This document shows positions 1-64,000 of a DNA stretch of 64,000 nucleotides, piece by piece. Positions within the stretch are counted from its first letter, which is position 1. Every line of letters begins with the position of its first letter. Source of the DNA: a virus (lineage: Duplodnaviria > Caudoviricetes); IMG/VR virus record IMGVR_UViG_3300034061_001224, positions 684-64,683 of that record. One strand, written 5' to 3'. A program made the position numbers and the translations under genes. A model generated the notes under the pieces. It was not told the origin of the DNA and made no database searches. It saw only the letters and a list, made by a program, of their open reading frames with translations.

Positions 1-120
1 ACGTTGCTTATCAGTAAGGTCTGCAAGCTCGTCCGGTGTCCAGTACATAACTAAGTAACCTAGCTTGTCTGCATCAAGGGCTAGACGGTTTAGCCTCTGC
101 TCAATAATCATGTCATTCAT
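1..120 (-). CDS. partial hypothetical early protein running off the window start
   Basis: ATG at 120 preceded by GGAGG. Reads MNDMIIEQRLNRLALDADKLGYLVMYWTPDEL and stays open to base 1. Confidence 0.55.
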   Translation of the reverse strand, partial: MNDMIIEQRLNRLALDADKLGYLVMYWTPDELADLTDKQR

Positions 121-182
121 GTCTGCCTCCTACGTAGTAACCACCCAGAGCCGCTGGGGTCGGTCTATCAATTGTTACAGTC

Positions 183-211
183 ATTATACAGGACTCTAGT
201 GGCTATGTCAA
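183..211 (-). promoter_or_regulatory. consensus sigma70 promoter
   Basis: TTGACA (211-206), 17-nt spacer, TATAAT (188-183), upstream of the ORF starting at 120. Confidence 0.8.
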
Positions 212-225
212 GTGATTATGCGACG

Positions 226-747
226 TTATACTACATACTGTGCCACAAACTCATGGGCACCGTCTAGCAGAAACTGCTCTACCTTTACCACAGGCATTTT
301 GCGGTTGTGCCCGTAAGATAACGCAATGCTACTTGACCCTATATATACTCCTTCACCTGCTAAGTCGTTAATAAAGTCCATGTATTGTGCTTTCCCACCA
401 CACCATTTACGCAGTACTGCACTTGATATAGACAATAAGTTAATATCCGCATCAAATCGCACTACGGGCTTTGTGGTGGGTATTAAAAGCGGTGGTTGTT
501 CTAGCCCACCGCTTAGTTTTGCATATCCTATACATAGACTGTACTTATGGTCTTGTATAAACGCATGGAGTTTCTCATCTATTTGGGTACGTCTTTCGTG
601 TTGTACCTGTGCGTACTCGTCTGGGTGTAGTGCTTGTAGGGCTTCTAGTTCCTTTTCGAACCTATAATTTAACTGGTTTGCATGGAGTTGTAGCAACTCT
701 GTGTATCGTACATGTAATGCATGGGCTTTCTCTTTATATAGGTTCAT
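226..747 (-). CDS. stand-alone paralog of the primase-helicase C-terminal domain
   Basis: IGYAKLSGGLEQPPLLIP..RFDAD..LSISSAVLRKWC..VKVEQF aligns with the C-terminus of 43502..46324. AGGAAA RBS upstream. Confidence 0.8.
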   Translation of the reverse strand: MNLYKEKAHALHVRYTELLQLHANQLNYRFEKELEALQALHPDEYAQVQHERRTQIDEKLHAFIQDHKYSLCIGYAKLSGGLEQPPLLIPTTKPVVRFDADINLLSISSAVLRKWCGGKAQYMDFINDLAGEGVYIGSSSIALSYGHNRKMPVVKVEQFLLDGAHEFVAQYVV

Positions 748-789
748 GGCTTTTCCTTTTATAGAATGTTGGGTGTTAGGTTATTGGTG

Positions 790-1662
790 TTAAGCGTATA
801 TACGGATTGCACTTGCTTCAGCCTTGGCTCTCTTAGCTTCTCTGATGTTAAACTCCGCTACTTCTGTAACTGTTAGTACTGCATACTTGCCGTCTACACA
901 CCGTATACGTCGATTAGTGTCTCTATGTGCAAAAAAATCATCGAATATATTGGCCTCTTCTAGGGTTATTTTCTTAGCGTTCAGCAACTCTACGATCCTA
1001 TCTCTTGGGCTATACATCCCAGAGTTTAATAGTGTGCGTAACTCACCCATCTTGTAGTCGATTATGGCTTGCGCTCCGGCACCGCTTAGCTCCCAGACTG
1101 TTTTCTTATGCGCACGTTTGGCACGTTCCAAGTCATATGCCTCAAAGTACCCTACATGCGTCTTAACGCGTTTAGATATGAGCTTAGTTGGCCTTGACGT
1201 CCAGCCTTTGGTTTTCTCACCCTCTAATGGCACTTCTTCCCATGCATTGGTTATGACATCAACTCTGTATTTACCTGCATGTATTCCAGATTTGCATAGG
1301 GTTATACCAGCCACGCCTGACTCGTTTTTGCATTCTCTAGCTGAGGTAGATAGGTATAGGTTTTCGATTCTAGTATCGAATGAGTCACCGTTTTTATGAA
1401 GCACTTGATGATCTGGATACGTGCCTTTGTGGTATAGCCATATTAGATTGGCAAGTGGGTGTGTTGCACCCAATAGATAAAGCATTCGTTTATCACTGGT
1501 TTTATGCACAGTTATTTTTGAGTATCGTCTCATGTAGTTGTCGGTATCTGCCTCGTGTATGGTTAGTGGTATTAACTGCCCTGCAAAGGCGCCTGCACTG
1601 ATGTATGCATAGCGACTTTTTAGTTGGGTTTGGGTGGGTTTATTTTTGGTTTTTCTTGCCAT
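790..1662 (-). CDS. HNH endonuclease-like protein with AP2-like segment
   Basis: LIWLYHKGTYPDHQVLHKNGDSFDTRIENL (HNH_3-like), then NESGVAGI..HVGYFE..AKRA. Start moved to MARKTKNK at 1662. Confidence 0.7.
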   Translation of the reverse strand: MARKTKNKPTQTQLKSRYAYISAGAFAGQLIPLTIHEADTDNYMRRYSKITVHKTSDKRMLYLLGATHPLANLIWLYHKGTYPDHQVLHKNGDSFDTRIENLYLSTSARECKNESGVAGITLCKSGIHAGKYRVDVITNAWEEVPLEGEKTKGWTSRPTKLISKRVKTHVGYFEAYDLERAKRAHKKTVWELSGAGAQAIIDYKMGELRTLLNSGMYSPRDRIVELLNAKKITLEEANIFDDFFAHRDTNRRIRCVDGKYAVLTVTEVAEFNIREAKRAKAEASAIRIYA

Positions 1663-2051
1663 TCTGGGAACCTTTTGGTTGTTGGTACATAAATTGAGGG
1701 TGCTTGAATAGTGTATCAGAGGTGAATGGTACGCACAATGGGGGGGTGTTAAATTATGTACGATGACAGCACAAACACATAAAACGAGAGAGCTTGAAAT
1801 GTGTACTAAAGTGGACAGAGTGCCCAAAAGGCTTGGTACGCAACTCAAGAATGGGCGTTTGGGGTGTGAAAATGAGGTAAGTACGGCAGATGGGGTGTGC
1901 TTGATTTACGCGCAATGGAGTTTGGTACAGATGGAACCGACTATCTTCAACTCGAAAAAAACGGATAGTGTTTGAATATGTGGGGGTATTGGTTGGAAAC
2001 TTGAAATACATACTAAGCATTTCTTTACTTTGGAAATAAAAAAACGAATAT

Positions 2052-2077
2052 GAGAGAGAGAGAGAGAGAGAGAGAGA
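2052..2077. repeat. (GA)13 microsatellite in an AT-rich non-coding region
   Basis: Read directly from the sequence. An (AAT)n run follows at about 2153-2172. Confidence 0.9.
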
Positions 2078-2411
2078 AAACGGCAAAAAACGCAAAAATT
2101 CTCAGGGGGGCTATTAATTAATTTATTTATTAAAGAATTACTTAGTATATAGAATAATAATAATAATAATAAACCCTCATTTTCTGCGTGCTGCGGGAAT
2201 TTTTGAGTTCACGCAACTCGGTGCTTTCTGTCCCAAACTCCATTGCACGCAGAACGCGCGCCTACTACGTAGTAACCTAAACCCTATTTTTGCCCCCTAA
2301 CCCTTTAGGAACGGGTATCAACCCTTTTCTGCGGGCAATAAAAAACCTGCATTAAGCAGGTTCGTTTTAAGACACGATAATTTTTAAGTGCTACCCAAGT
2401 ATTCCAGATAT

Positions 2412-2435
2412 AAAAAAAGCCCCGTGAAGGGGCTT
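2412..2435 (-). terminator. Rho-independent terminator
   Basis: AAGCCCC-GTGAA-GGGGCTT hairpin with a T tract on the minus strand, downstream of 2456..2692. Confidence 0.75.
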
Positions 2436-2455
2436 AGATTGGCTTTAATCACTAT

Positions 2456-2692
2456 TTAATCAAGGGATATAGCACTATAGATAGCCAAAATCCCACCAGA
2501 TAGGATACAAAATGCCTTTGTTGAGTTGCTTACTGTATCGCAGTCGTTGGCAAGTGCCATTAAGAGCGCCCCCATGCCTAACATCGCCACGGCAAATAGC
2601 ACGTCAATTAATGTTAAGTATTTTTGCATATCAACACCACCTGAATTGTTGCGTTCTACTGTGTACCATGTACCGTTAAAATAAGTTTTCAT
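2456..2692 (-). CDS. small membrane protein
   Basis: AAGGA RBS and two hydrophobic segments. The true start may be the internal MQKYLTL. Confidence 0.5.
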   Translation of the reverse strand: MKTYFNGTWYTVERNNSGGVDMQKYLTLIDVLFAVAMLGMGALLMALANDCDTVSNSTKAFCILSGGILAIYSAISLD

Positions 2693-2753
2693 GTGTATTT
2701 TTCCTTTTAAGAATTTAACTAAGGGATAAAAATTGATAACCTGTGTTCACAGG

Positions 2754-3461
2754 TTATTTAATCGACGGCAATTTATGAGCCATTTCCAGCGCATCTTCAA
2801 GAGCTGATAATAAGTCTTGTGATAACGGACTGGATTTCAAATCGTTTACTAGCTCAATTAATTCAGGCAATACAAGTTCAAATACTTGCTTAACAGGCTT
2901 ATCCTTAGTTTTAATGTGCGTTTCGAGTACACCTTTTGTTGCGGACTTTTGATCCGCTTGCGATTTGGCCGCTTTGTCGCGACTTGGGTTGCTACTGAAC
3001 TTTGTGCCGTCCTTAATACATGTGCGGATAATGCTTAGATAATTGCTTTTAGTTTGGTCAGCAAGTTCGCCCATGGCATACCATAAGGCGGCAGCATTCG
3101 GGCAGTTTTTATCCTTGTAGCCAATTTCAACCTTAGCAACCCTCAGCGGGGTTATTAGGTCATTAATACTCTTAACGATGCCCGCTCTAAGCTGGGTAAT
3201 GGTTTTAGCTTCTTTTTTAATCCCTTCAATTGCTAAACCATACTTAGCTTTAATCGCGGCAATTTCCGCATCGCGCGCGGTTTGTTGCGTCTTGGCCTCT
3301 AACAATGCCTTTTCGTGGGCTATACCCACGTTTGCGTAATTGTTTAACTTTTGTCCAAGTTCTAGCAGTAAAATTTCAGTCTGTGTGACGTTTGCTACAA
3401 CATCCGCTATAAACTGCTCCTCATTTTTATTTAAAACTTGTTTAACTGCTTTATTTGCCAT
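2754..3461 (-). CDS. hypothetical early protein
   Basis: 235-aa ORF with GGAG RBS and an upstream promoter. Confidence 0.75.
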   Translation of the reverse strand: MANKAVKQVLNKNEEQFIADVVANVTQTEILLLELGQKLNNYANVGIAHEKALLEAKTQQTARDAEIAAIKAKYGLAIEGIKKEAKTITQLRAGIVKSINDLITPLRVAKVEIGYKDKNCPNAAALWYAMGELADQTKSNYLSIIRTCIKDGTKFSSNPSRDKAAKSQADQKSATKGVLETHIKTKDKPVKQVFELVLPELIELVNDLKSSPLSQDLLSALEDALEMAHKLPSIK

Positions 3462-3536
3462 GGTAAAAACTCCAATAATTATATTCAGCGGCTATCTTGC
3501 CGCGTATTAGTTGGGCTATCTGCTCAACATGGGTAC

Positions 3537-3566
3537 ATTGTCAGATATATCAAATCGCTTTGTCAA
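3537..3566 (-). promoter_or_regulatory. sigma70-like promoter
   Basis: TTGACA (3566-3561), 18-nt spacer, GACAAT (3542-3537). Confidence 0.55.
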
Positions 3567-3973
3567 ATACTTTACGCGACTTAATACGCTTTAACGCCTT
3601 ACTACGTAGTAACCAGACAGGGCTAAACACCTATAAAACCCAGTAAAATCAAGCATTTATCTAAAAATCTGGGTATTTTCTGGGGCAGGTAGGGCTTATT
3701 TATTCTTTATATAGCGGGAAAAGCACCCCCAACACCCCTTTTTTCTGAATCACTACAGATTATCTATAGACTCAAATCCACACAAACAATACATACTTTT
3801 TTCAAAACTACACCAAATAACGCTACATTACGTAACCCCCCACCCCTTATCAATTTCTACCCGATGCTACACAAAGCAGAATACAGAAACACTCCCCGTC
3901 AATTTTATTTAACCCTAGGTAAAAATTTTTTGTATACTGTAATTCACTAAAATACACGGTCACCCCCGTACCT

Positions 3974-4513
3974 ATGGAAGAGCACCTTTGCATAGACCCG
4001 CCGTTGGATAACCCCAACGAGATAACAGCCATGCTGACCCGAGCTAGGGAGTGCTTCACTATGTCTGCCTCTTTCTTAGAAATGATGGGGTTTGATTTGC
4101 CTGAACCCACGGCAGATGACAAGAAGGAAGCTATGCAGATTTATCACTCTGCACCTAACGCCCCAACTAAGCCTACTACACTAGGTGCAGCAGTTATTCT
4201 CGACCGTATGCTTGCTAAGCACGATTACGTTTTAGCAGACCCATCTAATAAGATGCGTAACTACGTTGTCTACAAACTATTCGAACATGCCGAAAGCGAA
4301 GACCCTAAGGTCAGTTTAAAAGCGCTTGAGTTTCTAGCGAAGTCCTCCGATGTGGGACTATTTGCCGACAAGATTGAAATTAACATTAATCAGAAGTCCA
4401 CAGTTGAGTTAGAGTCAGAATTGTCATCACTGCTTAAAGGTATTGCACAACGAAGTCTAGCACCAAAAAACAACACGTATGATGCAACTGATGCGGATTT
4501 TGTAGATGCTTAG
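3974..4513 (+). CDS. terS: probable terminase small subunit
   Basis: Directly upstream of and overlapping TerL. Typical size, with a LKALEFLAK..VGLF motif. Confidence 0.6.
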   Translation: MEEHLCIDPPLDNPNEITAMLTRARECFTMSASFLEMMGFDLPEPTADDKKEAMQIYHSAPNAPTKPTTLGAAVILDRMLAKHDYVLADPSNKMRNYVVYKLFEHAESEDPKVSLKALEFLAKSSDVGLFADKIEININQKSTVELESELSSLLKGIAQRSLAPKNNTYDATDADFVDA

Positions 4514-6917
4514 TACTTTATCTGAGGCAGATTTAAAACTGGCCCTCGCCTATGCAACACCTAGCGAAAAGATTGCTATCAATAAGATACTAGCAGAGTT
4601 GAAGCAAAGAAATTTGCGTGAAGCCGCCCAAGAAAACTTCATGGCTTTTGTTGAATATATTTGGCCAGACTTTATTAACGGGCGGCATCATCAGCGGATG
4701 GCTAAGTTATTTGAGGATGTAGCTTCAGGTAAGGAAAAAAGGATCATTATTAACTTAGGTCCTAGGCACACAAAGTCAGAGTTTGCCTCCTATTTATTAC
4801 CAGCATGGCTATTGGGTAAGTTTCCTAATAAAAAGATTATGCAGGTATCGAACACGTCAGAACTTGCAGAAGGTTTTGGTCGTAAAGTACGTAACTTGGT
4901 GGGTTCTGAACGATTCAGGGAAGTGTTTCCCGATGTTGAATTAAGGCAAGATTCTAAAGCGGCAGGTCGATGGAACACTAACAAGAACGGTGAGTATTTT
5001 GCGACAGGTGTTGGCGGCGCGTTAGCAGGTCGAGGTGCTGATATATGCATTATTGACGATCCACACACTGAAGCAGAAGCAATAGCAGCAAGAACAAACC
5101 CTGCTATCTACGATAAGACATATGATTGGTACACCTCAGGGCCTCGGCAGCGGTTACAACCTAAGGGATCTGTAGTTCTGGTTATGTGTATGACAGGTGA
5201 CACTAACGTATTAATGGCCAACGGGACAACAACGCAGTTAAAAAATATACGCGTTGGAGATGAAGTAGCTACATTTGATAAGGGCAGGTTAGGAGTAAGT
5301 AAGGTCAATAATTGGCGGTCAAGTGGTACGGATACCATATACACAGTACAAACGCAATCTGGCATAATTCTTCGAGCAAATGAGAGGCATCCGTTTCTTG
5401 TGCTTAATGAAGGGGTATTAGAATGGACCAGATTGAGATCGTTAAAACCGGGTATGTTGCTTGTAGCAATGAAGGATGTACAAGACCTGCAAGGTCACAA
5501 ATTAAACCGGGGATGTGCCATCCATGCCAAGCTAGAGAGTGCTACCATAAGAAAAACCCTGAAGCCCCTTATCACCCGATTGGGCACCATGGTAAGTGGA
5601 AAGGTAAAGCTTGCGCATGTGGAAAGCCAGCAAAAGCTAAAGGACTATGTGACTCTTGTTACTCAAAAAAATACCCGTCAGCTAAATCAACACCAGAGCA
5701 AAATAGAGCGCGACGAATTAAACACAGATATGGCATCACTGCGGAAACCTACGACCAAATGGTTGAAGCGCGTGGCAACAGATGCGATGTTTGTGGGCAA
5801 TTACCCTCTGCAAAAAATACAAGAGCTCATTGGAGCGGAAAATTATGCATCGACCATTGCCATAACACCGGAAAAGTCAGAGGGCTACTTTGCAACGACT
5901 GCAACCTCGCAGTTGGATATGGGAAGACAGCAGATATTCTCGAACGAGCTGCGGCGTATCTCCGACTTCACGACTGATCCGATAGTTAGTATCGTTTATG
6001 CAGGTAAGGAAGAAGTATTTGATGTTGAGGTAGACCGCACTGAAAATTTCATTGCTAATGGGATAGTCAGCCACAACACTCGCTGGCATGCCAGAGATTT
6101 AACAGGGCAGATAATAGAGGCATCACAGAAAAGTGATCGTATGGATCAGTGGAGACTGGTGCAGTTCCCGGCTATTTTACCTAGTGGTAAGCCATTATGG
6201 CCTGAGTTTTGGTCCCTACCTGAGCTAGAGGCAGTTAAAGCAGAGATCCCGAATAGTAAGTGGCAAGCGCAGTACCAACAAGAACCTACGTCAGAAGAAG
6301 GTGCGATTGTTAAGCGTGAATGGTGGCGAGAATGGGATAAAGGCAACCCACCACACAATATAGAGTTTACGTTAATGTCATGGGATACAGCGTTTGAAAA
6401 GCATAACAATGCTGACTATAGTGCGATGACGGTATGGGGTGTATTTAATACAGAGGATGAAGATGGGTTTGAGAGGCCCAATATCATTTTGCTTGATGCA
6501 GTTAAGAAACGTGTGGAGTTTCCTGAATTAAAGCAGTGGGTGCTTGAGGCGTATAAGGAGTGGGAGCCTGACGGGATTATTATTGAGAAAAGGGCATCTG
6601 GTGCGTCACTAATACAAGAGCTTAGACGTATGGGCATTCCTGTACAAGACTTTACACCCACTAAAGGTAATGACAAGATTTCACGACTTAATAGTGTGGC
6701 TGATATTTTTGCTTCTGGTTTTGTGTGGGCACCACAGACACGTTGGGCGGAAGAAGTAATAGATGATGTGGCATCATTCCCTGCTGGAGCGCATGATGAT
6801 ATTGTCGATACAGTCAGTATGGCGATGATTAGATTTAGGCAGGGTGGGTTCGTAGGAACTCAATTAGATGAACCCGAGGAAGAACAATACTTTAAGCGTA
6901 AAGTAGCTTATTATTAA
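4506..6917 (+). CDS. terL: terminase large subunit, intein-containing
   Basis: Walker A-like GPRHTKSE, Walker B IIDDP, VM/TRWH motif, and RNase H-like nuclease domain (SWDTA..ADYSA..FPAGAHDDIVD). Confidence 0.95.
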   Translation: MLSTLSEADLKLALAYATPSEKIAINKILAELKQRNLREAAQENFMAFVEYIWPDFINGRHHQRMAKLFEDVASGKEKRIIINLGPRHTKSEFASYLLPAWLLGKFPNKKIMQVSNTSELAEGFGRKVRNLVGSERFREVFPDVELRQDSKAAGRWNTNKNGEYFATGVGGALAGRGADICIIDDPHTEAEAIAARTNPAIYDKTYDWYTSGPRQRLQPKGSVVLVMCMTGDTNVLMANGTTTQLKNIRVGDEVATFDKGRLGVSKVNNWRSSGTDTIYTVQTQSGIILRANERHPFLVLNEGVLEWTRLRSLKPGMLLVAMKDVQDLQGHKLNRGCAIHAKLESATIRKTLKPLITRLGTMVSGKVKLAHVESQQKLKDYVTLVTQKNTRQLNQHQSKIERDELNTDMASLRKPTTKWLKRVATDAMFVGNYPLQKIQELIGAENYASTIAITPEKSEGYFATTATSQLDMGRQQIFSNELRRISDFTTDPIVSIVYAGKEEVFDVEVDRTENFIANGIVSHNTRWHARDLTGQIIEASQKSDRMDQWRLVQFPAILPSGKPLWPEFWSLPELEAVKAEIPNSKWQAQYQQEPTSEEGAIVKREWWREWDKGNPPHNIEFTLMSWDTAFEKHNNADYSAMTVWGVFNTEDEDGFERPNIILLDAVKKRVEFPELKQWVLEAYKEWEPDGIIIEKRASGASLIQELRRMGIPVQDFTPTKGNDKISRLNSVADIFASGFVWAPQTRWAEEVIDDVASFPAGAHDDIVDTVSMAMIRFRQGGFVGTQLDEPEEEQYFKRKVAYY
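5187..6077 (+). mobile_element. intein in TerL (297 aa)
   Basis: Starts CMTGDTNVLMANG (block A), has RANERHPFL (block B) and VFDVEVDRTENFIANGIVSHN (blocks F/G), with +1 Thr. Removal restores VVLVM-TRWH. Confidence 0.93.
5423..5977 (+). CDS. endonuclease VII-family nuclease nested out of frame in the TerL intein
   Basis: RYGITAETYDQM..CDVC..LCIDHCHNTGKVRGLLCNDCNLAVG motif, N-terminal CxxC pairs, and GAAGGGGT RBS at 5409-5416. Confidence 0.88.
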   Translation: MDQIEIVKTGYVACSNEGCTRPARSQIKPGMCHPCQARECYHKKNPEAPYHPIGHHGKWKGKACACGKPAKAKGLCDSCYSKKYPSAKSTPEQNRARRIKHRYGITAETYDQMVEARGNRCDVCGQLPSAKNTRAHWSGKLCIDHCHNTGKVRGLLCNDCNLAVGYGKTADILERAAAYLRLHD

Positions 6918-6949
6918 GTGAAGCTTTTTACCCTATAGGAATACAAAAC

Positions 6950-9493
6950 ATGGCAATTGATAAAGCACTTTACCAAGCCCCACAAGGCATTGGCTCATTA
7001 CCTGAAGAACCAGACTTAGAGATTGAAATTGAGAACCCTGATGACGTCACAATGACAATCGGCGGGTTAGAAATTGATTTAATGCCTGAGAAAGAGACAT
7101 CTGAAGACTTTAATGCCAACTTAGCGGAAGAGATGGACGATAAAGAGCTTGTTACTTTGGCAGGTGACTTATTAGCTGACTTTGATGATGATATTGCCTC
7201 TAGAAAAGACTGGATGACTACCTATGTCGATGGTATTGAGCTATTAGGTATGAAGATTGAGGAACGCTCTGAGCCTTGGGAAGGTGCGTGTGGGGTATAT
7301 CACCCACTATTAAGTGAAGCATTGGTTAAATTCCAAGCTGAAACTATGATGAGTACGTTCCCTGCAGCGGGTCCGGTTAAAACTCAGATCATTGGCAAGG
7401 AAACACAAGAGAAAAAAGACGCAGCGACACGTGTCCAAGAGGACATGAACTATCAGTTGACTGATGAGATGACTGAATTTAGGCCAGAACATGAGCGTAT
7501 GCTGTGGGGCTTAGGTATGTCAGGTAATGCGTTCAAGAAAGTGTATTTTGACCCACACTTAGATCGTCAAGTATCGCTGTTTGTACCTGCTGAAGACCTT
7601 GTTGTGCCTTATGGCGCGATGAATCTAGAGCAAGCAGAGCGTGTAACCCATGTAATGCGTAAGACTGAGAACGATTTGCGTCGTTTGCAGGTAGCTGGCT
7701 TCTATAGAGATGTTGATTTGGGTGAGCCAGATAATGCTTTGGATGAAGTTGAGAAGAAAATTGCTGAAAAGATGGGTTTTAGAGCGACATCTGATGACCG
7801 ATACAAGGTATTGGAGATGCACGTTGACCTCGATTTGCCGGGTTTTGAGCATGAAGAAGACGGTGAAGCTACAGGTATTGCACTACCTTACGTGGTGACT
7901 ATTGAGAAGGGCAGTAACACCATATTAGCAATTCGCAGAAACTGGGAAGAAGGCGATGAGTCTTATCAAAAACGTCAGCATTTTGTGCATTACGGCTATG
8001 TACCGGGTTTTGGTTTCTATTGTTTTGGTCTTATCCATCTTGTTGGCGCTTTTGCTAAGTCTGGTACTTCTCTTATTAGACAGCTTGTGGATGCAGGTAC
8101 ATTGTCTAACCTCCCGGGTGGCTTCAAAGCTAGAGGCATGCGTATTAAAGGTGATGATACACCGATAGCACCGGGTGAATGGCGTGATGTAGACGTACCA
8201 AGTGGGGCAATGAGGGACAATATGATTCCGTTGCCATATAAAGAGCCTAGCCAAACATTGATGGCATTATTAGGGCAAATTGTTGATGAAGGTAGACGGT
8301 TTGCTAACGCGGCTGACTTACAGATTTCTGATATGTCAGGACAAGCGCCTGTAGGCACCACGCTGGCTATTTTAGAGCGCACTCTGAAGTCGATGAGCGC
8401 AATTCAAGCGCGTATCCACTATAGCTTTAAGCAAGAATTGGTTCTATTAAAAGGAATCATTGCAGCGTATGCGCCAGAAGACTACAACTACGAGCCAGAT
8501 ACAGGTAGTAGAAAAGCTAAACGCTCTGACTACTCGATGGTTGACGTTATCCCTGTATCTGATCCAAACGCCTCTACAATGGCGCAGAAGATTGTTCAGT
8601 ACCAAGCGGTATTGCAGCTGGCTCAGCAGTCGCCTCAGATTTATAACATGCCGTTACTACATCGTCAGATGTTGGACGTATTAGGTATTAAAGACGCTCA
8701 GAAGTTAGTGCCGATGGCTGAGGACATGAAGCCATTAGATCCGATTACTGAAAATCAAAATGTATTGGCGATGAAACCTGTCAAAGCGTTTTTAAACCAA
8801 GACCATCAAGCACATATCCAAGTGCATATGACAGCTATGCAGGATCCAAAAATTCAGCAGTTATTACAAGGTAATCCAGCGGCACAACAGATTGCAGCAG
8901 CAGCGCAAGCGCACATTGCTGAACATTTAGGGTTTGAATACCGCAAACAGATTGAACAACAGTTAGGTTTTGCATTGCCTCCTCAACAAGATGAATCAGG
9001 TGAAGATACTCATATGGATCCTGAAGCAGAAGCAAGATTATCACCGTTGTTAGCTCAGGCAGCGCAGCAGTTACTACAGCAAAACCAAGCAGAAGCTGCA
9101 CAACGACAAGCCCAACAACAAATGCAAGACCCATTGGTTCAAATGCAGATGCAAGAGTTGCAGCTTAAACAGCAAGAGCAACAACGCAAAGCACAGAAAG
9201 ATCAAGCGGATATTCAGCTTAAAGCCCAGCAACTTCAGGTTGAACGCGAGCGCATCGCAGCACAAGAACGCACAGCTTCACAGCAACAAAAAATTGATGC
9301 TTTAAAATCTGCAGCACAAGTAACGGCTAAACGTGATAGCGATGCTGCTAAGTTAAAAACTGAGGCACTTAAATCGGCAGCACAAATTACTGAACAGAAA
9401 CGTAGCAATAACCAGAAAGCGGCGATTGATGCTCTGAAAACAGCAGCAACGTTGGAAGCACAAAAACAACACAAGCCGACAAAAGGTGATTAA
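6950..9493 (+). CDS. portal protein (P22-like, long Gln-rich coiled-coil C-terminus)
   Basis: Position after TerL, 847 aa, HPLLSEALVKFQA and QAPVGTTLA motifs, Q-rich helical tail. Confidence 0.88.
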   Translation: MAIDKALYQAPQGIGSLPEEPDLEIEIENPDDVTMTIGGLEIDLMPEKETSEDFNANLAEEMDDKELVTLAGDLLADFDDDIASRKDWMTTYVDGIELLGMKIEERSEPWEGACGVYHPLLSEALVKFQAETMMSTFPAAGPVKTQIIGKETQEKKDAATRVQEDMNYQLTDEMTEFRPEHERMLWGLGMSGNAFKKVYFDPHLDRQVSLFVPAEDLVVPYGAMNLEQAERVTHVMRKTENDLRRLQVAGFYRDVDLGEPDNALDEVEKKIAEKMGFRATSDDRYKVLEMHVDLDLPGFEHEEDGEATGIALPYVVTIEKGSNTILAIRRNWEEGDESYQKRQHFVHYGYVPGFGFYCFGLIHLVGAFAKSGTSLIRQLVDAGTLSNLPGGFKARGMRIKGDDTPIAPGEWRDVDVPSGAMRDNMIPLPYKEPSQTLMALLGQIVDEGRRFANAADLQISDMSGQAPVGTTLAILERTLKSMSAIQARIHYSFKQELVLLKGIIAAYAPEDYNYEPDTGSRKAKRSDYSMVDVIPVSDPNASTMAQKIVQYQAVLQLAQQSPQIYNMPLLHRQMLDVLGIKDAQKLVPMAEDMKPLDPITENQNVLAMKPVKAFLNQDHQAHIQVHMTAMQDPKIQQLLQGNPAAQQIAAAAQAHIAEHLGFEYRKQIEQQLGFALPPQQDESGEDTHMDPEAEARLSPLLAQAAQQLLQQNQAEAAQRQAQQQMQDPLVQMQMQELQLKQQEQQRKAQKDQADIQLKAQQLQVERERIAAQERTASQQQKIDALKSAAQVTAKRDSDAAKLKTEALKSAAQITEQKRSNNQKAAIDALKTAATLEAQKQHKPTKGD

Positions 9494-9681
9494 TGGATGC
9501 GTTTGAAGTCTTAGTTGCACAAATCAACGAAGAAATAGAACTGATTCAGACAGCAATCTGCCAAGGAAAGGCGGATAGCTTTGAAGAATACAGAAGACTC
9601 TGTGGTGAGGTACGAGGCTTACTCATTGCTAGAGATTTAACTATAAGCCTGCAAGATAGAGTGGAGAACTCTGATGACTGA
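9493..9681 (+). CDS. small hypothetical protein
   Basis: Translationally coupled to the portal gene (TAATG). Confidence 0.7.
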   Translation: MDAFEVLVAQINEEIELIQTAICQGKADSFEEYRRLCGEVRGLLIARDLTISLQDRVENSDD

Positions 9682-10090
9682 AATTTTATTGGCTACAAAC
9701 CCCAATAAACCGCAAGTAGTTGGTGCTGTTGACCTTGGGGCAACTAACGAGGAAAAGGCATCTCAACTACCTAAACCTTCTGGGTACCATATTTTATGTG
9801 CAATCCCAGAAGCTGAAAAGGAGTTCGACAGTGGGCTTTTAAAGGCCGATGTTACCCTTAAAAACGAAGAAGTTTTAACAACTGTTTTATTCGTTGTGGC
9901 TATGGGCCCTGATGCGTACAAAGACGAAACTAAATTCCCAAGTGGTGCTTGGTGCAAAGTAGGTGACTTTGTATTAGTTAGACCTAACTCTGGTTCGAGA
10001 CTGTTAATTCACGGTCGAGAATTTAGATTAATCAATGATGATGTTGTTGAAGCGGTGGTCGATGACCCACGCGGTATTACACGTAAATAA
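9674..10090 (+). CDS. GroES/Cpn10-like co-chaperonin
   Basis: PSGYHIL..SGLL..VVAMGPDAY..KVGDFVLV..GREFRLINDDVVEAVV follows the Cpn10 pattern. Confidence 0.8.
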   Translation: MTEILLATNPNKPQVVGAVDLGATNEEKASQLPKPSGYHILCAIPEAEKEFDSGLLKADVTLKNEEVLTTVLFVVAMGPDAYKDETKFPSGAWCKVGDFVLVRPNSGSRLLIHGREFRLINDDVVEAVVDDPRGITRK

Positions 10091-10100
10091 GGAGTGATAT

Positions 10101-11018
10101 ATGGCTTACGAACAAGAGGATTTTAAATTTCCTGATGAGCAAGATCAGTCTCCTGATCTTGATATTGAAATTGAGATTGAAGATGACACACCGGAAGAAG
10201 ACCGAGGTCGTCAACCTATGCCTAAAGAAATTGCGGATGATTTAGACCGTGATGAACTTGAGGAATACGATGAAGGCGTTAAACAAAAGCTGAAGCAACT
10301 TAAAAAAGTTTGGCACGATGAACGTAGAGCTAAAGAACAGTTAGCTAGAGAGCAAGAAGAAGCGTTATCTGTAGCTAGAAAACTTTATGCGGAAAACCAA
10401 AAGTTGCGCTCTGCCTATGCAACAGGCGAAAAGGAATACATCACTACTGCGCAGTCTAATGCACAGATGGAAATGGATGCCGCGAAACGCGCATATCGTG
10501 AAGCTTATGAGTCTGGCGACACTGATGGTGTAATTTCAGCACAGGAAAAAATGAATTTAGCACAGTTAAATTTAATCCGTGCTAACAATTTAAAGGAAAC
10601 TCCTTTACAAGAACCTGAAGATATTGTACAAAGCCAACGTGAAGAGTCACGTGCCGTACAACCTCAAGTAGTACAACCAGACCAAAAAGCTCAAGCGTGG
10701 CAAGAACGCAACAAATGGTTTGGGCAAGATGAGGAAATGACAGCAGCAGCACTAGGTTTACACACAAAACTTGTAAACAGCGGTGTTGAAGCAGGCTCTG
10801 ATGAATATTACAGCACATTGGACAAAACAATGCGCAAGCGGTTTAGTGAGCATTTTGGGGAACCAAAGGCAAAACCAAATACGGTTGTTGCTCCGGCTAC
10901 CCGCAGTACAGCTTCCAACAAAATTAGGCTCAGTACAAGTCAGGTCCAGTTGGCAAAGAAACTGGGGTTAACGCCTGAAATTTATGCAAGAGAACTTATG
11001 AAATTGGAGAAAAGATAA
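10101..11018 (+). CDS. probable capsid scaffolding protein
   Basis: Acidic N-terminus, coiled coil, C-terminal AKKLGLTPEIYA, located upstream of the capsid genes. Confidence 0.65.
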   Translation: MAYEQEDFKFPDEQDQSPDLDIEIEIEDDTPEEDRGRQPMPKEIADDLDRDELEEYDEGVKQKLKQLKKVWHDERRAKEQLAREQEEALSVARKLYAENQKLRSAYATGEKEYITTAQSNAQMEMDAAKRAYREAYESGDTDGVISAQEKMNLAQLNLIRANNLKETPLQEPEDIVQSQREESRAVQPQVVQPDQKAQAWQERNKWFGQDEEMTAAALGLHTKLVNSGVEAGSDEYYSTLDKTMRKRFSEHFGEPKAKPNTVVAPATRSTASNKIRLSTSQVQLAKKLGLTPEIYARELMKLEKR

Positions 11019-11470
11019 TGACTGCACAAAATAGATCAAACCGTGAACTAGAAACCCGCGTAATGCAGGAACGTCCAAAACAATGGCAGTTACCTGAAAC
11101 ATTACCAGAGCCAGACAAACAGGCTGGTTTCGCTTATAGATGGGTACGTGTCTCAACCTTGAACAACGCCGACCCTCGTAACCTTTCGTCCAAACTACGT
11201 GAAGGCTGGGAGCCAGTTCGTATTGAAGAACAACCCAAGTTCCAAATGCTAGTTGATCCGAATAGTCGGTTTAAAGACAATATCGAGATCGGTGGATTAT
11301 TGCTTTGCAAAACACCAGAAGAGTTTGTTTCCCAACGAAATGAATATTTCAACGGTCAAACACAGGCTCAAGCGGATGCTGTAGACAATAGTCTGATGCG
11401 CCAAAGCGATGCGCGTATGCCTCTATTTAGAGAACGTAAGTCATCAACAAGCTTTGGTAAAGGTGCTTAA
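11018..11470 (+). CDS. head-region hypothetical protein
   Basis: Coupled ORF with AYRWVR..LREGWEPV..IGGLLLC motif. Confidence 0.75.
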   Translation: MTAQNRSNRELETRVMQERPKQWQLPETLPEPDKQAGFAYRWVRVSTLNNADPRNLSSKLREGWEPVRIEEQPKFQMLVDPNSRFKDNIEIGGLLLCKTPEEFVSQRNEYFNGQTQAQADAVDNSLMRQSDARMPLFRERKSSTSFGKGA

Positions 11471-11492
11471 TTTATTCATTTAGGAGTTATAA

Positions 11493-12128
11493 ATGGCTGC
11501 ATATCCTTCAGTCCCAGCCCCATATGGCTTAAAACCGATCAATTTGATCGGCGGTCAAGTCTTTGCTGGCGCTACTCGTCAATTACCAATCACCACTTCA
11601 AGTGTTAGCTATAACACTGCTATTTTTAACGGTGACGTTATCCAGATTGGTTCTGACGGTACTATCATTGTTTCAACTTTAGCTGCACAAACAACTGGCT
11701 CTGTCCGCGGTGTTATTGGTGTATTCTTAGGTTGTTCATACACAAACCCTGTCACAAAACAAAAATTGTTTTCTCAGTACTGGCCCGGTTATTCTTCTGG
11801 CGTAACTGATGCTGTTGCATACATCTCTGATGATCCAGATGCGTTGTATAAAGTAGTATCTGTTGGTGACACTGCCAATACTACTGGTTTGACACCTGTT
11901 GCTTTGTCACAAACTACATTGGGTAACAACGTAGCTTTGGTATTGAATACAGGTTCAACTGTAACTGGTGACTCTAAAATTGGTATTTACGCTAACGGTG
12001 ATACCGCTGGCTTGCCAATGCGTGTAGTTGACTTAGTGCCTGACACAGCTACTTCAGCTGGTTTCTTCGAAGTGATTGTTAAATTCAACTTCGGTTACCA
12101 TTCTTACCAACAACTTGCTGGCATCTAA
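11493..12128 (+). CDS. probable capsid decoration/minor head protein
   Basis: AGGAG RBS, beta-rich sequence, immediately before the major capsid gene. Confidence 0.65.
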   Translation: MAAYPSVPAPYGLKPINLIGGQVFAGATRQLPITTSSVSYNTAIFNGDVIQIGSDGTIIVSTLAAQTTGSVRGVIGVFLGCSYTNPVTKQKLFSQYWPGYSSGVTDAVAYISDDPDALYKVVSVGDTANTTGLTPVALSQTTLGNNVALVLNTGSTVTGDSKIGIYANGDTAGLPMRVVDLVPDTATSAGFFEVIVKFNFGYHSYQQLAGI

Positions 12129-12138
12129 GGAGTCATAA

Positions 12139-13047
12139 ATGGCAATTTCACGCGCTCAGTTATTAAAAGAGTTACTACCGGGCTTGAACGCTTTGTTCGG
12201 TTTGGAATACGCTCGCTACGGTGAAGAACATAAAGAAATCTATGAAACAGAGACTTCTGAACGTTCTTTTGAAGAAGAAACAAAATTGTCTGGTTTCTCA
12301 GCTGCTCCAGTTAAAAACGAGGGTTCTGCCATCGCTTATGACAACGGCCAAGAAGCTTGGACTGCACGTTATAACCACGAAACAATTGCTTTGGGCTTCA
12401 GCTTAACTGAAGAAGCTATCGAAGATAACTTGTATGACTCTTTGTCTGCTCGTTATACAAAAGCTTTGGCTCGTGCTATGGCTTACACCAAACAAGTTAA
12501 AGCTGCTGGTGTATTAAACAACGGTTTCAGCTCTAGCTATGCTGGTGGTGATGGTAAAGCATTATTTGCTAACGACCATCCATTAGTATCTGGCGGCACA
12601 AACAGCAACATCCCTGCAACAGCTGCGGATTTAAACGAAACTTCTTTGGAAGCTGCGGTAATTCAAATTGCTGCATGGACTGACGAACGTGGTTTGTTGA
12701 TTGCTGCTAAACCTAAAAAATTGATTGTTCCACCAGCATTGCAATTCGTTGCAACCCGCTTGTTGGAAACTGAGTTGAGAGTTGGCACTACTGACAACGA
12801 CATCAACGCAATCAAAAATAACGGTTCTGTTCCAGAAGGTTATGCTATTAACCACTTCTTGACTGACAACAATGCTTGGTTCTTGACCACGGACGTGCCA
12901 AACGGCTTGAAACATTTCGTTCGTAGCCCACTGGCACAGTCAATGGATGGTGACTTCGATACAGGCAACGTACGTTATAAGAGTCGTGAAAGGTACTCAT
13001 TTGGCTGGTCAGACCCACTAGGTATCTATGGCTCACAAGGGGCTTAG
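12139..13047 (+). CDS. major capsid protein (Mu gpT-like, HK97 fold)
   Basis: MAISRAQLLKELLPGLNALFGLEY..LIVPPAL..YKSRERYSFGWSDP, AAGGAG RBS, followed by a terminator. Confidence 0.9.
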   Translation: MAISRAQLLKELLPGLNALFGLEYARYGEEHKEIYETETSERSFEEETKLSGFSAAPVKNEGSAIAYDNGQEAWTARYNHETIALGFSLTEEAIEDNLYDSLSARYTKALARAMAYTKQVKAAGVLNNGFSSSYAGGDGKALFANDHPLVSGGTNSNIPATAADLNETSLEAAVIQIAAWTDERGLLIAAKPKKLIVPPALQFVATRLLETELRVGTTDNDINAIKNNGSVPEGYAINHFLTDNNAWFLTTDVPNGLKHFVRSPLAQSMDGDFDTGNVRYKSRERYSFGWSDPLGIYGSQGA

Positions 13048-13078
13048 CCTTGTAAATCAATAACTTAGGTTATTATTG

Positions 13079-13105
13079 GAGACCCGCTTCGGCGGGTTTT
13101 CTTTT
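13079..13105 (+). terminator. Rho-independent terminator after the major capsid gene
   Basis: ACCCGC-TTCG-GCGGGT followed by TTTCTTTT. Confidence 0.85.
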
Positions 13106-13200
13106 GCGTTTAAAAAACAATTGGTTTCTTTGTGGTAAAAAGCGTTGGGTGTGGAAGTCAAACAAACTTCTTGCAGCCCAATAACTTAACTGCTAATATC

Positions 13201-13286
13201 GAGCCGCGACTAGGACTTATTATTTAACTCATACCGACCTACCTAGAGGACACTGCACAAGACGGTATGACTCAAGTGCGAGGCTC
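13201..13286 (+). ncRNA. candidate pseudoknotted RNA, possibly the Mu-gpT-DE motif
   Basis: TCATACCG/CGGTATGA stem crossed by CTAGG/CCTAG pairing, downstream of a gpT-like capsid gene. Confidence 0.5.
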
Positions 13287-13288
13287 TC

Positions 13289-13780
13289 ATGGCTACATCT
13301 ACTACTCAAGCAATCTGGCGCTCAGGCGGCGGTGACACTACTAAAACTGCCTATGCAGGTTCAATGTTAATGGTTGCAGATTTCTATCTGTTAGCCACTG
13401 CTGCAAATGGCACTAAAGTCCAAAAATCATCTACTGATACTGGCAATGTAATTTTACCTATCGGTGCAGTTATTACTGAAATTCAAGTGAATTCCGCTGG
13501 TACTGGTGGCAGCAGCCCTACATTTGATTTGGGTTATACTTTGTATAATTCAGGTACTGCAACTCCAGAAGGCTTATTAAATGAAGCTGATGCTGACCTA
13601 GGCAAACAAGTAATTACTTGGGCTACCTCAACTGTGCCGGGCGCAGGTCTTGGCGCTGTTATGTCTGCATCTGAAATGGTTTATATCACTGGTCGTGCTG
13701 GTGCTTCTGCTGCAGCTGCTGGTTCTATTTCAGGTAAATTGATCTACTACGTTCCAACTAACGGTAGCTACACAGCTTAA
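13289..13780 (+). CDS. virion structural protein
   Basis: 163-aa beta-rich ORF after the capsid gene, followed by a hairpin at about 13788-13811. Confidence 0.7.
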   Translation: MATSTTQAIWRSGGGDTTKTAYAGSMLMVADFYLLATAANGTKVQKSSTDTGNVILPIGAVITEIQVNSAGTGGSSPTFDLGYTLYNSGTATPEGLLNEADADLGKQVITWATSTVPGAGLGAVMSASEMVYITGRAGASAAAAGSISGKLIYYVPTNGSYTA

Positions 13781-13829
13781 TTAGTCTCGGGGGGTTTCGA
13801 CTCCCCGTTTTCAATTTAGGAGATTAATT

Positions 13830-14114
13830 ATGACAATGCAAACTGACGTAAAAGCAACGACAGCAGCAGCTAATGCAACCACCACAATTTTTGGTGGTCC
13901 AGCCCGAATCAAAGGAATACTGATTAACTATACAGCAGCTGCGACATTGGTACTTAACGATGGTACTGCTGGCACAGCACGATTCAGTTATACAGCGCCA
14001 GCGGGTGCTGCAGGTTCTGTTTACGTAGCTATTCCGGGTGAAGGAATTAAGTGTGACACCAACATATCGGCTGTTGCTTCTTCAGGCTTAACTGCTCAAG
14101 TATTTTATGGCTAA
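13830..14114 (+). CDS. small structural protein
   Basis: AGGAG RBS and IPGEGI motif. Confidence 0.7.
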   Translation: MTMQTDVKATTAAANATTTIFGGPARIKGILINYTAAATLVLNDGTAGTARFSYTAPAGAAGSVYVAIPGEGIKCDTNISAVASSGLTAQVFYG

Positions 14115-14370
14115 GTCCCCTGTATGGCAGCGTAAGGAAGGGCAGAACCCTAAAGGCGGTTTAAATGCTAAGGGTCGGGCATCAGCTAAAAAAGAAGGCC
14201 ATGACTTAAAACCACCAGCACCTCATCCTAAAACTAAGAAAGACGCAGGTAGACGTAAGTCATTTTGTGCCAGAATGAAAGGGATGAAGAGTAAACTGAC
14301 AAGCAGCAAGACAGCTAATGACCCAGATAGTCGAATCAATAAAAGTTTAAGAGCATGGAACTGCAAATGA
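14107..14370 (+). CDS. small basic phage protein (DUF6321-like)
   Basis: WQRKEGQNPKGGLNAKGRAS..RRKSFCARM..SLRAWNC. Confidence 0.7.
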   Translation: MAKSPVWQRKEGQNPKGGLNAKGRASAKKEGHDLKPPAPHPKTKKDAGRRKSFCARMKGMKSKLTSSKTANDPDSRINKSLRAWNCK

Positions 14371-14606
14371 CACAGTCTGTTGAGATGATTAAAGATCTTG
14401 CCATTCATGATGTAGAGATTAAACACATGCAGGATGATATGGACAAGATGGTTAAAGAAATGGCTGAAATTAAAAAAAGCCTCGCTGCCATAGAAGCGGT
14501 ACTATCTGAAGCTAAAGGTGGATGGAAAACATTGATGTGGGTTGGTGGGGCAGGTACTGCGTTCGGCAGCCTTATTGGTTGGGTAATCGAGCATACGAGT
14601 AAATAA
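14367..14606 (+). CDS. coiled-coil protein with C-terminal transmembrane segment
   Basis: ATGA overlap with the previous gene. Heptad region followed by a hydrophobic tail. Confidence 0.65.
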   Translation: MTQSVEMIKDLAIHDVEIKHMQDDMDKMVKEMAEIKKSLAAIEAVLSEAKGGWKTLMWVGGAGTAFGSLIGWVIEHTSK

Positions 14607-14607
14607 A

Positions 14608-14979
14608 ATGCCTAGTACAAGTAAGAAACAGCGTAATTTCATGGCAGCCGCTGCGCATAATCCTGAGTTTGCTAAGAAAGCAGGTATTTCGCAGAAGGTG
14701 GCTAAAGAGTTTAATCAGGCCGATAAAGGCAAAAAATTTAATAGAGGTGGCGACGTGGCTAACTTAAAGAAATTGTTTAAAGGTAAAGAGACTTATAAAG
14801 AAGAGCTGAAAGAAGGCAAAGCGATTAAGTCTGGCAAAATCTCTCCTGAGCAATATGCTAAAGGTGAAGAGATGGAAAAGAAAATGAAGAAAGGTGGCTG
14901 CACTAAAATGGCTAAAGGTGGTGTAACTCGTGCAGACGGCTGCGTAACTAAAGGCCACACAAAAGGTAAATTTGCATGA
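14608..14979 (+). CDS. small Lys-rich putative internal virion protein
   Basis: MPSTSKKQRNFMAAAAHNP.., repeated (M/F)xxGG motifs and RADGCVTKG. Confidence 0.7.
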   Translation: MPSTSKKQRNFMAAAAHNPEFAKKAGISQKVAKEFNQADKGKKFNRGGDVANLKKLFKGKETYKEELKEGKAIKSGKISPEQYAKGEEMEKKMKKGGCTKMAKGGVTRADGCVTKGHTKGKFA

Positions 14980-15107
14980 TCCCAGCTAAAGGTATCCCAG
15001 CAAAAGATGTAGCACCGCATAGCAATAAACCTTCAAATGAAGTTTTAAAAGCTGTTGCAGCGGCTAAAAAACCTAAGTTTAAAAAGAAGTTGGAAGACGT
15101 ATTATGA
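14976..15107 (+). CDS. 43-aa basic peptide
   Basis: ATGA-coupled on both sides. Below the ORF-track cutoff. Confidence 0.5.
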   Translation: MIPAKGIPAKDVAPHSNKPSNEVLKAVAAAKKPKFKKKLEDVL

Positions 15108-15199
15108 TGGCCTCACGTGGGATGGGCTGCATGAACCCTGATAAAATACCCGGTAATAAAAAGGGTGGCTCAGTTAAGCCTAAAAAGAGAGTTAAATAA
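15104..15199 (+). CDS. 31-aa basic peptide (MMASRGMGCMNPDKIPGNKKGGSV...)
   Basis: Coupled to its neighbours (ATGA and TAATG) and carries a KGG motif. Confidence 0.55.
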   Translation: MMASRGMGCMNPDKIPGNKKGGSVKPKKRVK

Positions 15200-15930
15200 T
15201 GACAACGACCGGCACTAGCAGTTTTAATTTAGACATTAATGACTTAGTAGAAGAAGCCTTTGAACGTTGTGGGCAAGAGCTACGTACGGGTTATAACCTA
15301 AGAACTGCTCGTCGGTCGTTAAATTTGATGACAATAGAATGGGCCAACAGGGGTATTAACCTTTGGACAATTGAGCAAGGAGCTATCCCATTATATCCGG
15401 GTCAGATTACTTATGATCTTCCTGTTGATACGATTGATTTATTAGACCAAGTAACACGCTCTGGGTCAGGGCAGGGTCAGATTGATATTAATATCAACCG
15501 AATTTCAGAGTCTACCTATGCAACTATCCCTAATAAGAACGCTACAGGTAGACCTATTCAAGTCTGGATAAATAGACAATCAGGCGCAACGTATCCGACA
15601 ACGGGGATTAAGTATCCTCAGATTAATATTTGGCCTACACCCGATCAAGGTTCAGTAGGTGATCCGTATTACACATTTGTTTACTGGCGATTACGTCGTA
15701 TTCAGGATGCAGGTAACGGTGTAAACACCCAAGATATTCCATTTAGATTTTTGAATGCAATGGTTGCAGGGCTTGCTTATTACTTATCTATTAAGTTAGC
15801 AGGTGTAGACCCTAATCGTATTGCGATGCTTAAAGCTGATTATGAACAGCAGTTTCAATTGGCATCCGATGAAGACCGAGAAAAAGCTAATAATCGTTTT
15901 GTTCCACGGACTCTTTTTTATGGGCGATAG
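15199..15930 (+). CDS. probable head-tail adaptor/connector protein
   Basis: EEAFERCG..ARRSLNL..EWANRGINLW..LAYYLS pattern and position in the virion module. Confidence 0.65.
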   Translation: MTTTGTSSFNLDINDLVEEAFERCGQELRTGYNLRTARRSLNLMTIEWANRGINLWTIEQGAIPLYPGQITYDLPVDTIDLLDQVTRSGSGQGQIDININRISESTYATIPNKNATGRPIQVWINRQSGATYPTTGIKYPQINIWPTPDQGSVGDPYYTFVYWRLRRIQDAGNGVNTQDIPFRFLNAMVAGLAYYLSIKLAGVDPNRIAMLKADYEQQFQLASDEDREKANNRFVPRTLFYGR

Positions 15931-15998
15931 GTGTGATTGATGTGAGTTGTTATGTGACTGATGTGGTATCATATCGCTTTCTTAATTTAGGAGGCTTT

Positions 15999-16601
15999 AT
16001 GACTAATCAGACCAGAGACAATTCTGTAGCCCATATAGACATTGGCAGGGTATGTGGGGTATATCTATTAACTGATACAGTTACTGGTAAAACGTATATT
16101 GGAAGCTCGACGGATATTAGAGTGAGACTTGTCCAACATTTTCACTGTATGAGTGAAAAGGGCAGAAAAAACATAACAACTTATAATAACTTTGCAAGCA
16201 CCTACAAGGATTGTGGAGCTAAAGTATTTACTGCAAAGGTTTTAGAAGAATGCACTAAAGAGGCTCTAAAAGCTAAAGAGATTCACTGGATAGCCCTTTT
16301 AAACCCAAGTGAAAACACTCAACACGTCATTGATGATAGACCAATTTACAGTGATAAAGAACGTGCGATGAGGTCAGAAAGAACCAAAAGACTATGGGGC
16401 AATTCAGAATATAGGGAACATGCAGTCTCAGTTAGAAAAGGGAAAGCGTACAATAAAGGGTATAAGTGTACCGATGAGCAAATTCTTAATAGAAAAAAAG
16501 CCGCTAGAATATCAAATATGAAGCGCAACTACGGTGAACAATGGAAAGAAGAATATGCTAGACGGTATCCAGAGTACGTTGGGGACTTAAATGGCTACTA
16601 A
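15999..16601 (+). CDS. free-standing GIY-YIG homing endonuclease
   Basis: GVYLLTDTVTGKTYIGSS..R..H..E..WI..N motif. AGGAGG RBS before the ATG at 15999. Confidence 0.85.
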   Translation: MTNQTRDNSVAHIDIGRVCGVYLLTDTVTGKTYIGSSTDIRVRLVQHFHCMSEKGRKNITTYNNFASTYKDCGAKVFTAKVLEECTKEALKAKEIHWIALLNPSENTQHVIDDRPIYSDKERAMRSERTKRLWGNSEYREHAVSVRKGKAYNKGYKCTDEQILNRKKAARISNMKRNYGEQWKEEYARRYPEYVGDLNGY

Positions 16602-16980
16602 ATTTGCGGTTGGTAAATGGGCTTTTGGTTTTTGTGATATATGCAATCAACGGTATAAGCTTGCAGAGTTACGTAAACTGACAATTAAGACCAAACAAGT
16701 TAGCATTAAAGCTTGCCCTGAATGCTGGAACCCAGATCATCCCCAGTTACAGTTAGGGATGTATCCCGTGCAAGACGCTTGGGCATTAAGAGAACCACGA
16801 CCAGACACTAGCTACCAGACTTCTGGTTTAGATGTTAACGGTGTACAATCAGAAGGGAGTAGAATATTTCAATGGGGCTTTAATCCTGTTGGTGGTTCTC
16901 GTGCAAATGACGTCGGTTTGACGCCCAATTATTTAGTCGCTACTACCTATGTCGGCGACGTAACTGTAACAGTATCTTAG
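16591..16980 (+). CDS. Zn-binding phage protein
   Basis: CDIC..CPEC..DHPQL..REPRPD. Confidence 0.7.
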   Translation: MATKFAVGKWAFGFCDICNQRYKLAELRKLTIKTKQVSIKACPECWNPDHPQLQLGMYPVQDAWALREPRPDTSYQTSGLDVNGVQSEGSRIFQWGFNPVGGSRANDVGLTPNYLVATTYVGDVTVTVS

Positions 16981-16989
16981 GAGTACAAC

Positions 16990-17184
16990 ATGGCTTATAA
17001 ATCAGCAGCAGATGGCATCACTAAAAAAGGCAAAACCAAAGGTAAAAACTTGGGTGATGATGGTGCTAAAAAAGGCATTGATGGTGATGTAGCAAAAGGT
17101 GGAAAAGCTAAAACCGTTAAATCAATCGACATGAAAAAAATGGGTCGTAACTTAGCACGTGCTAAAAACCAAGGCGGTAAATAA
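16990..17184 (+). CDS. small basic protein
   Basis: AGGAG RBS and ADGITKKGKTKGK motif. Confidence 0.7.
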   Translation: MAYKSAADGITKKGKTKGKNLGDDGAKKGIDGDVAKGGKAKTVKSIDMKKMGRNLARAKNQGGK

Positions 17185-17345
17185 TGGCGCAAGATAATAA
17201 AGGCAAAAGCTTCATTGATAGCTTAAACATCGCTGCAGGTAATGTGAGCAAAGGTAATGTAAAGCCTGAAAAAACCGATGGCATTAAAATCCGCGGTACA
17301 GGTGCTGCAACTAAGGGTGTAAAAGCCCGCGGACCTATGGCGTAA
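17184..17345 (+). CDS. 53-aa basic peptide
   Basis: TAATG coupling. Ends IKIRGTGAATKGVKARGPMA. Confidence 0.65.
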   Translation: MAQDNKGKSFIDSLNIAAGNVSKGNVKPEKTDGIKIRGTGAATKGVKARGPMA

Positions 17346-17346
17346 T

Positions 17347-17997
17347 ATGAATTACACTCAGCTTTGTGCAGACATACAAGACTACGTAGAGAACACATTC
17401 TCTGCCGACCAGCTTGCGACTTTTGTTAAACAAGCTGAACAACGTATATACAACACGGTACAGCTACCTGATTTACGTAAAAATGTAACTGGTGTACTTA
17501 CTAGTGGCAATATGTATCTCCAAGCGCCAACAGACTTTTTAGCGCCTTATTCACTGGCTGTTATTGATGCTCAAGACGAGTATGTCTACCTACTTAATAA
17601 AGACGTCAATTTTATACGTGAGTCTTACCCCAGTGCTAGCTACTCAGGTACTCCAAAGTACTATGCAATATTCGGCCCAAGATCAGATGACCAGAAAGAA
17701 TTGGCATTTATTTTAGGCCCAACACCTAGTGCAGCATTTACAGTAGAGCTACATTACTTCTACTACCCAGAGTCAATTGTCGATGCTGGCCAAACTTGGT
17801 TGGGTGACAACTTTGATTCTGCGTTGCTTTGGGGGTCTATTGTTGAAGCTTATCATTTCTTAAAAGGCGAAGCTGATCTTATTGCTGTGTACCAAAATAG
17901 ATACCAAGAAGCCTTAGGATTGCTCAAACAATTAGGTGATGGTAAAGATCGTGGCGATGCCTATCGTGATGGGCAATATAAACAATCGGTGCGCTAA
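17347..17997 (+). CDS. probable tail adaptor/tubular protein
   Basis: QAEQRIYN..GTPKYYA..LGPTP..ELHY pattern in the virion module. Confidence 0.6.
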   Translation: MNYTQLCADIQDYVENTFSADQLATFVKQAEQRIYNTVQLPDLRKNVTGVLTSGNMYLQAPTDFLAPYSLAVIDAQDEYVYLLNKDVNFIRESYPSASYSGTPKYYAIFGPRSDDQKELAFILGPTPSAAFTVELHYFYYPESIVDAGQTWLGDNFDSALLWGSIVEAYHFLKGEADLIAVYQNRYQEALGLLKQLGDGKDRGDAYRDGQYKQSVR

Positions 17998-18413
17998 TGA
18001 GCTTAACTCAAACACAGACAACGTCCTTTAAAGCTGAGTTGTATCAAGGCATACATGACCTATTGACTGACGATATTTACATCGCCTTGTACACCGCAAA
18101 TGCCACATTAAATCAGAACACAACAGCTTATACAGCAGACGGTGAAGTAACTGCAACGGGCTATGATGCTGGTGGGCAGCTGATGTTAAACCCAACTGTG
18201 TCTTTGGATGGGTATACAGCCTATGTAAGTTTTGATAATCCTTCTTGGGCAGCAGCGCTTACAGCTAGAGGAGCTTTGATTTATAATGCTTCCAAAGGAA
18301 ACAAATCAGTCGCAGTATTGGACTTCGGTGCAGATAAAACTTCGACTACAACATTTACAGTAACGCTACCTGCCAATACAGCAGACAGTGCGTTAATACG
18401 ATCTTCAAATTAA
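17997..18413 (+). CDS. tail structural protein
   Basis: IALYT..GY.AGG..ARGALIYN..AVLDFG motif, coupled ORF. Confidence 0.65.
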   Translation: MSLTQTQTTSFKAELYQGIHDLLTDDIYIALYTANATLNQNTTAYTADGEVTATGYDAGGQLMLNPTVSLDGYTAYVSFDNPSWAAALTARGALIYNASKGNKSVAVLDFGADKTSTTTFTVTLPANTADSALIRSSN

Positions 18414-18423
18414 GGGGTTAGCG

Positions 18424-18993
18424 ATGCAAGCTGAATCGTTTCAAATTAAAGACACTCAAGATGCTACAGTGAGTAAAAGTTCTTCAGTAGCTGAAGGCAC
18501 AAACCTAACCGGATTTTATGAAGTCGAATGTTACGACGCAGACGGTCAATTGAAATGGTCGGACACTATTAAAAACCTTGTGGTTACAGTGGGCCGTAAT
18601 GACTTATTAGATAAATACTTTGCAGGGACATCATATACAGCTGCTTGGTATATGGGCTTAGTTGATAATGCATCTTTTTCAGCGTATGCAGCGGGCGATA
18701 CTTTAGCTTCTCATAGTGGTTGGTTAGAGTTTTTAGACTACACAGGATCTAATAGAACAACTGTAGGGTGGAATGCAGCTTCTGCGGGCAGTAAAGTAAC
18801 TACAACAACCGCTTTTAATATTAACGGTTCCGGCACTGTGCTAGGTGCTCTAATGTGTACAACACAGGCTAAAGGTACAGCATCAAACGGTGGTGCAGGT
18901 ATTCTATATTCTGCAGGTTCATTTACTGGCGGGTCTCGCGCCGTGGTATCAGGGGACACATTGAACGTCCAGTACTCTGCAGCAACATCTTAA
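18424..18993 (+). CDS. tail structural protein
   Basis: NLVVTVG..SGDTLNVQY, beta-rich. Confidence 0.65.
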   Translation: MQAESFQIKDTQDATVSKSSSVAEGTNLTGFYEVECYDADGQLKWSDTIKNLVVTVGRNDLLDKYFAGTSYTAAWYMGLVDNASFSAYAAGDTLASHSGWLEFLDYTGSNRTTVGWNAASAGSKVTTTTAFNINGSGTVLGALMCTTQAKGTASNGGAGILYSAGSFTGGSRAVVSGDTLNVQYSAATS

Positions 18994-19004
18994 AGGAGAA
19001 TATT

Positions 19005-19184
19005 ATGGCCGCAAGTTTTAAAGTCGGGGAGCGAGTTAAACTAACTTCAGTTATCCCAGAAGGTCCTGTTAAAACACTATCTGTTAATCAAGATGGTGAT
19101 ATTCAATATTTAGTTGAATGGCAAGATGCTGATGGGGCGAACCAAGAAGCTTGGTTTAAAGAAGAAGACCTCGTTAAAGCTTAA
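19005..19184 (+). CDS. 59-aa small protein (MAASFKVGERVKL...)
   Basis: AAGGAG RBS. Fills the gap between neighbours. Confidence 0.6.
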   Translation: MAASFKVGERVKLTSVIPEGPVKTLSVNQDGDIQYLVEWQDADGANQEAWFKEEDLVKA

Positions 19185-19192
19185 GGATAACT

Positions 19193-19636
19193 ATGTCACT
19201 TATCGTTGCGGATAGAGTTCAGGAAACTTGTAGTGCTCCGGGTACAGGGGCGGTCACTCTTTTGGGTGCTGTTGCAGGGTACAAAACTTTTTCTGCAGCT
19301 GTAGGTAATGGCAATACTTGTTACTACACAATCGCGGATCAATCAGGCGCTAACTGGGAAGTCGGTATAGGCACTTATGCTACTGCTGGGAATACATTAA
19401 CCCGTACAACACCTTTAGCAGGTAGTGCCGCTACACCTGTTAATTTTACTTCAGGTACTCAAAACGTATTTTTGACATATCCGGCTGAAGTAGCAGTTTA
19501 TGCTTCTAATAACTCTTCTCAAGTTGCGGGTCAAATACTCGTAGCAAACGGCGCGGGTACTGCACCCTCATGGCAAACCTCTACTGCAGCAGCTAAAGGC
19601 TATGTGAATGCTATGACTATTCTTAGAGGTCTGTAA
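19193..19636 (+). CDS. tail fibre-associated protein
   Basis: ADRVQET..WEVGIGTY..VFLTYPA. Confidence 0.65.
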   Translation: MSLIVADRVQETCSAPGTGAVTLLGAVAGYKTFSAAVGNGNTCYYTIADQSGANWEVGIGTYATAGNTLTRTTPLAGSAATPVNFTSGTQNVFLTYPAEVAVYASNNSSQVAGQILVANGAGTAPSWQTSTAAAKGYVNAMTILRGL

Positions 19637-20355
19637 TGTTTGGCTTTACCCCTTTTGCGCGATCTCCCTTTGCGGCATTAGGCGGGAATACTTACGCCGT
19701 TACAGTCACTGAGTCAATCGGTCTTACTGATCCCTCTATTGGCAATCTTATTATGGCGTTTACGCTTTCAGAAAGTGTGGGCCTTACAGATGCGCAGAGC
19801 GCAGGTATTCTTGTAGAAAAATCATTAGCTGAAACGCTAGCGCTTAGTACCACACAAGATTATCAACTGACTATTAACAGCAGTTTGTCTGAAACATTAG
19901 GTTTAACAAACACCCAGACCAACACAGTTGATTTCAATGATACGGTTACAGAAACGATATCACTAAGTGATACACAAACAGGACTGCTTGATATGTACCC
20001 TGTTATTATTGAAAGTATTAATTTGATTGATACTCAAGCGTTATCATTGCTGATACCTGTGTTGGTTGAAGAAGCTTTGGGATTAACAGATGAAACTTCG
20101 GTCGCTGGGGATTTTGTTGCTGATTTAATAGAGTCTATAGGGCTTTCCGATTCTGAAACAAATAATGTCGCGCTGGTTGCTTCTCTTGTAGAATCAATAG
20201 TTTTAGCAGATGCTGTAGTAGGCAGGTACTTATGGGAACTGATTGATGACACCCAAAATGCAAACTGGCAAAATATAACAAACACCCAGTCTCCAAGCTG
20301 GACAAACATAACAAACACCCAGTCTCCAAACTGGACTGACGTAGTGACTCATTAG
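19636..20355 (+). CDS. acidic repetitive structural protein
   Basis: Roughly 22-aa periodic E(S/T)(I/L)xL(T/S)D repeats and a duplicated ITNTQSPxW near the C-terminus. Confidence 0.7.
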   Translation: MFGFTPFARSPFAALGGNTYAVTVTESIGLTDPSIGNLIMAFTLSESVGLTDAQSAGILVEKSLAETLALSTTQDYQLTINSSLSETLGLTNTQTNTVDFNDTVTETISLSDTQTGLLDMYPVIIESINLIDTQALSLLIPVLVEEALGLTDETSVAGDFVADLIESIGLSDSETNNVALVASLVESIVLADAVVGRYLWELIDDTQNANWQNITNTQSPSWTNITNTQSPNWTDVVTH

Positions 20356-20363
20356 GAGTAATA

Positions 20364-20975
20364 ATGGCTACACAATTCACAACATTATTAGGCTATGCGC
20401 TTCCTGAGACGGGAACTTTAGAAGGTTTGTGGGGCGACGAGGTTAACAATAGTATTACCCAACTTGTAGAAGATTCTGTTGCAGGTTACGCAACCGCCAG
20501 TGTGACTTCAGGTAACTGGACGCTGACCACTACTGGATCTGGTTTAGGTAACGAAGCGCGTATGATGATACTCATACCTACTGGAACACCGGGGGTTAGC
20601 AGAAACATTATTGCACCAGCGCATAGTAAGATGTATGTGGTCGTTAACCAATCTGATTCAGCCGTTGTTGTTAAAGGAGCTTCGACTACAGGCGCTACGA
20701 TTGCAGCTGGGTACACAGCGGTTGTGGTTTGGAATGGGTCTGACTTTGAAGAGATTAGCCCTACACTTGCTAAGTATGCATTTGACCTAATTGGGGGTGT
20801 TCAAGGTTCCGTACCTTATCAATCTGCAACTAATAACACTACCCTATTAGCACCCGGCACAGCAGGTCAAGTGTTAACAACTCACGGTGCAGGTGCCGCT
20901 CCTACATGGGAAAACGCTTCAGGTGGCATCTCAGCAGGACAATCCATCGCATTCGATTTAGTTTTCAGTATTTAA
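20364..20975 (+). CDS. tail fibre-like protein
   Basis: N-terminal LPETG..WG..N motif and GQVLT..GAGAAPTW fibre segment. Confidence 0.65.
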   Translation: MATQFTTLLGYALPETGTLEGLWGDEVNNSITQLVEDSVAGYATASVTSGNWTLTTTGSGLGNEARMMILIPTGTPGVSRNIIAPAHSKMYVVVNQSDSAVVVKGASTTGATIAAGYTAVVVWNGSDFEEISPTLAKYAFDLIGGVQGSVPYQSATNNTTLLAPGTAGQVLTTHGAGAAPTWENASGGISAGQSIAFDLVFSI

Positions 20976-20987
20976 GAGGAATTTCAA

Positions 20988-21371
20988 ATGGCAGCGCCAA
21001 ATATAGTAAACGTAACATCTATTGTTCCGCATAGCGCATCAATCACTCCAGCAGACACAGCTAGAAATGCTTTAGTAGCAGCACCGTCAACAGGTACGGC
21101 ATATAAGATCAATCAGATCATGGTTGCTAACATAGACGGCACAAACGCCGCTGACGCGACTGTTGAGCTTAGGTTGGCTGATGGCACAACTTATAGGGCG
21201 ATTGGATCTACAATTTCTGTACCCGCTGATGCTACTTTGGTATTATTAGACAAGACCACATCATTGTATTTACTGGATACTTCTGTAACAGGTGAGCCTA
21301 GCACTCTTTGGGCAACAAGCGGTACAGCAAGTAAATTGACATATACAGTGTCTTACGAAGCAATCTCTTAA
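20988..21371 (+). CDS. tail fibre-associated protein
   Basis: PNIVNV..VANIDGTN..ISVPADATL. Confidence 0.65.
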   Translation: MAAPNIVNVTSIVPHSASITPADTARNALVAAPSTGTAYKINQIMVANIDGTNAADATVELRLADGTTYRAIGSTISVPADATLVLLDKTTSLYLLDTSVTGEPSTLWATSGTASKLTYTVSYEAIS

Positions 21372-21380
21372 GGAGGCAGT

Positions 21381-22589
21381 ATGTCTCTAAGACCACCTGC
21401 TGGGTTTATCCGGCCCGGTTATGATCCATTAAAAGTGCCTAACGCACCTACCATTGGTACGGCGACTGGTGGTGATGCACAGGCTTCAGTGGCGTTTACT
21501 GCCCCAACAAATGTTGGTGGTTCGGCTGTTACAGCGTATTACGCTGTCTCAAACCCCGGTCGGGTCACGGCTACAGCTGCGTCTTCGCCTGTTTCAGTTA
21601 CTGGGTTGACCAACGGCACGGCTTACACCTTTACTGTGTGGGCGCTAAATACCTACGGCCCTTCTCCGTACAGTGCAGCAAGTGGCGGCGTGACTCCCGT
21701 TGCACCGATAGGGTTGTTTTTTAGGGTCGGCGCTGACGCGCGGGTAAATACCATAAATAGAATCACAATAACAACCACAGGAAACGCCACGTCGTTTGGA
21801 GCACTGACCAACACCTACGGATATTCTGGTAGTTTGTCATCTTCAACTCGATGGATTTGTGCTGGAGGCAATAACTCTTTTGGTGACTCATACAGCACTA
21901 TACTGTATGGCGGAATTTCTACTTCTGGCACAACCGGCAGTTTTGGTGATCTTACGCTCGCGCGGAATAATTTAGTAGGACTAGCAAATTCTACTAGAGG
22001 GCTGTTTGCGGGTGGGTATTATTCTTCTGGGTCTACAACAACTTGTGTGATCGACTATGTAACTATTGCTACCACTGGAAACGCCACTAGCTTCGGTAAT
22101 TTATGGACGCAAACACGTTATAACGGGTCTTGCGCTTCAACAACTAGAGGGATAATCGCCGGTGGAGATGCAAGTAATATAATTGGCTATGTTACAATTG
22201 GTACAACCGGGAATACCACTGATTTTGGCGACTTAACTGTTGGAAGATGGTGTCTGGGATCATGCTCAAACTCCACTCGTGGGTTATTTGCTGGAGGGCG
22301 GTCAAGCACAAGTGGCTACCCCGGCGTTAATGTGATTGATTACATTACCATTGCCTCGACAGGCAATGCTACCGATTTTGGAGACTTGACCGCATCCCGT
22401 GGCGCATACGGCAGCGGTGGCTGGGGGCTTGCATCAACGACTCGTGGCGTTTTTGGAGGTGCATACGATTTTAATATCATTGACTATGTGACTATCGCAT
22501 CCGTTGGTAACGCTACCGATTTTGGCGACCTAAACGGGATCTCTCCAGTTGGAGCCACCGCATCGAGTGTTCACGGAGGACTTGCATAA
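21381..22589 (+). CDS. FN3 plus beta-propeller repeat protein (putative receptor-binding appendage)
   Basis: FN3 pattern (VTGLTNGTAYTFTVWALN) and repeats of RGxFxGG..IDYVTIATTGNATDFGDL. Confidence 0.75.
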   Translation: MSLRPPAGFIRPGYDPLKVPNAPTIGTATGGDAQASVAFTAPTNVGGSAVTAYYAVSNPGRVTATAASSPVSVTGLTNGTAYTFTVWALNTYGPSPYSAASGGVTPVAPIGLFFRVGADARVNTINRITITTTGNATSFGALTNTYGYSGSLSSSTRWICAGGNNSFGDSYSTILYGGISTSGTTGSFGDLTLARNNLVGLANSTRGLFAGGYYSSGSTTTCVIDYVTIATTGNATSFGNLWTQTRYNGSCASTTRGIIAGGDASNIIGYVTIGTTGNTTDFGDLTVGRWCLGSCSNSTRGLFAGGRSSTSGYPGVNVIDYITIASTGNATDFGDLTASRGAYGSGGWGLASTTRGVFGGAYDFNIIDYVTIASVGNATDFGDLNGISPVGATASSVHGGLA

Positions 22590-23548
22590 TGCCTACTTAC
22601 AGCGGGGTTTGGGATTTAACAGCGGTGTATCAGGCTGTGGGGTCTGGGAATTGGCAATACCCTCCGCCAAAGGCGTTATTTGCTGGTGGAACCAGTCCAC
22701 AATCAAATGTAATTGACTACATATTACTGTCGTCAGCAGGTAACGCGACTGATTTTGGTGATTTAGCGGCTACTGTTTCTAATCCAGCCGCTTGTGCATC
22801 CACATCTCGGGCTGTGTTTGGTGGCGGAGATTACCCATACACAGCAGCAATGACCTATGTGTCTTTTGGAACGCTGGGAGGCAGCACAAGTTTTGGGAGT
22901 CTTACAGTTGCACGTTCGGGACTGGCGGGTTGTAATTCAACTACCCGTGGGATTTTTGGTGGTGGTATTGATAGCGGCGCAACAAGGTCCGTTCGCGTTG
23001 ATTACATTACTATTGCGTCCACCGGGAATGCAACAATCTTTGGAAGTTTGACGGAAGCACGATATACGTTGGCCTCTTGCTCTTCGTCTACGCGAGGTAT
23101 TTTTTACGGTGGCAACAATGCTTCTTTAAATTATTCAAACGTCATTGACTACGTTACGATTGCAACTACAGGAAACGCAGTGTCTTTCGGTGCCATCGCC
23201 GGAACTTTTGGTGGGTACGGCGTAACCACGACTTGTGGCGCTTCAAATTCCACAAGAGGCGTGTTTGCAAATGGATCAGAAGGCAATGGCACTGTTAACG
23301 TAATTACCTACATAACAATCGCCACAACAGGCAACTCAACGGATTTTGGAGACCTTACTGTGGCTAGAAGTAGTTCCGCTGCGGTATCAAACGCTACTTT
23401 GTGCGCATTTGCCGGTGGTGGTAGTAACTTAAACGTCATTGATTACGTCACAATTGCGACCACGGGTAATGCGACTGACTTTGGTGACTTGACTGTGGGG
23501 AGATCGCGTCTGGCGGGTGCATCTCCTGTGAATGGGGGAGTTCAATAA
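22589..23548 (+). CDS. beta-propeller repeat protein
   Basis: N-terminal GVWDL..W motif and about six GNATDFGDL repeats. Confidence 0.75.
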   Translation: MPTYSGVWDLTAVYQAVGSGNWQYPPPKALFAGGTSPQSNVIDYILLSSAGNATDFGDLAATVSNPAACASTSRAVFGGGDYPYTAAMTYVSFGTLGGSTSFGSLTVARSGLAGCNSTTRGIFGGGIDSGATRSVRVDYITIASTGNATIFGSLTEARYTLASCSSSTRGIFYGGNNASLNYSNVIDYVTIATTGNAVSFGAIAGTFGGYGVTTTCGASNSTRGVFANGSEGNGTVNVITYITIATTGNSTDFGDLTVARSSSAAVSNATLCAFAGGGSNLNVIDYVTIATTGNATDFGDLTVGRSRLAGASPVNGGVQ

Positions 23549-24598
23549 ATGGCACAAAAAAACTGGAACGCCGGAATTATTAGACCTGTCCCCGTTGCCC
23601 CTGCTGGTCCGTATCAAGACGGCGCAGCGACTGGAGTGTGGACGCTCGATCAAGTCGCGTACTGGCAAAAGCAGGGGTTATGGCCGGTGGCTGGGAATAT
23701 TAATACGGCTAATGTTGGTTTATTTGGTGGAGGGTCTCCAGATAACAATATCTCAAATACAAATGTTATTGACAGAATAACAATACTCACAACAGGAAAT
23801 GCGGTTGATTACGGTGATTTGACGGTTGCGCGGCACTATCTTGCCTCGTGTGCTTCAACAACTAGAGCCGTTTGGGGTGGGGGTAATACATCGCAAAATG
23901 TCATTGACTACGTGACAATTTCTACATCGGGGAATGCCGCAGACTTTGGTGATTTACTTAGTGGCTCAAGCGCTAGTCTAGCAATGGCGGGCTGCAATTC
24001 CAGCACTCGTGGTATTTTTGGTGGTGGAATAACTACAAACGTAATTCAATACATAACGATTGCTTCTGTGGGTAACGCCACAGATTTTGGTGATCTTACA
24101 CTTGGTCGTTACGGCTTGGCTTCATGCTCGTCTTCTACAAGAGGCGTATTTGCCGCTGGTAGTGACGGCAGTGTGACTAACGTCATTGATTACATCACAA
24201 TTGCGTCTACAGGAAACGCAACAGATTTTGGTGATGTAACTACTACCAATAAAAATTACTACACAGCAGGGTGTTCAAATTCTACTCGCGGATTATTTGG
24301 CGGTGGTACCCCCGATCCAGGCAATGGAAACTCAAACGCTATTTGTTACATCACAATAGCCTCTGCGGGTAACGCCACAGATTTTGGTGACTTGGCGGCT
24401 CCTGACAACCAATGGCGGGGCGGATTGGCGGCATGTTCGTCTTCTACGCGAGGCATATTTGCTGGCGGAGAAGCTCCTACAAATACAATTAATTACGTCA
24501 CCATTGCAAACACAGGCAACGCCACAGATTTTGGAGACCTTTCCGTTGCGCGGCAAGCGTTGGCGGGATGTTCGGGTGGTAACGGCGGAGCCCAATAA
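23549..24598 (+). CDS. beta-propeller repeat protein
   Basis: GVWTLDQV..WP motif and about six GNATDFGDL repeats. Confidence 0.75.
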   Translation: MAQKNWNAGIIRPVPVAPAGPYQDGAATGVWTLDQVAYWQKQGLWPVAGNINTANVGLFGGGSPDNNISNTNVIDRITILTTGNAVDYGDLTVARHYLASCASTTRAVWGGGNTSQNVIDYVTISTSGNAADFGDLLSGSSASLAMAGCNSSTRGIFGGGITTNVIQYITIASVGNATDFGDLTLGRYGLASCSSSTRGVFAAGSDGSVTNVIDYITIASTGNATDFGDVTTTNKNYYTAGCSNSTRGLFGGGTPDPGNGNSNAICYITIASAGNATDFGDLAAPDNQWRGGLAACSSSTRGIFAGGEAPTNTINYVTIANTGNATDFGDLSVARQALAGCSGGNGGAQ

Positions 24599-24618
24599 AT
24601 TTACAACAAGGAAAAAAA

Positions 24619-25449
24619 ATGAGTAACGATTTAATTATTAGCAACATGACAACCGCTTTGACTACACAAAAGCCAGAGTACAACTTGATGCTACAAAACA
24701 TTGACAGCTGTATGCCAGCTGTTGTGCGTGACACAAGTAACTTCCATAAGTCACATAGCCAGTTTATGTCGGTGACATTAGATGTGACAGCGATTACACC
24801 TATTCGCTCAATTAAACATTCATTAGCCGAAATTGACCGCACTCGTTCTGCATTACAAGAAGCTTATATTGGTATGCGTAAAAAGCAAAATGAACTGGCC
24901 CGTAAACAAGACGAACTTGCTAATCCTAAAGAACCATTGGATAAGTTCCAAATCGAGTTACTAGAGATTGAGATTCTGGAGTTACAAGGTCAGTTAGAAG
25001 GCACACAAAATCATGTTAATGGTGCTATTCGTAAGATGAACTTCTTTGTAAACCAGCATCAGCAACTACTAGAGAAGTTAGGTAAAACAGAAATCACTGA
25101 AGAGGACTACGAGCGCGAGGAAGCTCGCTACCACATCATGACTTGTATGAAGCAAGGATTAAATGCTGCTCGTAGTCGTAATGGTGTGATTGATGAAGGC
25201 AACATGATCTATCTGTTTGACTTGGGTATTAATGCGGCTCAAGCGCAAGCTGAAGTGTTTGCCTACTTGAACATAGAGAACCAATTGATTTCGCAAGGGC
25301 AAGCGCCAACACACGAAATGACGATGCAGTGGCTTGAAGCATGTGCGGATAAATGGGAAAAAGACCCAGAATCTTTTGCAAACCGTCGTGGGTTCTCAAT
25401 CTTTGATAAGACCAGTTTGACTAACTTACCCGCTCCAGAGGCCGTGTAA
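24619..25449 (+). CDS. coiled-coil hypothetical protein
   Basis: 276-aa ORF with AAGGA RBS. Confidence 0.7.
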   Translation: MSNDLIISNMTTALTTQKPEYNLMLQNIDSCMPAVVRDTSNFHKSHSQFMSVTLDVTAITPIRSIKHSLAEIDRTRSALQEAYIGMRKKQNELARKQDELANPKEPLDKFQIELLEIEILELQGQLEGTQNHVNGAIRKMNFFVNQHQQLLEKLGKTEITEEDYEREEARYHIMTCMKQGLNAARSRNGVIDEGNMIYLFDLGINAAQAQAEVFAYLNIENQLISQGQAPTHEMTMQWLEACADKWEKDPESFANRRGFSIFDKTSLTNLPAPEAV

Positions 25450-26159
25450 TGCATTTAGTGGTAGCTACTCCAGCGTATGGCGGCATGATGTGTACTGAGT
25501 ATGTACAATCCCTGCTTGCGCTTAAAGAAGCTTGTATCGAATACAAGATTAAAATGACCTGTATCTTTTTGGGTAATGAATCTTTAATTCAGCGTGGACG
25601 AAACACCTGTGCTCATCACTTTTTACAGATTGAAGATGCCACGCACTTAATGTTTATTGATGCCGATCAGAAGTTCCAGCCAAACGATATTGCGCTGATG
25701 ATTAAAGCTGATAAAGGTATTATTGGTGGCGCTGTGCCAATGAAGGGCATAAACTGGAATCGGGTTAGACAAGGCGCGGTACTTAACCACCCTAACTTGC
25801 CAGCACTAACAGGTATCTTCAACGTTAATACGTTAGATGACCATAGCATGACTGATCCTAACATCCCGTTTCAAGTAAAGCATGTGGGTACTGGGTTTAT
25901 GCTAATTCACCGTGATGTTTTTGAAGACCTAAAACCGCATGTTGGCTGGTACACAAACGGTGGATCTACTATAGACAGCGAAGATAAAGTTTATGACTTT
26001 TTCAAAGTTCAAAATGTAGACCACGAGCTGTTATCAGAGGATTATAATTTCTGCCATATGTACAGAAAACACGGGGGTACTGTTTGGGTTGCTCCTTGGT
26101 GTATTCTAGGTCACTTTGGCGCTTATCTTTTTTCAGGGCAATATGCTCAAGGACATTAG
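25449..26159 (+). CDS. glycosyltransferase (GT-A fold)
   Basis: VVATPAYGG..RGRN..HLMFIDAD (DxD)..GTGFMLI..SEDYNFC..H.G. Confidence 0.8.
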   Translation: MHLVVATPAYGGMMCTEYVQSLLALKEACIEYKIKMTCIFLGNESLIQRGRNTCAHHFLQIEDATHLMFIDADQKFQPNDIALMIKADKGIIGGAVPMKGINWNRVRQGAVLNHPNLPALTGIFNVNTLDDHSMTDPNIPFQVKHVGTGFMLIHRDVFEDLKPHVGWYTNGGSTIDSEDKVYDFFKVQNVDHELLSEDYNFCHMYRKHGGTVWVAPWCILGHFGAYLFSGQYAQGH

Positions 26160-26160
26160 C

Positions 26161-26511
26161 ATGGCACATCATTGTATTAAATACCGTTTAACTGCTGAAG
26201 GTACTATACCTTCCTTTCTTTGCTTACATCCTGAGGGTGTAGGCGGTGTTTTCGTAGTAGCTGATCCAGCTACACAAAGCCCACGCGATATGGTTATGAT
26301 CGGTATTTCAGAAACAGATGATTTAGGCGATGCAGAATTGATTGCGACTCAAGCTGATTTAGAAGCTTATCTAACAACCATTGGTGCCGACTGGACACAA
26401 CTTGACCCAACGCAACCTAACAACCCAGAGGCCACAGTTCCATTTGATCCAGCGGTAGCAGCAGCTTGGGCGTGGGGCAGACTAGATGCGTTAAATGCAG
26501 TTGGTGCATGA
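26161..26511 (+). CDS. hypothetical protein
   Basis: Start placed at MAHHCIKY, immediately after the glycosyltransferase stop. Confidence 0.65.
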   Translation: MAHHCIKYRLTAEGTIPSFLCLHPEGVGGVFVVADPATQSPRDMVMIGISETDDLGDAELIATQADLEAYLTTIGADWTQLDPTQPNNPEATVPFDPAVAAAWAWGRLDALNAVGA

Positions 26512-26672
26512 TGAAAGACTTTTTAATTAGGCGTTTAACTGAAACTTCAACATGGGCAGGTCTGTTTCTTGTAGCCAGTGCTTGGGGTTTAAACTTTACT
26601 GAGCAGCAACAAGCGGCTTTAACCGTACTTGGCATGGCATTAGCGAGTACACCGGACAGACAGCATAAATAG
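26508..26672 (+). CDS. putative holin-like small membrane protein
   Basis: RLTETSTWAGL motif, two short hydrophobic segments, near the endolysin. Confidence 0.55.
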   Translation: MMKDFLIRRLTETSTWAGLFLVASAWGLNFTEQQQAALTVLGMALASTPDRQHK

Positions 26673-26764
26673 GAGATTGTTATGGAAGTTATTTTACAAG
26701 ACGTGGTAAAACTGATTCTTGATGTTCTTAAATTCTTAGACGTAACCAACGTATTGATCCCGTA

Positions 26765-27166
26765 ATGGAATTAGTCCTAGTCAATAAGGCGCTAGGTGCT
26801 TTGGCAGGTTTCTTCGGGGGTCTGTCATTATCGTTCTTTTTTCAGCCAGCGGCTTTGCACAAATACGGTCAATTTGGTGCTGGTGCAATTATTGGAGCCA
26901 TTAGTGTTGCTGCCTCTTTTACCCTCGGTGGCATTGTATGTCGAACCTTTGACTTGGACACTAATGATGTTGATACAGTTCTAGGCGTTGGGTTTGGTAT
27001 TGGTTTGATTGGCGTTGGTACTATTGGTTTTGTCGGCAACTTCTTCACCAATCGAGACGGTCGTGACATTATTGAAGTTGGCACTGAGTTAAAAAACCTG
27101 AAAAAAGGTAAAGCACCTGTTAAAAAAGCACCCATTAAGAGGAGTCCTCCCCGTGCTAGAAGGTAA
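26765..27166 (+). CDS. putative holin (three hydrophobic segments, basic tail)
   Basis: Hydrophobicity pattern and position upstream of the endolysin. Confidence 0.55.
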   Translation: MELVLVNKALGALAGFFGGLSLSFFFQPAALHKYGQFGAGAIIGAISVAASFTLGGIVCRTFDLDTNDVDTVLGVGFGIGLIGVGTIGFVGNFFTNRDGRDIIEVGTELKNLKKGKAPVKKAPIKRSPPRARR

Positions 27167-27539
27167 AGCGTTCTTTTTGCTAATTACTGTCTTAGATGTA
27201 ATTGGCGCCATCATCTTATTCTTAGGGGCATTATCACCCCGTATGCGGTTGTACCCTGCATGGCATCGCATAGGCTTATTAGCCGCAGTTGTCGGGTTAT
27301 TTGCTCAAGCTGGACGTAATATTGAATATATGTTTACTGGTGTATCACCAAGTGATGCAGACTTACCGTTATGGGCTTTAAAAGACATAGGCATAGATAT
27401 TATCGCATACACTTATGCTGGGCTTGGGATAATGAAATGGATAGATTCCCGTAAACAACCTGAACCTGTAGCAAAACCTGTGCGTAAAGCACCCCCTAAA
27501 CCAACGCCGGTAAAACGCAATGTCAACAAAGCTAAGTGA
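27153..27539 (+). CDS. membrane protein of the lysis cassette
   Basis: Three hydrophobic segments and a basic Pro-rich tail. Confidence 0.55.
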   Translation: MLEGKAFFLLITVLDVIGAIILFLGALSPRMRLYPAWHRIGLLAAVVGLFAQAGRNIEYMFTGVSPSDADLPLWALKDIGIDIIAYTYAGLGIMKWIDSRKQPEPVAKPVRKAPPKPTPVKRNVNKAK

Positions 27540-27972
27540 TCACTTTACACTCGAAGAATTAACTGTTTCTGATACTGCCAAACAAAAAGGTTTAAATAAT
27601 ATGCCTAAAGGTGAGGCACTAGAAAACCTAACAAGACTTGCTGAGTTCTTAGAAGATGTTCGTGCATTGTTTGGTAAACCTATAATGGTTAACTCCGCAT
27701 ATCGCGGCCCTGAAGTTAATGCTGCTGTGGGTGGCGCTAAGAAATCTGACCATATGGACGGCAGAGCGGCTGACATTCGCGTTAAAGATGTTCCTGTTGA
27801 CGAGGTCGTGCAAGCTATTATCGGTTCAGACCTACCATACGATAAAGTGATAAAAGAGTTTGCCGACTCAAAAACTGGTGGTTGGACGCATTTATCTATT
27901 GCTGAAGCAGGCGCGACACCGCGCAAAATGAAGCTTATAATAGATTCTAAAGGGCAACGCCCGTATGTCTAA
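27520..27972 (+). CDS. endolysin, peptidase M15 family
   Basis: HFTLEEL..NSAYR..NAAVGGAKKSDHMDGRAADI..WTH zinc-peptidase motif. Confidence 0.88.
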   Translation: MSTKLSDHFTLEELTVSDTAKQKGLNNMPKGEALENLTRLAEFLEDVRALFGKPIMVNSAYRGPEVNAAVGGAKKSDHMDGRAADIRVKDVPVDEVVQAIIGSDLPYDKVIKEFADSKTGGWTHLSIAEAGATPRKMKLIIDSKGQRPYV

Positions 27973-28003
27973 ATATTCTCCCGGTTAATTAAGAGGTGAG
28001 ACA

Positions 28004-30367
28004 GTGTTAAAAAAGTTAAGTTTCAAATCAGGGATTAACCGTGAAAATACTCGCTACACCACAGAAGGTGGCTACTACGATGGGGATAAAATTCGTTTTC
28101 GTCAGGGAACACCAGAAGTTATTGGGGGTTGGGTAAAATACTCCACTACTTTTTTTCAAGGGGTCTGTCGTTCGTTGTGGAACTGGGTAACCATAAGCAG
28201 GCAAAACTTAATTGCCGTTGGCACCAATTTAAAATACTACATCAATAAGGGGGGTGCTTACTATGACATTACCCCTATTCGCTACGCGACCACATTATCA
28301 GGCCCATTTACCGCTACAACAGGGTTATCTATCATCACAGTACATAATGTTGGTCATGGTTGTGTGACGAACGATTTTGTTACCTTTAACGGAGCATCAT
28401 CTCTAGGTGGTACTATTACTGCTGCTTTGCTTAATCAAGAATATCAAGTAACTGTCGTCGACGAGGATAACTACACGATTAATGTTGATGTAAACGCCAA
28501 TAGTTCAGATACAGGCCACGGTGGTTCAGTACGCGCAGTTTATCAAATCAACACAGGTTCAGATATTCAGATACCTCAAACAGGTTGGGGTGCTGGTCCT
28601 TGGGGTTATGGTACATGGGGTTATGGGATTCCTTCCATCAACAGCATTCGCTTATGGAGCCAGAGTAACTATGGTCAAAATTTAATTTTTGGACCACGCG
28701 GGGGAGCGATGTATTACTTTGATACGTTCTCCAACACCAGTACCGTTAGAGTGACAATTAGTAATGCTACCCCTGCGGTTATTCAATTCCCGCTACAAAC
28801 CCCTTACATCAACGAAGGGACTGCGGTTTATTTAGAAACAACTGGAGATTTACCTTCTCCTTTAGCTACAGGAACCATTTATTACTTACGTAATTTTGAC
28901 AGCACAACTTATACCTGCAACATATCTGCTACGGTTAACGGGGTTTTAATTAACACAACAACTTCAGGTTCAGGTAATCAGTATATTAACCCAAGAGGTA
29001 TTAATATTGCACAGCTAGCGGGAGCAGACGCCGATACACCGATTATTCAGAATTATATTTTCGTGTCAGATATTTACCGGTTTGTGTTTGCTTTCGGTTG
29101 CGATGATTACACTACACAGCTTCAAGTGCTAATCAGTAATGCTGCTCCGGGTGTTGTGTCTTTTCCAGTGTATACGAATTATATCCCAGACGGCACGGTT
29201 ATATTTTTGACAACCACAGGCACACTGCCAGCCCCATTAGATTCTAACGTGCCTTATTATGTTAGAAATTTTGATACAGCTACATGGACATGCAACCTTT
29301 CGTATACCGCAACGGGGGGTTTAATTACAACCACAACAGCAGGAAGTGGTATACACACCGTAAATATCAAAGGTGCTCAAGACCCATTATTAATGCGCTG
29401 GTCAAACCAAGAGGACTACTTAACATGGACACCTTCTGCCACCAACCAAGCGGGTTCTTTACGCCTATCCCACGGATCACAAATCGTAACGGCTATCCAA
29501 ACTCGCCAAGAAATGTTTGTATTAACTGACTCCGCTGGTTATTCAGTGCAGTATCTAGGTGCTCCGTATGTTTGGAATGCACAGTTGATGGTGGATAATA
29601 TTTCTATTGTAGGTCAAAATGCTGTGGCACTTGCGTCAGGTGTCATTTACTGGATGGGGGTAGATAAATTTTATAAATACGATGGCCGTGCTCAAACCTT
29701 ACGTTGCGATTTAAGAGCATACATTTTTAATGATTTTAACAAATTGCAAAGTGCTCAAGTTTACGCTGGTACTAACGAAGGTTTCAATGAAGTCTGGTGG
29801 TTCTACTGTTCTGCAAACAGTACGGTGATTGATAAATATGTAGTTTATAACTACGTAGAAGAAATATGGTATTACGGTACGATGGGTCGCACTGCTTGGT
29901 TGGATAGTGGTATTTTAGATTATCCGATTGCTGCAACTTATAGTAATAATATTGTATATCACGAAAATGGTTTAAATAACTATGAAGGTGGCAGTGCGCT
30001 CCCTATTAACGCTTACATTACGACTTCTGAGTTTGACATTGATGATGGCCATAATTTTGCGTTTATTAGACGAATACTACCTGACTTAACCTTCCGTGGG
30101 TCAACTGCTGATGCACCGACTGCCACCATGTCTGTAATTCCGTTAAACAACTCAGGTTCAGGTTATACTGATCCAGCCTCTGTAGGTGGTGCAGATAATG
30201 CAGCTATCGTAAGAACAGCTACTGTGCCTATTGAAGCCTTTACAGGTCAGGTTTTTATTCGAGTACGCGGTCGTCAGTTTGCATTTAAGATTGAGTCTAA
30301 TCAACTTGATACTGTTTGGCAGCTTGGCAGTCCTAGAATAGATTACCAGTATGATGGGCGCAAATGA
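28004..30367 (+). CDS. tail hub / packaged-DNA stabilisation protein (P22 gp10-like)
   Basis: 787-aa beta-rich protein with RWS.QE, EVWWFY, RTAW.D and RVRGRQ motifs, preceding the ejection proteins. Confidence 0.7.
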   Translation: MLKKLSFKSGINRENTRYTTEGGYYDGDKIRFRQGTPEVIGGWVKYSTTFFQGVCRSLWNWVTISRQNLIAVGTNLKYYINKGGAYYDITPIRYATTLSGPFTATTGLSIITVHNVGHGCVTNDFVTFNGASSLGGTITAALLNQEYQVTVVDEDNYTINVDVNANSSDTGHGGSVRAVYQINTGSDIQIPQTGWGAGPWGYGTWGYGIPSINSIRLWSQSNYGQNLIFGPRGGAMYYFDTFSNTSTVRVTISNATPAVIQFPLQTPYINEGTAVYLETTGDLPSPLATGTIYYLRNFDSTTYTCNISATVNGVLINTTTSGSGNQYINPRGINIAQLAGADADTPIIQNYIFVSDIYRFVFAFGCDDYTTQLQVLISNAAPGVVSFPVYTNYIPDGTVIFLTTTGTLPAPLDSNVPYYVRNFDTATWTCNLSYTATGGLITTTTAGSGIHTVNIKGAQDPLLMRWSNQEDYLTWTPSATNQAGSLRLSHGSQIVTAIQTRQEMFVLTDSAGYSVQYLGAPYVWNAQLMVDNISIVGQNAVALASGVIYWMGVDKFYKYDGRAQTLRCDLRAYIFNDFNKLQSAQVYAGTNEGFNEVWWFYCSANSTVIDKYVVYNYVEEIWYYGTMGRTAWLDSGILDYPIAATYSNNIVYHENGLNNYEGGSALPINAYITTSEFDIDDGHNFAFIRRILPDLTFRGSTADAPTATMSVIPLNNSGSGYTDPASVGGADNAAIVRTATVPIEAFTGQVFIRVRGRQFAFKIESNQLDTVWQLGSPRIDYQYDGRK

Positions 30368-30425
30368 TATGTATACTGATCCTAAAAATAAGTATATACT
30401 AACCCCTATTGTTATAGGAGGTTTT

Positions 30426-31046
30426 ATGGGTAAACTTATAGATAGAACAGGGCAACGTTTTGGCAAATTAGTAGCTATAAAAGAAGTTGGAAGGAACGCA
30501 CATAAAAAGGTAATGTGGGAATGCATTTGTGACTGCGGGAGAATAACAAAAGTTAATTCTGGAGCTCTAGTTACAGGTAATACAAAATCGTGTGGATGCG
30601 AAGAAGGGTATGTAAAACATAGAGGATCGTCTAATGCTTCGTACAATACATGGCGAGCTATGCGTAGACGATGCAATAACCCTAAAGACAAAGATTATTT
30701 TAAATACGGAGCTGTTGGTATAAAAGTTTGTTCTGAATGGGAAGACTATTTAACTTTTGCTAAAGATATGGGTGAACCTGTAGGTAATGAAACTTTGGAT
30801 AGGATAGATCCTAATGGTAATTACGAGCCTTCTAATTGCAGATGGGCAGGTTGCACCATTCAAGCTAGAAATATTAGACTCCCAAAAAGAAGCACAACAG
30901 GAGTTATTGGCGTGCAATTTAAGAATAATAAATGGTATGCCCATATAACTCTTAACCGTAAAAAATATTACTCAAAAGCCTGTTTGACTAAAGAAGATGC
31001 TATTGCGGCACGAAAAGAACTTGAACGTATTCATTGGAACATCTAA
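30426..31046 (+). CDS. free-standing HNH homing endonuclease with AP2-like C-terminus
   Basis: GQRFGKL..CICDCG..AMRRRCNNPKDKDY..TLDRIDPNGNYEPSNCRWA..GVIGV..AIAARKE. AGGAGG RBS before 30426. Confidence 0.88.
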   Translation: MGKLIDRTGQRFGKLVAIKEVGRNAHKKVMWECICDCGRITKVNSGALVTGNTKSCGCEEGYVKHRGSSNASYNTWRAMRRRCNNPKDKDYFKYGAVGIKVCSEWEDYLTFAKDMGEPVGNETLDRIDPNGNYEPSNCRWAGCTIQARNIRLPKRSTTGVIGVQFKNNKWYAHITLNRKKYYSKACLTKEDAIAARKELERIHWNI

Positions 31047-31900
31047 TGGCTAAACGCACATTAAACCCAGTCGCACCTAACTTGCCGCTAGCAACGCGTA
31101 ACTACGAAGCGCTCTATCAAGAGCAATTTAATAACGTACTGCGACTGTATTTTAATCAGCTAGATAATGCTCTCGGTGCCTTGTTATCTAATACTGGAGG
31201 TGCATATCTCCAATTCCCAAATGGTGCTTGGCATCAAGATGGCTACACAACACTCACTGCTAACTTAACAAACGTATCTACTACTCCTATTCAAGTAGCA
31301 TCAACAGATGGGTTCTTATCAGCAGGTGCCCTCATTATTGACTCTGAGCTTATTAAGTACACAGGGAAAACAGCGAATACCTTTACGGGCATTACGCGGG
31401 GAGCATATGGTTCATCTAAAGCATCACATACTGCAGGTGTTTATGTTTCTGAGGCTCAACCTGTTCCGTCTACTACAGTGCCTCTTACTGTAGTTTTTAC
31501 TTCTACGGATGTATCTAACGGTATAGATCTTGACCCTACTGACCTTACTAAAATAGTGGCGGCTGCTTCAGGATATTACAATGTTCAATTTAGTATTCAG
31601 CTATTAACATTTGACTCCGTTATTGATAACGTAACTTTGTGGTTTAGACAGAACGGCGTAGACGTACCTTATAGTGCGGGGATTGTGTCTGTTCCTGCTA
31701 TACATGCAGGGAAACCGGGGGCTACCATCATATCGTGGAATATTGTTTTACCCTTAAATGCTGGGGATTACATACAGTTACTGATGTCTTCTGATTCTGG
31801 AAATACACTAGCGGCGACCTACCCTCCGGGAGTAAGCCCAGTGCACCCTGCGTCACCTTCCATTATCCTAACGGCTACATTCGTCTCAGCTTTATATTAG
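31046..31900 (+). CDS. tail/virion structural protein
   Basis: TAATG-coupled start, LRLYFNQLD motif, beta-rich C-terminus. Confidence 0.65.
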   Translation: MAKRTLNPVAPNLPLATRNYEALYQEQFNNVLRLYFNQLDNALGALLSNTGGAYLQFPNGAWHQDGYTTLTANLTNVSTTPIQVASTDGFLSAGALIIDSELIKYTGKTANTFTGITRGAYGSSKASHTAGVYVSEAQPVPSTTVPLTVVFTSTDVSNGIDLDPTDLTKIVAAASGYYNVQFSIQLLTFDSVIDNVTLWFRQNGVDVPYSAGIVSVPAIHAGKPGATIISWNIVLPLNAGDYIQLLMSSDSGNTLAATYPPGVSPVHPASPSIILTATFVSALY

Positions 31901-31915
31901 TGATATTATTGGGCT

Positions 31916-32350
31916 ATGAATACTATAGCTGAACTAGGTAATACCCCCGCAATCTTGGCAATTGAACAAGCTATGTTAGCTTCATTCGACCAAGAAGCGC
32001 TTAAAGCGCGAACTGACACGCAGCATTACAAAATCAAAGGTGTCTATGCTCGGACGATGTTTGTGCCAGCAGGGATGCTAGTGACAGGGAAGATTCACAA
32101 CTTTGAGAGCATAGGCATCCTTGCTCAAGGCACTATGCGGATTACTAACGGTGAAACAAGTGTATTAGTGTCAGCGCCTTATATTGCTGTAGATAAGCCC
32201 GGCATTAAACGCTTGGGTTATGCAGAAACAGATTGTACGTTTATATCTGTGCATCGCACAGATGCAGAAGAGATTACCGACATCGAAGACGAATTGGTCT
32301 CCGATACTTTTGAAGAATTTGAGACTAAGAGATTAGGGAGACCTGTATGA
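31916..32350 (+). CDS. cupin-like phage protein
   Basis: GVYARTMFVPAG..GKIH..PGIKR..SVH. Confidence 0.6.
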   Translation: MNTIAELGNTPAILAIEQAMLASFDQEALKARTDTQHYKIKGVYARTMFVPAGMLVTGKIHNFESIGILAQGTMRITNGETSVLVSAPYIAVDKPGIKRLGYAETDCTFISVHRTDAEEITDIEDELVSDTFEEFETKRLGRPV

Positions 32351-33870
32351 GTTTTATTGCATCGTTAGCCGCTGTTGGTACTGCTGTTGGGGTGACTGGG
32401 GCTATAGCTGCACCGTTGGCTGGAGCAGGGATATTAGCAGCTGGTGGTGCTGGTTTAGGCGCAGGGATGTCAGCTGCTATGGGTGGAGATCCGGGTGAAG
32501 GTGCGATGATGGGCGCGATTACAGCTCCGCTTATGGCTCCTTTAATGCCTGCTGCAGGCGCGGCTGCCCCTGCTACGCAAGCTGGAACTCAAGTCGCAGC
32601 CAATGTAGGAACACAAACCGCTGCTCAAACGGCTGCTAATGTAGGAACACAAGCTGCTGCTCAAACCGCTGCTCAAACGGCTGCCAATGTAGGAACACAA
32701 ACCGCTGCCAATGTAGGAACACAAGCCATACAGAATGTAGTGCCTCAAACTATAACTAACACAACAAATGCAGCGTTAGCTAAGTTACCTGAAGTCGGTT
32801 GGGGACAGTCATTGGTGGGTAATGCTTTTAATGTTCCCGTAACAGGAACTGCTGCTAATATTGGAGGTACCGCACTACAACAAGGTGTTTATGGTGCAGG
32901 TATTGGTGCATTAGGTTCAGGCTTAACTGGTCAAGACATCGGTAAAGGGGCAGGTATGGGCTTCTTAGGTGGCGCAGTTGGTGGAGCAGGTCAAAGTGCT
33001 TTAGCGTCTCAAGCAGGCACAGCTACAGGTGCACTGGGTACAGCAGCTAAATTTGCCGCAGAAAACCCCAATATTACTTCGGGGCTAATTAGTGTCCCAA
33101 CATCAATGGCTCTAAACTCCATGACTGCACCTGATAATACTATCCCAACACTAGAAATGCCAAAAAGTCGTTATGCCTACAATAAGCAATTTAACTACGG
33201 TTCTCGTTTTGCAGCGGGCGGTATCACTGACTTAGACGGATATATGTCTAATGCGCAGAATATCCCAAATCCACAAGAAGTAGCCGACCCGGAAGGATAC
33301 GGCGGAAGTTCTGTGCAGATGATGGCTGGTGGCGGTATCAGTAAATTGATACCGGGTGGTTCTGATGTAGCTGATGCTTTAGTTGCTGGCTCATTACCGG
33401 GTATGATTGCCGGATGGAACTCTGCTAGTGACTTACCTTTAGTTGGTGGTTTATTTAATAAGCCAGAAGATGTCGCAACACTTACCCCAGACGAAAAGAA
33501 AAGATTAATGGGTATGGCAAATCAACAACCAGCTCAAATCCCGCAACCGCAACAAATGGCTGAAGGTGGTATTGCTGATCTTGGGGGTTACGCTACTGGT
33601 GGTAGGCCTAATTTACTTCACGGTGCTGGCGATGGTGTTAGCGATTCTATACCTGCATCTATTGCAGGAAAGCAGCCTGCACGTCTCGCAGCTGGTGAAT
33701 ATGTAGTACCAAGTCGTATTGTGTCTGAATTAGGTAACGGATCAACCGATGCGGGTGCTCAAAGATTAGATGAGATGGTTAAACGCATTCAAGCAGGTAG
33801 ATCAAAAACTACAGGTAGCAAAAAGCAATTTGCTAATGACACCAAAGCATACAGACATATGCCAGCATGA
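32347..33870 (+). CDS. putative internal virion/ejection protein
   Basis: Gly/Ala-rich with QTAANVGTQ repeats, several A.GGI motifs and GAGDGVSDSIPA..GEYVVP..LGNGST.AGA. Confidence 0.7.
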   Translation: MSFIASLAAVGTAVGVTGAIAAPLAGAGILAAGGAGLGAGMSAAMGGDPGEGAMMGAITAPLMAPLMPAAGAAAPATQAGTQVAANVGTQTAAQTAANVGTQAAAQTAAQTAANVGTQTAANVGTQAIQNVVPQTITNTTNAALAKLPEVGWGQSLVGNAFNVPVTGTAANIGGTALQQGVYGAGIGALGSGLTGQDIGKGAGMGFLGGAVGGAGQSALASQAGTATGALGTAAKFAAENPNITSGLISVPTSMALNSMTAPDNTIPTLEMPKSRYAYNKQFNYGSRFAAGGITDLDGYMSNAQNIPNPQEVADPEGYGGSSVQMMAGGGISKLIPGGSDVADALVAGSLPGMIAGWNSASDLPLVGGLFNKPEDVATLTPDEKKRLMGMANQQPAQIPQPQQMAEGGIADLGGYATGGRPNLLHGAGDGVSDSIPASIAGKQPARLAAGEYVVPSRIVSELGNGSTDAGAQRLDEMVKRIQAGRSKTTGSKKQFANDTKAYRHMPA

Positions 33871-34286
33871 TAAAAGTACAACCTGTGCCGATACAGTATG
33901 TAAACCAAACATGGCCTATGGTGGAGCAGTTTATAGCATCGGCATTAGAAGACGGTGAGTTAGGTGAACCAATGTATAATCTTGACCATGTTAGAGGTTA
34001 TGTGACTTCTGGCGCTTGGTTACTTTTAGTAGCAGTTGATGAAAATAATGATATTCACGGTGCAGGGGCTATATCTTTCGTTAATCATCCTTTGCATCGC
34101 GTGGCCTTTGTTACTGCCGTTGGTGGTAAATTAATATCTAGCAAAGACACAGTAGAACAATTTAAAAATATTGCAAGACAAAACGGGGCCACGGTACTAC
34201 AAGCGTTCGGGCGACCTTCTATAGTTAGATTGTGGCGTCGCTACAACTTTGAATCACGGAACACCTTAGTTGAGGTCCTATTATGA
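33867..34286 (+). CDS. GNAT-like small protein in the ejection module
   Basis: Size, position and GRPSIVRLW motif. The fold is inferred. Confidence 0.5.
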   Translation: MIKVQPVPIQYVNQTWPMVEQFIASALEDGELGEPMYNLDHVRGYVTSGAWLLLVAVDENNDIHGAGAISFVNHPLHRVAFVTAVGGKLISSKDTVEQFKNIARQNGATVLQAFGRPSIVRLWRRYNFESRNTLVEVLL

Positions 34287-37200
34287 TTTTATCTCGTTAT
34301 AAAAAGCTGTTTTTTACTTTCATTATGCCAACCTTCTATGGTGGCGGTGGCGGTGCACCTACTCAAACAACTTCAACAGTAACTCAACAAAGCATTCCAG
34401 ATTGGTTACGTCCTCAAACTGAGGCGATGCTGGGCGAGGCCACTAATCAGATATTCAATACTTCACTTAATCCAAAAACGGGTAAGTACGATATTACTGG
34501 TGTTCAAGGTTATACACCTTTTAGTGCCAACCCTAAAGATTATGTTGCTGGCTTTACTGAACACCAGCAGCAAGCAGGTAACGCTGCCATGGCTATGCAA
34601 ATGCCTGGACAATATGCCCAAGCAACAGCTTTTGCTAACGCAGCGGGTCAAGGCGGTATTCAATCCGCACAGCAAGCATTAAATTACGGCAATGCAGGTT
34701 ATCAAGCAGGTCAATTTGGCCAAACTGTAGGGTTAAATGCTGCTGATACGGCGGCAGCGCAAGCCGCACAAGATCGAGCAATGGCTCAAGGATACGGGCA
34801 GCTGGGGGTTCAATCTGGGCTACAAGCACAGAACATAGGCGCTCGTGCTGCAGGAACCGCTGCTAGAAACGCAGCGGCATTATCTACTGGATTACAAGGG
34901 TATGGTGCTCAATCAGCTGATATAGGCCGAGGGGCTATTAACTACGGTTTAAGTGGGGCACAGGGCGCGCAAAATGCAGCAAATCAGGCAGCAAATGCTT
35001 CATATGATTACGGTGCATTAGGCTCACAGGTCGGTGTACAAGGTGCGAATATTGGTACACAGGCAGCTCAAGATGCAGCGAATAGAGCTAATATAGCCAC
35101 ACAAAGTGCAATACAATCAGGTCAACAAGGCGTTCAATCAGGGTTGCAAGGACAATATATTGGGGCACAAGGTGGGGCACGTTATGGTAGCCAAGGGGCA
35201 TCTTACGGTGCTAACGCTGCTAATCTAGCCAATATAGGTTTGGAATATCAATCAGCCGGTTCCCAACTTGGTGAGGCAGCTTTTGGTTATGCTAACCGAG
35301 GTTTAGGTTACGGAGCACAGGGTGCTGGCTATGGGGAACTAGGTGCTAATTATGGTGCGCAAGCTGCTAGGTTATCTAATGCTGCACAGGCATATGGTGC
35401 TCAAGGGTATCAATCAGGATTAGCAGGGCAAAAATATGGCATGAATGCAGCTAATCAATTAGGCGCACAAGCTGGCGGTATAAGCGCTTTGGCTACTAGT
35501 TTAGCTAACCCAAGTTTAGGCTACGGTCAAAAAGCGTCAGACATAGGCAATATGGCACTTGCCGCTCAGGATTATGGTCGGCAAGTTGGTGGGCAGGCTC
35601 AAAACTATGCGGCACAAGCAGCTAACGCTGGTCAGAATTACGGCAGCGCTATTACGAATGCTGGATCAATTCAGCAATATATGTCGCCCTATCAACAAGC
35701 AGTAACAGATATTGCTAAGCAAAGTGCGTTAAGAGATTTTCAAGTCGGTCAAACTTACCGTCAATCGAATGCAGCTAAATCTGGGGCTTATGGTGGGGCT
35801 AGGCAGGCAATTGAAAATGCTGAGGCACAACGAAATTTAAACACCCAGCTTCAAGGTATTGAGGCACAAGGGCTACAAAACGCGTACGGTCAAGCTGTAG
35901 CTAATATTGGGCAGCAATCACAGTTAAATCTACAGGGTTTATCTGGTGCCCAACAGGGGTTAAATACTGCTCTTCAAGGCGGACAACTAGGCTTATCAGG
36001 CATAGGGCAAGCAATTCAAGGACAGCAAGCTGCATTGCAGGGTGTTGGACAAGCTAACCAAGCATATCAAACTGGCTTACAGGGTGTTAATGCTGGCACT
36101 CAAGCAGCGGGTTTAGGCTTACAAGGTACAGCACAGGGAATGCAAGGTGCACAAGCAGGTATGGCAGGATTAAACCAAGCTGGAAATTTGTATAACCTCG
36201 GTATGCAGGGTGCGCAAGTGGGGATGCAAGGTACTGCACAGGGTTTGCAAGCAACACAAGCTGCTCAACAGGGTGTTCAAAATGCTTTGGCAGGACAACA
36301 GTTGGGTATTTCAGGACTTAATGCAGCAAATCAAACCTATCAAACTGGTATTTCTGGAGCGCAGGCGGGATTACAGGGTGTTAATGCTCAATTAGCAGGT
36401 ACAGCGCAGGGAATGCAGGGGGCTCAGATTGGTTTATCTGCAGCAGATAGAGCTATTGCCGCTGGCCAATTAGCACAACAAGGAGCTCAAACAGGGCTGT
36501 CAGGTAATGCACAAGCACTACAAGGCGCTCAGGTAGGACTGCAAGGTGCTAATCAAGCTATCAATGCAGGTCAATTAGGTCTACAGGGCACTACTGCTGG
36601 ATTACAAGGATTTAATACAGGTCTACAAGGTCAGGGTCAAGGTATACAAGCACTTGCGCAAGCAGTTAATGCCGGTCAATATGGTTTACAAGGGGCTCAA
36701 ACAGGTATCCAAGGTGCTCAAGCTGGTATGCAGGGAGCCGGGGTCGGTTTAACTGGAACAGGACAATCTATCAATGCGGGACAATTAGGTTTACAAGGTG
36801 CGGGTTTAGGTTTACAAGGCACTACCCAAGGTATGCAAGGTGCTGGCTACGGACTGCAAGGTGTACAAGGTTCCCAAGCAGGATACGGTTTAACTAATAC
36901 TGCAGGCACAAACCTAGCTAATATTGGAACCGCTCAACAGGCTGCACAGTTAGGTATTATTAATCAACAAGCTAACATTGGTGCTCAGGAACGACAGTAC
37001 AATCAAGACGTTATTAATGCAGATATTAACAATTTCGCCAACGCACAACAGTATCCGATGCAGCAATTGGGTATGTACAATGCGTTACTTCGTGGTTATG
37101 CAACACCAACATCTGCTACTACTGCATACTCTCCAGCTCCAAGCATGGTGTCTCAGTTAGGCGGCTTAGGTATGACTGGTGCTGCTTTGTATGGTATGAC

Positions 37201-37294
37201 AAAAAAAGAAGGCGGCAAAATTGAAGAACCTAAAAAGTATAAGTCCGGTGGTCTAGTAGATTTAGCAATTGCAAACGCGATGGGAGAAGCATAA
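34283..37294 (+). CDS. Gly/Gln/Ala-rich internal virion (DNA ejection) protein
   Basis: QQYMSPYQQAV..GAYGGARQA motif and long low-complexity G/Q/A repeats. Confidence 0.75.
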   Translation: MILSRYKKLFFTFIMPTFYGGGGGAPTQTTSTVTQQSIPDWLRPQTEAMLGEATNQIFNTSLNPKTGKYDITGVQGYTPFSANPKDYVAGFTEHQQQAGNAAMAMQMPGQYAQATAFANAAGQGGIQSAQQALNYGNAGYQAGQFGQTVGLNAADTAAAQAAQDRAMAQGYGQLGVQSGLQAQNIGARAAGTAARNAAALSTGLQGYGAQSADIGRGAINYGLSGAQGAQNAANQAANASYDYGALGSQVGVQGANIGTQAAQDAANRANIATQSAIQSGQQGVQSGLQGQYIGAQGGARYGSQGASYGANAANLANIGLEYQSAGSQLGEAAFGYANRGLGYGAQGAGYGELGANYGAQAARLSNAAQAYGAQGYQSGLAGQKYGMNAANQLGAQAGGISALATSLANPSLGYGQKASDIGNMALAAQDYGRQVGGQAQNYAAQAANAGQNYGSAITNAGSIQQYMSPYQQAVTDIAKQSALRDFQVGQTYRQSNAAKSGAYGGARQAIENAEAQRNLNTQLQGIEAQGLQNAYGQAVANIGQQSQLNLQGLSGAQQGLNTALQGGQLGLSGIGQAIQGQQAALQGVGQANQAYQTGLQGVNAGTQAAGLGLQGTAQGMQGAQAGMAGLNQAGNLYNLGMQGAQVGMQGTAQGLQATQAAQQGVQNALAGQQLGISGLNAANQTYQTGISGAQAGLQGVNAQLAGTAQGMQGAQIGLSAADRAIAAGQLAQQGAQTGLSGNAQALQGAQVGLQGANQAINAGQLGLQGTTAGLQGFNTGLQGQGQGIQALAQAVNAGQYGLQGAQTGIQGAQAGMQGAGVGLTGTGQSINAGQLGLQGAGLGLQGTTQGMQGAGYGLQGVQGSQAGYGLTNTAGTNLANIGTAQQAAQLGIINQQANIGAQERQYNQDVINADINNFANAQQYPMQQLGMYNALLRGYATPTSATTAYSPAPSMVSQLGGLGMTGAALYGMTKKEGGKIEEPKKYKSGGLVDLAIANAMGEA

Positions 37295-38823
37295 TGGATG
37301 TAAACAAATTGGCAGCTGACGCTGGTCGTCTTTCTATCCCGCAGTTACAACAAGCGATGCGTGACGGTACATTGCCGCCCTATATTGGTGTGCCTGTACT
37401 TCAAGAAAAAGTGAAATTGCAAAAGCAAATGCAAGCTGCACAAGCGGCTGGACAACCTAAAGCCCCTACCGTTGCTGAACAAGTAGATAGTGCTGCGCAT
37501 CAAGCTAACATGGAAGATATGATGAAAGCTCGTGCAGCTGCTATGCAAGATGAGATGGGTCAGACGGGTGGTATCTCAGATTTCCTACCTAAACCAGCTG
37601 AAGAAGCTTATGCAAAGGGGGGTCCGATTGCTTTTCGTGATGAAGGTTACGTTAACCCAGACTTTTTAGATGCTGCGTCTGATATGGATTTTGATACATG
37701 GAGAAGACGTCAAGGTATACCGGGTGGGCAGTTGCCATTTTCAGAGGATCAATTACCACAAGGTTTTAAAGATATGGCGTCTAGAATAGCTGCTGGTAAA
37801 CAAGCACCTAGAGCTTCGTTCGACTTTGCTAACCCAAACCAAGTTGCTACTGACGTGCTTGCTAATCCTGCTAGAGCAAATACTGACCCCGATTTATGGC
37901 AATGGGCTAGTGATTATAGAGCACAAAATCCAATCAAAACACCTTCTTCTGTAGCGGCTCAAGCTCCAGCCCAATCACAAGGTTTAGCCACTTTGTATGA
38001 TGAAGCTATCGGTCAAAACCCAATAACCACAGCAGAACAAGCGCGACAACAACGTGAAGCCTATCTTGGCCCTAACACTGGTATTGCATCGTTACGTGAG
38101 GACATCGGTAAAATGAAGTCTGAAGCGGCTGAAGATAAAGAACGTGCACCTTGGATGGCTTTAATGAAAGCAGGCTTAGCTACAATGGCTGGCACATCAC
38201 CATTTGCGCTTACTAATATTGGTAAAGGTGCTCAAGAAGGTGTTGCTGATTATATGGCAGCACAGAAAGATTACAGACACGCGCAAGAAAAACAATTAGA
38301 GCTTAATGCAAAGCTTGATGCTGCTGAACGTCAAGAAAAAATGGATGCATATAAATTTGGTGAAGACAGTGAAAAAGCGTCTCGCTCAGCAAATACTGCT
38401 TTGAAAATTGGTAAAGCTACTGCTGAAAATAAAGCCGAACTAGACCGAGCTGAGTTAGACCTTAAAAAAGAGAGTAATAGTATTATGCGGCAGCATTATG
38501 CTGACTTAAATGATAAATATGACACTGCAGCTTCTGGTGCAGCTTCTGGGTTACGTGGTGATATCAATAATAAAAACGCGCTAAAAGCCCTTGACCAATC
38601 TCTAGATACTAAACTAAAAGATCTGAGAGAGCAGTACAAAACAGGGACTTTAATAGGGCAAGATATAAGGCAGGATGAGAGATATATAGACATAATGAAT
38701 AAAAAAAATGCTGTGCAGCAAAAATTAGCAGCACTTGCAGGCATAGGTAAGGAGATACAGACTGCGCCGCCACCAGCAAAAGACTATTCATTAGCCGATA
38801 AATTATCTGGATATGGACGATAA
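37294..38823 (+). CDS. putative internal virion protein
   Basis: Coupled helical ORF with YAKGGPIAF motif. Confidence 0.65.
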   Translation: MDVNKLAADAGRLSIPQLQQAMRDGTLPPYIGVPVLQEKVKLQKQMQAAQAAGQPKAPTVAEQVDSAAHQANMEDMMKARAAAMQDEMGQTGGISDFLPKPAEEAYAKGGPIAFRDEGYVNPDFLDAASDMDFDTWRRRQGIPGGQLPFSEDQLPQGFKDMASRIAAGKQAPRASFDFANPNQVATDVLANPARANTDPDLWQWASDYRAQNPIKTPSSVAAQAPAQSQGLATLYDEAIGQNPITTAEQARQQREAYLGPNTGIASLREDIGKMKSEAAEDKERAPWMALMKAGLATMAGTSPFALTNIGKGAQEGVADYMAAQKDYRHAQEKQLELNAKLDAAERQEKMDAYKFGEDSEKASRSANTALKIGKATAENKAELDRAELDLKKESNSIMRQHYADLNDKYDTAASGAASGLRGDINNKNALKALDQSLDTKLKDLREQYKTGTLIGQDIRQDERYIDIMNKKNAVQQKLAALAGIGKEIQTAPPPAKDYSLADKLSGYGR

Positions 38824-38825
38824 CC

Positions 38826-41800
38826 ATGAGCCGTTTAGACCACTATGCTGAATGGTTGATAGCCAACCAGAATCTTAAAGGCACTCCAAATTTTGAGGCT
38901 GTTGCCAGTGCCTATAGAGACCTGAGAGCCACGCCAGAAGAACCTGAGGAAATGCCTGCACCGCAAATGCAACCTCAACCTGAAGAAACTCCTGAACCAC
39001 AAGGTCAGTTAGGTGCAGCTGCTAAACGCGGTGTGCATGCATTAAGTGAACAAGCGGCAGGTATTGGGTTAGGGTTAGAGTCAGCTTTTGGTAAACAAGA
39101 AGCTGCACAAAAGCAAATGGAAGCTATTAAAGCTGACCAAGCGAAATCCGCGCAGGGCGTAAAGTCTACCCAGTTCAAAGATATTGAAGATATTTATGGA
39201 AAAGAAGGATTGATAGCTGCAGCTAAAGAAGTGCCGGGATACATAGCGGAAAAAGCCTTGGAGTCTGCCCCTAGCGCAGCTGCTCCGTTAGGTGTTGGTC
39301 TTGCTGCGGCATCAGTGACTGGGCCTGTTGGTGGTGCTATTGCAGGTGCTACTACCGCGGTTGTCCAAATGTTTGGTGAAATGATGCAACGCCAAGCACA
39401 AGAGAAGCACAATGCGGGTGAGTTAGAACCGGGTAAAGCTGCTGGTGCAGCTGTCCCTGCTGGTTTATTAGATTACGCCGTTGATCGTGTCACATTGGGT
39501 ATGGCAAACCCTTTCAAGCAAGCGGTTAAAGAAGCCGCTGAGCAAGAAATTAAAAAGTCTGTACTGGGTGCTGTTGCTAAACGTGCGGCTATAAGTGCGC
39601 CATTAGGCGCCGCTACTGAAATTGGGCAACAGGCACTAGAACTAACACAAGCAGGATTGCCTATAGCTGATGAAGCAGCTAAACAGGAATACAAAGAAGC
39701 AGGTATTGCTGGGGGTTTGTTAGAAGGATTAGCTGGGGGAGCAGGTGCTGCATATAGAACTCAAGCACAAAATCAAGAAGTAACTGCCACAGAAGAGACC
39801 CGTTCTCCTCAACCTGAAGCTGCAGCGGAAGAACCTATCAGCCAACCAGAACCTATAGCTCAAGATGAAACAGAAATAACAACTGAAGTCCCATCATATG
39901 ACCGCGGAACAATTGAGACAGGAAATGCACCTGAAGTTGCAACAGAAGAACCTATCAGCCAACCAGAACCTATAGCTCAAGATGAAACAGAAATAACAAC
40001 TGAAGTCCCATCATATGACCGCGGAACAATTGAGACAGGAAATGCACCTGAGGTGAAACCTAGTGAAACACCTACCGCAGTATCAAATAAAGAAGAAGTA
40101 ACTGCTGTAGAAGATGGCACTTTTAAAGGGCAAACAGAATTAAATCTAAAACCTATCCCTACAAAAGAAGGTGCTTCACCTATTGTTGAGTATGGAGAAA
40201 GAAAGATTGTAATGGCTGATGTTAATGGGGTTAGTGTTCCATTTTATTTATCTACTGGTTACGGAGGCAAAAAAAATGTCGCATCTGGAAAATGGTATCC
40301 GATGTTTGGTATCGGCGAGAAGGGTTGGATAAATAAAACATCTGGTTCTGATATGAATACCTATTATGGTAGTCCAGAATTAGCTGCAGTGGCTAAACAA
40401 TTGGATACTCAAATAGGTGATGTAAGAAATGATACTTCTCATCCAGTTATTACCCCTTACAAAGCTTTTCAAACGAAGCACGATAAAGGTGCTATTGATT
40501 TTATTAATAGCCCATTCAGCAACAAACCAGCTGCATCACATGATGATCCTGATGTAATAAGCACGGTTAATAAAAATATAGAGGCTATTAAACAAGCAAT
40601 AGGAAATAAGCAAACAGGGGTAATTACACCTAATAAAGCAGAGGGTAAACCTGTACAACAGGATATAGAAACAGACGAAATAGAGAGTATTCCTGAACAG
40701 AAAGTGCTGAATGAGCAACCAGATGCTATTAAGGAATTTGTTGGGAGAGAAACCCAGCATACTGCATTAAAAACTAAACCTAGCGTCATAAAAGATACTA
40801 TCGAGGCATTTAAGAACTTTGATGCTGACAGAGCAGCACAGATGCTTGTTAGACCTGCAGCGCCTGTTAGTACTGAGCTTAAAGAACGAGGCATCTTTGA
40901 GGACGATAAGTTGCGTGGTGATAGCATCATCCATGCTAATAAACAGATAGGTAATGTCATTCAAGCGGCATCTGAGTCGGGTCCTGCGGTACCTGCAGGT
41001 GACGGAACATTGAAAGCTTCGGTAAATCCACGCCTTGCGCCTATTAATATCTTTAGAAACGTTGTAGATACGGGTAAAAAATATGGGTTTGATGGTGCAC
41101 AGCAATTAGCTGAAGCGTATCGTATTAGTTGGGGTGAGGAGACTTTGGCTGAAGATGCCAAAATGAAAGCTAAGGCACAAGAGCTAAAAACCCAAGCTAA
41201 AGACTATGAAGACATAGCTAATGACATGGCTAAAAAAGGCAACGCCAAAGTTAATGAGATTACAGCGGCAAAAGCTAAAGCGCAGGCATTAAAGAACAAA
41301 GCTGATGCACTTGAAGACATCTATCGAGAACGCACTGTTACGCCTGAGGATATTAAAAAGAAAGATGCATTCTTAAAAGCTGCTCCTGAGATGAAGCAGC
41401 ATATTCAGGACTTACGGGATTTAATCCGTGCGAATGTAGACCTATGGTACGAGACTGGGCGTATAGATAAAGAAACACGCGATCAGTGGAACAGCAAAAA
41501 ATACTATATGCCTATGCAGGTATTCTCAGAAGCGAAAGGAACATTCGATGATGTGCCAGAAAGTTGGGGTGTAGGTGCAGGCGCCAGATCAGTTGCAGGT
41601 ATGGAGAAGCGTAAAGGGCACAGCCAAGCGGTTAATCTATGGGATAACTTGCAAAAGCAACAAGCGTTTATGACTGCTATTGCCGGCCAAAACCTTGCGA
41701 GAAACGAAGCACTAACCCAGTTAGAAAAATACGGCAGTGCTAAAAAAGCGGCAGACCAATCGGATAGTAACAAGAAAGGCAACTATGTTGTATCGTACGT

Positions 41801-43469
41801 AGATGGTAAAAAGACGTGGTGGGAAGTTAAGAATCCTGCGTTAGTTGATGCGTTTCAAAACTTTAATTATCAGTTAAGCCCGCTGATGAAGATTGCCCAA
41901 AAAGGCGCTCAAGTTCTACGGACAACTGCATTAGTACAGCCATACTATTGGTATAAACAATTAGTAATTGACCCTATTCATGCATCGTTTGTCGGTGGAG
42001 TTGGTAATCTTACACCACTGCATTCGTTCACGGAGTTTGCCAAAATATTAACTAATACGTCTAAAGCAGTTCCTGTATTGCGTAGGCATGGTGTTATAGG
42101 GCCTGTCGATGTAATTCACGATGCTGATGCTGTTAAAGACCAGATAGGCTATGCAATGCAAGCCAAACCTATTAGTGTATCTAAATTAGCTCATGCGCTC
42201 ACAAAGATACATGAGGCAGCTGACGCATCAACAAGAGCTGCGGCCTATAACAAGGCCTTGGCTATGGCTAAACAGCAGGGGTTAACTGGTGATGCTGCTG
42301 AGAACTTTGCGGTTAATAAAGCTAGAGAGTTAATCAACTTCTCAGTGCATGGGATTTCCTCATCAGTGAATACCATGCGGAATATGGTGCCATTCTTCTC
42401 AGCAGCATTGAACAGCTTAGATACTACGTATCGAGCAGCTACAGGGCATAACCTTAATGCTAAAGAAGCAGCTAAAGCTAGAGCAGATTTTAGAAACGCT
42501 ACTGCCTTGACGTTCACCCTAACATCAATTTACACATTGATGATGCTCCAAGACCAAGACTATCTAGACGCTAAAGGAATTGATAAAGATGGTAACTGGC
42601 TAGTCCCATTGCCTGATGACGAAAATGGTCGGCATGGGTTTTTAAAAATACCTGCGCCTCACGAGATTGGATTCTTGTTCAAAACACTACCTGAACTATT
42701 AATCAGAGGCATGATGAATGACGCAACTACTAAGGAGATTCTGACGTCTATTGGAGAAGGCATATCAAGAAACACACCCCCTCTTATGCCTATGGCACAG
42801 ATAGTAAAACCTACAGTAGATGTTACTAGAAACTACAATGCTTTGACTGGTGCCCCGATAGAGAGCACAGGTCAGCAACGGTTACCTGTTGAACGTCGTG
42901 GTGAAGCTTCAGCATCTGAGATAGCTAAATTTGCTAGTGATGATTTAAAAGCTAAAAACATTAACCTGTCACCTGCCAAAATAGACTACTTAATTCGTGG
43001 GTATTTTGCTGAATGGGGTGCTATGGGTTCAGCATTGGCAGACTCTATGATTCGCACTTACAAAGGTGAAGATAAAACACCTACTAAAGATTGGTTGAAT
43101 TCTAAAGAAAACCCCATGCGGTCTATGTTCACCAATCCTATATCTTCCAGAAGCAAAGCTCAGTTATATGAACTATTTGAAAGCTCACAACAGATTGTTA
43201 ATTCAGTTACAGATTACCAGAAACAAGGCAATGTAGAGAAAATAAAAGAGCTGATGGCTGATCCAGAAACTAAAAAACAATACGCCACTGCAGCGGGGAT
43301 GAAAGCTTTTATAGATAAAGAAGCTGAGTTTAATAGACAAATTAAGATCATATCTAGTAGACCAGACACACCTGCTAATAGGGCATTGATTAAGTCTTTA
43401 CAGCGTAAAAGTAATGATAATGCTAGTAAGGCTATAGCAGTTGCCAAAAAACTAGGACTGCCCTACTAA
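38826..43469 (+). CDS. large internal virion/polyvalent protein (LPD38-like C-terminus)
   Basis: 1547 aa, last gene of the virion module. C-terminal NFS..G, VPFF.A, KIPAPHEIG and SPAKIDYLIRGYF motifs. Confidence 0.7.
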   Translation: MSRLDHYAEWLIANQNLKGTPNFEAVASAYRDLRATPEEPEEMPAPQMQPQPEETPEPQGQLGAAAKRGVHALSEQAAGIGLGLESAFGKQEAAQKQMEAIKADQAKSAQGVKSTQFKDIEDIYGKEGLIAAAKEVPGYIAEKALESAPSAAAPLGVGLAAASVTGPVGGAIAGATTAVVQMFGEMMQRQAQEKHNAGELEPGKAAGAAVPAGLLDYAVDRVTLGMANPFKQAVKEAAEQEIKKSVLGAVAKRAAISAPLGAATEIGQQALELTQAGLPIADEAAKQEYKEAGIAGGLLEGLAGGAGAAYRTQAQNQEVTATEETRSPQPEAAAEEPISQPEPIAQDETEITTEVPSYDRGTIETGNAPEVATEEPISQPEPIAQDETEITTEVPSYDRGTIETGNAPEVKPSETPTAVSNKEEVTAVEDGTFKGQTELNLKPIPTKEGASPIVEYGERKIVMADVNGVSVPFYLSTGYGGKKNVASGKWYPMFGIGEKGWINKTSGSDMNTYYGSPELAAVAKQLDTQIGDVRNDTSHPVITPYKAFQTKHDKGAIDFINSPFSNKPAASHDDPDVISTVNKNIEAIKQAIGNKQTGVITPNKAEGKPVQQDIETDEIESIPEQKVLNEQPDAIKEFVGRETQHTALKTKPSVIKDTIEAFKNFDADRAAQMLVRPAAPVSTELKERGIFEDDKLRGDSIIHANKQIGNVIQAASESGPAVPAGDGTLKASVNPRLAPINIFRNVVDTGKKYGFDGAQQLAEAYRISWGEETLAEDAKMKAKAQELKTQAKDYEDIANDMAKKGNAKVNEITAAKAKAQALKNKADALEDIYRERTVTPEDIKKKDAFLKAAPEMKQHIQDLRDLIRANVDLWYETGRIDKETRDQWNSKKYYMPMQVFSEAKGTFDDVPESWGVGAGARSVAGMEKRKGHSQAVNLWDNLQKQQAFMTAIAGQNLARNEALTQLEKYGSAKKAADQSDSNKKGNYVVSYVDGKKTWWEVKNPALVDAFQNFNYQLSPLMKIAQKGAQVLRTTALVQPYYWYKQLVIDPIHASFVGGVGNLTPLHSFTEFAKILTNTSKAVPVLRRHGVIGPVDVIHDADAVKDQIGYAMQAKPISVSKLAHALTKIHEAADASTRAAAYNKALAMAKQQGLTGDAAENFAVNKARELINFSVHGISSSVNTMRNMVPFFSAALNSLDTTYRAATGHNLNAKEAAKARADFRNATALTFTLTSIYTLMMLQDQDYLDAKGIDKDGNWLVPLPDDENGRHGFLKIPAPHEIGFLFKTLPELLIRGMMNDATTKEILTSIGEGISRNTPPLMPMAQIVKPTVDVTRNYNALTGAPIESTGQQRLPVERRGEASASEIAKFASDDLKAKNINLSPAKIDYLIRGYFAEWGAMGSALADSMIRTYKGEDKTPTKDWLNSKENPMRSMFTNPISSRSKAQLYELFESSQQIVNSVTDYQKQGNVEKIKELMADPETKKQYATAAGMKAFIDKEAEFNRQIKIISSRPDTPANRALIKSLQRKSNDNASKAIAVAKKLGLPY
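39828..40051 (+). repeat. in-frame tandem duplication, period 117 bp
   Basis: 39828-39934 is identical to 39945-40051. Confidence 0.92.
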
Positions 43470-43473
43470 AATT

Positions 43474-43499
43474 AAGCCCCTGAAAAGGGGCTTTTTCTT
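43474..43499. terminator. terminator between the convergent modules
   Basis: AAGCCCC-TGAAAA-GGGGCTT followed by TTTCTT, with an A-rich left flank. Confidence 0.8.
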
Positions 43500-43501
43500 A
43501 T

Positions 43502-46324
43502 CTACTGTATTGGTGTATCTGGGATAAACCCTGTAATGTCTTCCATTATAAATTGCTCAACACGAACATTTACCGCGGTACGTCCAAACCCATACATTAA
43601 TCTGCCTGCTGTAGAGCCTACGTACATACCCTCTGTTGTTAAGTTATCAATAAAGCCTTTATAGGGTAGCTGCTTCTTAGCACACCACTTGCGTAGCGCA
43701 CTGCTAGCAATAGACAGAATTTTAGTATCTGCATCAAATCGCGCGAGAACTTCCCTAGAAGGCACCAATAACGGTGGTTGTTCAAGACCTTCAGAAAGAT
43801 TTGCATATCCTACAAAAATACTTCCATTGCATTCATTCAAGAACTCACCGAGTGAATTCTCCCTACAATCACTTTCATCATGCAGTGCGGTAGTTACCTT
43901 GCCTATGTTAGCTAATGCCCAAGTGGTAATTTTCTTAACGTCTATATTATGTAAGTTACAACGATGAGCGATCTCTAACCCCGCAAGCGCTACAGCACAA
44001 GCTGCTGAATAGAACCTATGCTTTTGCGAGAAGTTAGCCTTTGTATCGAATTCACGACGAATGTCTCTAAACAACTCAATGCATTCTTCTTTATTGTTGA
44101 TGATGTACTTAATAACTATTTCCCCAGCCATTCCATAATTGCTATACAGGTGGTCGGTAAAGATAGTGTCTGACTCGTCCTTCGTTAAGGTCTTATCATG
44201 GTCTACATAAATTTCCAGTACCCGCATCATCTCGCCCTCTGGTCTTGATTTGTAAGACATAAGAACATCGTAGATGCTGTTGTTACCTGAGGTTATGCAG
44301 GGTAGCTGCCATGTGGTGCGGTTCTTTCTTAATGCATTGTGCTGTGACTGCATACGGTCGCGGCCTTTACCTTGGGAAATCATATAGGCGATGTTGCCTA
44401 TCTCTTCAGGTGTTAAGTCTGTAACCTCATCAATGCACATAGGCATATTCTTAATCACACCCATTGCTAACTGTCTGGCTAAAGGCTTGTCATCAAACGT
44501 CATTAAACCTGCTTCTGGATGCCCCCAGATGCTGTTAGCCATTAACTGGATAGTGGTCTTACCCACACCAGACTTTTCATTTGTCAGGTGCAAAATAAAA
44601 CCTTTAATTCCAGAGAATCTAACTAAAGGCGAACCGAAGCTTACCCCTAAAGCAAACGCACGTGCTTCGTTGCCGGGCTTACCATACAGGTTAGCTATCT
44701 TAATCCACTCAGGCAAATGCCCTAGATGAGAATACTTTGGTGCGAACTCCGCTGTGCTTGTAGACGGTGGGCTGTATTTAACGCCATCCACACTAATCAG
44801 TCTTGTGCCTATAATGAATGACTCATCATCGTCGTGCCAACCGAACTGTGACCTAGCAATTTCAGCAACATCTGTGTTCTGTAGGCAGTGAACGTAGTGT
44901 GCCAGATATGCCATAATGCCTGTCATCTTAGCGTCCATAGCGGAAACCCCTTTAGATGCTAGAAGCGTACGTGCTTTATCTTTAGACAGAATATCCTGCA
45001 GTGGGGCAACAAACTCTTCTACACCATCTCTAGGCATATGCAGTTTAATAAGCGCCATTTCACCGTATTCTTCATCTTTCAGCCGTTTCTCAATATACAA
45101 ATCATTTTCATAGATGAGTACATCGGTTTCCATCTGGTCACCCTCTGGATTATCCTTGGCTAGTGGAGACACTTTCTTCAAATATACACCGCCATTAACG
45201 CCTCTGAAATAAGGTTTAGGGTATGCAGGGATAATCAGGGTTGTTTCTTCACCAAGACCTTTATGCCTTACTGTAACGATATTGTCTTCTGGGGTAGCCT
45301 CTGGAACGTACACACCTAGCTTAATAGGTGAATTGATACCACCTTTATGGATACAAGTAAGGCATCGTTCCTCACCAAAAACCTTTTGGAACTCTTTGCA
45401 TGTATGTGCCCCAGTTTTACATCCGTTGGCTTTTTGCTCTGTGGAATAAGGGTCATAGTCATCATGCTGGCGTGACATTAAATGAATAGCTTTATCACGG
45501 TCTTCGCAGTATTGAGGAACCGACAACGCAGAACGCCACATGGGTTCTGACATTTCATTTTGATGCGTGTACGCATAAACTAATTGGTGACAGCCGTTTC
45601 CTTTTAGGCTGAGCTTCATAATGCGCGAGAAGTTAGCAACAACACCTTTAGCTAAACGCTCAGTAATATCATCTTCTTCTTTAACCCCGAACGAATAAAC
45701 TCCGGACGAACCTTCAAAGTTAATAGCGGTTTTTAACGCTGAGAACGCTATAGCCTCAGCAAACTCGATCACCTTTACTTCTTTCTTGTTAGTAGGTGAC
45801 TTGTAATTAAATGTATCTGGCACCCGTAGGATTCTTGCTGCATCTGCAGTTACGCTAGGGTCTGCTTTCAAACCATGCAGTACGCAGGTTTGTTTTAAAT
45901 GATCTGCGACTGGTTTCCAGTCGTTGTATGAAATCTCTTCGGTTAACACCCAATAGCAGTGCAAGCCATTACCTGAGTCTACGACAGTAGGGAAAGAAAG
46001 ACCTAGCTCACTGCAAAATCTTTCGAGTTCACTTAAACCTGTCTCTTTATCTAAATAGTCTTTCTTCGGGCCACAATCTATATCAAGCCAAAACGACTTA
46101 AAATACTTGGCGTTCGTAGCAAGTCTGTTTTCATTAGTTCGAAACTTAGCGCATCCAAAATATATGTCGTACTCTTGAGCCGCTAACGTGCCGCAGTATG
46201 AGACTGCATCATCGAGATTATCGAAAAACCTAGACTGGGGTTGACCTCTTTTTAAGCCAAGTATGCAGTAATAACCCTGCTTGGCAGTGACGTGTTCTAA
46301 GAAATCGCGCTTATCCATAACCAA
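43502..46324 (-). CDS. primase-helicase (RepB/AEP-type primase plus DUF927-like helicase)
   Basis: WLDID, DSGNGLHCYW, RILRVPDTFN, QFGWH, Walker A SGVGKTT, Walker B CIDE and GKGRDR. Confidence 0.85.
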   Translation of the reverse strand: MVMDKRDFLEHVTAKQGYYCILGLKRGQPQSRFFDNLDDAVSYCGTLAAQEYDIYFGCAKFRTNENRLATNAKYFKSFWLDIDCGPKKDYLDKETGLSELERFCSELGLSFPTVVDSGNGLHCYWVLTEEISYNDWKPVADHLKQTCVLHGLKADPSVTADAARILRVPDTFNYKSPTNKKEVKVIEFAEAIAFSALKTAINFEGSSGVYSFGVKEEDDITERLAKGVVANFSRIMKLSLKGNGCHQLVYAYTHQNEMSEPMWRSALSVPQYCEDRDKAIHLMSRQHDDYDPYSTEQKANGCKTGAHTCKEFQKVFGEERCLTCIHKGGINSPIKLGVYVPEATPEDNIVTVRHKGLGEETTLIIPAYPKPYFRGVNGGVYLKKVSPLAKDNPEGDQMETDVLIYENDLYIEKRLKDEEYGEMALIKLHMPRDGVEEFVAPLQDILSKDKARTLLASKGVSAMDAKMTGIMAYLAHYVHCLQNTDVAEIARSQFGWHDDDESFIIGTRLISVDGVKYSPPSTSTAEFAPKYSHLGHLPEWIKIANLYGKPGNEARAFALGVSFGSPLVRFSGIKGFILHLTNEKSGVGKTTIQLMANSIWGHPEAGLMTFDDKPLARQLAMGVIKNMPMCIDEVTDLTPEEIGNIAYMISQGKGRDRMQSQHNALRKNRTTWQLPCITSGNNSIYDVLMSYKSRPEGEMMRVLEIYVDHDKTLTKDESDTIFTDHLYSNYGMAGEIVIKYIINNKEECIELFRDIRREFDTKANFSQKHRFYSAACAVALAGLEIAHRCNLHNIDVKKITTWALANIGKVTTALHDESDCRENSLGEFLNECNGSIFVGYANLSEGLEQPPLLVPSREVLARFDADTKILSIASSALRKWCAKKQLPYKGFIDNLTTEGMYVGSTAGRLMYGFGRTAVNVRVEQFIMEDITGFIPDTPIQ

Positions 46325-46340
46325 CCCAAAATGGAGGGGT

Positions 46341-46366
46341 AAAAAAGGGCGGTACTAAGACCGCCC
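46341..46366 (-). terminator. Rho-independent terminator
   Basis: GGGCGGT/ACCGCCC stem followed by T6 on the minus strand. Confidence 0.7.
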
Positions 46367-46392
46367 CACTTAATCAAAAAAGGGAGAGTATC

Positions 46393-47304
46393 TTAATCGT
46401 CCCACTCTTCCAATAAGCTATCAATATCGGCTGGTGCAGCTACTGCCTCTGCTTTTTTAGTTGTGGCTGCTTTCTTAGGTTCAGCCGGCGCTTCTTCCTT
46501 AACAAACTCAACTACGTCTTCATCTTTAGCTTTAGCTGCACTTGGTCTAGTTACTGCGGTTTGTGCTTTTGGCGCATCTGCTAAATCAATTGATGCAGGG
46601 TCAAAACTAATAGCGTTAATCGCTTCAATGGTTTTACCTTTCTCTTTAGCAAAGTAGTACTCTTCTTCTGTCAAAGGTCGTACTGCACGGAAAGTAATTT
46701 TTGGGGTAGATGAGCTAGTATCAAATCTAGCTTCTGTTACTACACCTGTCACCTGCACGCCATTCGCTTTCAAGAACTGAGCGTACGCTGTCAAAGGTAA
46801 TTTGCCATTTTCGCCTGTACCAAATAGTGATTGGGCTGGTATAACTAGCTGGTATACGCTTGCTTCGTCACTTAAATCGTTTTCTAAAACAACAGCAAGC
46901 CTACGGCTATAACGGCAAGCACGAGCTCCATTAGCGCCAGAACCAGCAATATTTTGCGGGCATGCCGCGCATGTTGACGCTTGAGGATTTTTGATGGAAG
47001 CATCAGGTTTATCTCCGTTTAAGCTAGTGCAGTCTGGGCGAAGTGCTTCACCCTCTACAAAAGTTTTACCATAAAACGTACGGCTATTGTTAGGTGCAGC
47101 TGCAACGATAATCATATTCATCGCACGGTCTTCGTTCTGTGCTACTTCTTTACCGCTAACAATCATGCGCCATACAGAACCCCTAACTGAAATGCGTTTG
47201 TATGTAGACGAACCGCCTGCTAATGCACTGGTTGCATCATCTTGATCGTTACGCAAATAAGCTGGAACACTAGCACCGTTTGAAAATAAAGCTAATTGAC
47301 TCAT
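46393..47304 (-). CDS. probable single-stranded DNA-binding protein
   Basis: CAACPQN..GSG..ACRYSRRLAV, acidic aromatic C-terminus (LLEEWDD), replication context. Confidence 0.6.
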   Translation of the reverse strand: MSQLALFSNGASVPAYLRNDQDDATSALAGGSSTYKRISVRGSVWRMIVSGKEVAQNEDRAMNMIIVAAAPNNSRTFYGKTFVEGEALRPDCTSLNGDKPDASIKNPQASTCAACPQNIAGSGANGARACRYSRRLAVVLENDLSDEASVYQLVIPAQSLFGTGENGKLPLTAYAQFLKANGVQVTGVVTEARFDTSSSTPKITFRAVRPLTEEEYYFAKEKGKTIEAINAISFDPASIDLADAPKAQTAVTRPSAAKAKDEDVVEFVKEEAPAEPKKAATTKKAEAVAAPADIDSLLEEWDD

Positions 47305-47528
47305 AAGTATTCTCCGTAAATTTCTGAAGTTTCTGTTTCTGTTTCTGGTTGGGTGGTAGAGCTGCGTGCTTCTAAGAAGGTGTCTACTTGTTCCTTAGAA
47401 AACCTAATGTGTCTACTACCCAGTCTTGTGCATTCCAGCTCGCCTGAACGAGTGTATCTGCGTATGGTTTCTACACTAACTTGTAAAAAGTTAGCCAGCT
47501 GCTCTGCTGTTAATAATTGCTCGGTCAT
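47301..47528 (-). CDS. excisionase-like HTH DNA-binding protein
   Basis: LLTAEQLANFLQVSVETIRRYTRSGEL..RF. Confidence 0.8.
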   Translation of the reverse strand: MTEQLLTAEQLANFLQVSVETIRRYTRSGELECTRLGSRHIRFSKEQVDTFLEARSSTTQPETETETSEIYGEYL

Positions 47529-47920
47529 CGTGCTCTCACTACTCTTATTGTGTATCGACTATCGGAGTTAAGCCCCTTTGGAACTTCTCCCTCGTTATCT
47601 GCCAAAAAGGTTTTTAAATTGCCTTGATGGATTCTTTGTTCAAGCAAATTAATTGCATTATGCTCTCTAATAAAGTCATACATAGACGACCAATCAGATG
47701 TCCAATACCGAGTGGTAACAGACCTAGATACAGTACCAGCAGATGTTTTCATACCATCCACACCTGTATCGCGACACATATCCAGTAACTTATTAGTTAC
47801 GAGTTCTAATTGCTCCTTTAATCTATTGTCCTCTTTTTCATACTCCTGTTGCAACAAAGATCGTTTATCCCGTATCTTCACATACGTCGCTACTAGCTTA
47901 TCTGCTGTAATTTCAGCCAT
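47525..47920 (-). CDS. conserved phage replication-region protein
   Basis: AGGAG RBS and YVKIRD..KTSAGTV..DW motif. Confidence 0.7.
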   Translation of the reverse strand: MAEITADKLVATYVKIRDKRSLLQQEYEKEDNRLKEQLELVTNKLLDMCRDTGVDGMKTSAGTVSRSVTTRYWTSDWSSMYDFIREHNAINLLEQRIHQGNLKTFLADNEGEVPKGLNSDSRYTIRVVRAR

Positions 47921-48127
47921 GACTATCTCCTATAACTAAACACCACTTATACCGTGCGGGAACCGTACTACATATACTAACACAACTTAATACTAATTAT
48001 CGACTTCTTCGTCTAGCATAGCGTCAAATAACGCATCTATAAAAGTAACAAACAGCGCTACCAAAGCCGCCACCCCAACTAACATAACCCCAAAAAATCT
48101 TAACACATGCATACGCCCTCCTGATTA

Positions 48128-48870
48128 AACCATCAAGTGAATACCACTACGACCACGTTTCCGCACTCCGACCTGTCCTTCTGTTACATTTCTAAGCTGC
48201 CTATGCGGCAGCACCTATGTGTTACAGGCAGTGGTATTCCTTCATAGTGCTTGTCTTTCCAAGCTGTCACCTATCGCGTGTAACTAAAGAACCTCGAGTA
48301 GGCAGGCCGTGTTTAGTTGATGGTAGCCGCTTCGCAGCTCTTACCTACACTTGGGTAGACCATCACGGCTGGCGACTATTCCGGTGCTAATCGACTCTCA
48401 TGGTGTTCGTCTAGCTTACTAACCAATTCCTAGTGTCCGGTGCTTACGTTGTCTATAATCGCCATGCGTGATGGTGCTGGCCTTTAACATCGCCAGCGCG
48501 GATGTGATTATGCTCGGAATTGCTAAACCAACATAACCAAACACCAATCTTTGCCCAGAGGGTCTTTACTGCTCACCTTTTAACTCGCAGGATGAGGACT
48601 GCGTGGTGTTATTTTCAAGCTCAAGAACACTAATAGTCTGATGGCTACTAGACAGAATCTCAGTAGTCGAGCCACATCGTTCACCATTATAGCTGGTTAC
48701 GTTGTCCAGCGGCTAAATCTCTGACAGTTTAGCCCGTTAATACAACCGCCATCGTGTGCATGGAAATCATTTAAAAAACCATACGAGGAGCAAGTTCACT
48801 ATGTAAGACTTGGATAGCTTTGTATTCTCGGATTTTGTAGGCCAATAACCGATAACCGCCTGATAACACC
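48128..48870 (-). ncRNA. candidate structured non-coding RNA region
   Basis: No ORF of 60 aa or more. Contains multiple nested stems (see findings). Strand inferred from the flanking genes. Confidence 0.45.
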
Positions 48871-48877
48871 CACAGGG

Positions 48878-50431
48878 CTAAAGCTCTAAAATATCTTTGT
48901 ATAAGTCCATAATAGAATCCAACATTTTGCCTTTCTGTTCAAGGGCTTTATAGAATCTCTCTTCAACCGGACTACCTGTTAAATGCACAACTGTACATGG
49001 TGCGTCTTGTCCTGCCCTATGGATCCTATCGTTAGCTTGAATATATGTTTCGTAGCTCGTTGTAGGATTCCACCAAACAATTGTATTGGCTGCCGTTAAT
49101 GTTACGCCATGACTGGCGCTTCGTGGCTGAATTATCAATACCCTTGGGTCAGGTGTAGTCTGGAACCTGTCAAAAATTTCTGTTCGTTTTGATACAGGCA
49201 CTTTACCGTTAATGTTGTCTACTGTCAAACCCTTTTTTGTTAAGTAGTCATTTATCATATCAATATTGTGTCTAAACGTAGCAAACACAATAACTTTCTT
49301 GCTGGACTCTTCGATAATTTCCTCAAGCACACTTAGCCTGCTGCTACAGTCAAACTCAATAACCTCTTTGTTATCCGCATAGACTGTGCCTGATGCAATT
49401 TGCAGGAGCTTGCCCAGATTAACCGCGGCATTAACCGCACTAATATCTTCCCCCGCTGCTTGGATTAGCATCTCTTCTTTCAGTAATTTGTAGTATTTCT
49501 TTTGTTGAGCCGTCATAAGTACATCACGCGTAATATAAGTGCGTGGTGGTAAATCTAAACACTCTTCTTTCGTAAACCTAATCGCAGGTTGTAGTAGCTT
49601 ATGTACATAGGCATTTGCCCCCGGCTTCGGGGTATATTTAAACCGCGTGATCTTGTACATAACCTCATCACGAAAGGCATTGAAGTATTTAGGTACTGAG
49701 TTAGGGTTCATCAGCTTGGCCAGCCCATACGCATCAAGTGGTGATTGAGACGCAGGAGATCCTGTTAAACCCCAAAGCCATGTATTAGCTGTTATGAGTT
49801 TATTCATCACTTTCCAGCGGGTAGTCTGAGGATTCTTGTAGGCGTTGTACTCATCTATGATAATCAAATCAAAGCCACCCTTAGCGATAGTATCAGCAAC
49901 GGTTTCTACCCCATCAAAGTTAATCACTACAATGTCTGCTCCACTGTTGATAATATCAATGCGCTTTGTTTTTGCCCCGTGTGCCACATCTACAGTTCTA
50001 TGCATAACACTCTTAAATGCATCACCACGCCATGCGGAACTCATAATGGATAGTGGGCAAACCACAAGAATGCGATTAATAATTCCATGTGTCATTAAGT
50101 AATCAGCAGCCCACAGGACACTACTTGTTTTGCCGCTGCCCATTTCGTTGAAACAATACGCGCGTTTATGTAACGTAAGAAACCCAGCTGTTTCCCGTTG
50201 GTGGTCATAGGGTTTATACAGCCCATGCCAAGGGTAGTCTTTCATAATGGGAGAGGGTATGTCTTTAATGCCGAGGTTTTTCAGCACCATACACTCTTCT
50301 AAACCCCAATGCACAACCACCTCAGATATATCACCTATCTGCCCTACTACTTTGCTTTTGGGTATAACTTCAGTAACCCTATCAGGTTTGCGCAGGCGCA
50401 GCTTGAGTGCTTTGTTATTTACGATTTCCAT
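48878..50431 (-). CDS. SNF2-family DEAD-like helicase
   Basis: EMGSGKT, IIDE, LTGSP, HGVTLT and QANDRIHRAGQ motifs. Confidence 0.9.
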   Translation of the reverse strand: MEIVNNKALKLRLRKPDRVTEVIPKSKVVGQIGDISEVVVHWGLEECMVLKNLGIKDIPSPIMKDYPWHGLYKPYDHQRETAGFLTLHKRAYCFNEMGSGKTSSVLWAADYLMTHGIINRILVVCPLSIMSSAWRGDAFKSVMHRTVDVAHGAKTKRIDIINSGADIVVINFDGVETVADTIAKGGFDLIIIDEYNAYKNPQTTRWKVMNKLITANTWLWGLTGSPASQSPLDAYGLAKLMNPNSVPKYFNAFRDEVMYKITRFKYTPKPGANAYVHKLLQPAIRFTKEECLDLPPRTYITRDVLMTAQQKKYYKLLKEEMLIQAAGEDISAVNAAVNLGKLLQIASGTVYADNKEVIEFDCSSRLSVLEEIIEESSKKVIVFATFRHNIDMINDYLTKKGLTVDNINGKVPVSKRTEIFDRFQTTPDPRVLIIQPRSASHGVTLTAANTIVWWNPTTSYETYIQANDRIHRAGQDAPCTVVHLTGSPVEERFYKALEQKGKMLDSIMDLYKDILEL

Positions 50432-50464
50432 ATTGCTCCAGTAACGCTGCTTAAGGCAGCGAAT

Positions 50465-50689
50465 CTAAACGGTTTCTTCTGTTATTTCTTCAAGTACATC
50501 AAACAAAGCAGGGCGGTTCAAACTCTTGTCAAAATACCAAGACCGAATAGCTTGTTTACAGATCTTTCTTTCTCGTTTGGCTATAAGCAAAGCTAACGTA
50601 ACAAAGCTATCGCTATGCCGTTCTATAATTGAATCAGGGATACCTGCTTCGTTAGCTAATCTAGTTACACCTCGTGTCGTTACACGCAT
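50465..50689 (-). CDS. hypothetical protein
   Basis: Coupled to the upstream gene (TAATG). Confidence 0.6.
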   Translation of the reverse strand: MRVTTRGVTRLANEAGIPDSIIERHSDSFVTLALLIAKRERKICKQAIRSWYFDKSLNRPALFDVLEEITEETV

Positions 50690-50967
50690 TATTTTTTCCG
50701 GTCATATGTGCGCTTAGGCTTGTGATCGCTGTCACGAGCATAGCTTTGGTTTTTCTTAGAATCCCCAACGAAGTAACCGTCTGAGTTAGACCCACCTTTA
50801 GACAATGCTTTAACATGACATACGTCTTTGCCTTTACGGGCAACACCTTTCTTATCTAAAGTTCGTCTTGCTCGTTGTCTTTCCATTCGTGCTTCGTGGG
50901 CACCGGGTCTTGCTTTTTCTAATTTTGTTTCGTGAGCGTAATCGCGGTTTTCTTTCTTGATAGGCAT
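50689..50967 (-). CDS. small basic HNH-like protein
   Basis: RQRARR..GKDVCHVKALSKGGSN..N, GGAG RBS. Confidence 0.6.
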   Translation of the reverse strand: MPIKKENRDYAHETKLEKARPGAHEARMERQRARRTLDKKGVARKGKDVCHVKALSKGGSNSDGYFVGDSKKNQSYARDSDHKPKRTYDRKK

Positions 50968-50978
50968 GGCAGCTCCAG

Positions 50979-51656
50979 TTATTGCTTCCCGTTATGAGGA
51001 CATGATAATACGTCACACCATTTCTTGCATAGCCCATTAGGTTTAGGGTTCCATACGTTAGTCTCGTATGATGCTTCTAGCTGTCTTAGTGGGGCATCAA
51101 GCTTTGCAAAAATATCAAATCGACGCTCAAAAGTGTAATCTTCTTTAACAAAGCTGTTACACACGACAAATAGCAATCCTGCTTTAATAGACTTAACTTC
51201 AGGATACATCAGGAATACAGCAGCAGCCATTAAAGCCAGCTGTTTAGTATCCGCATACTTCGCACTTTTGCCTGTTTTGTAGTCTAGGATACGTGCAGTA
51301 TCCCCATTAATAATAACAAGGTCAGCTACTCCTCTGAACCATACGTCTGGTGCAAAGAAATCACAGGCTTCTAATTTACCATCGCGTCTAGCGATGCCTA
51401 CTTTTAACTCACAATGCTTCTCACCGGGATAGGCATTAAGTTTATCTAGCAAAGGCTGAATAAATTTAAACTGGGTAGGGATGGGTTTACCATCCCTAAT
51501 GTATTCCTCAGCGGCAAGATGCAGATCTTTGCCATATATAGTGGCCTCAGAATCAGTAAACTTAACTTCTTTTGTAACCTTCTCACCTTCATATTTTTTA
51601 GGGCAAGTGATGTACGTTGAAATTGAGCTGTAGCTCCACGCTGGAATAGAAGACAT
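50979..51656 (-). CDS. PD-(D/E)XK (Cas4/RecB-like) exonuclease
   Basis: WSYSS..CP..G..H..RGVADL..DYKTGK..QL..C.WC....C. Confidence 0.85.
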   Translation of the reverse strand: MSSIPAWSYSSISTYITCPKKYEGEKVTKEVKFTDSEATIYGKDLHLAAEEYIRDGKPIPTQFKFIQPLLDKLNAYPGEKHCELKVGIARRDGKLEACDFFAPDVWFRGVADLVIINGDTARILDYKTGKSAKYADTKQLALMAAAVFLMYPEVKSIKAGLLFVVCNSFVKEDYTFERRFDIFAKLDAPLRQLEASYETNVWNPKPNGLCKKWCDVLSCPHNGKQ

Positions 51657-51668
51657 TGATACCCGTTC

Positions 51669-54503
51669 TTATTTAATTTTCCCCATTTTAAAATCCAAGC
51701 TAGGCCCGTAACCACCCTCTGCATCTAATGGAATATCTGGCATCCAAGCAGGGGGTATTCGTAACTGTTCAATCACAAAACGTAATACTGAATCAGCCTC
51801 ATTTTCAGGGGCTAATAGATACACTGCGTCATGGATCGTAAGCAGGATACGATGTTTCTTTTCAATGCGTAGCATGGCTTCTGCAATAATACATCTGGCC
51901 ATTGCTTGTGTCAGGCCTTGAAATACTTTGCTGCCATACAGTTTATCACGTTCGCGTCTATTTTTCAGAACCGACCATTCCATGCGTGGGCCTTTAGTAG
52001 TTTGAACTGCTGTTTGCTTTAAGTCTGGGTACCGCATATGCAGACCCGATGGCAACATCGCGCCTTCTGACCCATATACTTCAATGATATTGTCCCGTCC
52101 CATCCGCATATACTGATTATCACGTACTGCGTACAGTACCTGTTCACCTTGCTCCCATGTGTTTACTACGTGGGTGTACTCGTTTCGATATAGCTTAACC
52201 ATACGTTTAGCTTCCGCTTCACCTATATCAATTCCACTCATTTGTTTAGTCTGTTGTCGTAATTTGTTGTGTCCTGTCCCGTAGATTAAACTGAGCTGAC
52301 AATTTGAAACTAGCTTTCCACCCACAGTAAACCTGTGCCTAGGTCCAGCATTTAGTATGTCGTAGACTTTTCTAACCTTTCTTTTAGGTTGCGCCATCCC
52401 TTGCATTTGCTGTGCACGGAGTCCCAAGCTTGCGCTATTATCTGTTCCCCCGTTAACCCCATCCGTGTGTATTTGCATACTGTTGACGCCTGCACATAAG
52501 GATTTTCTTTCCACTGAGGCAGTGGTATTTGCACTCCCTTCCAACTCACATGTAAAGTATTCCGCCTGTTTGCTGTTTGCTCTTTCATCGAAGCAAATCT
52601 CAGATTTCCCGCTGCGTAATGCCCGTTGTTGTTTATCCGGTCTACTGTAAGATCTATCGAACAGCTTGGTAAAGTTTTCATATACAGCACACATTCCGCT
52701 ACTGAACCAAACATAAACTGAATACCACGGGCTCCATAATTTTTGTATCCTTTGTCCTTTGGATTGGTGCATCGTTGATGCATTGCATTCGCTCGTTTCT
52801 GCAGTCTTTGTGTTAGATTGTCTTCTACCAGTAGATGTTGAGCTTGTCCATGTCGTTGTGTCAATGCACAACTGTGGCATTGTTTGCTCTTCCCTGACAT
52901 TAAATTGTCCGAAGTTTGCCAAGCCTCTTTCCCACAAAGGCATCTCACCTGTATATGTGGTACTTGCCTCTTGCCTTTTCTGCATATATCTAGCGAGATT
53001 ATCTCCCATGAGTGAAATCTCTTGCCCTTCATCTCCGGTGATAACGATTTGATAACCTTTATTGGCGGCTTCTTGGAACTCGCAGGTTGAACCATCTGAT
53101 AAATATACGATATGGTCTGGTGTTGCTGTAAGGTGTTGGTATGTGATGACATCTCTTTCTCCTTGGAATATAAGCCCATCGTGGCTAACCCATTCTACCC
53201 CATCCCATACTTTATCATCTAATAAAACTGTTTCTATGGGTTTAAGCCCCTTATCAGTTAATACTAATTCACCCTCGGCTATACAAGTTTTACCCATAAA
53301 CCGCTGTGAATCGGTTACTTCGGTATACCCTATGTTATAAACCTGTGAGGCAAAGTCTTTATACAAATCAACACCCCGTCCCAGCGCTGCTACCTTATCC
53401 ATCTGGCCTCCAAATGCTAGGCCTAACCGTAATTCGATAGCTGATAAGTCAGCACCTACAATCACATAACCTTCAGGAGCGACAATTGCGCTTTTCAGTT
53501 TAGACTTGCGAGGAAGATTTTGTAGATTGACCGAATCCGTCGCACTCCACCTACCTGTTCTGGCTCCGTAATACAACAAAGGTACAGGTAATAAGCTACT
53601 TCTGTTGGGGCGTTCAGCAATTGCGATAAACCGCTGACTGCGGGTCTCTTCAAGTGTAGATTTAGTGCCCAGCCTAGCTGCAACAACCGCTTGTACCCTA
53701 GGGTCATCATGTTCAGCTAAAGCTTTAAATCCTTCATCAGTCTTGGCAAAGGCATAAGTCTCTACGCCTTTACTATTAAACTTCATCGGAGGTTCAACAC
53801 CAAACATATCAAGCACTGAAGCAAACTTCTGGTTAGACATTAAGTCTTCTTTACTGACCCCGCAGTCTATTAGCAACTGTTCTTTTTGCTGCTGTACATC
53901 TGCTAAGTGAGCTTCTAATACATCTCTATCTAATAACAGCTGCGGGTCGGTGTACATCCTAATGGTTATATCAATTAGCTTTAATTCTGCTGTTGTGAAC
54001 TTAGGACGCATTGCCATAAACAGTTTATACGTCAGCTCTACGTCATTGGTGCAATACCCAGCATATGCCTCGATTTCAGCTTCAGAGAAATCAGCTCTTC
54101 GCATACCAATAGCGTTATGTACTTCGATACCTTTCTTACCTAACTCATAATACTCGGCTAATGCAGCTAAACTACCACCTACTGATACTGCGTGTAACGC
54201 ACGTGCCATACTCAGAGTACATACAATTGCCTTAGGGTGAATACCGAATCGCCAACCAAGAATAGCACCATCAAACATGGCATTGTGAGCAACAACCATA
54301 CTATTAGCCCAATCAAACTGAGATAACCACTGCTTAGTAGCTTCAAAAGACCCAGTAAACCATTGGGTCTTCTCGTTATTTTTCTTTACAGCAATACCGA
54401 TAGCTTCAAAGCGAAAGTCATTTACATATGCTTCCGTAGTCATCTTAGACAACGAGTATTCTTTTGAGTAAAAAGATTCAAAGTCGAGTGTTAGAAGGTT
54501 CAT
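51669..54503 (-). CDS. polA: family A DNA polymerase, intein-containing
   Basis: Exo DFES/AHNAMFD, TGRWS..NLQNLP, motif A DLSAIELR, motif B R..GKT/CQLSLIYG, motif C TIHD. Start moved to 54503 (TGATG overlap). Confidence 0.93.
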   Translation of the reverse strand: MNLLTLDFESFYSKEYSLSKMTTEAYVNDFRFEAIGIAVKKNNEKTQWFTGSFEATKQWLSQFDWANSMVVAHNAMFDGAILGWRFGIHPKAIVCTLSMARALHAVSVGGSLAALAEYYELGKKGIEVHNAIGMRRADFSEAEIEAYAGYCTNDVELTYKLFMAMRPKFTTAELKLIDITIRMYTDPQLLLDRDVLEAHLADVQQQKEQLLIDCGVSKEDLMSNQKFASVLDMFGVEPPMKFNSKGVETYAFAKTDEGFKALAEHDDPRVQAVVAARLGTKSTLEETRSQRFIAIAERPNRSSLLPVPLLYYGARTGRWSATDSVNLQNLPRKSKLKSAIVAPEGYVIVGADLSAIELRLGLAFGGQMDKVAALGRGVDLYKDFASQVYNIGYTEVTDSQRFMGKTCIAEGELVLTDKGLKPIETVLLDDKVWDGVEWVSHDGLIFQGERDVITYQHLTATPDHIVYLSDGSTCEFQEAANKGYQIVITGDEGQEISLMGDNLARYMQKRQEASTTYTGEMPLWERGLANFGQFNVREEQTMPQLCIDTTTWTSSTSTGRRQSNTKTAETSECNASTMHQSKGQRIQKLWSPWYSVYVWFSSGMCAVYENFTKLFDRSYSRPDKQQRALRSGKSEICFDERANSKQAEYFTCELEGSANTTASVERKSLCAGVNSMQIHTDGVNGGTDNSASLGLRAQQMQGMAQPKRKVRKVYDILNAGPRHRFTVGGKLVSNCQLSLIYGTGHNKLRQQTKQMSGIDIGEAEAKRMVKLYRNEYTHVVNTWEQGEQVLYAVRDNQYMRMGRDNIIEVYGSEGAMLPSGLHMRYPDLKQTAVQTTKGPRMEWSVLKNRRERDKLYGSKVFQGLTQAMARCIIAEAMLRIEKKHRILLTIHDAVYLLAPENEADSVLRFVIEQLRIPPAWMPDIPLDAEGGYGPSLDFKMGKIK
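52302..53285 (-). mobile_element. intein in DNA polymerase motif B (328 aa)
   Basis: Starts CIAEGELVLTDKG, has TATPDH (block B) and VYDILNAGPRHRFTVGGKLVSN (blocks F/G), with +1 Cys. Removal restores RFMGKT-CQLSLIYG. Confidence 0.92.
52352..53152 (-). CDS. HNH homing endonuclease nested out of frame in the polymerase intein
   Basis: GKRFHSW..CLCG..CHSC..AMHQRCTNPKDKGYKNYGARGI..TVDRINNNGHYAAGNLRFA..NRR. AAGGAG RBS 6 nt before the ATG at 53152. Confidence 0.88.
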   Translation of the reverse strand: MSSHTNTLQQHQTISYIYQMVQPASSKKPPIKVIKSLSPEMKGKRFHSWEIISLDICRKGKRQVPHIQVRCLCGKEAWQTSDNLMSGKSKQCHSCALTQRHGQAQHLLVEDNLTQRLQKRANAMHQRCTNPKDKGYKNYGARGIQFMFGSVAECVLYMKTLPSCSIDLTVDRINNNGHYAAGNLRFASMKEQTANRRNTLHVSWKGVQIPLPQWKENPYVQASTVCKYTRMGLTGEQIIAQAWDSVHSKCKGWRNLKERLEKSTTY

Positions 54504-54748
54504 CAGAAATACCCCAAGGTATGAGCTGCCCACAATGCATTTGTGGTAATAAGCCCTGCAAACCAAAATCTTATAACCCTTCGCATCACTAAGATTTGCC
54601 CAACTGCTTGGCCTATTAAGTCTTTGTCCACCTCATCAATACAATTAGCAGACTCTCTGTAGCCTAACAAACACATAACTAATATGTGTGCTGGTATAGA
54701 TGGGTCGTACCCAAGAGGTATTGTTTTGAAACCATCAGTCTCTTTCAT
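54503..54748 (-). CDS. hypothetical protein
   Basis: Stop overlaps the polymerase start. Hydrophobic C-terminus. Confidence 0.6.
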   Translation of the reverse strand: MKETDGFKTIPLGYDPSIPAHILVMCLLGYRESANCIDEVDKDLIGQAVGQILVMRRVIRFWFAGLITTNALWAAHTLGYF

Positions 54749-54947
54749 CTTTTATCCCCTCTAAGTACTTATCTGCCATTTGTATTGCCACCTCTTCACT
54801 AATCAAAGCGGAAATATCTTCGCCTTTATGCCTAACCGCTTCTACCCAGCACTCCTCTGGGTTCCCCGGGTCTGACGAAGTCTGTGCCTCAGGTGCTTCA
54901 TAATAAAAGTCTACGTCTAGCTCAATACCTTCAAATACGAAATTCAT
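54735..54947 (-). CDS. small acidic hypothetical protein
   Basis: Overlap-coupled ORF with GGAG RBS. Confidence 0.6.
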   Translation of the reverse strand: MNFVFEGIELDVDFYYEAPEAQTSSDPGNPEECWVEAVRHKGEDISALISEEVAIQMADKYLEGIKDERD

Positions 54948-55239
54948 TTTTCATCTTCTCCAGAACTTGTTTAAGTTCATCTAAGTTATGCTCATTAACC
55001 ACTAGCGATATACCACCCGCTTCTTTTATTCGATTCAACTCCCTATCTTGGAGTGCCGTTGTTTTGCCTTTTCCTGCTTTAGCTTCTATACCTATAAACT
55101 TACCGTTTAAACACCCTATGAAGTCTGGAACACCTATCTTGGAGTACATCCCACCAATAGGCATAAAGTAATAAACACCATATTCTTTTAATAGCTTGGT
55201 TATCTTATCTTTAACCAAGCCCTCTGGCGTTTTCGCCAT
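54931..55239 (-). CDS. VRR-NUC / Holliday junction resolvase-like nuclease
   Basis: PEGLVK..GVPDFI..GIEAK..TALQ..GG. Confidence 0.85.
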   Translation of the reverse strand: MAKTPEGLVKDKITKLLKEYGVYYFMPIGGMYSKIGVPDFIGCLNGKFIGIEAKAGKGKTTALQDRELNRIKEAGGISLVVNEHNLDELKQVLEKMKNEFRI

Positions 55240-55400
55240 AATGCCTCCTCTTGGACTCTAATGTCCGTTCAGTATTTAGCACTCTTGCGCAAACGGTGTG
55301 GTATAGCTTGGTTGGATAGGCTGTTTCAAATTGTTCTCCACAGTACCCGCAAGTTTTAGTCGTCTTAGGTTTTAAGTTTTTCCTAAGCAGTAGTCGTGCT

Positions 55401-55997
55401 TCATAAGATAGAGGCATTGGGTTCACCAAAAATAATCGGCGCGATACTTTGCAGTTGCCGTTCAATCTCTGCAGCTACATCACGCACTTCTTTCTGTGCA
55501 TGTTTGGTATTTCTAAGTGCGATAAAGTCTTTCCATGCTTGGTAGTTACCAGCAACGTACAGCTCAGTTGCTTGTGCTTGGGGTAACCAGAACCGTGCAT
55601 CTTGTTTAGACATTCCGGAACCGCGCAATTCGTTGTACAGCTCTCTGGCTTCTTGTTCAAACAAAATAATAGAGTCTTTCGCATCACTATTTAATTTATC
55701 AAACCCCGGCGGTCTTATGAGTTCCGCATCAGATTCATCACAATAGCGACTAGATCGTACAAGATAATCAAGATGCTTACTACGAGTAAGTTGAGCGAGG
55801 CATACTCTACTAATACCTTCAACTTTAAATACGACATGACCAAAGCGTAAAACACTAAGATGTCCGACACTAATAATATGAGCCAATCGAGTATCATCAT
55901 TTCCTTCTCTCCCGTAGCATATTCCTGCCATACGACCCAAGTTTGACGGGTCTGTGTATTGTTCTAATGTAACTTTCATAAAATCCCTAAACTCCAT
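55401..55997 (-). CDS. thyX: flavin-dependent thymidylate synthase
   Basis: GHLSVL..ISRVCLAQLTR..SSRY..DARFWLPQ..F..LR..HAQKEVR. The canonical RHR appears as RSK. Confidence 0.85.
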   Translation of the reverse strand: MEFRDFMKVTLEQYTDPSNLGRMAGICYGREGNDDTRLAHIISVGHLSVLRFGHVVFKVEGISRVCLAQLTRSKHLDYLVRSSRYCDESDAELIRPPGFDKLNSDAKDSIILFEQEARELYNELRGSGMSKQDARFWLPQAQATELYVAGNYQAWKDFIALRNTKHAQKEVRDVAAEIERQLQSIAPIIFGEPNASIL

Positions 55998-56257
55998 CCA
56001 ATTAACTTACCAACGACTATCCCCATCAGGGCCATGATGATGAAAAACATCGCAGTAACTCTACCTCGTAGGTGTACAACTAATCTACGTTCCTCCCATT
56101 TCCTTTCTTGTTCATCTTTGTACATGTCGTACATTAGTTTCTCTTGCGCTTTGTAATCATCAAGTAGCTGTTTAGCCTCTTCATACCGAACAAACTCACC
56201 TTGCTCTGACTCTTTCATGCGCCAAAAATGTTTTGTGCTGTATCTTTGCATCACCAA
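55976..56257 (-). CDS. hypothetical protein with C-terminal transmembrane segment
   Basis: GGAGG RBS and GEFVRYEE motif. Confidence 0.6.
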   Translation of the reverse strand: MVMQRYSTKHFWRMKESEQGEFVRYEEAKQLLDDYKAQEKLMYDMYKDEQERKWEERRLVVHLRGRVTAMFFIIMALMGIVVGKLIGWSLGIL

Positions 56258-56420
56258 TCCTCCGTTCCAACCGTATGTTTATTGTTTGCTTGTATCCGTC
56301 TCTTCCAACTCAGATGAGATTCTCTGTTACTTACCATCGGTACAAATTTTCTGCGATTCAATCGCGCCTCTGATAGCACTATGCATAACGTGCTGTTGGT
56401 TATCCTGTATTCTTTTCTAA

Positions 56421-56627
56421 TCATTTGATCACTCCCAGCGTATGCAGTTCTCCAAGCTTTATTAAGAACAACGCTTGCTCTCTTGTCATGCGTGACGATC
56501 TCACCGCTAACGTATCGTTTTCATCGTAACCCAGTATGAGTACATCATTTAAGTTCATTTGCTTAGCATCATCTAATGCTTGCTCTACCGTGTAAGTAGT
56601 TGCTGCAGGTAGCTTAGTTACCTTCAT
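56421..56627 (-). CDS. small hypothetical protein
   Basis: AAGGAG RBS and VLILGYD..RSS motif. Confidence 0.65.
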   Translation of the reverse strand: MKVTKLPAATTYTVEQALDDAKQMNLNDVLILGYDENDTLAVRSSRMTREQALFLIKLGELHTLGVIK

Positions 56628-56710
56628 TCATTTTCTCCTTTAGCTTTGGCGATTGCATTTAAAACGACTGATAATGCGGTTTGTTTATGACCTCTAATAC
56701 TGTTTCTTTT

Positions 56711-57034
56711 CTAATCATTAATCGCCTCCGGTGGTGTGCAGGTATGTACCCAATCTGGGTTGCCTGATAATCGTTTTCCGCATCGTGGGCAGAAGTTAAA
56801 CCTTACCGCTTGCTTTTGGTCTGCTTGTCTTTGTATTCCCGCACCTTCAACATGCTCTCGAAGTTTGCTTTCTCGTTGTCGTCCATCGCTTTCGGCAGTA
56901 TGAACCCCTTCATCCAATTCGACCCTGTCTTCGGGGGCTTTTTTATTAAATATAGCTTCGTAATTTTCATCGAATCGTCTCTTGTTTGTTGGGCGTGGGG
57001 TGCTACCCTTGCCACCGTGTGTTTGACCTTTCAT
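56711..57034 (-). CDS. hypothetical protein
   Basis: GGKGSTPRP..FDENYEAIF N-terminus and NFCPRCGK..HTCTPP C-terminus. Confidence 0.55.
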   Translation of the reverse strand: MKGQTHGGKGSTPRPTNKRRFDENYEAIFNKKAPEDRVELDEGVHTAESDGRQRESKLREHVEGAGIQRQADQKQAVRFNFCPRCGKRLSGNPDWVHTCTPPEAIND

Positions 57035-57600
57035 CGTTTAAACTCCTCTATCTCTTCGTTGCTTAACGGGGTTACGTAGCGCCAATACAAAACTCCAATC
57101 CCAAATTCTAAATGTGTTTCATCAGGGCCAAACCATTTGCGTTCAACAATCTCGCGAACTGATGTAACGATTCTTAATTTTTTATTGCTATCACTTATGC
57201 TGTCGCTCACCCAACATAAGACGCCTTGCTTGGGTATATTTTTCCACCAAAGACTTTGCGTTTGCCCTTTCATCCCGTCATCGGCTTGCCTGTCAGAACT
57301 TTTCTGTAACCCCATTGGACAGCTACTTAACGCAAATGCATCAGTGAGCTGTGTGATTTTACTCTCCAGTCTATCAAACCGTTTATTCAATTCACTTGGT
57401 GATTCCTTGGGTTCATGGTTAATCAAGTAAGCTATGATCGCTCTAATTGTGGTTGTATGCTCGTCCAGCCAACCATACTTTCCTAAAAAGTCAGACAAAA
57501 CTTTTTCAGCACCCGCAATCAACTCTCTTTCAATAGGTCTGCTATATTCAGATAATTGTTTATGACCAGCATCGCTGCGTATCAATACATCGTTAACCAT
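57031..57600 (-). CDS. hypothetical protein
   Basis: Coupled ORF. Shares its C-terminal module with 58397..58693. Confidence 0.65.
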   Translation of the reverse strand: MVNDVLIRSDAGHKQLSEYSRPIERELIAGAEKVLSDFLGKYGWLDEHTTTIRAIIAYLINHEPKESPSELNKRFDRLESKITQLTDAFALSSCPMGLQKSSDRQADDGMKGQTQSLWWKNIPKQGVLCWVSDSISDSNKKLRIVTSVREIVERKWFGPDETHLEFGIGVLYWRYVTPLSNEEIEEFKR

Positions 57601-58400
57601 TACTTTATCCTCCCCGTTTCTTTAATTTGTTTCTCAGCCTCGCGTCTTATTGCAACGGCTTCCTCTAATGTCTTAAACGTACCTAAGTTGTAGTCGATAC
57701 TCTTATATTTAATACGCGCTGTGTACACTCCATGTGGTCTGAGTTGTACACCCTTCGGCAAACCTTTTTTAACTGCTGAGACAGCATTACTTAACTTGCC
57801 GTTAACCCTGAGTTCTTCTTCAGCCGCAACTCGGGCATCAATAGCTTTACTTAACGATTCGAATGACCCAAGGTTGTACTCGACCTTGTTAAACTTAATC
57901 TTCACCCTATAGGTTTCATGTGGCGTTTTATGCACCCCAGTCGGTAATCCATTAGCGCCAATCACAGCAAGTCTAACGCGTCCTTTAGACCCTGTATCAG
58001 TAGGTTTCATCGACCACTCAGACTCAATCGTCATCCGTGTTGTCTTTGGTTTGTTACGCTTAGCTAGTACCAACATCGCTTCGCGCTTAGCCTGTGCCGC
58101 TTGTGTTAAGTATGCACCTTTTAAAAACGTCGATGCCATTTTATTGAAGGTTGGTTTAGCATCGCCTTGGTTCGGATATACACCGTGCTTATCGAAGTAC
58201 CGCTCTGCCGCTATCAATGCCACTACGTTATGATCTAGCATGAACTCTTCATACTCACGTTTACTAAATAGTGCAGGTTGTGTACCTGATGTAACTACGA
58301 CAGGTTCTGGCGCTCCGATACGCTTTCTAAATGCACGGAGGGTTGTATAAGGAAGCTTGAGTAACTCAGCGGCTTCTGCGTAAGTGATACGATCAGTCAT
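57600..58400 (-). CDS. DNA-binding protein with N-terminal HTH-like region and two AP2-like domains
   Basis: Two copies of LP.GV..Y...IK....YNLG.F..L..A...R..AE. Confidence 0.75.
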   Translation of the reverse strand: MTDRITYAEAAELLKLPYTTLRAFRKRIGAPEPVVVTSGTQPALFSKREYEEFMLDHNVVALIAAERYFDKHGVYPNQGDAKPTFNKMASTFLKGAYLTQAAQAKREAMLVLAKRNKPKTTRMTIESEWSMKPTDTGSKGRVRLAVIGANGLPTGVHKTPHETYRVKIKFNKVEYNLGSFESLSKAIDARVAAEEELRVNGKLSNAVSAVKKGLPKGVQLRPHGVYTARIKYKSIDYNLGTFKTLEEAVAIRREAEKQIKETGRIK

Positions 58401-58693
58401 CGTTTAAAAGCCTCGATTTCTTCGTTGGTTAAAGGTATCCATCTTCGTGGATTATTTGTTGCCGTTATTCGGACAATATTATCGAAAACATCTTTAACCA
58501 AAACCCCACGCTCCGGTATGTTTTCCCACCAGTTTGGTTCGACTTCCTTAATGCGAAACACCCACTCACTAGCACCAAAGTCAGGGCAGTCTTCATCTGC
58601 CCATGCTGCATCTTCGTCCCAAAGTAATTTAGCTTGAATAGTTTTGCCATTAGCATAGGCCACTATCTCGTCATACCATTTGTGTTTAGCCAT
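58397..58693 (-). CDS. hypothetical protein
   Basis: HKWYDEIVAYANGKTIQ motif, AGGAG RBS. Confidence 0.65.
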   Translation of the reverse strand: MAKHKWYDEIVAYANGKTIQAKLLWDEDAAWADEDCPDFGASEWVFRIKEVEPNWWENIPERGVLVKDVFDNIVRITATNNPRRWIPLTNEEIEAFKR

Positions 58694-58989
58694 TGTTCTC
58701 TCCTACCTCTGATGTTTAATTAACGGTTGCTGTCCTTCGTCCAGCTCCCACGGATACCTCGTGCCACAGTCGATGCACCACTTCATTCTCAAAGAATAAA
58801 ATAGCCCCATCCCGACCTTGCATTTAGGGCATATGTTTTTTGGGTTCATGTTTGCTCTCCATCTTAGGTAAGTTATCTACCCACTCATCAACCCAGTAGA
58901 TAGCATATAAGGCGGATAGCCAAAACACTAAAAGCAATCCGTTCATTACGTTATTCATCTCATTCTCCAACCCCTTCAGGGAGCGACTC

Positions 58990-59331
58990 TTAATAAAATA
59001 CTAGATGTCCTGATTTAATCAGTCTTTTAGGTGTTGCATACCTACGCAACATTTTCTTCTCGTTGAAGTACATATAACCAGTAAGCGTAGGCTTACGAAT
59101 CTCTCTCACAGCTAGAACCTCGAAGGGTTTCAGCGAATCTTTAGCAACTGCGTTTGGTTTTTTGTCCCAGTACCACGAGTAGGCTCTTGGCTTTCTCATA
59201 CTACTACATAGGGATACTTGCTCCTGCTTGGCGCGTTCGATGGCTACTGATGCAACATACCGTTGCGTGATTACAGGTTCGCCTCGACTTTCAAAAAACA
59301 CTATCATCGCCAGACAGGTAGCGGACATCAT
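58990..59331 (-). CDS. cell wall hydrolase (SleB/Hydrolase_2-like)
   Basis: CLAMIVFFESRGEP..VASV..R..YSW..GHLVFY. Confidence 0.7.
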   Translation of the reverse strand: MMSATCLAMIVFFESRGEPVITQRYVASVAIERAKQEQVSLCSSMRKPRAYSWYWDKKPNAVAKDSLKPFEVLAVREIRKPTLTGYMYFNEKKMLRRYATPKRLIKSGHLVFY

Positions 59332-59355
59332 CCGTTACCTCTACACATCATTACC

Positions 59356-59649
59356 TCACATAATACCTTTTAATACTGCCTGTTTTAAACTGACACATGG
59401 TCGCAGTTTAACACGCTTGCTTGGCGGTATGTCAATCGGTTCGTTGGTATTTAAGTCTCTGCCTTTCTTAGCAGGGGTATCAAGCACGAGGATAGTACCT
59501 ATATCTTTAATGGATACATTACGTCCTTTTGATAGTGACTCAACAATCATATCGGTGTACCTGTCCAGTATATGCTCTATCTGGCGCTGTGCTACGCCTG
59601 TCTGTTCACTGAGCTTCTTCGTTATCTCTCTGTGTGCTAGCGGGCTCAT
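59356..59649 (-). CDS. HU/IHF-like DNA-binding protein
   Basis: LSKGRNVSIKDIGT..KKGRDLNTNEPIDIP..VKLRP..LKQAV. Confidence 0.85.
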   Translation of the reverse strand: MSPLAHREITKKLSEQTGVAQRQIEHILDRYTDMIVESLSKGRNVSIKDIGTILVLDTPAKKGRDLNTNEPIDIPPSKRVKLRPCVSLKQAVLKGIM

Positions 59650-59750
59650 TGTATTCTCCTAATTGTCGTTTCCAGTTTTCATATGCGGTCTTAGGACTCT
59701 TGGCAATGCCTGACCTATTTCGCCCCTTGCACCACCAGTAGCCCTGTTGT

Positions 59751-60059
59751 TTAGTCAGTCTCGGTTTCATCAGCTCCAAACCATAATAAAAATATCAAGC
59801 AACATATTGCATGAGCAGCATGGGGCAAACCACTATCACTATCACGCCAGTTACCTTCGGCTATTTCATTTAAATGGCGGTATGCTGCAGCTACATAGCG
59901 ACGTCGAGCTTGTGGTACTTTTTTCCAATTGTCACGGTCGTACTTTTTTGCGCCGAACATCAAGACTTTTACTACCTCATCCATCGGTTTCCACGGGACT
60001 AGCGAGTAGTCCAACTTATCGCTGTCAAACTTCTTACCTTCACTCATCGTTTGCCCCAT
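59751..60059 (-). CDS. dATP/dGTP diphosphohydrolase-like protein (DUF5664)
   Basis: GKKFDSDKLDYSLVP..VLMFGAKKY..NW..AAYRH..DSGLPHAAHAICC. Confidence 0.8.
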   Translation of the reverse strand: MGQTMSEGKKFDSDKLDYSLVPWKPMDEVVKVLMFGAKKYDRDNWKKVPQARRRYVAAAYRHLNEIAEGNWRDSDSGLPHAAHAICCLIFLLWFGADETETD

Positions 60060-60238
60060 ATATCTTCAAGTGCTACTCGCCTAGCATCCGTGGTTAACAT
60101 TCCCTTTGTGCTTATTAACTCCCATACCTTGTCACAGAAGTCATCGACCTGTGTGTTTGTTGGTTTAATCTTTTTAGCATCTAGCCTAGCGTATAGCCAG
60201 TTTTCATCTTCGTCTGCTTGATTGGCTTGTTCAGCCAT
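60044..60238 (-). CDS. hypothetical protein
   Basis: GGAGG RBS embedded in the palindromic motif. Confidence 0.65.
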   Translation of the reverse strand: MAEQANQADEDENWLYARLDAKKIKPTNTQVDDFCDKVWELISTKGMLTTDARRVALEDIWGKR

Positions 60239-60370
60239 ACTGCCTCCTACGTAGTAACCAAAAAAATGCCCGCCTAACTTCGACGGGCTAGCGGAGTTTA
60301 CACATGATGTGTTATTGAGCGCGATGGCATTATGTCATCACGCGAAAATCTAAAGAAGAAACCCGTTCCT

Positions 60371-60634
60371 CTAATATGTATAGACGTAGAACACCGTATC
60401 ACTTATCTTAACGCCAACAGAATTCTCCTCAAACTCTGTGATTTTTTCTTGTAAGTATTTTAGCCTATCTCGTAGCCAATAGGGAAGCTTACGTTGAGCG
60501 CATCGAATTGCGGGGATACTGTAATCTACAAAACTTAAAGATAGATAGCCATCGTCATCTATCTCAACCCTTATCCTATCTACATCGGGAAGCTCGACCT
60601 TCCTATAGTCGAGCATATTTATAATTGCCCCCAT
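60371..60634 (-). CDS. hypothetical protein
   Basis: Coupled ORF (TGATG). Confidence 0.6.
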   Translation of the reverse strand: MGAIINMLDYRKVELPDVDRIRVEIDDDGYLSLSFVDYSIPAIRCAQRKLPYWLRDRLKYLQEKITEFEENSVGVKISDTVFYVYTY

Positions 60635-60873
60635 CAGACACCATATGCCTCATGTTTAATGAGGTCTAGCATAAGTCTATCTGCCCTTTGGTTCTCATCA
60701 ATTGCATCAAGTGCGGCATCTAGTATCTTTACAAGGTAATCTCTATTTAGCATAGGCAGTATGTCAACACCACGCAGGTAGATAGCATTAAGGTCTACAC
60801 TTTTTAAGGTCTCGACGTCTTTGTAGTAATCAACGTCATACTCAATATCATTTATCACTACTGTAATAATCAT
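60634..60873 (-). CDS. hypothetical protein
   Basis: 79-aa ORF with AGGGG RBS. Confidence 0.6.
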   Translation of the reverse strand: MIITVVINDIEYDVDYYKDVETLKSVDLNAIYLRGVDILPMLNRDYLVKILDAALDAIDENQRADRLMLDLIKHEAYGV

Positions 60874-61045
60874 TAGCAGCCCCTTGCTCTAACTAGAGTG
60901 GATACAATCAAAGCGATAAATGCTAGCCCTGATGTAATACGCAACACCCATAACTCATTGCGTAATGCCTTAGCTTCATCGACCATACGGTTGAGTGCTT
61001 CGCTTCTGGCCTTAGCTTCAGCGTCTATTATCTGTTGTATTTTCA

Positions 61046-61963
61046 TCATAGCTCCTCCTCGCTTACTACGTAGGAATCATATTCATTCTTGTATTGATGC
61101 AAGTCAGCCAATGTCAGGCCATACTCTTGTAATAGTTCGGACACAACCCACGGGTTGTCATACACAAAGTCCTCTATATCATTAGACTCATTACGCGCAG
61201 GTATCCCACCCCACTTAACAGATCCACCTCCGTACCATCTGTCGTCATAGTCAACTTTCTTAGTGTCACGCTCAGCAGGTAACGCTGCCCAGTCCATTGC
61301 GATACAGGCATCGACTAACAATTCAAGAAACGACAAATCTTGACGCTCATTCTTAGTATGCTGGTCGTAATACCCTACGCTGAGATTGATACACTCTGGC
61401 ACAGTCTCGAAGAACGAATAGCTGTCAGTAAACGAACCTGTCGGATCTTTCTTATAGGGTAAGGCAAACGATTCTATGAAGGCATCAGCAAACGCATCGC
61501 TACACCCACGCTCAGACATCTGGTGCGTAATGAGATTGTCAGTACCCTTACGGTCGAACGACACGCAGTGCTTGATATGCGTAGGCATCGTATATGCTGA
61601 TGACCCGATACGACCCTGCTCTTCAGTAGCAAAGAATACATACAACCCCGGCACTTGCACCTGAATCATGCGAATCATCACATACATACCTGACCCACAG
61701 TCAGCACCGAGTACCCCACCACCTACGACTGACACGGTGTTGTTCTTGATAGCTAATATGTTAGTGCCTAGCTTGTTATCGACTGTGTCTGTATGCGCTG
61801 TGAAGCAAGTAACCCCGCCTAGGTCTACGGTGACATTGTTATGCTCGTCTACTACGTAGGAAACGCGCAGTTCTTTAAGCAATGTTGTTGTTACAGCAAG
61901 GTTCTGCTGTGGGTTATTAGTCGGACGTTTAGTCTCAAGAATTGTTTTTAATATTGGGTTCAT
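61046..61963 (-). CDS. zinc-dependent peptidase (M20/M28-like)
   Basis: TAHTDTV, LGADCGSG, EEQGRIGS, SFDRKG and NLSVGYYDQHT metal-ligand motifs. Confidence 0.8.
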   Translation of the reverse strand: MNPILKTILETKRPTNNPQQNLAVTTTLLKELRVSYVVDEHNNVTVDLGGVTCFTAHTDTVDNKLGTNILAIKNNTVSVVGGGVLGADCGSGMYVMIRMIQVQVPGLYVFFATEEQGRIGSSAYTMPTHIKHCVSFDRKGTDNLITHQMSERGCSDAFADAFIESFALPYKKDPTGSFTDSYSFFETVPECINLSVGYYDQHTKNERQDLSFLELLVDACIAMDWAALPAERDTKKVDYDDRWYGGGSVKWGGIPARNESNDIEDFVYDNPWVVSELLQEYGLTLADLHQYKNEYDSYVVSEEEL

Positions 61964-63462
61964 GCTGCTTGCTCCTGTTCAGCCGCGGCTCTACGGTCAC
62001 GTTCGTCTATGGATATATACTCTAGGGTCTCTGGGTCATACACAAAATACGTACCCTCCTCACTGTCCGGGTAATACGTATCCTCATCTTCTATATACAC
62101 AACGTCGTCGCTGTTATGCCACTCATCGTCAAAATCTAAATAGATATAGCCCGCATCATGCGCCGCATTGCTGTCTCTAACCCAGACAGCGGCACACTCT
62201 ATATAGATGAAGTTATTCTCTGCATGGTCACGAGTGTAAGTCTCGCTACCCCGTCTAGTACCCATATAAACACTAACTGTATTGTGGTGGTAGCAATGTG
62301 AACATACCGAACGCTCTTCCCCGTCTAGCCAGTACATATCATCTGGGTCGACCATGTCCCCGCAACACTCGCACTCTTGGCGCTCTGTACCGTCCACGTC
62401 GATATAGCCTTCCTCGTATTTGTTGGCATCGTACTCACCACCATTACGAATTACTACGTAGGAATCAAACACATCTACCTGCGTACAACACGCACCGCTA
62501 CGATCTAAGTGACGCTTATAGTCTATATAAGGCATGAGTAATTCTGCATCGCAGATGTCGTTATCGTATAGGTCAATCTCACTACGCGGTGTACTGCCTT
62601 GGTAAAACTTAATCTTTCGTATCTTAGCGCCACATAACGAGGCATGTACAAACCCAGCATTATCTAATGCTACCTTCATTTTCTCCCATTGCCCGTATAT
62701 CATCGGGTAGTGTTTATTGTGTTTGTTATAGAGCGCACGAGCAACAGGTTTACCCTCACAAAACAACACAGCCAACTCAATATCTGAGTCGTGATACACC
62801 ATGAGCGGGTGGACATTTCCCCAATTATCCTTTGACATACAGGACGACACAATGCCGTCATAGTCTAGCCTTTCATAGATCAGCAGCATATCTGACCAGT
62901 CACTAAAGAACTTAAGCTCAGCAGGTGCCATGATAGCGGCTTTCTGTCTAACCCAATCGTCAGACATTGTGGGAAAGTACTTACGCAAGAACCTACCGGG
63001 CTTTATTTGTTGTGCTTTGTCATTGATGATATGCCTATCGGTTGGGTAGTATGCAATTAGGTTGTGGTCTTGGGTACTACGATGAGCGCCTAGCTTAGGG
63101 ATTGTAGGAAACCCATCAGGTAGTGGTTGATACTCGCCTGACTTGATACGCTCTGCCACCCTACGCTCTGCTAAACCTTCCCAGTTTGCTATTCTATTGG
63201 TAGTGGTGGCAGGACTATTGAACCTGTGCATGACACCGTTTACAAGCACACCGCGGTTACGCTGGTGCTGTGGTTTTTCATAGCGAAACGTACGTTTCGC
63301 ATAGTCGTTGTAGTATCTAAGTAACTCTGCTTCAGAGTAGCGCTCCAATAAGCGCTCTATCTCACTATCTGAACCACCTGCCACATTGTACAGCCAGTAA
63401 GCGGGGGTGTGCTTGATGTCTACATCAACTCTATTTCTGATTAATTCTTTTATCATGGCCAT
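61960..63462 (-). CDS. phage early protein with Zn-finger-like acidic C-terminus
   Basis: IKPGRFL, SCM, ARAL, PYID and CxxC..CxxC motifs. Coupled to the peptidase gene. Confidence 0.7.
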   Translation of the reverse strand: MAMIKELIRNRVDVDIKHTPAYWLYNVAGGSDSEIERLLERYSEAELLRYYNDYAKRTFRYEKPQHQRNRGVLVNGVMHRFNSPATTTNRIANWEGLAERRVAERIKSGEYQPLPDGFPTIPKLGAHRSTQDHNLIAYYPTDRHIINDKAQQIKPGRFLRKYFPTMSDDWVRQKAAIMAPAELKFFSDWSDMLLIYERLDYDGIVSSCMSKDNWGNVHPLMVYHDSDIELAVLFCEGKPVARALYNKHNKHYPMIYGQWEKMKVALDNAGFVHASLCGAKIRKIKFYQGSTPRSEIDLYDNDICDAELLMPYIDYKRHLDRSGACCTQVDVFDSYVVIRNGGEYDANKYEEGYIDVDGTERQECECCGDMVDPDDMYWLDGEERSVCSHCYHHNTVSVYMGTRRGSETYTRDHAENNFIYIECAAVWVRDSNAAHDAGYIYLDFDDEWHNSDDVVYIEDEDTYYPDSEEGTYFVYDPETLEYISIDERDRRAAAEQEQAA

Positions 63463-63471
63463 CTCCGGTTG

Positions 63472-63495
63472 TCTGCCTACTACGTAGTAGGCAGA
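63472..63495. promoter_or_regulatory. perfect 24-bp palindrome TCTGCCTACTACGTAGTAGGCAGA (operator-like)
   Basis: Lies just upstream of the RBS of 61960..63462. A 20-bp copy is at 63792-63811. Confidence 0.7.
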
Positions 63496-63509
63496 GGGGG
63501 GTTTAATTA

Positions 63510-63776
63510 TTATTTTTGTTCTGTTGGTAGCTTCTCAATATAAGTAGCATCAATAATGCCACCGCGATTGACAATTACTGGGTGTGCAAATGGTTCAATT
63601 TCATTGAACTCGCACGACTTTAAAGCATTAGAGAATCTGCCGGTGTCTGGAATCCAGCACGCGTCTTCCAACACGAGTTCATTGTCATAGACAGCCGCTA
63701 CACGGCCTGTCAAATAAACTGTTGCTGTTCTGATTAAAAGTTGTGAACCTGCTTGATATGCTGATTGATTTAACAT
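63510..63776 (-). CDS. small conserved-type phage protein
   Basis: LIRTATVYLTGRV..ELVLEDACWIPDTGRF, GGAG RBS. Confidence 0.7.
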   Translation of the reverse strand: MLNQSAYQAGSQLLIRTATVYLTGRVAAVYDNELVLEDACWIPDTGRFSNALKSCEFNEIEPFAHPVIVNRGGIIDATYIEKLPTEQK

Positions 63777-63852
63777 TTGTATCTCCGATTGTGCCTACTA
63801 CGTAGTAGGCAGATTAATAAACTAATGGGTTAAGCCCACGACTCTGTATTAC

Positions 63853-63880
63853 ATTATACTCTTTTATGTGAGTTTGTCAA
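63853..63880 (-). promoter_or_regulatory. consensus sigma70 promoter
   Basis: TTGACA (63880-63875), 16-nt spacer, TATAAT (63858-63853). Confidence 0.75.
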
Positions 63881-63984
63881 GCAGACCTAGACCTAGACCT
63901 AGACCAAGACTCAGACCCAGACCCAGACCCAGACCTAGACCAAGACCAAGACACATTGTTTTGTGATAGTGAGCTTATGTGCAT
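63877..63984 (-). CDS. 35-aa Ser-X repeat peptide encoded by AGACCN hexamer repeats
   Basis: Reads MHISSLSQNNVSWSWSRSGSGSGSESWSRSRSRSA, with a GGGGGA RBS. Confidence 0.45.
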   Translation of the reverse strand: MHISSLSQNNVSWSWSRSGSGSGSESWSRSRSRSA

Positions 63985-64000
63985 TATGTTCCCCCAGACC

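What the first reader, a model, noticed from the sequence alone, without database searches (positions are those of the whole stretch)
5187..6077. TerL intein carries its endonuclease as a separate gene in another reading frame
Seen: the 297-aa intein (C228..N524, inserted at VM|TRWH) has intact splicing blocks, but its middle ~185 residues show no LAGLIDADG or HNH motif. The same bases read in the +2 frame give a 184-aa ORF (5423-5977) with an endonuclease VII signature (RYGIT..CDVC..IDHCH.TGKVRGLLC..CN) and extra CxxC pairs. It has its own RBS (GAAGGGGT, 5409-5416). It starts at the end of the N-terminal splicing region and stops just before block F, the slot where an in-frame endonuclease normally sits, and both frames stay stop-free for about 555 nt. 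Known: inteins canonically encode the homing endonuclease in frame, as a domain of the spliced-out protein. Inference: this is a dual-coding element in which the intein splices out the shadow-frame linker, so an independently translated nuclease gene can sit inside an essential gene. I do not know of this as an established intein class, but I could not check the literature.
Basis: partly seen in the sequence, partly recalled or inferred. Interest (0 to 1): 0.93.

Follow-up and report, generated by a model that had tools for sequence, protein, structure and literature searches.

The report
Terminase intein with overprinted homing nuclease
A lake phage's DNA-packaging gene carries a self-splicing intein whose middle also encodes, one base out of frame, a separate endonuclease VII-type enzyme that probably spreads the insert; the layout is real and under selection, but a 2025 preprint already described it in phages of actinobacteria.

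Summary
terL (4506-6917) carries a 297-aa intein (5187-6077). A 184-aa ORF (5423-5977) lies at frame offset +2 and matches Pfam Endonuclease_7 at 1.2e-18.

It is not an artefact. Independent lake-metagenome contigs show no indels, and all 132 related loci with a nuclease match keep the nuclease nested out of frame in a long terL frame.

Selection acts on the nuclease frame. Its third codon positions vary most, and amino-acid identity is 66% against 40% in the intein frame. The intein frame there is a stop-free, disordered linker. A start codon (83 of 83) and a GGAG-like Shine-Dalgarno sequence are conserved.

The intein is patchy among close terL alleles, and an intein-less allele joined exactly at 5186|6078 co-occurs in three runs.

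This architecture was reported by Gosselin, Arsenault and Gogarten (bioRxiv 10.1101/2025.01.02.630785) for actinophage TerL inteins: the same TerL site and a homologous nuclease. This scan also flagged it before on three other genomes.

Verdict: a new member of a known kind, in a ~43% GC lake phage of unknown host. Translation, splicing and cleavage remain untested.

The parts
4506..6917 (+). terL precursor ORF (803 aa, stop included): N-extein + intein + C-extein
   Evidence: It is the only TerL match in the 64.7-kb virus record.
4506..5186 (+). N-extein (aa 1-227), ending ...VVLVM
   Evidence: Alignment A1. Intein-less alleles join exactly here.
5187..6077 (+). Intein (297 aa), class-1-type residues C1 ... 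H296-N297, followed by T+1
   Evidence: Pfam Intein_splicing 2.3e-16. C1, H68, H296 and N297 are invariant in 19 of 19 homologues (A3).
5187..5480 (+). N-terminal splicing lobe (intein aa 1-98)
   Evidence: AF2 block means of pLDDT 89-95 over aa 1-90, falling to 76 over 91-100; beta-rich. Conserved in A3.
5481..5930 (+). Intein-frame linker (aa 99-248): stop-free shadow reading of the nuclease gene, predicted disordered
   Evidence: pLDDT below 50 and no secondary structure. Amino-acid identity in this frame across the nested ORF (40%) is about that of the non-coding third frame (37%).
5931..6077 (+). C-terminal splicing part (aa 249-297, blocks F/G, ...NGIVSHN)
   Evidence: Block means of pLDDT 90-94 from aa 261 (59 over 251-260). 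Nearly invariant in A3.
5409..5416 (+). Shine-Dalgarno-like GAAGGGGT, written inside intein codons E-G-V
   Evidence: Across 83 sequences: G at -11 in 83, G at -10 in 82, A at -9 in 64, G at -8 in 79. A core SD (GGAG/GAGG/AGGA) is present in 65 of 83. The window itself has the weaker GGGG.
5423..5977 (+). Nested nuclease gene (184 aa + TGA), offset +2 to terL; its ATG is formed by gaA-TGg of intein codons E-W
   Evidence: A start codon sits at the homologous position in 83 of 83 sequences (78 ATG, 5 GTG). The first start in the nuclease frame falls on the same Trp codon in Gordonia and Mycobacterium phages.
5462..5662 (+). N-terminal Cys-rich region of the nuclease (aa 14-80); putative zinc-binding DNA-recognition part
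   Evidence: C14, C19, C32, C35, C64, C66 and C76 are invariant in 58 of 58 (A2). No Pfam family matches this part. The function is inferred.
5711..5965 (+). Endonuclease VII catalytic core (aa 97-181)
   Evidence: Pfam PF02945 1.2e-18. Profile A2 hits T4 endonuclease VII 1e7d at 2.1e-4. C121, C124, D144, H145, H147, C157, C160 and N161 are invariant in 58 of 58.
6078..6917 (+). C-extein, starting TRWHARDL (stop included)

Best explanation
This is a two-gene selfish cassette inside the phage's only terL gene.

In the terL frame it is a mini-intein-type Hint domain: an N lobe (intein aa 1-98) and a C part (aa 249-297), joined by a ~150-residue disordered loop. After translation the intein splices itself and the loop out and restores TerL.

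The DNA of that loop, read at offset +2, is a separate gene for a 184-aa endonuclease VII-family (beta-beta-alpha-Me) nuclease with a Cys-rich N-terminal part. The nuclease is made by internal initiation on the terL message. Its Shine-Dalgarno sequence and its ATG are written into intein codons (E-G-V ... E-W).

The nuclease most likely cuts intein-less terL alleles near the VM|TRWH codons during co-infection. Repair from the intein-bearing copy then copies the whole cassette in (homing).

Shown here: the anatomy, conservation of the layout, which frame is selected where, conservation of the start signals, patchy distribution, and co-existing empty alleles. Inferred: translation of the nested ORF, splicing, the cleavage target, and homing.
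For: 1. Domains. The two frames hit Intein_splicing (2.3e-16) and Endonuclease_7 (1.2e-18).

2. Fold. The structured part of the intein model aligns with the Ssp DnaB mini-intein 1mi8 at Z 22.1, rmsd 1.2 A, 132 residues. Residues 99-248 have pLDDT below 50 and no secondary structure.

3. Conserved layout. In 132 of 132 loci with a nuclease match (out of 138 held, duplicates included), a long open frame at +1 to the nuclease frame encloses the nuclease ORF. The same offset and the same VLVM|CMTGDT...SHN|TRWH site occur in Gordonia phages Angelicage and Nordenberg and Mycobacterium phage Phlyer.

4. Selection. Among 83 distinct sequences, the mean pairwise difference at nuclease codon positions 1/2/3 is 0.29/0.21/0.51. 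Amino-acid identity is 0.66 in the nuclease frame, 0.40 in the intein frame and 0.37 in the third frame. The nuclease frame is the more conserved in 3395 of 3403 pairs. Constraint switches along the overlap. In nuclease codons 1-10 the values are 0.48/0.38/0.23, so the intein frame is the selected one there. From codon 20 onward, position 3 differs by 0.47-0.62, so the nuclease frame is selected. The catalytic and zinc-binding residues are invariant in 58 of 58.

5. Stop avoidance. The terL frame has 0 stops in 82 of 82 sequences, against a mean of 14.2 stops in the third frame. Synonymous shuffles leave the terL frame open in 19% of trials. Re-encoding with the phage's codon usage leaves it open in 0.2%.

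6. Start signals. A start codon is at the homologous site in 83 of 83. The G-G-A-G pattern at -11..-8 uses synonymous third positions of intein codons.

7. Mobility. Of the 80 IMG/VR loci with the closest N-exteins, 8 carry a complete insert, 1 is cut inside it, 1 is undetermined and 70 join seamlessly. The seamless set includes L218 (92% and 89% extein identity). Nuclease identity tracks extein identity poorly (Spearman 0.20, p 0.07, n 81). L087 has a 90% identical extein but a 68% identical nuclease. Against actinophages, the exteins are 24-26% identical, the intein lobes 39-63% and the nuclease 42-62%. Contigs of three lake runs (X5, X6, X9) join 5186 to 6078, skipping exactly 891 nt, beside intein-bearing contigs.

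8. Essentiality. The record has one TerL and one Intein_splicing match.
Against: - There is no expression evidence. No RNA run holds the stretch, so translation of the nested ORF is inferred from sequence signals only.
- The window's own Shine-Dalgarno is the weaker GGGG variant. 18 of 83 sequences lack a core SD.
- The nuclease model is mediocre (pLDDT 68). Structure searches gave only weak matches: Foldseek ranks T4 endonuclease VII first at E 0.28, and VIA-align gives Z no higher than 2.8. The family assignment therefore rests on sequence profiles.
- The sequences are related, so the counts are not independent events.
- The empty-allele joints rest on one contig per run with only 30 letters on the shorter side, laid at 90% likeness.
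- One database protein (P0001, 476 aa, one 2097-bp contig) reads N-extein, the intein N part and the nuclease in a single frame, and ends at the nuclease stop.
- The Endonuclease_7 family also contains junction resolvases, so a homing role is not proven.
Confidence: 0.85

Rival explanations
1. Assembly or sequencing artefact: two compensating indels hide a nuclease that is really in frame with the intein.
For: The record is a metagenome assembly. One database protein (P0001) reads the intein N part and the nuclease in one frame.
Against: Contigs from four runs show no inserted or deleted letters over the covered parts. X5 covers 5138-6107 in two pieces with 0 gaps. The same offset holds in 132 of 132 loci and in isolate genomes from GenBank. 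The third codon position of the nuclease frame is the fast one. P0001 ends at the nuclease stop and so lacks blocks F/G and the C-extein. It cannot be a working intein.
Confidence: 0.01
2. The nested ORF is a silent or decaying relic of a free-standing nuclease gene that once invaded the intein. It stays open only because terL must stay open.
For: Nothing shows translation. One relative (L141) carries a 72-codon deletion that removes part of the nuclease. The preprint raises pseudogenisation as a possibility.
Against: Keeping terL open does not keep the +2 frame open. That frame is stop-free over 555 nt in 0 of 785 windows of other genes. The codon-position pattern, the 66% versus 40% identity, the invariant active-site residues and the conserved start codon and SD all indicate ongoing selection on the protein.
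Confidence: 0.05
3. The nuclease is made by a -1 ribosomal frameshift from the terL frame, as an N-extein/intein-N/nuclease fusion, rather than by internal initiation.
For: Offset +2 is equivalent to -1. P0001 shows that such a fusion reading can exist.
Against: In the window a TGA in the nuclease frame lies 4 codons before the ATG (5408-5410), and no X XXY YYZ heptamer lies between them (read by eye). The start codon is conserved in 83 of 83 and an SD sits at the right spacing.
Confidence: 0.03
4. The nuclease has a job for the phage, resolving branched DNA for packaging as T4 endonuclease VII does (recalled), and is not, or not only, a homing enzyme.
For: It belongs to the Endonuclease_7 family, sits in the packaging gene, and is the only match to itself in the genome.
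Against: Near-identical terL alleles without the cassette co-occur in the same runs. 70 of the 80 closest terL loci lack it. So it is dispensable. Its nearest relatives outside inteins are small free-standing phage genes annotated endonuclease VII.
Confidence: 0.05

Closest known systems
[quoted passage not shown]
   Same: - Same host gene and same insertion site (VLVM|CMTGDT...SHN|TRWH).
- Same frame offset.
- Homologous nuclease: 61.6% amino-acid identity over residues 75-183.
- Homologous splicing lobes, 39-63% identical.
- The first start in the nuclease frame falls on the same intein Trp codon.
   Different: - The host phage differs: ~43% GC, from lake water, with a portal nearest to Pelagibacter, Planktothrix and Synechococcus phages at ~44%. 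The exteins are only 24-26% identical. The host is unknown.
- The nuclease here is longer. It has an extra N-terminal Cys4 element (C14, C19, C32, C35) that has no counterpart in the actinophage ORFs printed (my reading; the tblastn alignments begin at residue 54-57).
- The main text of the preprint does not contain the words 'metagenom' or 'ribosom'. The start-signal and frame hand-over analyses and the spread in IMG/VR are therefore additions. Its supplements could not be opened.
Cyanobacterial dnaX intein with an out-of-frame LAGLIDADG homing endonuclease (Phillips, DeSimone, Gogarten, bioRxiv 10.64898/2026.09.14.751524; abstract and section 17 read)
   Same: An overlapping-frame homing endonuclease inside an intein, low dN/dS in the endonuclease frame and relaxed constraint in the intein frame, and sporadic distribution with co-existing intein-free alleles.
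   Different: A cellular gene rather than a phage gene, and a different endonuclease family.
ShiLan-type insertions: out-of-frame HNH endonuclease inside a phage DNA methylase gene (Arsenault et al., Genes 2025, PMC11855218; abstract read)
   Same: A hidden nuclease ORF overprinted on a stop-free in-frame insert of a phage gene.
   Different: That insert has no splicing domain and stays in the host protein as a loop. Here an intein removes the shadow-frame peptide.
Canonical inteins with an in-frame homing endonuclease, including a same-site relative (L055)
   Same: L055 has an intein at the same TerL site, with Intein_splicing at 9.4e-15 and 44% identity to the window's intein.
   Different: The middle of L055 is an in-frame LAGLIDADG_3 domain (5.4e-5, above the cut-off). 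The window's middle is a disordered shadow frame, and its nuclease is a separate polypeptide.
Split inteins with a free-standing endonuclease gene between the halves (Dassa et al. 2009, known to me only as cited in the preprint)
   Same: A separately translated nuclease gene occupies the slot between the intein's N and C splicing parts.
   Different: There the host gene is broken into two ORFs and spliced in trans. Here a single ORF is preserved by stop avoidance.

Membership tests
Intein (Hint fold, class-1-type) | Profile match to the intein splicing domain above the curated threshold | tested here: met
   PF14890 at 60.4 bits against a cut-off of 35.8. It is also found by a genome search.
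Intein (Hint fold, class-1-type) | Nucleophile at position 1, block-B His, penultimate His, terminal Asn, and a Ser/Thr/Cys at +1 | tested here: met
   C1, H68, H296 and N297 are invariant in 19 of 19. T525 follows the intein. The block names are recalled.
Intein (Hint fold, class-1-type) | Hint fold | tested here: met
   AF2 model against Ssp DnaB mini-intein 1mi8: Z 22.1, rmsd 1.2 A, 132 aligned. 90 chains reach Z of 8 or more.
Intein (Hint fold, class-1-type) | Protein splicing activity | not testable with these tools
   Inferred from the intact residues and from this being the only terL in a record rated 100% complete.
Endonuclease VII family (Pfam PF02945, beta-beta-alpha-Me nucleases) | Profile match above the curated threshold | tested here: met
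   67.2 bits against a cut-off of 23.6, profile positions 2-81 of 82. PHROG 2914 at 7.7e-29. Profile A2 against T4 endonuclease VII 1e7d at 2.1e-4.
Endonuclease VII family (Pfam PF02945, beta-beta-alpha-Me nucleases) | Zinc-binding Cys pairs and the D-H-x-H ... N catalytic residues | tested here: met
   C121, C124, D144, H145, H147, C157, C160 and N161 are invariant in 58 of 58. Their equivalence to the T4 residues is recalled, not aligned here.
Endonuclease VII family (Pfam PF02945, beta-beta-alpha-Me nucleases) | Matching three-dimensional fold | tested here: inconclusive
   Model pLDDT 68. Foldseek ranks T4 endonuclease VII first to third, but at E 0.28-0.54. VIA-align gives Z 2.1-2.8.
Out-of-frame EndoVII-type TerL inteins (Gosselin et al. 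2025) | Intein in terL with the nuclease between the splicing blocks, in 'frame 3' relative to the intein | tested here: met
   Offset +2 in the window and in Angelicage, Nordenberg and Phlyer.
Out-of-frame EndoVII-type TerL inteins (Gosselin et al. 2025) | Homology of nuclease, splicing domain and insertion site to the described members | tested here: met
   Nuclease 61.6% identical to the cluster-47 phages. The site is the same. The intein lobes are 39-63% identical.
Out-of-frame EndoVII-type TerL inteins (Gosselin et al. 2025) | Actinobacteriophage host range (the scope of the survey, not a mechanistic feature) | tested here: inconclusive
   43% GC, lake-water runs, and nearest portals from phages of Pelagibacter, cyanobacteria and Roseobacter at ~44% or less. 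The host is not known. Low-GC freshwater actinobacteria cannot be excluded (the caveat is my own knowledge).
Homing endonuclease (functional class) | Sporadic presence among close alleles, with empty sites joined exactly at the element's ends | tested here: met
   Of the 80 closest terL loci, 70 are empty and 8 are full. A joint 5186|6078 is seen in 3 runs.
Homing endonuclease (functional class) | Cleavage of the empty allele and copying of the element into it | not testable with these tools
   Needs an enzyme assay or a co-infection experiment.

The most novel reading that the evidence does not exclude
The intein plus overprinted nuclease is one obligate two-frame mobile unit. Its translation signals are hard-wired into conserved intein codons (SD in E-G-V, start in the x-Trp codons). 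It has crossed between very distant phage lineages, from high-GC actinophages to ~43% GC lake phages, and is common in freshwater viromes. It would then be a major, long-overlooked intein class rather than a curiosity of PhagesDB. Together with same-site relatives that carry an in-frame LAGLIDADG domain (L055), it would be a natural series for testing the 'splicing first, endonuclease later' origin of inteins. A bolder sub-reading, at about 5%, is that the nuclease also serves packaging as a branch resolvase.
Probability: 0.45. Interest if true: 0.55.

Novelty: new member of a known kind. Interest (0 to 1): 0.4.

Why it matters
- The case shows that a gene for a separately translated enzyme can sit inside an essential gene at no cost to the host protein, because the intein removes the nonsense peptide that the other frame produces. 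It is a clean natural example of overprinting with the division of constraint visible along the sequence.
- For annotation, such nested nuclease genes are usually not called, and the inteins are mistaken for decaying or mini-inteins. The three GenBank records inspected annotate only 'terminase' over the nested ORF.
- What this case adds to the 2025 preprint:
  - The element lies outside the cultured actinophage collection, with 233 tblastn-confirmed relatives in IMG/VR.
  - The start codon and Shine-Dalgarno sequence are conserved.
  - There is a measurable hand-over of selection between the two frames.
  - Intein-bearing and intein-free alleles co-exist in the same lake samples.
- The core idea is no longer new, and nothing here has been tested at the bench.

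Tried and rejected
- Structure of the nuclease. The AF2 model (pLDDT 68) gave no significant PDB match by Foldseek (best is T4 endonuclease VII at E 0.28) or by VIA-align on Foldseek's list (Z no higher than 2.8). I did not run pdb_via_wide. The family call rests on sequence profiles.
- In-frame fusions. The 'longer' protein search examined 195 candidates and returned 2. P0002 (329 aa) is an unrelated longer Endonuclease_7 protein. P0001 (476 aa) is an N-extein/intein-N/nuclease read-through that stops at the nuclease stop. I read P0001 as a deletion or an assembly error, but I could not see its DNA. The tool warns that finding none is weak evidence.
- Expression. No RNA holder is listed for the stretch, so nothing can be said about transcription or translation.
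- -1 frameshifting. I checked by eye for a slippery heptamer between the upstream TGA (5408-5410) and the ATG and found none. No dedicated tool was run.
- Promoter and terminator scan, RNA-structure analysis and complex prediction: not run, judged uninformative for this question.
- A formal overlapping-gene dN/dS model and intein-versus-extein topology tests were not run. Simpler codon-position, identity and rank-correlation measures were used instead.
- The second intein of this genome. The nested ORF in polA (52352-53179, minus strand) has no Pfam hit at E 0.01 or better, and PF14890 does not detect that intein. I did not pursue it.
- Papers. For Gosselin et al. 2025 I read the outline, found passages and section 15. 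For Phillips et al. 2026, the outline and section 17. For Arsenault et al. 2025, the outline and abstract only. Supplements are closed and may hold the insertion-site tables and the full list of EndoVII-type inteins.
- Literature searches behind the statement that the kind is in print only from this group. One search ('intein' + 'alternative reading frame' + 'homing endonuclease') found 0 papers.


Full report
**What is there.** The window is nearly a whole virus record of 64,683 bp that CheckV rates 100% complete. It has about 43% G+C.

ORF 4506-6917 (+, 803 aa) is the large terminase. It matches PHROG 38 at 3.5e-98 and Pfam Terminase_6C at 2.1e-10. Residues 228-524 (nt 5187-6077) interrupt it between ...VVLVM and TRWH.... 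They match Pfam Intein_splicing at 2.3e-16. The match covers only the two ends, and no family above threshold covers the middle.

At frame offset +2, ORF 5423-5977 encodes 184 aa. These match Pfam Endonuclease_7 at 1.2e-18 (residues 97-181) and PHROG 2914 'endonuclease VII' at 7.7e-29. GAAGGGGT lies at 5409-5416.

**More than chance, and not an artefact.**
- In other long ORFs of this phage, a 555-nt stop-free stretch occurs in the +2 frame in 0 of 785 windows and in the +1 frame in 10 of 785.
- Re-encoding the nuclease protein with the phage's codon usage leaves the terL frame open in 0.2% of 20,000 trials, with a mean of 4.9 stops.
- The stretch is held by 20 listed runs from 19 studies, nearly all labelled lake water.
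- Contigs of four of those runs, laid on 4900-6400, show no inserted or deleted letters. Run X5 covers 5138-6107 with 0 gaps.

**Relatives.**
- Among isolate phages, the best tblastn matches of the nested protein lie inside the terL genes of Gordonia phages Angelicage, Affeca, Keitabear and Sedona (61.6% identity over residues 75-183). Next come Nordenberg-like Gordonia phages (42%) and Mycobacterium phages of the Pipefish/Phlyer group (48.6%). After these come small free-standing 'endonuclease VII' genes of T7-like phages.
- In Angelicage, Nordenberg and Phlyer the match is at offset +2 to the annotated terL CDS.
- An alignment shows the same insertion site, VLVM|CMTGDT...SHN|TRWH.
- In IMG/VR, the intein query gave 54 loci. 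The nuclease query gave 233 confirmed relatives, of which the best 80 were kept.
- Of the 138 loci then held, 132 have a nuclease match. In all 132 a long open frame at +1 to the nuclease frame encloses it, while the third frame is open for at most 348 nt. These 132 include duplicates, contig-end fragments, the window's own record and the three isolates.
- The other 6 loci are contig-end fragments, plus L055.

**Which frame is selected.** From 121 loci with complete nuclease ORFs I took 82 distinct nucleotide sequences and added the window.
- Mean pairwise difference at nuclease codon positions 1, 2 and 3 is 0.29, 0.21 and 0.51.
- Amino-acid identity is 0.66 in the nuclease frame, 0.40 in the intein frame and 0.37 in the stop-filled third frame.
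- The nuclease frame is the more conserved in 3395 of 3403 pairs.
- In nuclease codons 1-10 (intein aa ~80-89) the pattern is reversed (0.48/0.38/0.23), so the intein frame is the constrained one there.
- Codons 11-19 are mixed.
- From codon 20 to the end, position 3 is the fastest (0.47-0.62).

This hand-over coincides with the structure model of the intein. Block means of pLDDT are 89-95 over residues 1-90, 76 over 91-100, 59 over 251-260 and 90-94 from 261 on. Residues 99-248 have pLDDT below 50 and no secondary structure. The confident part superposes on the Ssp DnaB mini-intein 1mi8 at Z 22.1, rmsd 1.2 A, 132 residues.

In the nuclease alignment of 58 sequences, the Cys pairs and the D144-H145-x-H147 ... 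C157-x-x-C160-N161 residues are invariant. So are seven Cys in the N-terminal 80 residues.

In the intein alignment of 19 sequences, C1, H68, H296 and N297 are invariant, and the region 96-260 is poorly conserved.

**Stop avoidance.** The terL frame has no stop within the nested ORF in 82 of 82 sequences (one sequence with an N was dropped). The third frame has a mean of 14.2 stops. Shuffling synonymous codons within each ORF leaves the terL frame open in 19% of trials on average, and in 19.5% for the window. The sequences are related, so these are not 82 independent trials.

**Start signals.**
- A start codon sits at the position homologous to 5423 in 83 of 83 sequences (78 ATG, 5 GTG). It is formed by the last base of the codon before the intein's invariant Trp plus the TG of TGG.
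- That last base is A in 78 and G in 5. By my own reading of the code, either base is synonymous for the Glu and Lys codons that usually stand there.
- Upstream, G at -11 (83 of 83), G at -10 (82), A at -9 (64) and G at -8 (79) spell GGAG, 7 nt before the start, inside Gly-Val or Gly-Glu codons. A core SD is present in 65 of 83. The window has GGGG.
- In the three actinophage loci, the first start codon of the nuclease frame falls on the same Trp codon.

This points to internal initiation. A -1 frameshift is unlikely, because a TGA closes the nuclease frame 4 codons before the ATG in the window, and I see no slippery heptamer in between.

**Mobility.**
- Of the 80 IMG/VR loci with the closest N-exteins, 8 carry a complete insert (675-909 nt). 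One is cut inside the intein, one is undetermined, and 70 join N- and C-extein with no gap. Those 70 include L218, with 92% and 89% extein identity.
- L140 is on the same contig as L087. Its exteins are 87% and 90% identical to the window's, but its intein is only 56% and its nuclease 68% identical. L061 and L006 have 62-73% exteins but 83-84% nucleases.
- Over 81 sequences, nuclease identity and C-extein identity correlate weakly (Spearman 0.20, p 0.07).
- Against the actinophages, the exteins are 24-26% identical and the splicing lobes 39-63%.
- In three lake runs (X5, X6, X9), one contig each joins 5186 to 6078, skipping exactly the 891 nt of the intein, beside contigs that carry the intein. 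The shorter side of each joint is only 30 letters, so this is precise but thin evidence.
- L141 carries a 72-codon deletion that keeps both frames open but removes part of the nuclease. This fits decay within a homing cycle.
- L055 has an intein at the same site whose middle is an in-frame LAGLIDADG_3 domain. The same splicing scaffold has therefore been paired with two different nucleases in two different ways.

**Mechanism proposed.** The terL message yields two products. One is the TerL precursor, from which the intein removes itself and the shadow-frame loop. The other, from the internal SD and ATG, is a ~20-kDa endonuclease VII-type enzyme. Its Cys-rich N-terminal part probably reads the empty terL site. 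It cuts that site in a co-infecting intein-less phage, and repair copies the cassette in.

The anatomy, the selection pattern, the start signals and the patchy distribution are shown here. Translation, splicing, target and homing are inferred. The record has only one terL, so splicing must work if the phage is viable (inference).

**Comparison with what is known.**
- The architecture is in print as a preprint. [quoted passage not shown] They call it previously unreported, name Angelicage, Affeca, Keitabear and Sedona as cluster 47, and propose origin by invasion of an intein by a free-standing endonuclease gene.
- The same group describes an out-of-frame LAGLIDADG gene in the cyanobacterial dnaX intein, with frame-specific selection (bioRxiv 10.64898/2026.09.14.751524).
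- They also describe a hidden HNH gene in a phage methylase insert (PMC11855218).
- The window's element passes every test for the Gosselin class except the survey's scope, actinophages (see Membership tests). The host here is unknown. The nearest portals are from phages of Pelagibacter, cyanobacteria and Roseobacter, at 44% or less.
- The main text of the preprint does not contain 'metagenom' or 'ribosom'. Its supplements could not be read.

**Earlier notes of this scan.** Three other genomes were flagged for the same thing, and follow-up agents reached the same verdict. I tested the claims independently here and agree.

**Verdict.** The feature is real, conserved and under selection. It is a new member of a known kind, with added detail on start signals, frame hand-over, environmental spread and co-existing empty alleles. 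Interest 0.4.

Noticed in passing
window 51669-54566 (-), nested ORF 52352-53179 (-): The family-A DNA polymerase ORF (965 aa; Pfam DNA_pol_A and 3'-5' exonuclease) has a long insert. The nested ORF has no Pfam hit at E 0.01 or better, and PF14890 does not detect an intein there.
   Followed up: partly
L055 2501-3514 (IMG/VR contig of 85.8 kb): An intein at the same TerL site (VVIQ|CMTGDT...SHN|TRWS), 44% identical to the window's, carries an in-frame LAGLIDADG_3 domain in place of the overprinted EndoVII gene.
   Followed up: partly
L141 1769-2443: A 675-nt version of the cassette sits in a terL whose exteins are ~78% identical to the window's. A 72-codon deletion keeps both frames open but removes nuclease residues ~37-108. 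It may be a decaying copy.
   Followed up: partly
P0001 (JGI protein, 476 aa, contig 2097 bp): A single database protein reads N-extein, the intein N part and the nuclease in one frame, skipping about 30 nuclease residues, and stops at the nuclease stop. It could be a deletion allele or an assembly error.
   Followed up: partly
window 5104-5154: Contig depth in the lake runs jumps at this 50-nt stretch of the N-extein (for example 162 against 22-25 in X9). Short contigs from other genomes match it at 90-95%. It is probably a conserved terL motif shared by many phages.
   Followed up: no
L001-L003 (GenBank records of Gordonia phages Angelicage and Nordenberg, Mycobacterium phage Phlyer): The records annotate only 'terminase large subunit' over the nested nuclease ORF (Phlyer also marks a putative intein). 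None annotates the nested nuclease ORF.
   Followed up: no

What the first reader, a model, noticed from the sequence alone, without database searches (positions are those of the whole stretch)
52302..53285. Second independent case: the DNA polymerase intein hides an out-of-frame HNH endonuclease
Seen: a 328-aa intein interrupts PolA motif B (RFMGKT|CQLSLIYG) and its in-frame centre has no recognisable domain. The +1 frame on the same strand holds an ORF (52352-53179, best start 53152 with AAGGAG 6 nt upstream) with a full HNH homing-endonuclease pattern (CLCG..CHSC, AMHQRCTNPKDKGYKNYGARGI, TVDRINNNGHY..GNLRFA..NRR). It overlaps intein block B at its start and ends within block F, giving about 800 nt of dual coding. 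The nuclease family (HNH versus EndoVII), frame offset (+1 versus +2) and host gene all differ from the TerL case. Inference: two independent occurrences in one genome argue against assembly error and for a recurrent architecture of intein plus overprinted homing endonuclease.
Basis: partly seen in the sequence, partly recalled or inferred. Interest (0 to 1): 0.92.

Follow-up and report, generated by a model that had tools for sequence, protein, structure and literature searches.

The report
Polymerase intein with overprinted nuclease gene
A self-splicing protein insert (intein) in this phage's DNA polymerase gene also encodes, one base out of step, a separate and selected nuclease-like gene; the layout is real and widespread in phages, but this kind of two-frame intein was first described in 2025-2026.

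Summary
The only family-A DNA polymerase of this 64.7-kb phage (51669-54503, minus strand) carries a 328-aa class-1 intein in motif B (52302-53285). Its ends model as a Hint fold. Its in-frame centre (residues 85-299) has no predicted structure. The +1 frame holds a 266-aa ORF (52352-53152) with AAGGAG 6 nt before its ATG. It matches phage families labelled 'HNH endonuclease' and models with high confidence.

Both frames have 0 stops and the third has 22. None of 20,000 synonymous shuffles keeps the polymerase frame open. The same layout occurs in Streptococcus, Gardnerella and Salmonella Jerseyvirus phages and in metagenomic contigs. There, substitutions are mostly synonymous in the nuclease frame and non-synonymous in the polymerase frame.

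The nuclease is not a canonical HNH: Arg replaces the catalytic His in 50 of 50 aligned members. Its best structural match is PacI, which also lacks that His. The TerL case (endonuclease VII, +2 frame) is also confirmed.

The kind is already in print (2025-2026 preprints, other nuclease families). I found no report of this PolA/His-less variant. This scan has noted the same layout on other genomes. Splicing, translation of the nested ORF and cleavage are untested.

The parts
51669..54503 (-). Family-A DNA polymerase gene (precursor, 944 aa from the ATG at 54503; the frame stays open up to a TTG at 54566). It is the only PolA in the genome.
53286..54503 (-). N-extein: 3'-5' exonuclease domain and polymerase domain up to motif B (...QRFMGKT).
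   Evidence: PF00476 profile positions 26-213
52302..53285 (-). Class-1 intein, 328 aa: Cys1, block B T55..H58, block F VYD, terminal Asn328, followed by Cys+1. The penultimate residue is Ser, not His.
53034..53285 (-). N-terminal splicing region (intein residues 1-84). Block means of pLDDT are 91-95 for residues 1-80.
52389..53033 (-). In-frame centre of the intein (residues 85-299). It is stop-free, poorly conserved, has no Pfam domain, and its pLDDT block means are about 22-37. Read here as a disordered linker.
52302..52388 (-). C-terminal splicing region (intein residues 300-328; blocks F and G, ...VYDILNAGPRHRFTVGGKLVSN).
52352..53152 (-). Nested +1-frame gene, 266 aa plus stop. A 4-Cys zinc ribbon (C71, C73, C92, C95) is followed by a His-less His-Me finger core (R127, C128, Y139, G140, D171, R172, Y179, N183, N195) and a C-terminal helical domain. 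An upstream in-frame ATG at 53179 would give 275 aa.
53159..53164 (-). Shine-Dalgarno-like AAGGAG, 6 nt before the ATG at 53152. It lies inside intein codons ...QGERDV...
51669..52301 (-). C-extein, starting CQLSLIYG... (rest of motif B and the palm/thumb part).
   Evidence: PF00476 profile positions 215-378
30351..31046 (+). Free-standing paralogue of the nested gene (231 aa, 30% identity). It has 17 and 34 stops in its two other frames.
5423..5977 (+). Companion case: endonuclease VII gene in the +2 frame inside the TerL intein (TerL 4506..6917; intein about 5187..6077).

Best explanation
This is a composite mobile element in motif B of the phage's only family-A DNA polymerase. It consists of a class-1 intein whose endonuclease slot holds a separately translated gene in the +1 frame of the same strand.

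Shown here: both frames are kept open. The nested frame is under purifying selection in relatives. The polymerase frame across the overlap is constrained mainly to stay stop-free. The ends of the in-frame product model as a Hint fold and its centre as disorder. The nested product models with high confidence.

Inferred mechanism:
1. Ribosomes reading the pol mRNA in frame 0 make a precursor. Its roughly 215-residue unstructured linker is removed with the intein by protein splicing, which rejoins ...RFMGKT to CQLSLIYG... and restores motif B.
2. Other ribosomes start at the internal AAGGAG-N6-ATG and make a 266-aa nuclease-like protein: a zinc ribbon, a His-less PacI-like His-Me finger core and a helical DNA-binding tail.
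3. In mixed infections this protein cuts or nicks intein-free polymerase alleles near motif B. Repair from the intein-bearing genome then copies intein and nested gene together (homing).

Origin (inferred): a free-standing phage homing-endonuclease gene invaded a mini-intein. The pair then spread between very different polymerases.
For: Dual coding in the window.
- Stops are 0, 0 and 22 in the three frames, and 0 of 20,000 synonymous shuffles leave the pol frame open.
- None of the 73 codons at risk of creating a pol-frame stop ends in T, against 54 of the other 202.

Family of the nested ORF.
- PHROG 374 E 1.9e-26 and PHROG 3377 E 2.1e-23, both labelled 'HNH endonuclease'.
- 227 database proteins at E <= 0.001; the best is 71% identical over 100% of the query.

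Conserved layout.
- The nested ORF's homologues lie in another frame of annotated polymerase CDSs: Streptococcus phages Javan113 and Javan255 and Gardnerella phage AB1 (+1), Salmonella phage AG11 (+2).
- Of 46 loci from viral and metagenome scans, 16 are nested, each with 0 host-frame stops. One row (L041) was dropped as a script artefact. The other 29 are free-standing, with 3-26 and 8-42 stops in their other frames. Some loci are the same contig held in two collections.
- All 4 newly found host ORFs that I scanned (of the 16 nested loci) hit DNA_pol_A, 2 of them above Pfam's cut-off.

Selection, counted as differing codons, synonymous/non-synonymous:
- L006 vs L007: 33/20 in the nested frame, 10/45 in the pol frame. 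40 of 69 differing bases fall on the nested frame's third codon position.
- Javan113 vs Javan255: 25/11 against 4/30.
- AG11 vs L008: 14/8 against 6/16.

Identity. Nested-frame identity exceeds centre pol-frame identity in 21 of 21 pairs, for example window vs L022 52.8% against 27.0%.

Translation signal. An ATG with an SD-like motif 6-10 nt upstream sits at the equivalent place in 10 of 11 loci examined. L023 has only AAGG.

Structure.
- Nested protein: mean pLDDT 88.
- In-frame intein: block means 91-95 for residues 1-80 and 87-91 for 301-328, but about 22-37 for 91-300. Its best matches are inteins: Mtu RecA intein Z 16.6, rmsd 2.5, 119 aligned; 31 chains at Z >= 8.

Mobility. The intein is more conserved than the exteins: window vs Javan113 is 55-57% in the splicing regions against 28% in the extein.

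Decay stages. PhiSdyV1524 has a nonsense codon in the nested frame only. Javan422 has a 168-aa mini-intein that has lost the nuclease core. In both the pol frame stays open.
Against: - Nothing here shows that the precursor splices, that the nested ORF is translated, or that its product cleaves DNA.
- The window's intein has Ser instead of the usual penultimate His. Its nearest relative L022 shares this, which argues against recent damage but does not prove activity.
- The nested protein lacks the catalytic His of HNH enzymes (Arg172 in 50 of 50 sequences).
- Pfam finds no nuclease family.
- Fold matches are weak: Foldseek's best is E 0.22, and VIA-align gives PacI Z 5.4, below the level the tool calls safe.
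- No close DNA relative of the window itself was available. The nearest locus is 52% identical in the nested protein, so the synonymous/non-synonymous evidence comes from other lineages.
- No promoter-like site lies inside the intein on the coding strand.
- The RNA around the internal start folds no better than shuffles, z 0.06. So nothing is known about how the nested gene's expression is controlled.
Confidence: 0.8

Rival explanations
1. The nested gene is real and selected, but its product is not a homing nuclease. It could be a DNA-binding protein, for example a regulator or a targeting partner for another nuclease, that evolved from a His-Me finger enzyme which lost its catalytic histidine.
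For: Arg replaces the general-base His in 50 of 50 aligned members. The classification of His-Me fingers (PMC5714182, passages read) lists His-less groups that lost nuclease activity, such as the Smad MH1 domain. There is no Pfam nuclease hit.
Against: The same paper says PacI lacks the His and uses a tyrosine from the loop between the two strands. This family has an invariant Tyr179 in that loop, and it lines up with the 'GY' of PacI in the profile alignment. PacI is the best structural match. D171, N183 and N195, which sit at the usual metal-site positions, are invariant or nearly so. The patchy distribution, the decay forms and an intein more conserved than its exteins all fit a mobile element.
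Confidence: 0.13
2. In this particular phage the nested ORF is a relic that is no longer expressed or active, open only because it has not yet picked up a stop. Only the mini-intein function matters.
For: Relatives show such decay: a nonsense codon in PhiSdyV1524 and a deleted core in Javan422. No close relative of the window allowed a direct test of selection in its own lineage.
Against: The window's ORF is full length and has every invariant family residue. It keeps the SD and ATG. It is 71% identical to a database protein over its whole length and 52% to L022. Against L022 the nested frame is far better conserved than the pol frame (52.8% against 27.0%).
Confidence: 0.05
3. The nuclease is made as a fusion by programmed ribosomal frameshifting from the polymerase frame, not from its own start codon.
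For: Both ORFs are on one mRNA and one strand. No internal promoter-like site was found.
Against: An SD-like motif and ATG are conserved at the start of the nested frame in 10 of 11 loci, in both the +1 and the +2 layouts. The nested frame is closed by a stop 5-14 codons upstream of that ATG in the window. I did not look for a slippery site, and Rfam found no element.
Confidence: 0.02
4. It is an artefact: two compensating indel errors around an in-frame endonuclease, or a chance open frame.
For: None found.
Against: The pol frame has 0 stops where shuffles give a mean of 10.6. The same layout is in isolate genomes from several laboratories and in metagenomes. A search of longer proteins (467-2000 aa) found no in-frame fused form, which is weak evidence.
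Confidence: 0.005

Closest known systems
Actinobacteriophage 'non-canonical' inteins with the homing endonuclease in a separate frame or strand (Gosselin, Arsenault, Gogarten, bioRxiv 10.1101/2025.01.02.630785; abstract, sections 8 and 15 and found passages read)
   Same: The splicing domain is intact in the extein frame. The in-frame centre has no recognisable structure. An endonuclease ORF related to free-standing phage endonucleases is written in another frame. The proposed origin is invasion of an intein by a free-standing gene. The TerL case in this window (endonuclease VII, +2 frame = 'frame 3') matches their type D.
   Different: Their only same-strand out-of-frame type is endonuclease VII-like, and their HNH inteins are in-frame. 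Here the nuclease is a His-less PacI-like His-Me finger, the host is PolA motif B, both +1 and +2 layouts exist, and the hosts are phages of Streptococcus, Gardnerella and Salmonella plus uncultured phages. Their Figure 3E names 'DNA polymerase' among the hosts. I could not see the figure or supplements, so I cannot say which type sits there.
Cyanobacterial dnaX intein with an out-of-frame (+2 ORF) LAGLIDADG endonuclease (Phillips, DeSimone, Gogarten, bioRxiv 10.64898/2026.09.14.751524; abstract and section 17 read)
   Same: The selection pattern depends on the frame: low dN/dS in the endonuclease frame and relaxed constraint in the extein frame across the overlap. Secondary invasion of a mini-intein is proposed. 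Mini-intein alleles coexist with full ones.
   Different: Cellular gene, LAGLIDADG family, different host protein.
ShiLan domain and Pacc40 gp60 insertions: hidden out-of-frame HNH genes in phage DNA methylases (Arsenault et al., Genes 2025, PMC11855218; abstract and found passages read)
   Same: The host frame runs through an inserted endonuclease gene without stops, and the nuclease is in another frame. The Pacc40 insert's BLASTP hits include 'AP2 domain-containing protein' and 'HNH endonuclease'. The same labels are attached to relatives of the nested gene here.
   Different: Those insertions have no splicing domains, so the extra residues are thought to stay in the methylase. Here a complete intein removes them.
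PacI restriction endonuclease (PDB 3m7k/3ldy), group 20 of the His-Me finger superfamily (PMC5714182, passages read)
   Same: Zinc-binding motifs lie beside a beta-beta-alpha core. The motif is 'DR' where other HNH enzymes have 'DH'. A Tyr sits in the loop between the strands. PacI is the best structural match (Z 5.4, rmsd 3.4, 80 residues aligned, model residues 108-200), and there is a weak profile match (E 0.05).
   Different: Sequence similarity is marginal. PacI is a restriction enzyme, not a mobile-element gene. No activity has been shown for the phage family.
Jerseyvirus DNA polymerase intein as annotated in GenBank (e.g. Salmonella phage vB_SenS-Ent3, NC_024204: mat_peptide 'intein, encoding splicing domains')
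   Same: Same insertion site and same 299-aa boundaries as I derived for AG11 and its relatives.
   Different: The record notes splicing domains only. None of the 7 records with a full-length intein that I opened (Javan113, Javan255, PhiSdyV1524, AB1, AG11, VT223, Ent3) annotates the nested ORF as a gene of its own.

Membership tests
Intein (class 1, Hint fold) | N-terminal Cys/Ser nucleophile and block B TxxH | tested here: met
   Cys1, Thr55 and His58 are invariant in 10 of 10 aligned inteins.
Intein (class 1, Hint fold) | C-terminal Asn followed by Cys/Ser/Thr at +1 | tested here: met
   ...KLVSN|CQLS. Asn328 is invariant. The penultimate His, which is usual but from recall is not obligatory, is Ser in the window and in L022.
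Intein (class 1, Hint fold) | Hint fold built from the N- and C-terminal regions | tested here: met
   Predicted model only: Mtu RecA intein Z 16.6, rmsd 2.5, 119 aligned; gp41-1 intein Z 16.1; 31 chains at Z >= 8. Pfam gave no Hint or intein hit on the whole precursor at E <= 0.1.
Intein (class 1, Hint fold) | Protein splicing activity | not testable with these tools
   Indirect only: this is the sole PolA gene and the insert splits motif B.
HNH / His-Me finger nuclease | Beta-beta-alpha core | tested here: inconclusive
   The model has strands at 169-172 and 184-187 and a helix at 189-194. The best matches are PacI at Z 5.4, Gme HNH at Foldseek E 0.22 and I-HmuI at profile E 0.072. All are weak.
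HNH / His-Me finger nuclease | Catalytic His (general base) at the end of strand 1 | tested here: not met
   Arg172 (D-R-I) in 50 of 50 aligned sequences. It aligns with the His of the I-HmuI 'VDHKD' motif.
HNH / His-Me finger nuclease | Conserved Asn residues of the motif (structural Asn; metal ligand on the helix) | tested here: met
   N183 is invariant and N195 is conserved in at least 90% of sequences.
HNH / His-Me finger nuclease | Match to a curated HNH profile | tested here: not met
   No Pfam family at E <= 0.1 and no meaningful NCBIfam hit. Only PHROG families labelled HNH match.
PacI-like His-less His-Me finger (group 20 of PMC5714182) | His absent and a Tyr in the loop between the strands takes its role | tested here: inconclusive
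   Tyr179 is invariant and lies between the two strands. It lines up with the Tyr of PacI '...FEGYSPQN...' in a sub-threshold alignment. Its role is not testable here.
[quoted passage not shown] | Splicing blocks in the extein frame, an endonuclease ORF in another frame of the central region, and an in-frame centre without structure | tested here: met
[quoted passage not shown] | Purifying selection on the endonuclease frame | tested here: met
   Met in three related lineages. For the window itself there is only the identity contrast with L022.
AP2-domain homing endonuclease | AP2 DNA-binding domain (PF00847) | tested here: not met
   No Pfam hit for the nested protein or for the free-standing paralogue at E <= 0.01. 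Among the 120 listed relatives, one carries PF00847.

The most novel reading that the evidence does not exclude
The two-frame layout is a stable, selected design, not a short-lived intermediate. One ancient capture of a free-standing, His-less (PacI-like, possibly tyrosine-nucleophile) nuclease gene by a PolA motif-B mini-intein produced a composite element. It has since moved between phages of Firmicutes, Actinobacteria and Proteobacteria. It switched register once (+1 to +2, or the reverse) in the Jerseyvirus branch without ever fusing in frame. Expression of the nuclease may be tied to translation of the polymerase mRNA. A quick tree places all 14 nested genes, from both registers, plus one long-branch free-standing row on one side of a well-supported split (SH-aLRT 98), with 19 free-standing genes on the other side. 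No in-frame fused form was found (weak evidence).
Probability: 0.3. Interest if true: 0.7.

Novelty: new variant of a known kind. Interest (0 to 1): 0.52.

Why it matters
How inteins acquired their homing endonucleases is an old question. The 'splicing first' model proposes that free-standing endonuclease genes invaded mini-inteins.

This family shows several stages side by side:
- a free-standing paralogue in the same genome;
- intact nested genes in two different registers;
- a nested gene with a nonsense codon;
- a mini-intein left behind by deletion of the nuclease core.

It occurs in culturable Salmonella Jerseyviruses. In a spread sample of the phage collection, 16 of 60 rows appear to be of this kind (Javan113, a Jerseyvirus-like Escherichia phage and 14 Salmonella phages with the same query span), and 11 of these lie under a polymerase annotation. 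So splicing, internal initiation and homing can be tested at the bench.

It also matters for annotation. None of the 7 GenBank records with a full-length intein that I opened lists the nested gene, because gene callers suppress an ORF that lies inside a longer one.

The nuclease family, widely labelled 'HNH' in phage genomes, lacks the catalytic histidine. It may therefore work like PacI.

Tried and rejected
- Megablast of the polymerase gene against the phage collection found nothing.
- Pfam and NCBIfam gave no family for the nested ORF.
- phmmer of the nested protein against PDB sequences gave only chance hits, E about 1.
- Foldseek against the PDB gave no match at E <= 0.001. I therefore make no claim of a confident fold assignment for the nuclease core.
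- Group I or II intron: no Rfam match at E <= 1 over 51600-54600, and the host frame is open. Rejected.
- Internal promoter: no sigma-70-like site on the minus strand in 52200-53700.
- RNA structure hiding the internal SD: z 0.06. Nothing to report.
- In-frame fused form of this nuclease: none among proteins of 467-2000 aa. The tool itself calls this weak evidence.
- The free-standing paralogue as the recent donor of the nested gene: rejected. Identity is 30%, and the quick tree puts it on the far side of the split. That tree has SH-aLRT support only, long branches and a midpoint root.
- The TerL nested ORF's dual openness is not statistically strong on its own: the host frame is stop-free in 3,567 of 20,000 shuffles. 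That case rests on the Pfam match.
- One row (L041) was an artefact of my anchor position (a 15-aa open span) and was dropped from the counts.
- Literature. Searches found no report of an out-of-frame nuclease in a PolA intein. PMC8425127 mentions Jerseyvirus inteins only in general terms (passages). PMC6293099 describes an in-frame HNH_3 intein (passages).
- The statement that inteins can splice without the penultimate His is from recall, not from a call.

Full report
WHAT IS THERE. The window is nearly all of a 64,683-base virus record that CheckV rates as complete. On the minus strand one frame is open from 54566 to 51669. From the ATG at 54503 it encodes 944 residues. Pfam finds DNA_pol_A (E 3.5e-22) and the 3'-5' exonuclease domain.

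I aligned it with two intein-free homologues (Rhizobium phage RHph_TM3_14A, Pseudomonas phage KPP25) and three intein-bearing ones. The window has an insert between ...QRFMGKT and CQLSLIYG..., inside motif B. The insert is 52302-53285, 328 residues, from CIAEGELV to KLVSN, and is followed by Cys. A search of the whole genome with PF00476 finds only the two halves of this gene, at profile positions 26-213 and 215-378. So this is the phage's only family-A polymerase, and the insert splits it at one point of the profile.

THE INTEIN. In an alignment of ten in-frame inteins of this kind, Cys1, Thr55 and His58 (block B), Val307-Tyr308-Asp309 (block F) and Asn328 are invariant, and the centre is barely alignable. 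An AlphaFold model built on that alignment has pLDDT block means of 91-95 for residues 1-80 and 87-91 for 301-328. For residues 91-300 the block means are about 22-37. With the low-confidence stretch trimmed, the model matches solved inteins: Mtu RecA intein Z 16.6 (rmsd 2.5, 119 aligned), gp41-1 Z 16.1 and NpuDnaB Z 15.8, with 31 chains at Z >= 8. The penultimate residue is Ser, not His. The nearest relative, L022, shares this. Splicing itself cannot be tested here.

THE NESTED ORF. The +1 frame (54566-53179 = 1387 = 3k+1) is open from 53179 to 52352. A second ATG at 53152 has AAGGAG 6 nt upstream and gives 266 residues. Pfam and NCBIfam give nothing. PHROG 374 (E 1.9e-26) and PHROG 3377 (E 2.1e-23), both labelled HNH endonuclease, match. 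A search of 5.8 billion proteins finds 227 relatives, the best 71% identical over the full length. The model of the nested protein has mean pLDDT 88. This contrasts with the disordered in-frame reading of the same bases.

IS DUAL CODING MORE THAN CHANCE?
- Across the overlap the nested frame and the polymerase frame have 0 stops each, and the third frame has 22.
- I shuffled synonymous codons of the nested ORF 20,000 times. The polymerase frame then had a mean of 10.6 stops and was never open.
- The same test gave 0 of 20,000 for Javan113 and Gardnerella AB1, and 5 of 20,000 for Salmonella phage AG11.
- A polymerase-frame stop arises when a nested-frame codon ending in T precedes AAN, AGN or GAN. 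None of the 73 such codons ends in T, against 54 of the other 202.
- As a natural control, the free-standing paralogue in the same genome has 17 and 34 stops in its other frames. The 29 free-standing relatives from contig scans have 3-26 and 8-42.

CONSERVATION ELSEWHERE.
- tblastn of the nested protein against 50,697 phage records hits 634 records. 25 of the 30 best rows lie under an annotated DNA polymerase CDS.
- I opened records and checked register. Javan113, Javan255, PhiSdyV1524 and Gardnerella AB1 are +1. Salmonella phage AG11 is +2.
- Scans of viral and metagenome contigs gave 46 loci. 16 are nested with 0 host-frame stops, one row (L041) was dropped as a script artefact, and 29 are free-standing. 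Several loci are the same contig held in two collections.
- The four new host ORFs that I scanned all hit DNA_pol_A, two of them above Pfam's cut-off.
- In a spread sample of 60 of the 634 records, 11 rows lie under a polymerase annotation. Five more Salmonella-phage rows with the same query span are unannotated or labelled otherwise.

WHICH FRAME IS SELECTED? The counts below are differing codons, synonymous/non-synonymous.

| Pair | Nested frame | Polymerase frame |
|---|---|---|
| L006 vs L007 | 33/20 | 10/45 |
| Javan113 vs Javan255 | 25/11 | 4/30 |
| AG11 vs L008 (+2 register) | 14/8 | 6/16 |

- In L006 vs L007, 40 of 69 differing bases fall on the third codon position of the nested frame.
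- In Javan113 vs Javan255, the intein upstream of the overlap gives 9/3 in the polymerase frame.
- In AG11 vs L008, 14 of 22 differences fall on polymerase codon position 2, which is the nested frame's third position.
- Two near-identical Jersey pairs (AG11 or L014 vs L012) go the other way, with 3 differences each, all on polymerase position 3.
- Across 21 pairs of seven genomes, nested-frame identity (35-64%) exceeds polymerase-frame identity of the centre (17-35%) in all 21.
- For the window against L022 the figures are 52.8% and 27.0%.

So the nested frame is the protein under purifying selection. The polymerase frame in the overlap is constrained chiefly to stay open.

START SIGNAL. In 10 of 11 loci an ATG at the equivalent place is preceded at 6-10 nt by AAGGAG, GGAG or GAGG. 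L023 has only AAGG. These bases lie within intein codons for ...(K/Q)G.(K/R)(D/E)V... No promoter-like site lies inside the intein on this strand. The RNA around the start folds no better than shuffles (z 0.06). Internal initiation on the polymerase mRNA is therefore inferred, not shown.

WHAT KIND OF NUCLEASE? Fifty aligned members share the following residues:
- four Cys (C71, C73, C92, C95);
- R127-C128;
- Y139-G140;
- D171-R172;
- Y179;
- N183 and N195.

In I-HmuI the matching stretch reads ...VDHKDGN...NLRW...N (profile E 0.072). So the general-base His is Arg in the whole family. PacI aligns as ...VDRSDSFEGYSPQN... and is the best structural match (Z 5.4, rmsd 3.4, 80 residues). The tool warns that Z under 8 may reflect only a common arrangement.

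The classification paper PMC5714182 (passages read) states that PacI lacks the His and that a tyrosine in the loop between the strands takes its role, possibly as the nucleophile. Tyr179 sits in that loop. I therefore read the protein as a His-less, PacI-like His-Me finger enzyme. Activity is unproven, and a non-catalytic DNA binder remains possible.

MOBILITY AND DECAY.
- The splicing regions are more alike than the exteins. Window vs Javan113 is 55-57% against 28%, and window vs L024 is 46-71% against 25%. This is expected of an element that moves between polymerases.
- PhiSdyV1524 has a stop in the nested frame only, 197 of 259 codons.
- Javan422, whose polymerase is 60-64% identical to Javan113's, has a 168-residue mini-intein at the same site. 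Its +1 frame keeps the zinc-ribbon part and the tail but has lost the nuclease core, and the polymerase frame is intact.
- A quick tree puts the ten +1 and four +2 nested genes, together with one long-branch free-standing row, on one side of a split with SH-aLRT 98. Nineteen free-standing genes, including the window's paralogue, are on the other side. The search was short, the root is a midpoint and there are long branches. One origin is not excluded, and it is not shown either.

THE TerL CASE. TerL (4506-6917) has Pfam Intein_splicing (E 3e-15) and Terminase_6C. The ORF 5423-5977 is in the +2 frame and matches Endonuclease_7 at E 1.2e-18. Its host frame is stop-free in 3,567 of 20,000 shuffles, so openness alone is not significant there.

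WHAT IS KNOWN.
- Gosselin, Arsenault and Gogarten (bioRxiv 10.1101/2025.01.02.630785; sections 8 and 15 read) report 63 actinophage inteins with non-canonical endonucleases: in-frame HNH, antisense LAGLIDADG or VSR-like, and endonuclease VII-like in frame 3. They propose invasion by free-standing genes.
- Phillips et al. (bioRxiv 10.64898/2026.09.14.751524; abstract and section 17 read) show frame-dependent selection for a +2-ORF LAGLIDADG gene in the dnaX intein.
- Arsenault et al. (PMC11855218; abstract and passages read) describe hidden out-of-frame HNH genes in methylase insertions that have no splicing domains.
- GenBank records of Jerseyviruses annotate the polymerase intein as 'encoding splicing domains' only.
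- Five literature searches found no report of the PolA variant.
- This scan's own notes hold the same layout in other genomes (111 notes in at least 86 genomes match the search words). Eight were shown, and all agree with the reading here.

VERDICT. The TerL case is a new member of the published frame-3 endonuclease VII type. The PolA case is a new variant of the same kind: another nuclease family that lacks the catalytic His, another host gene, and two registers. Translation, splicing and cleavage remain to be shown.

Noticed in passing
window 4506-6917 (+); nested ORF 5423-5977: The TerL intein (Pfam Intein_splicing E 3e-15) carries an endonuclease VII gene (Pfam E 1.2e-18) in the +2 frame. 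This is the same type as the 'frame 3' endonuclease VII inteins reported for actinophage terminases. The host frame is stop-free in 18% of synonymous shuffles, so the case rests on homology.
   Followed up: partly
window 30351-31046 (+): A free-standing paralogue of the nested gene (30% identity) lies between tail-region genes, with 17 and 34 stops in its other frames. In a quick tree it groups with other free-standing genes, not with the nested ones. Pfam finds no AP2 domain at E <= 0.01.
   Followed up: partly
L056 (Streptococcus phage Javan422) 406-2832: The polymerase has a 168-aa mini-intein at the same site. The +1 frame keeps remnants of the nested gene's zinc ribbon and tail but has lost the nuclease core, through a deletion that preserves the polymerase frame.
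   Followed up: yes
L021 (Streptococcus phage PhiSdyV1524-fexAoptrA) 30-2912: The intein differs from Javan113's at 4 bases. One change makes a stop in the nested frame (197 of 259 codons), while the polymerase frame stays open.
   Followed up: yes
L023 1118-4711: This metagenomic PolA (1198 aa) appears to carry two inteins. An upstream insert starts CVCGDVEVL. The motif-B intein has Ser at +1, and its nested frame is open for only 199 codons.
   Followed up: no
L057 (Salmonella phage VT223) 346-3492; L058 (vB_SenS-Ent3) 415-3513: Annotation is inconsistent. In VT223 the whole 1048-aa polymerase precursor is labelled 'endonuclease'. Ent3 annotates the intein as 'encoding splicing domains', and its helicase intein as carrying a LAGLIDADG endonuclease. 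Neither lists the nested ORF.
   Followed up: no
window 52302-52307 (-) and L022 intein end: The penultimate intein residue is Ser (LVSN|C) in the window and in L022. Every other relative examined has His.
   Followed up: partly
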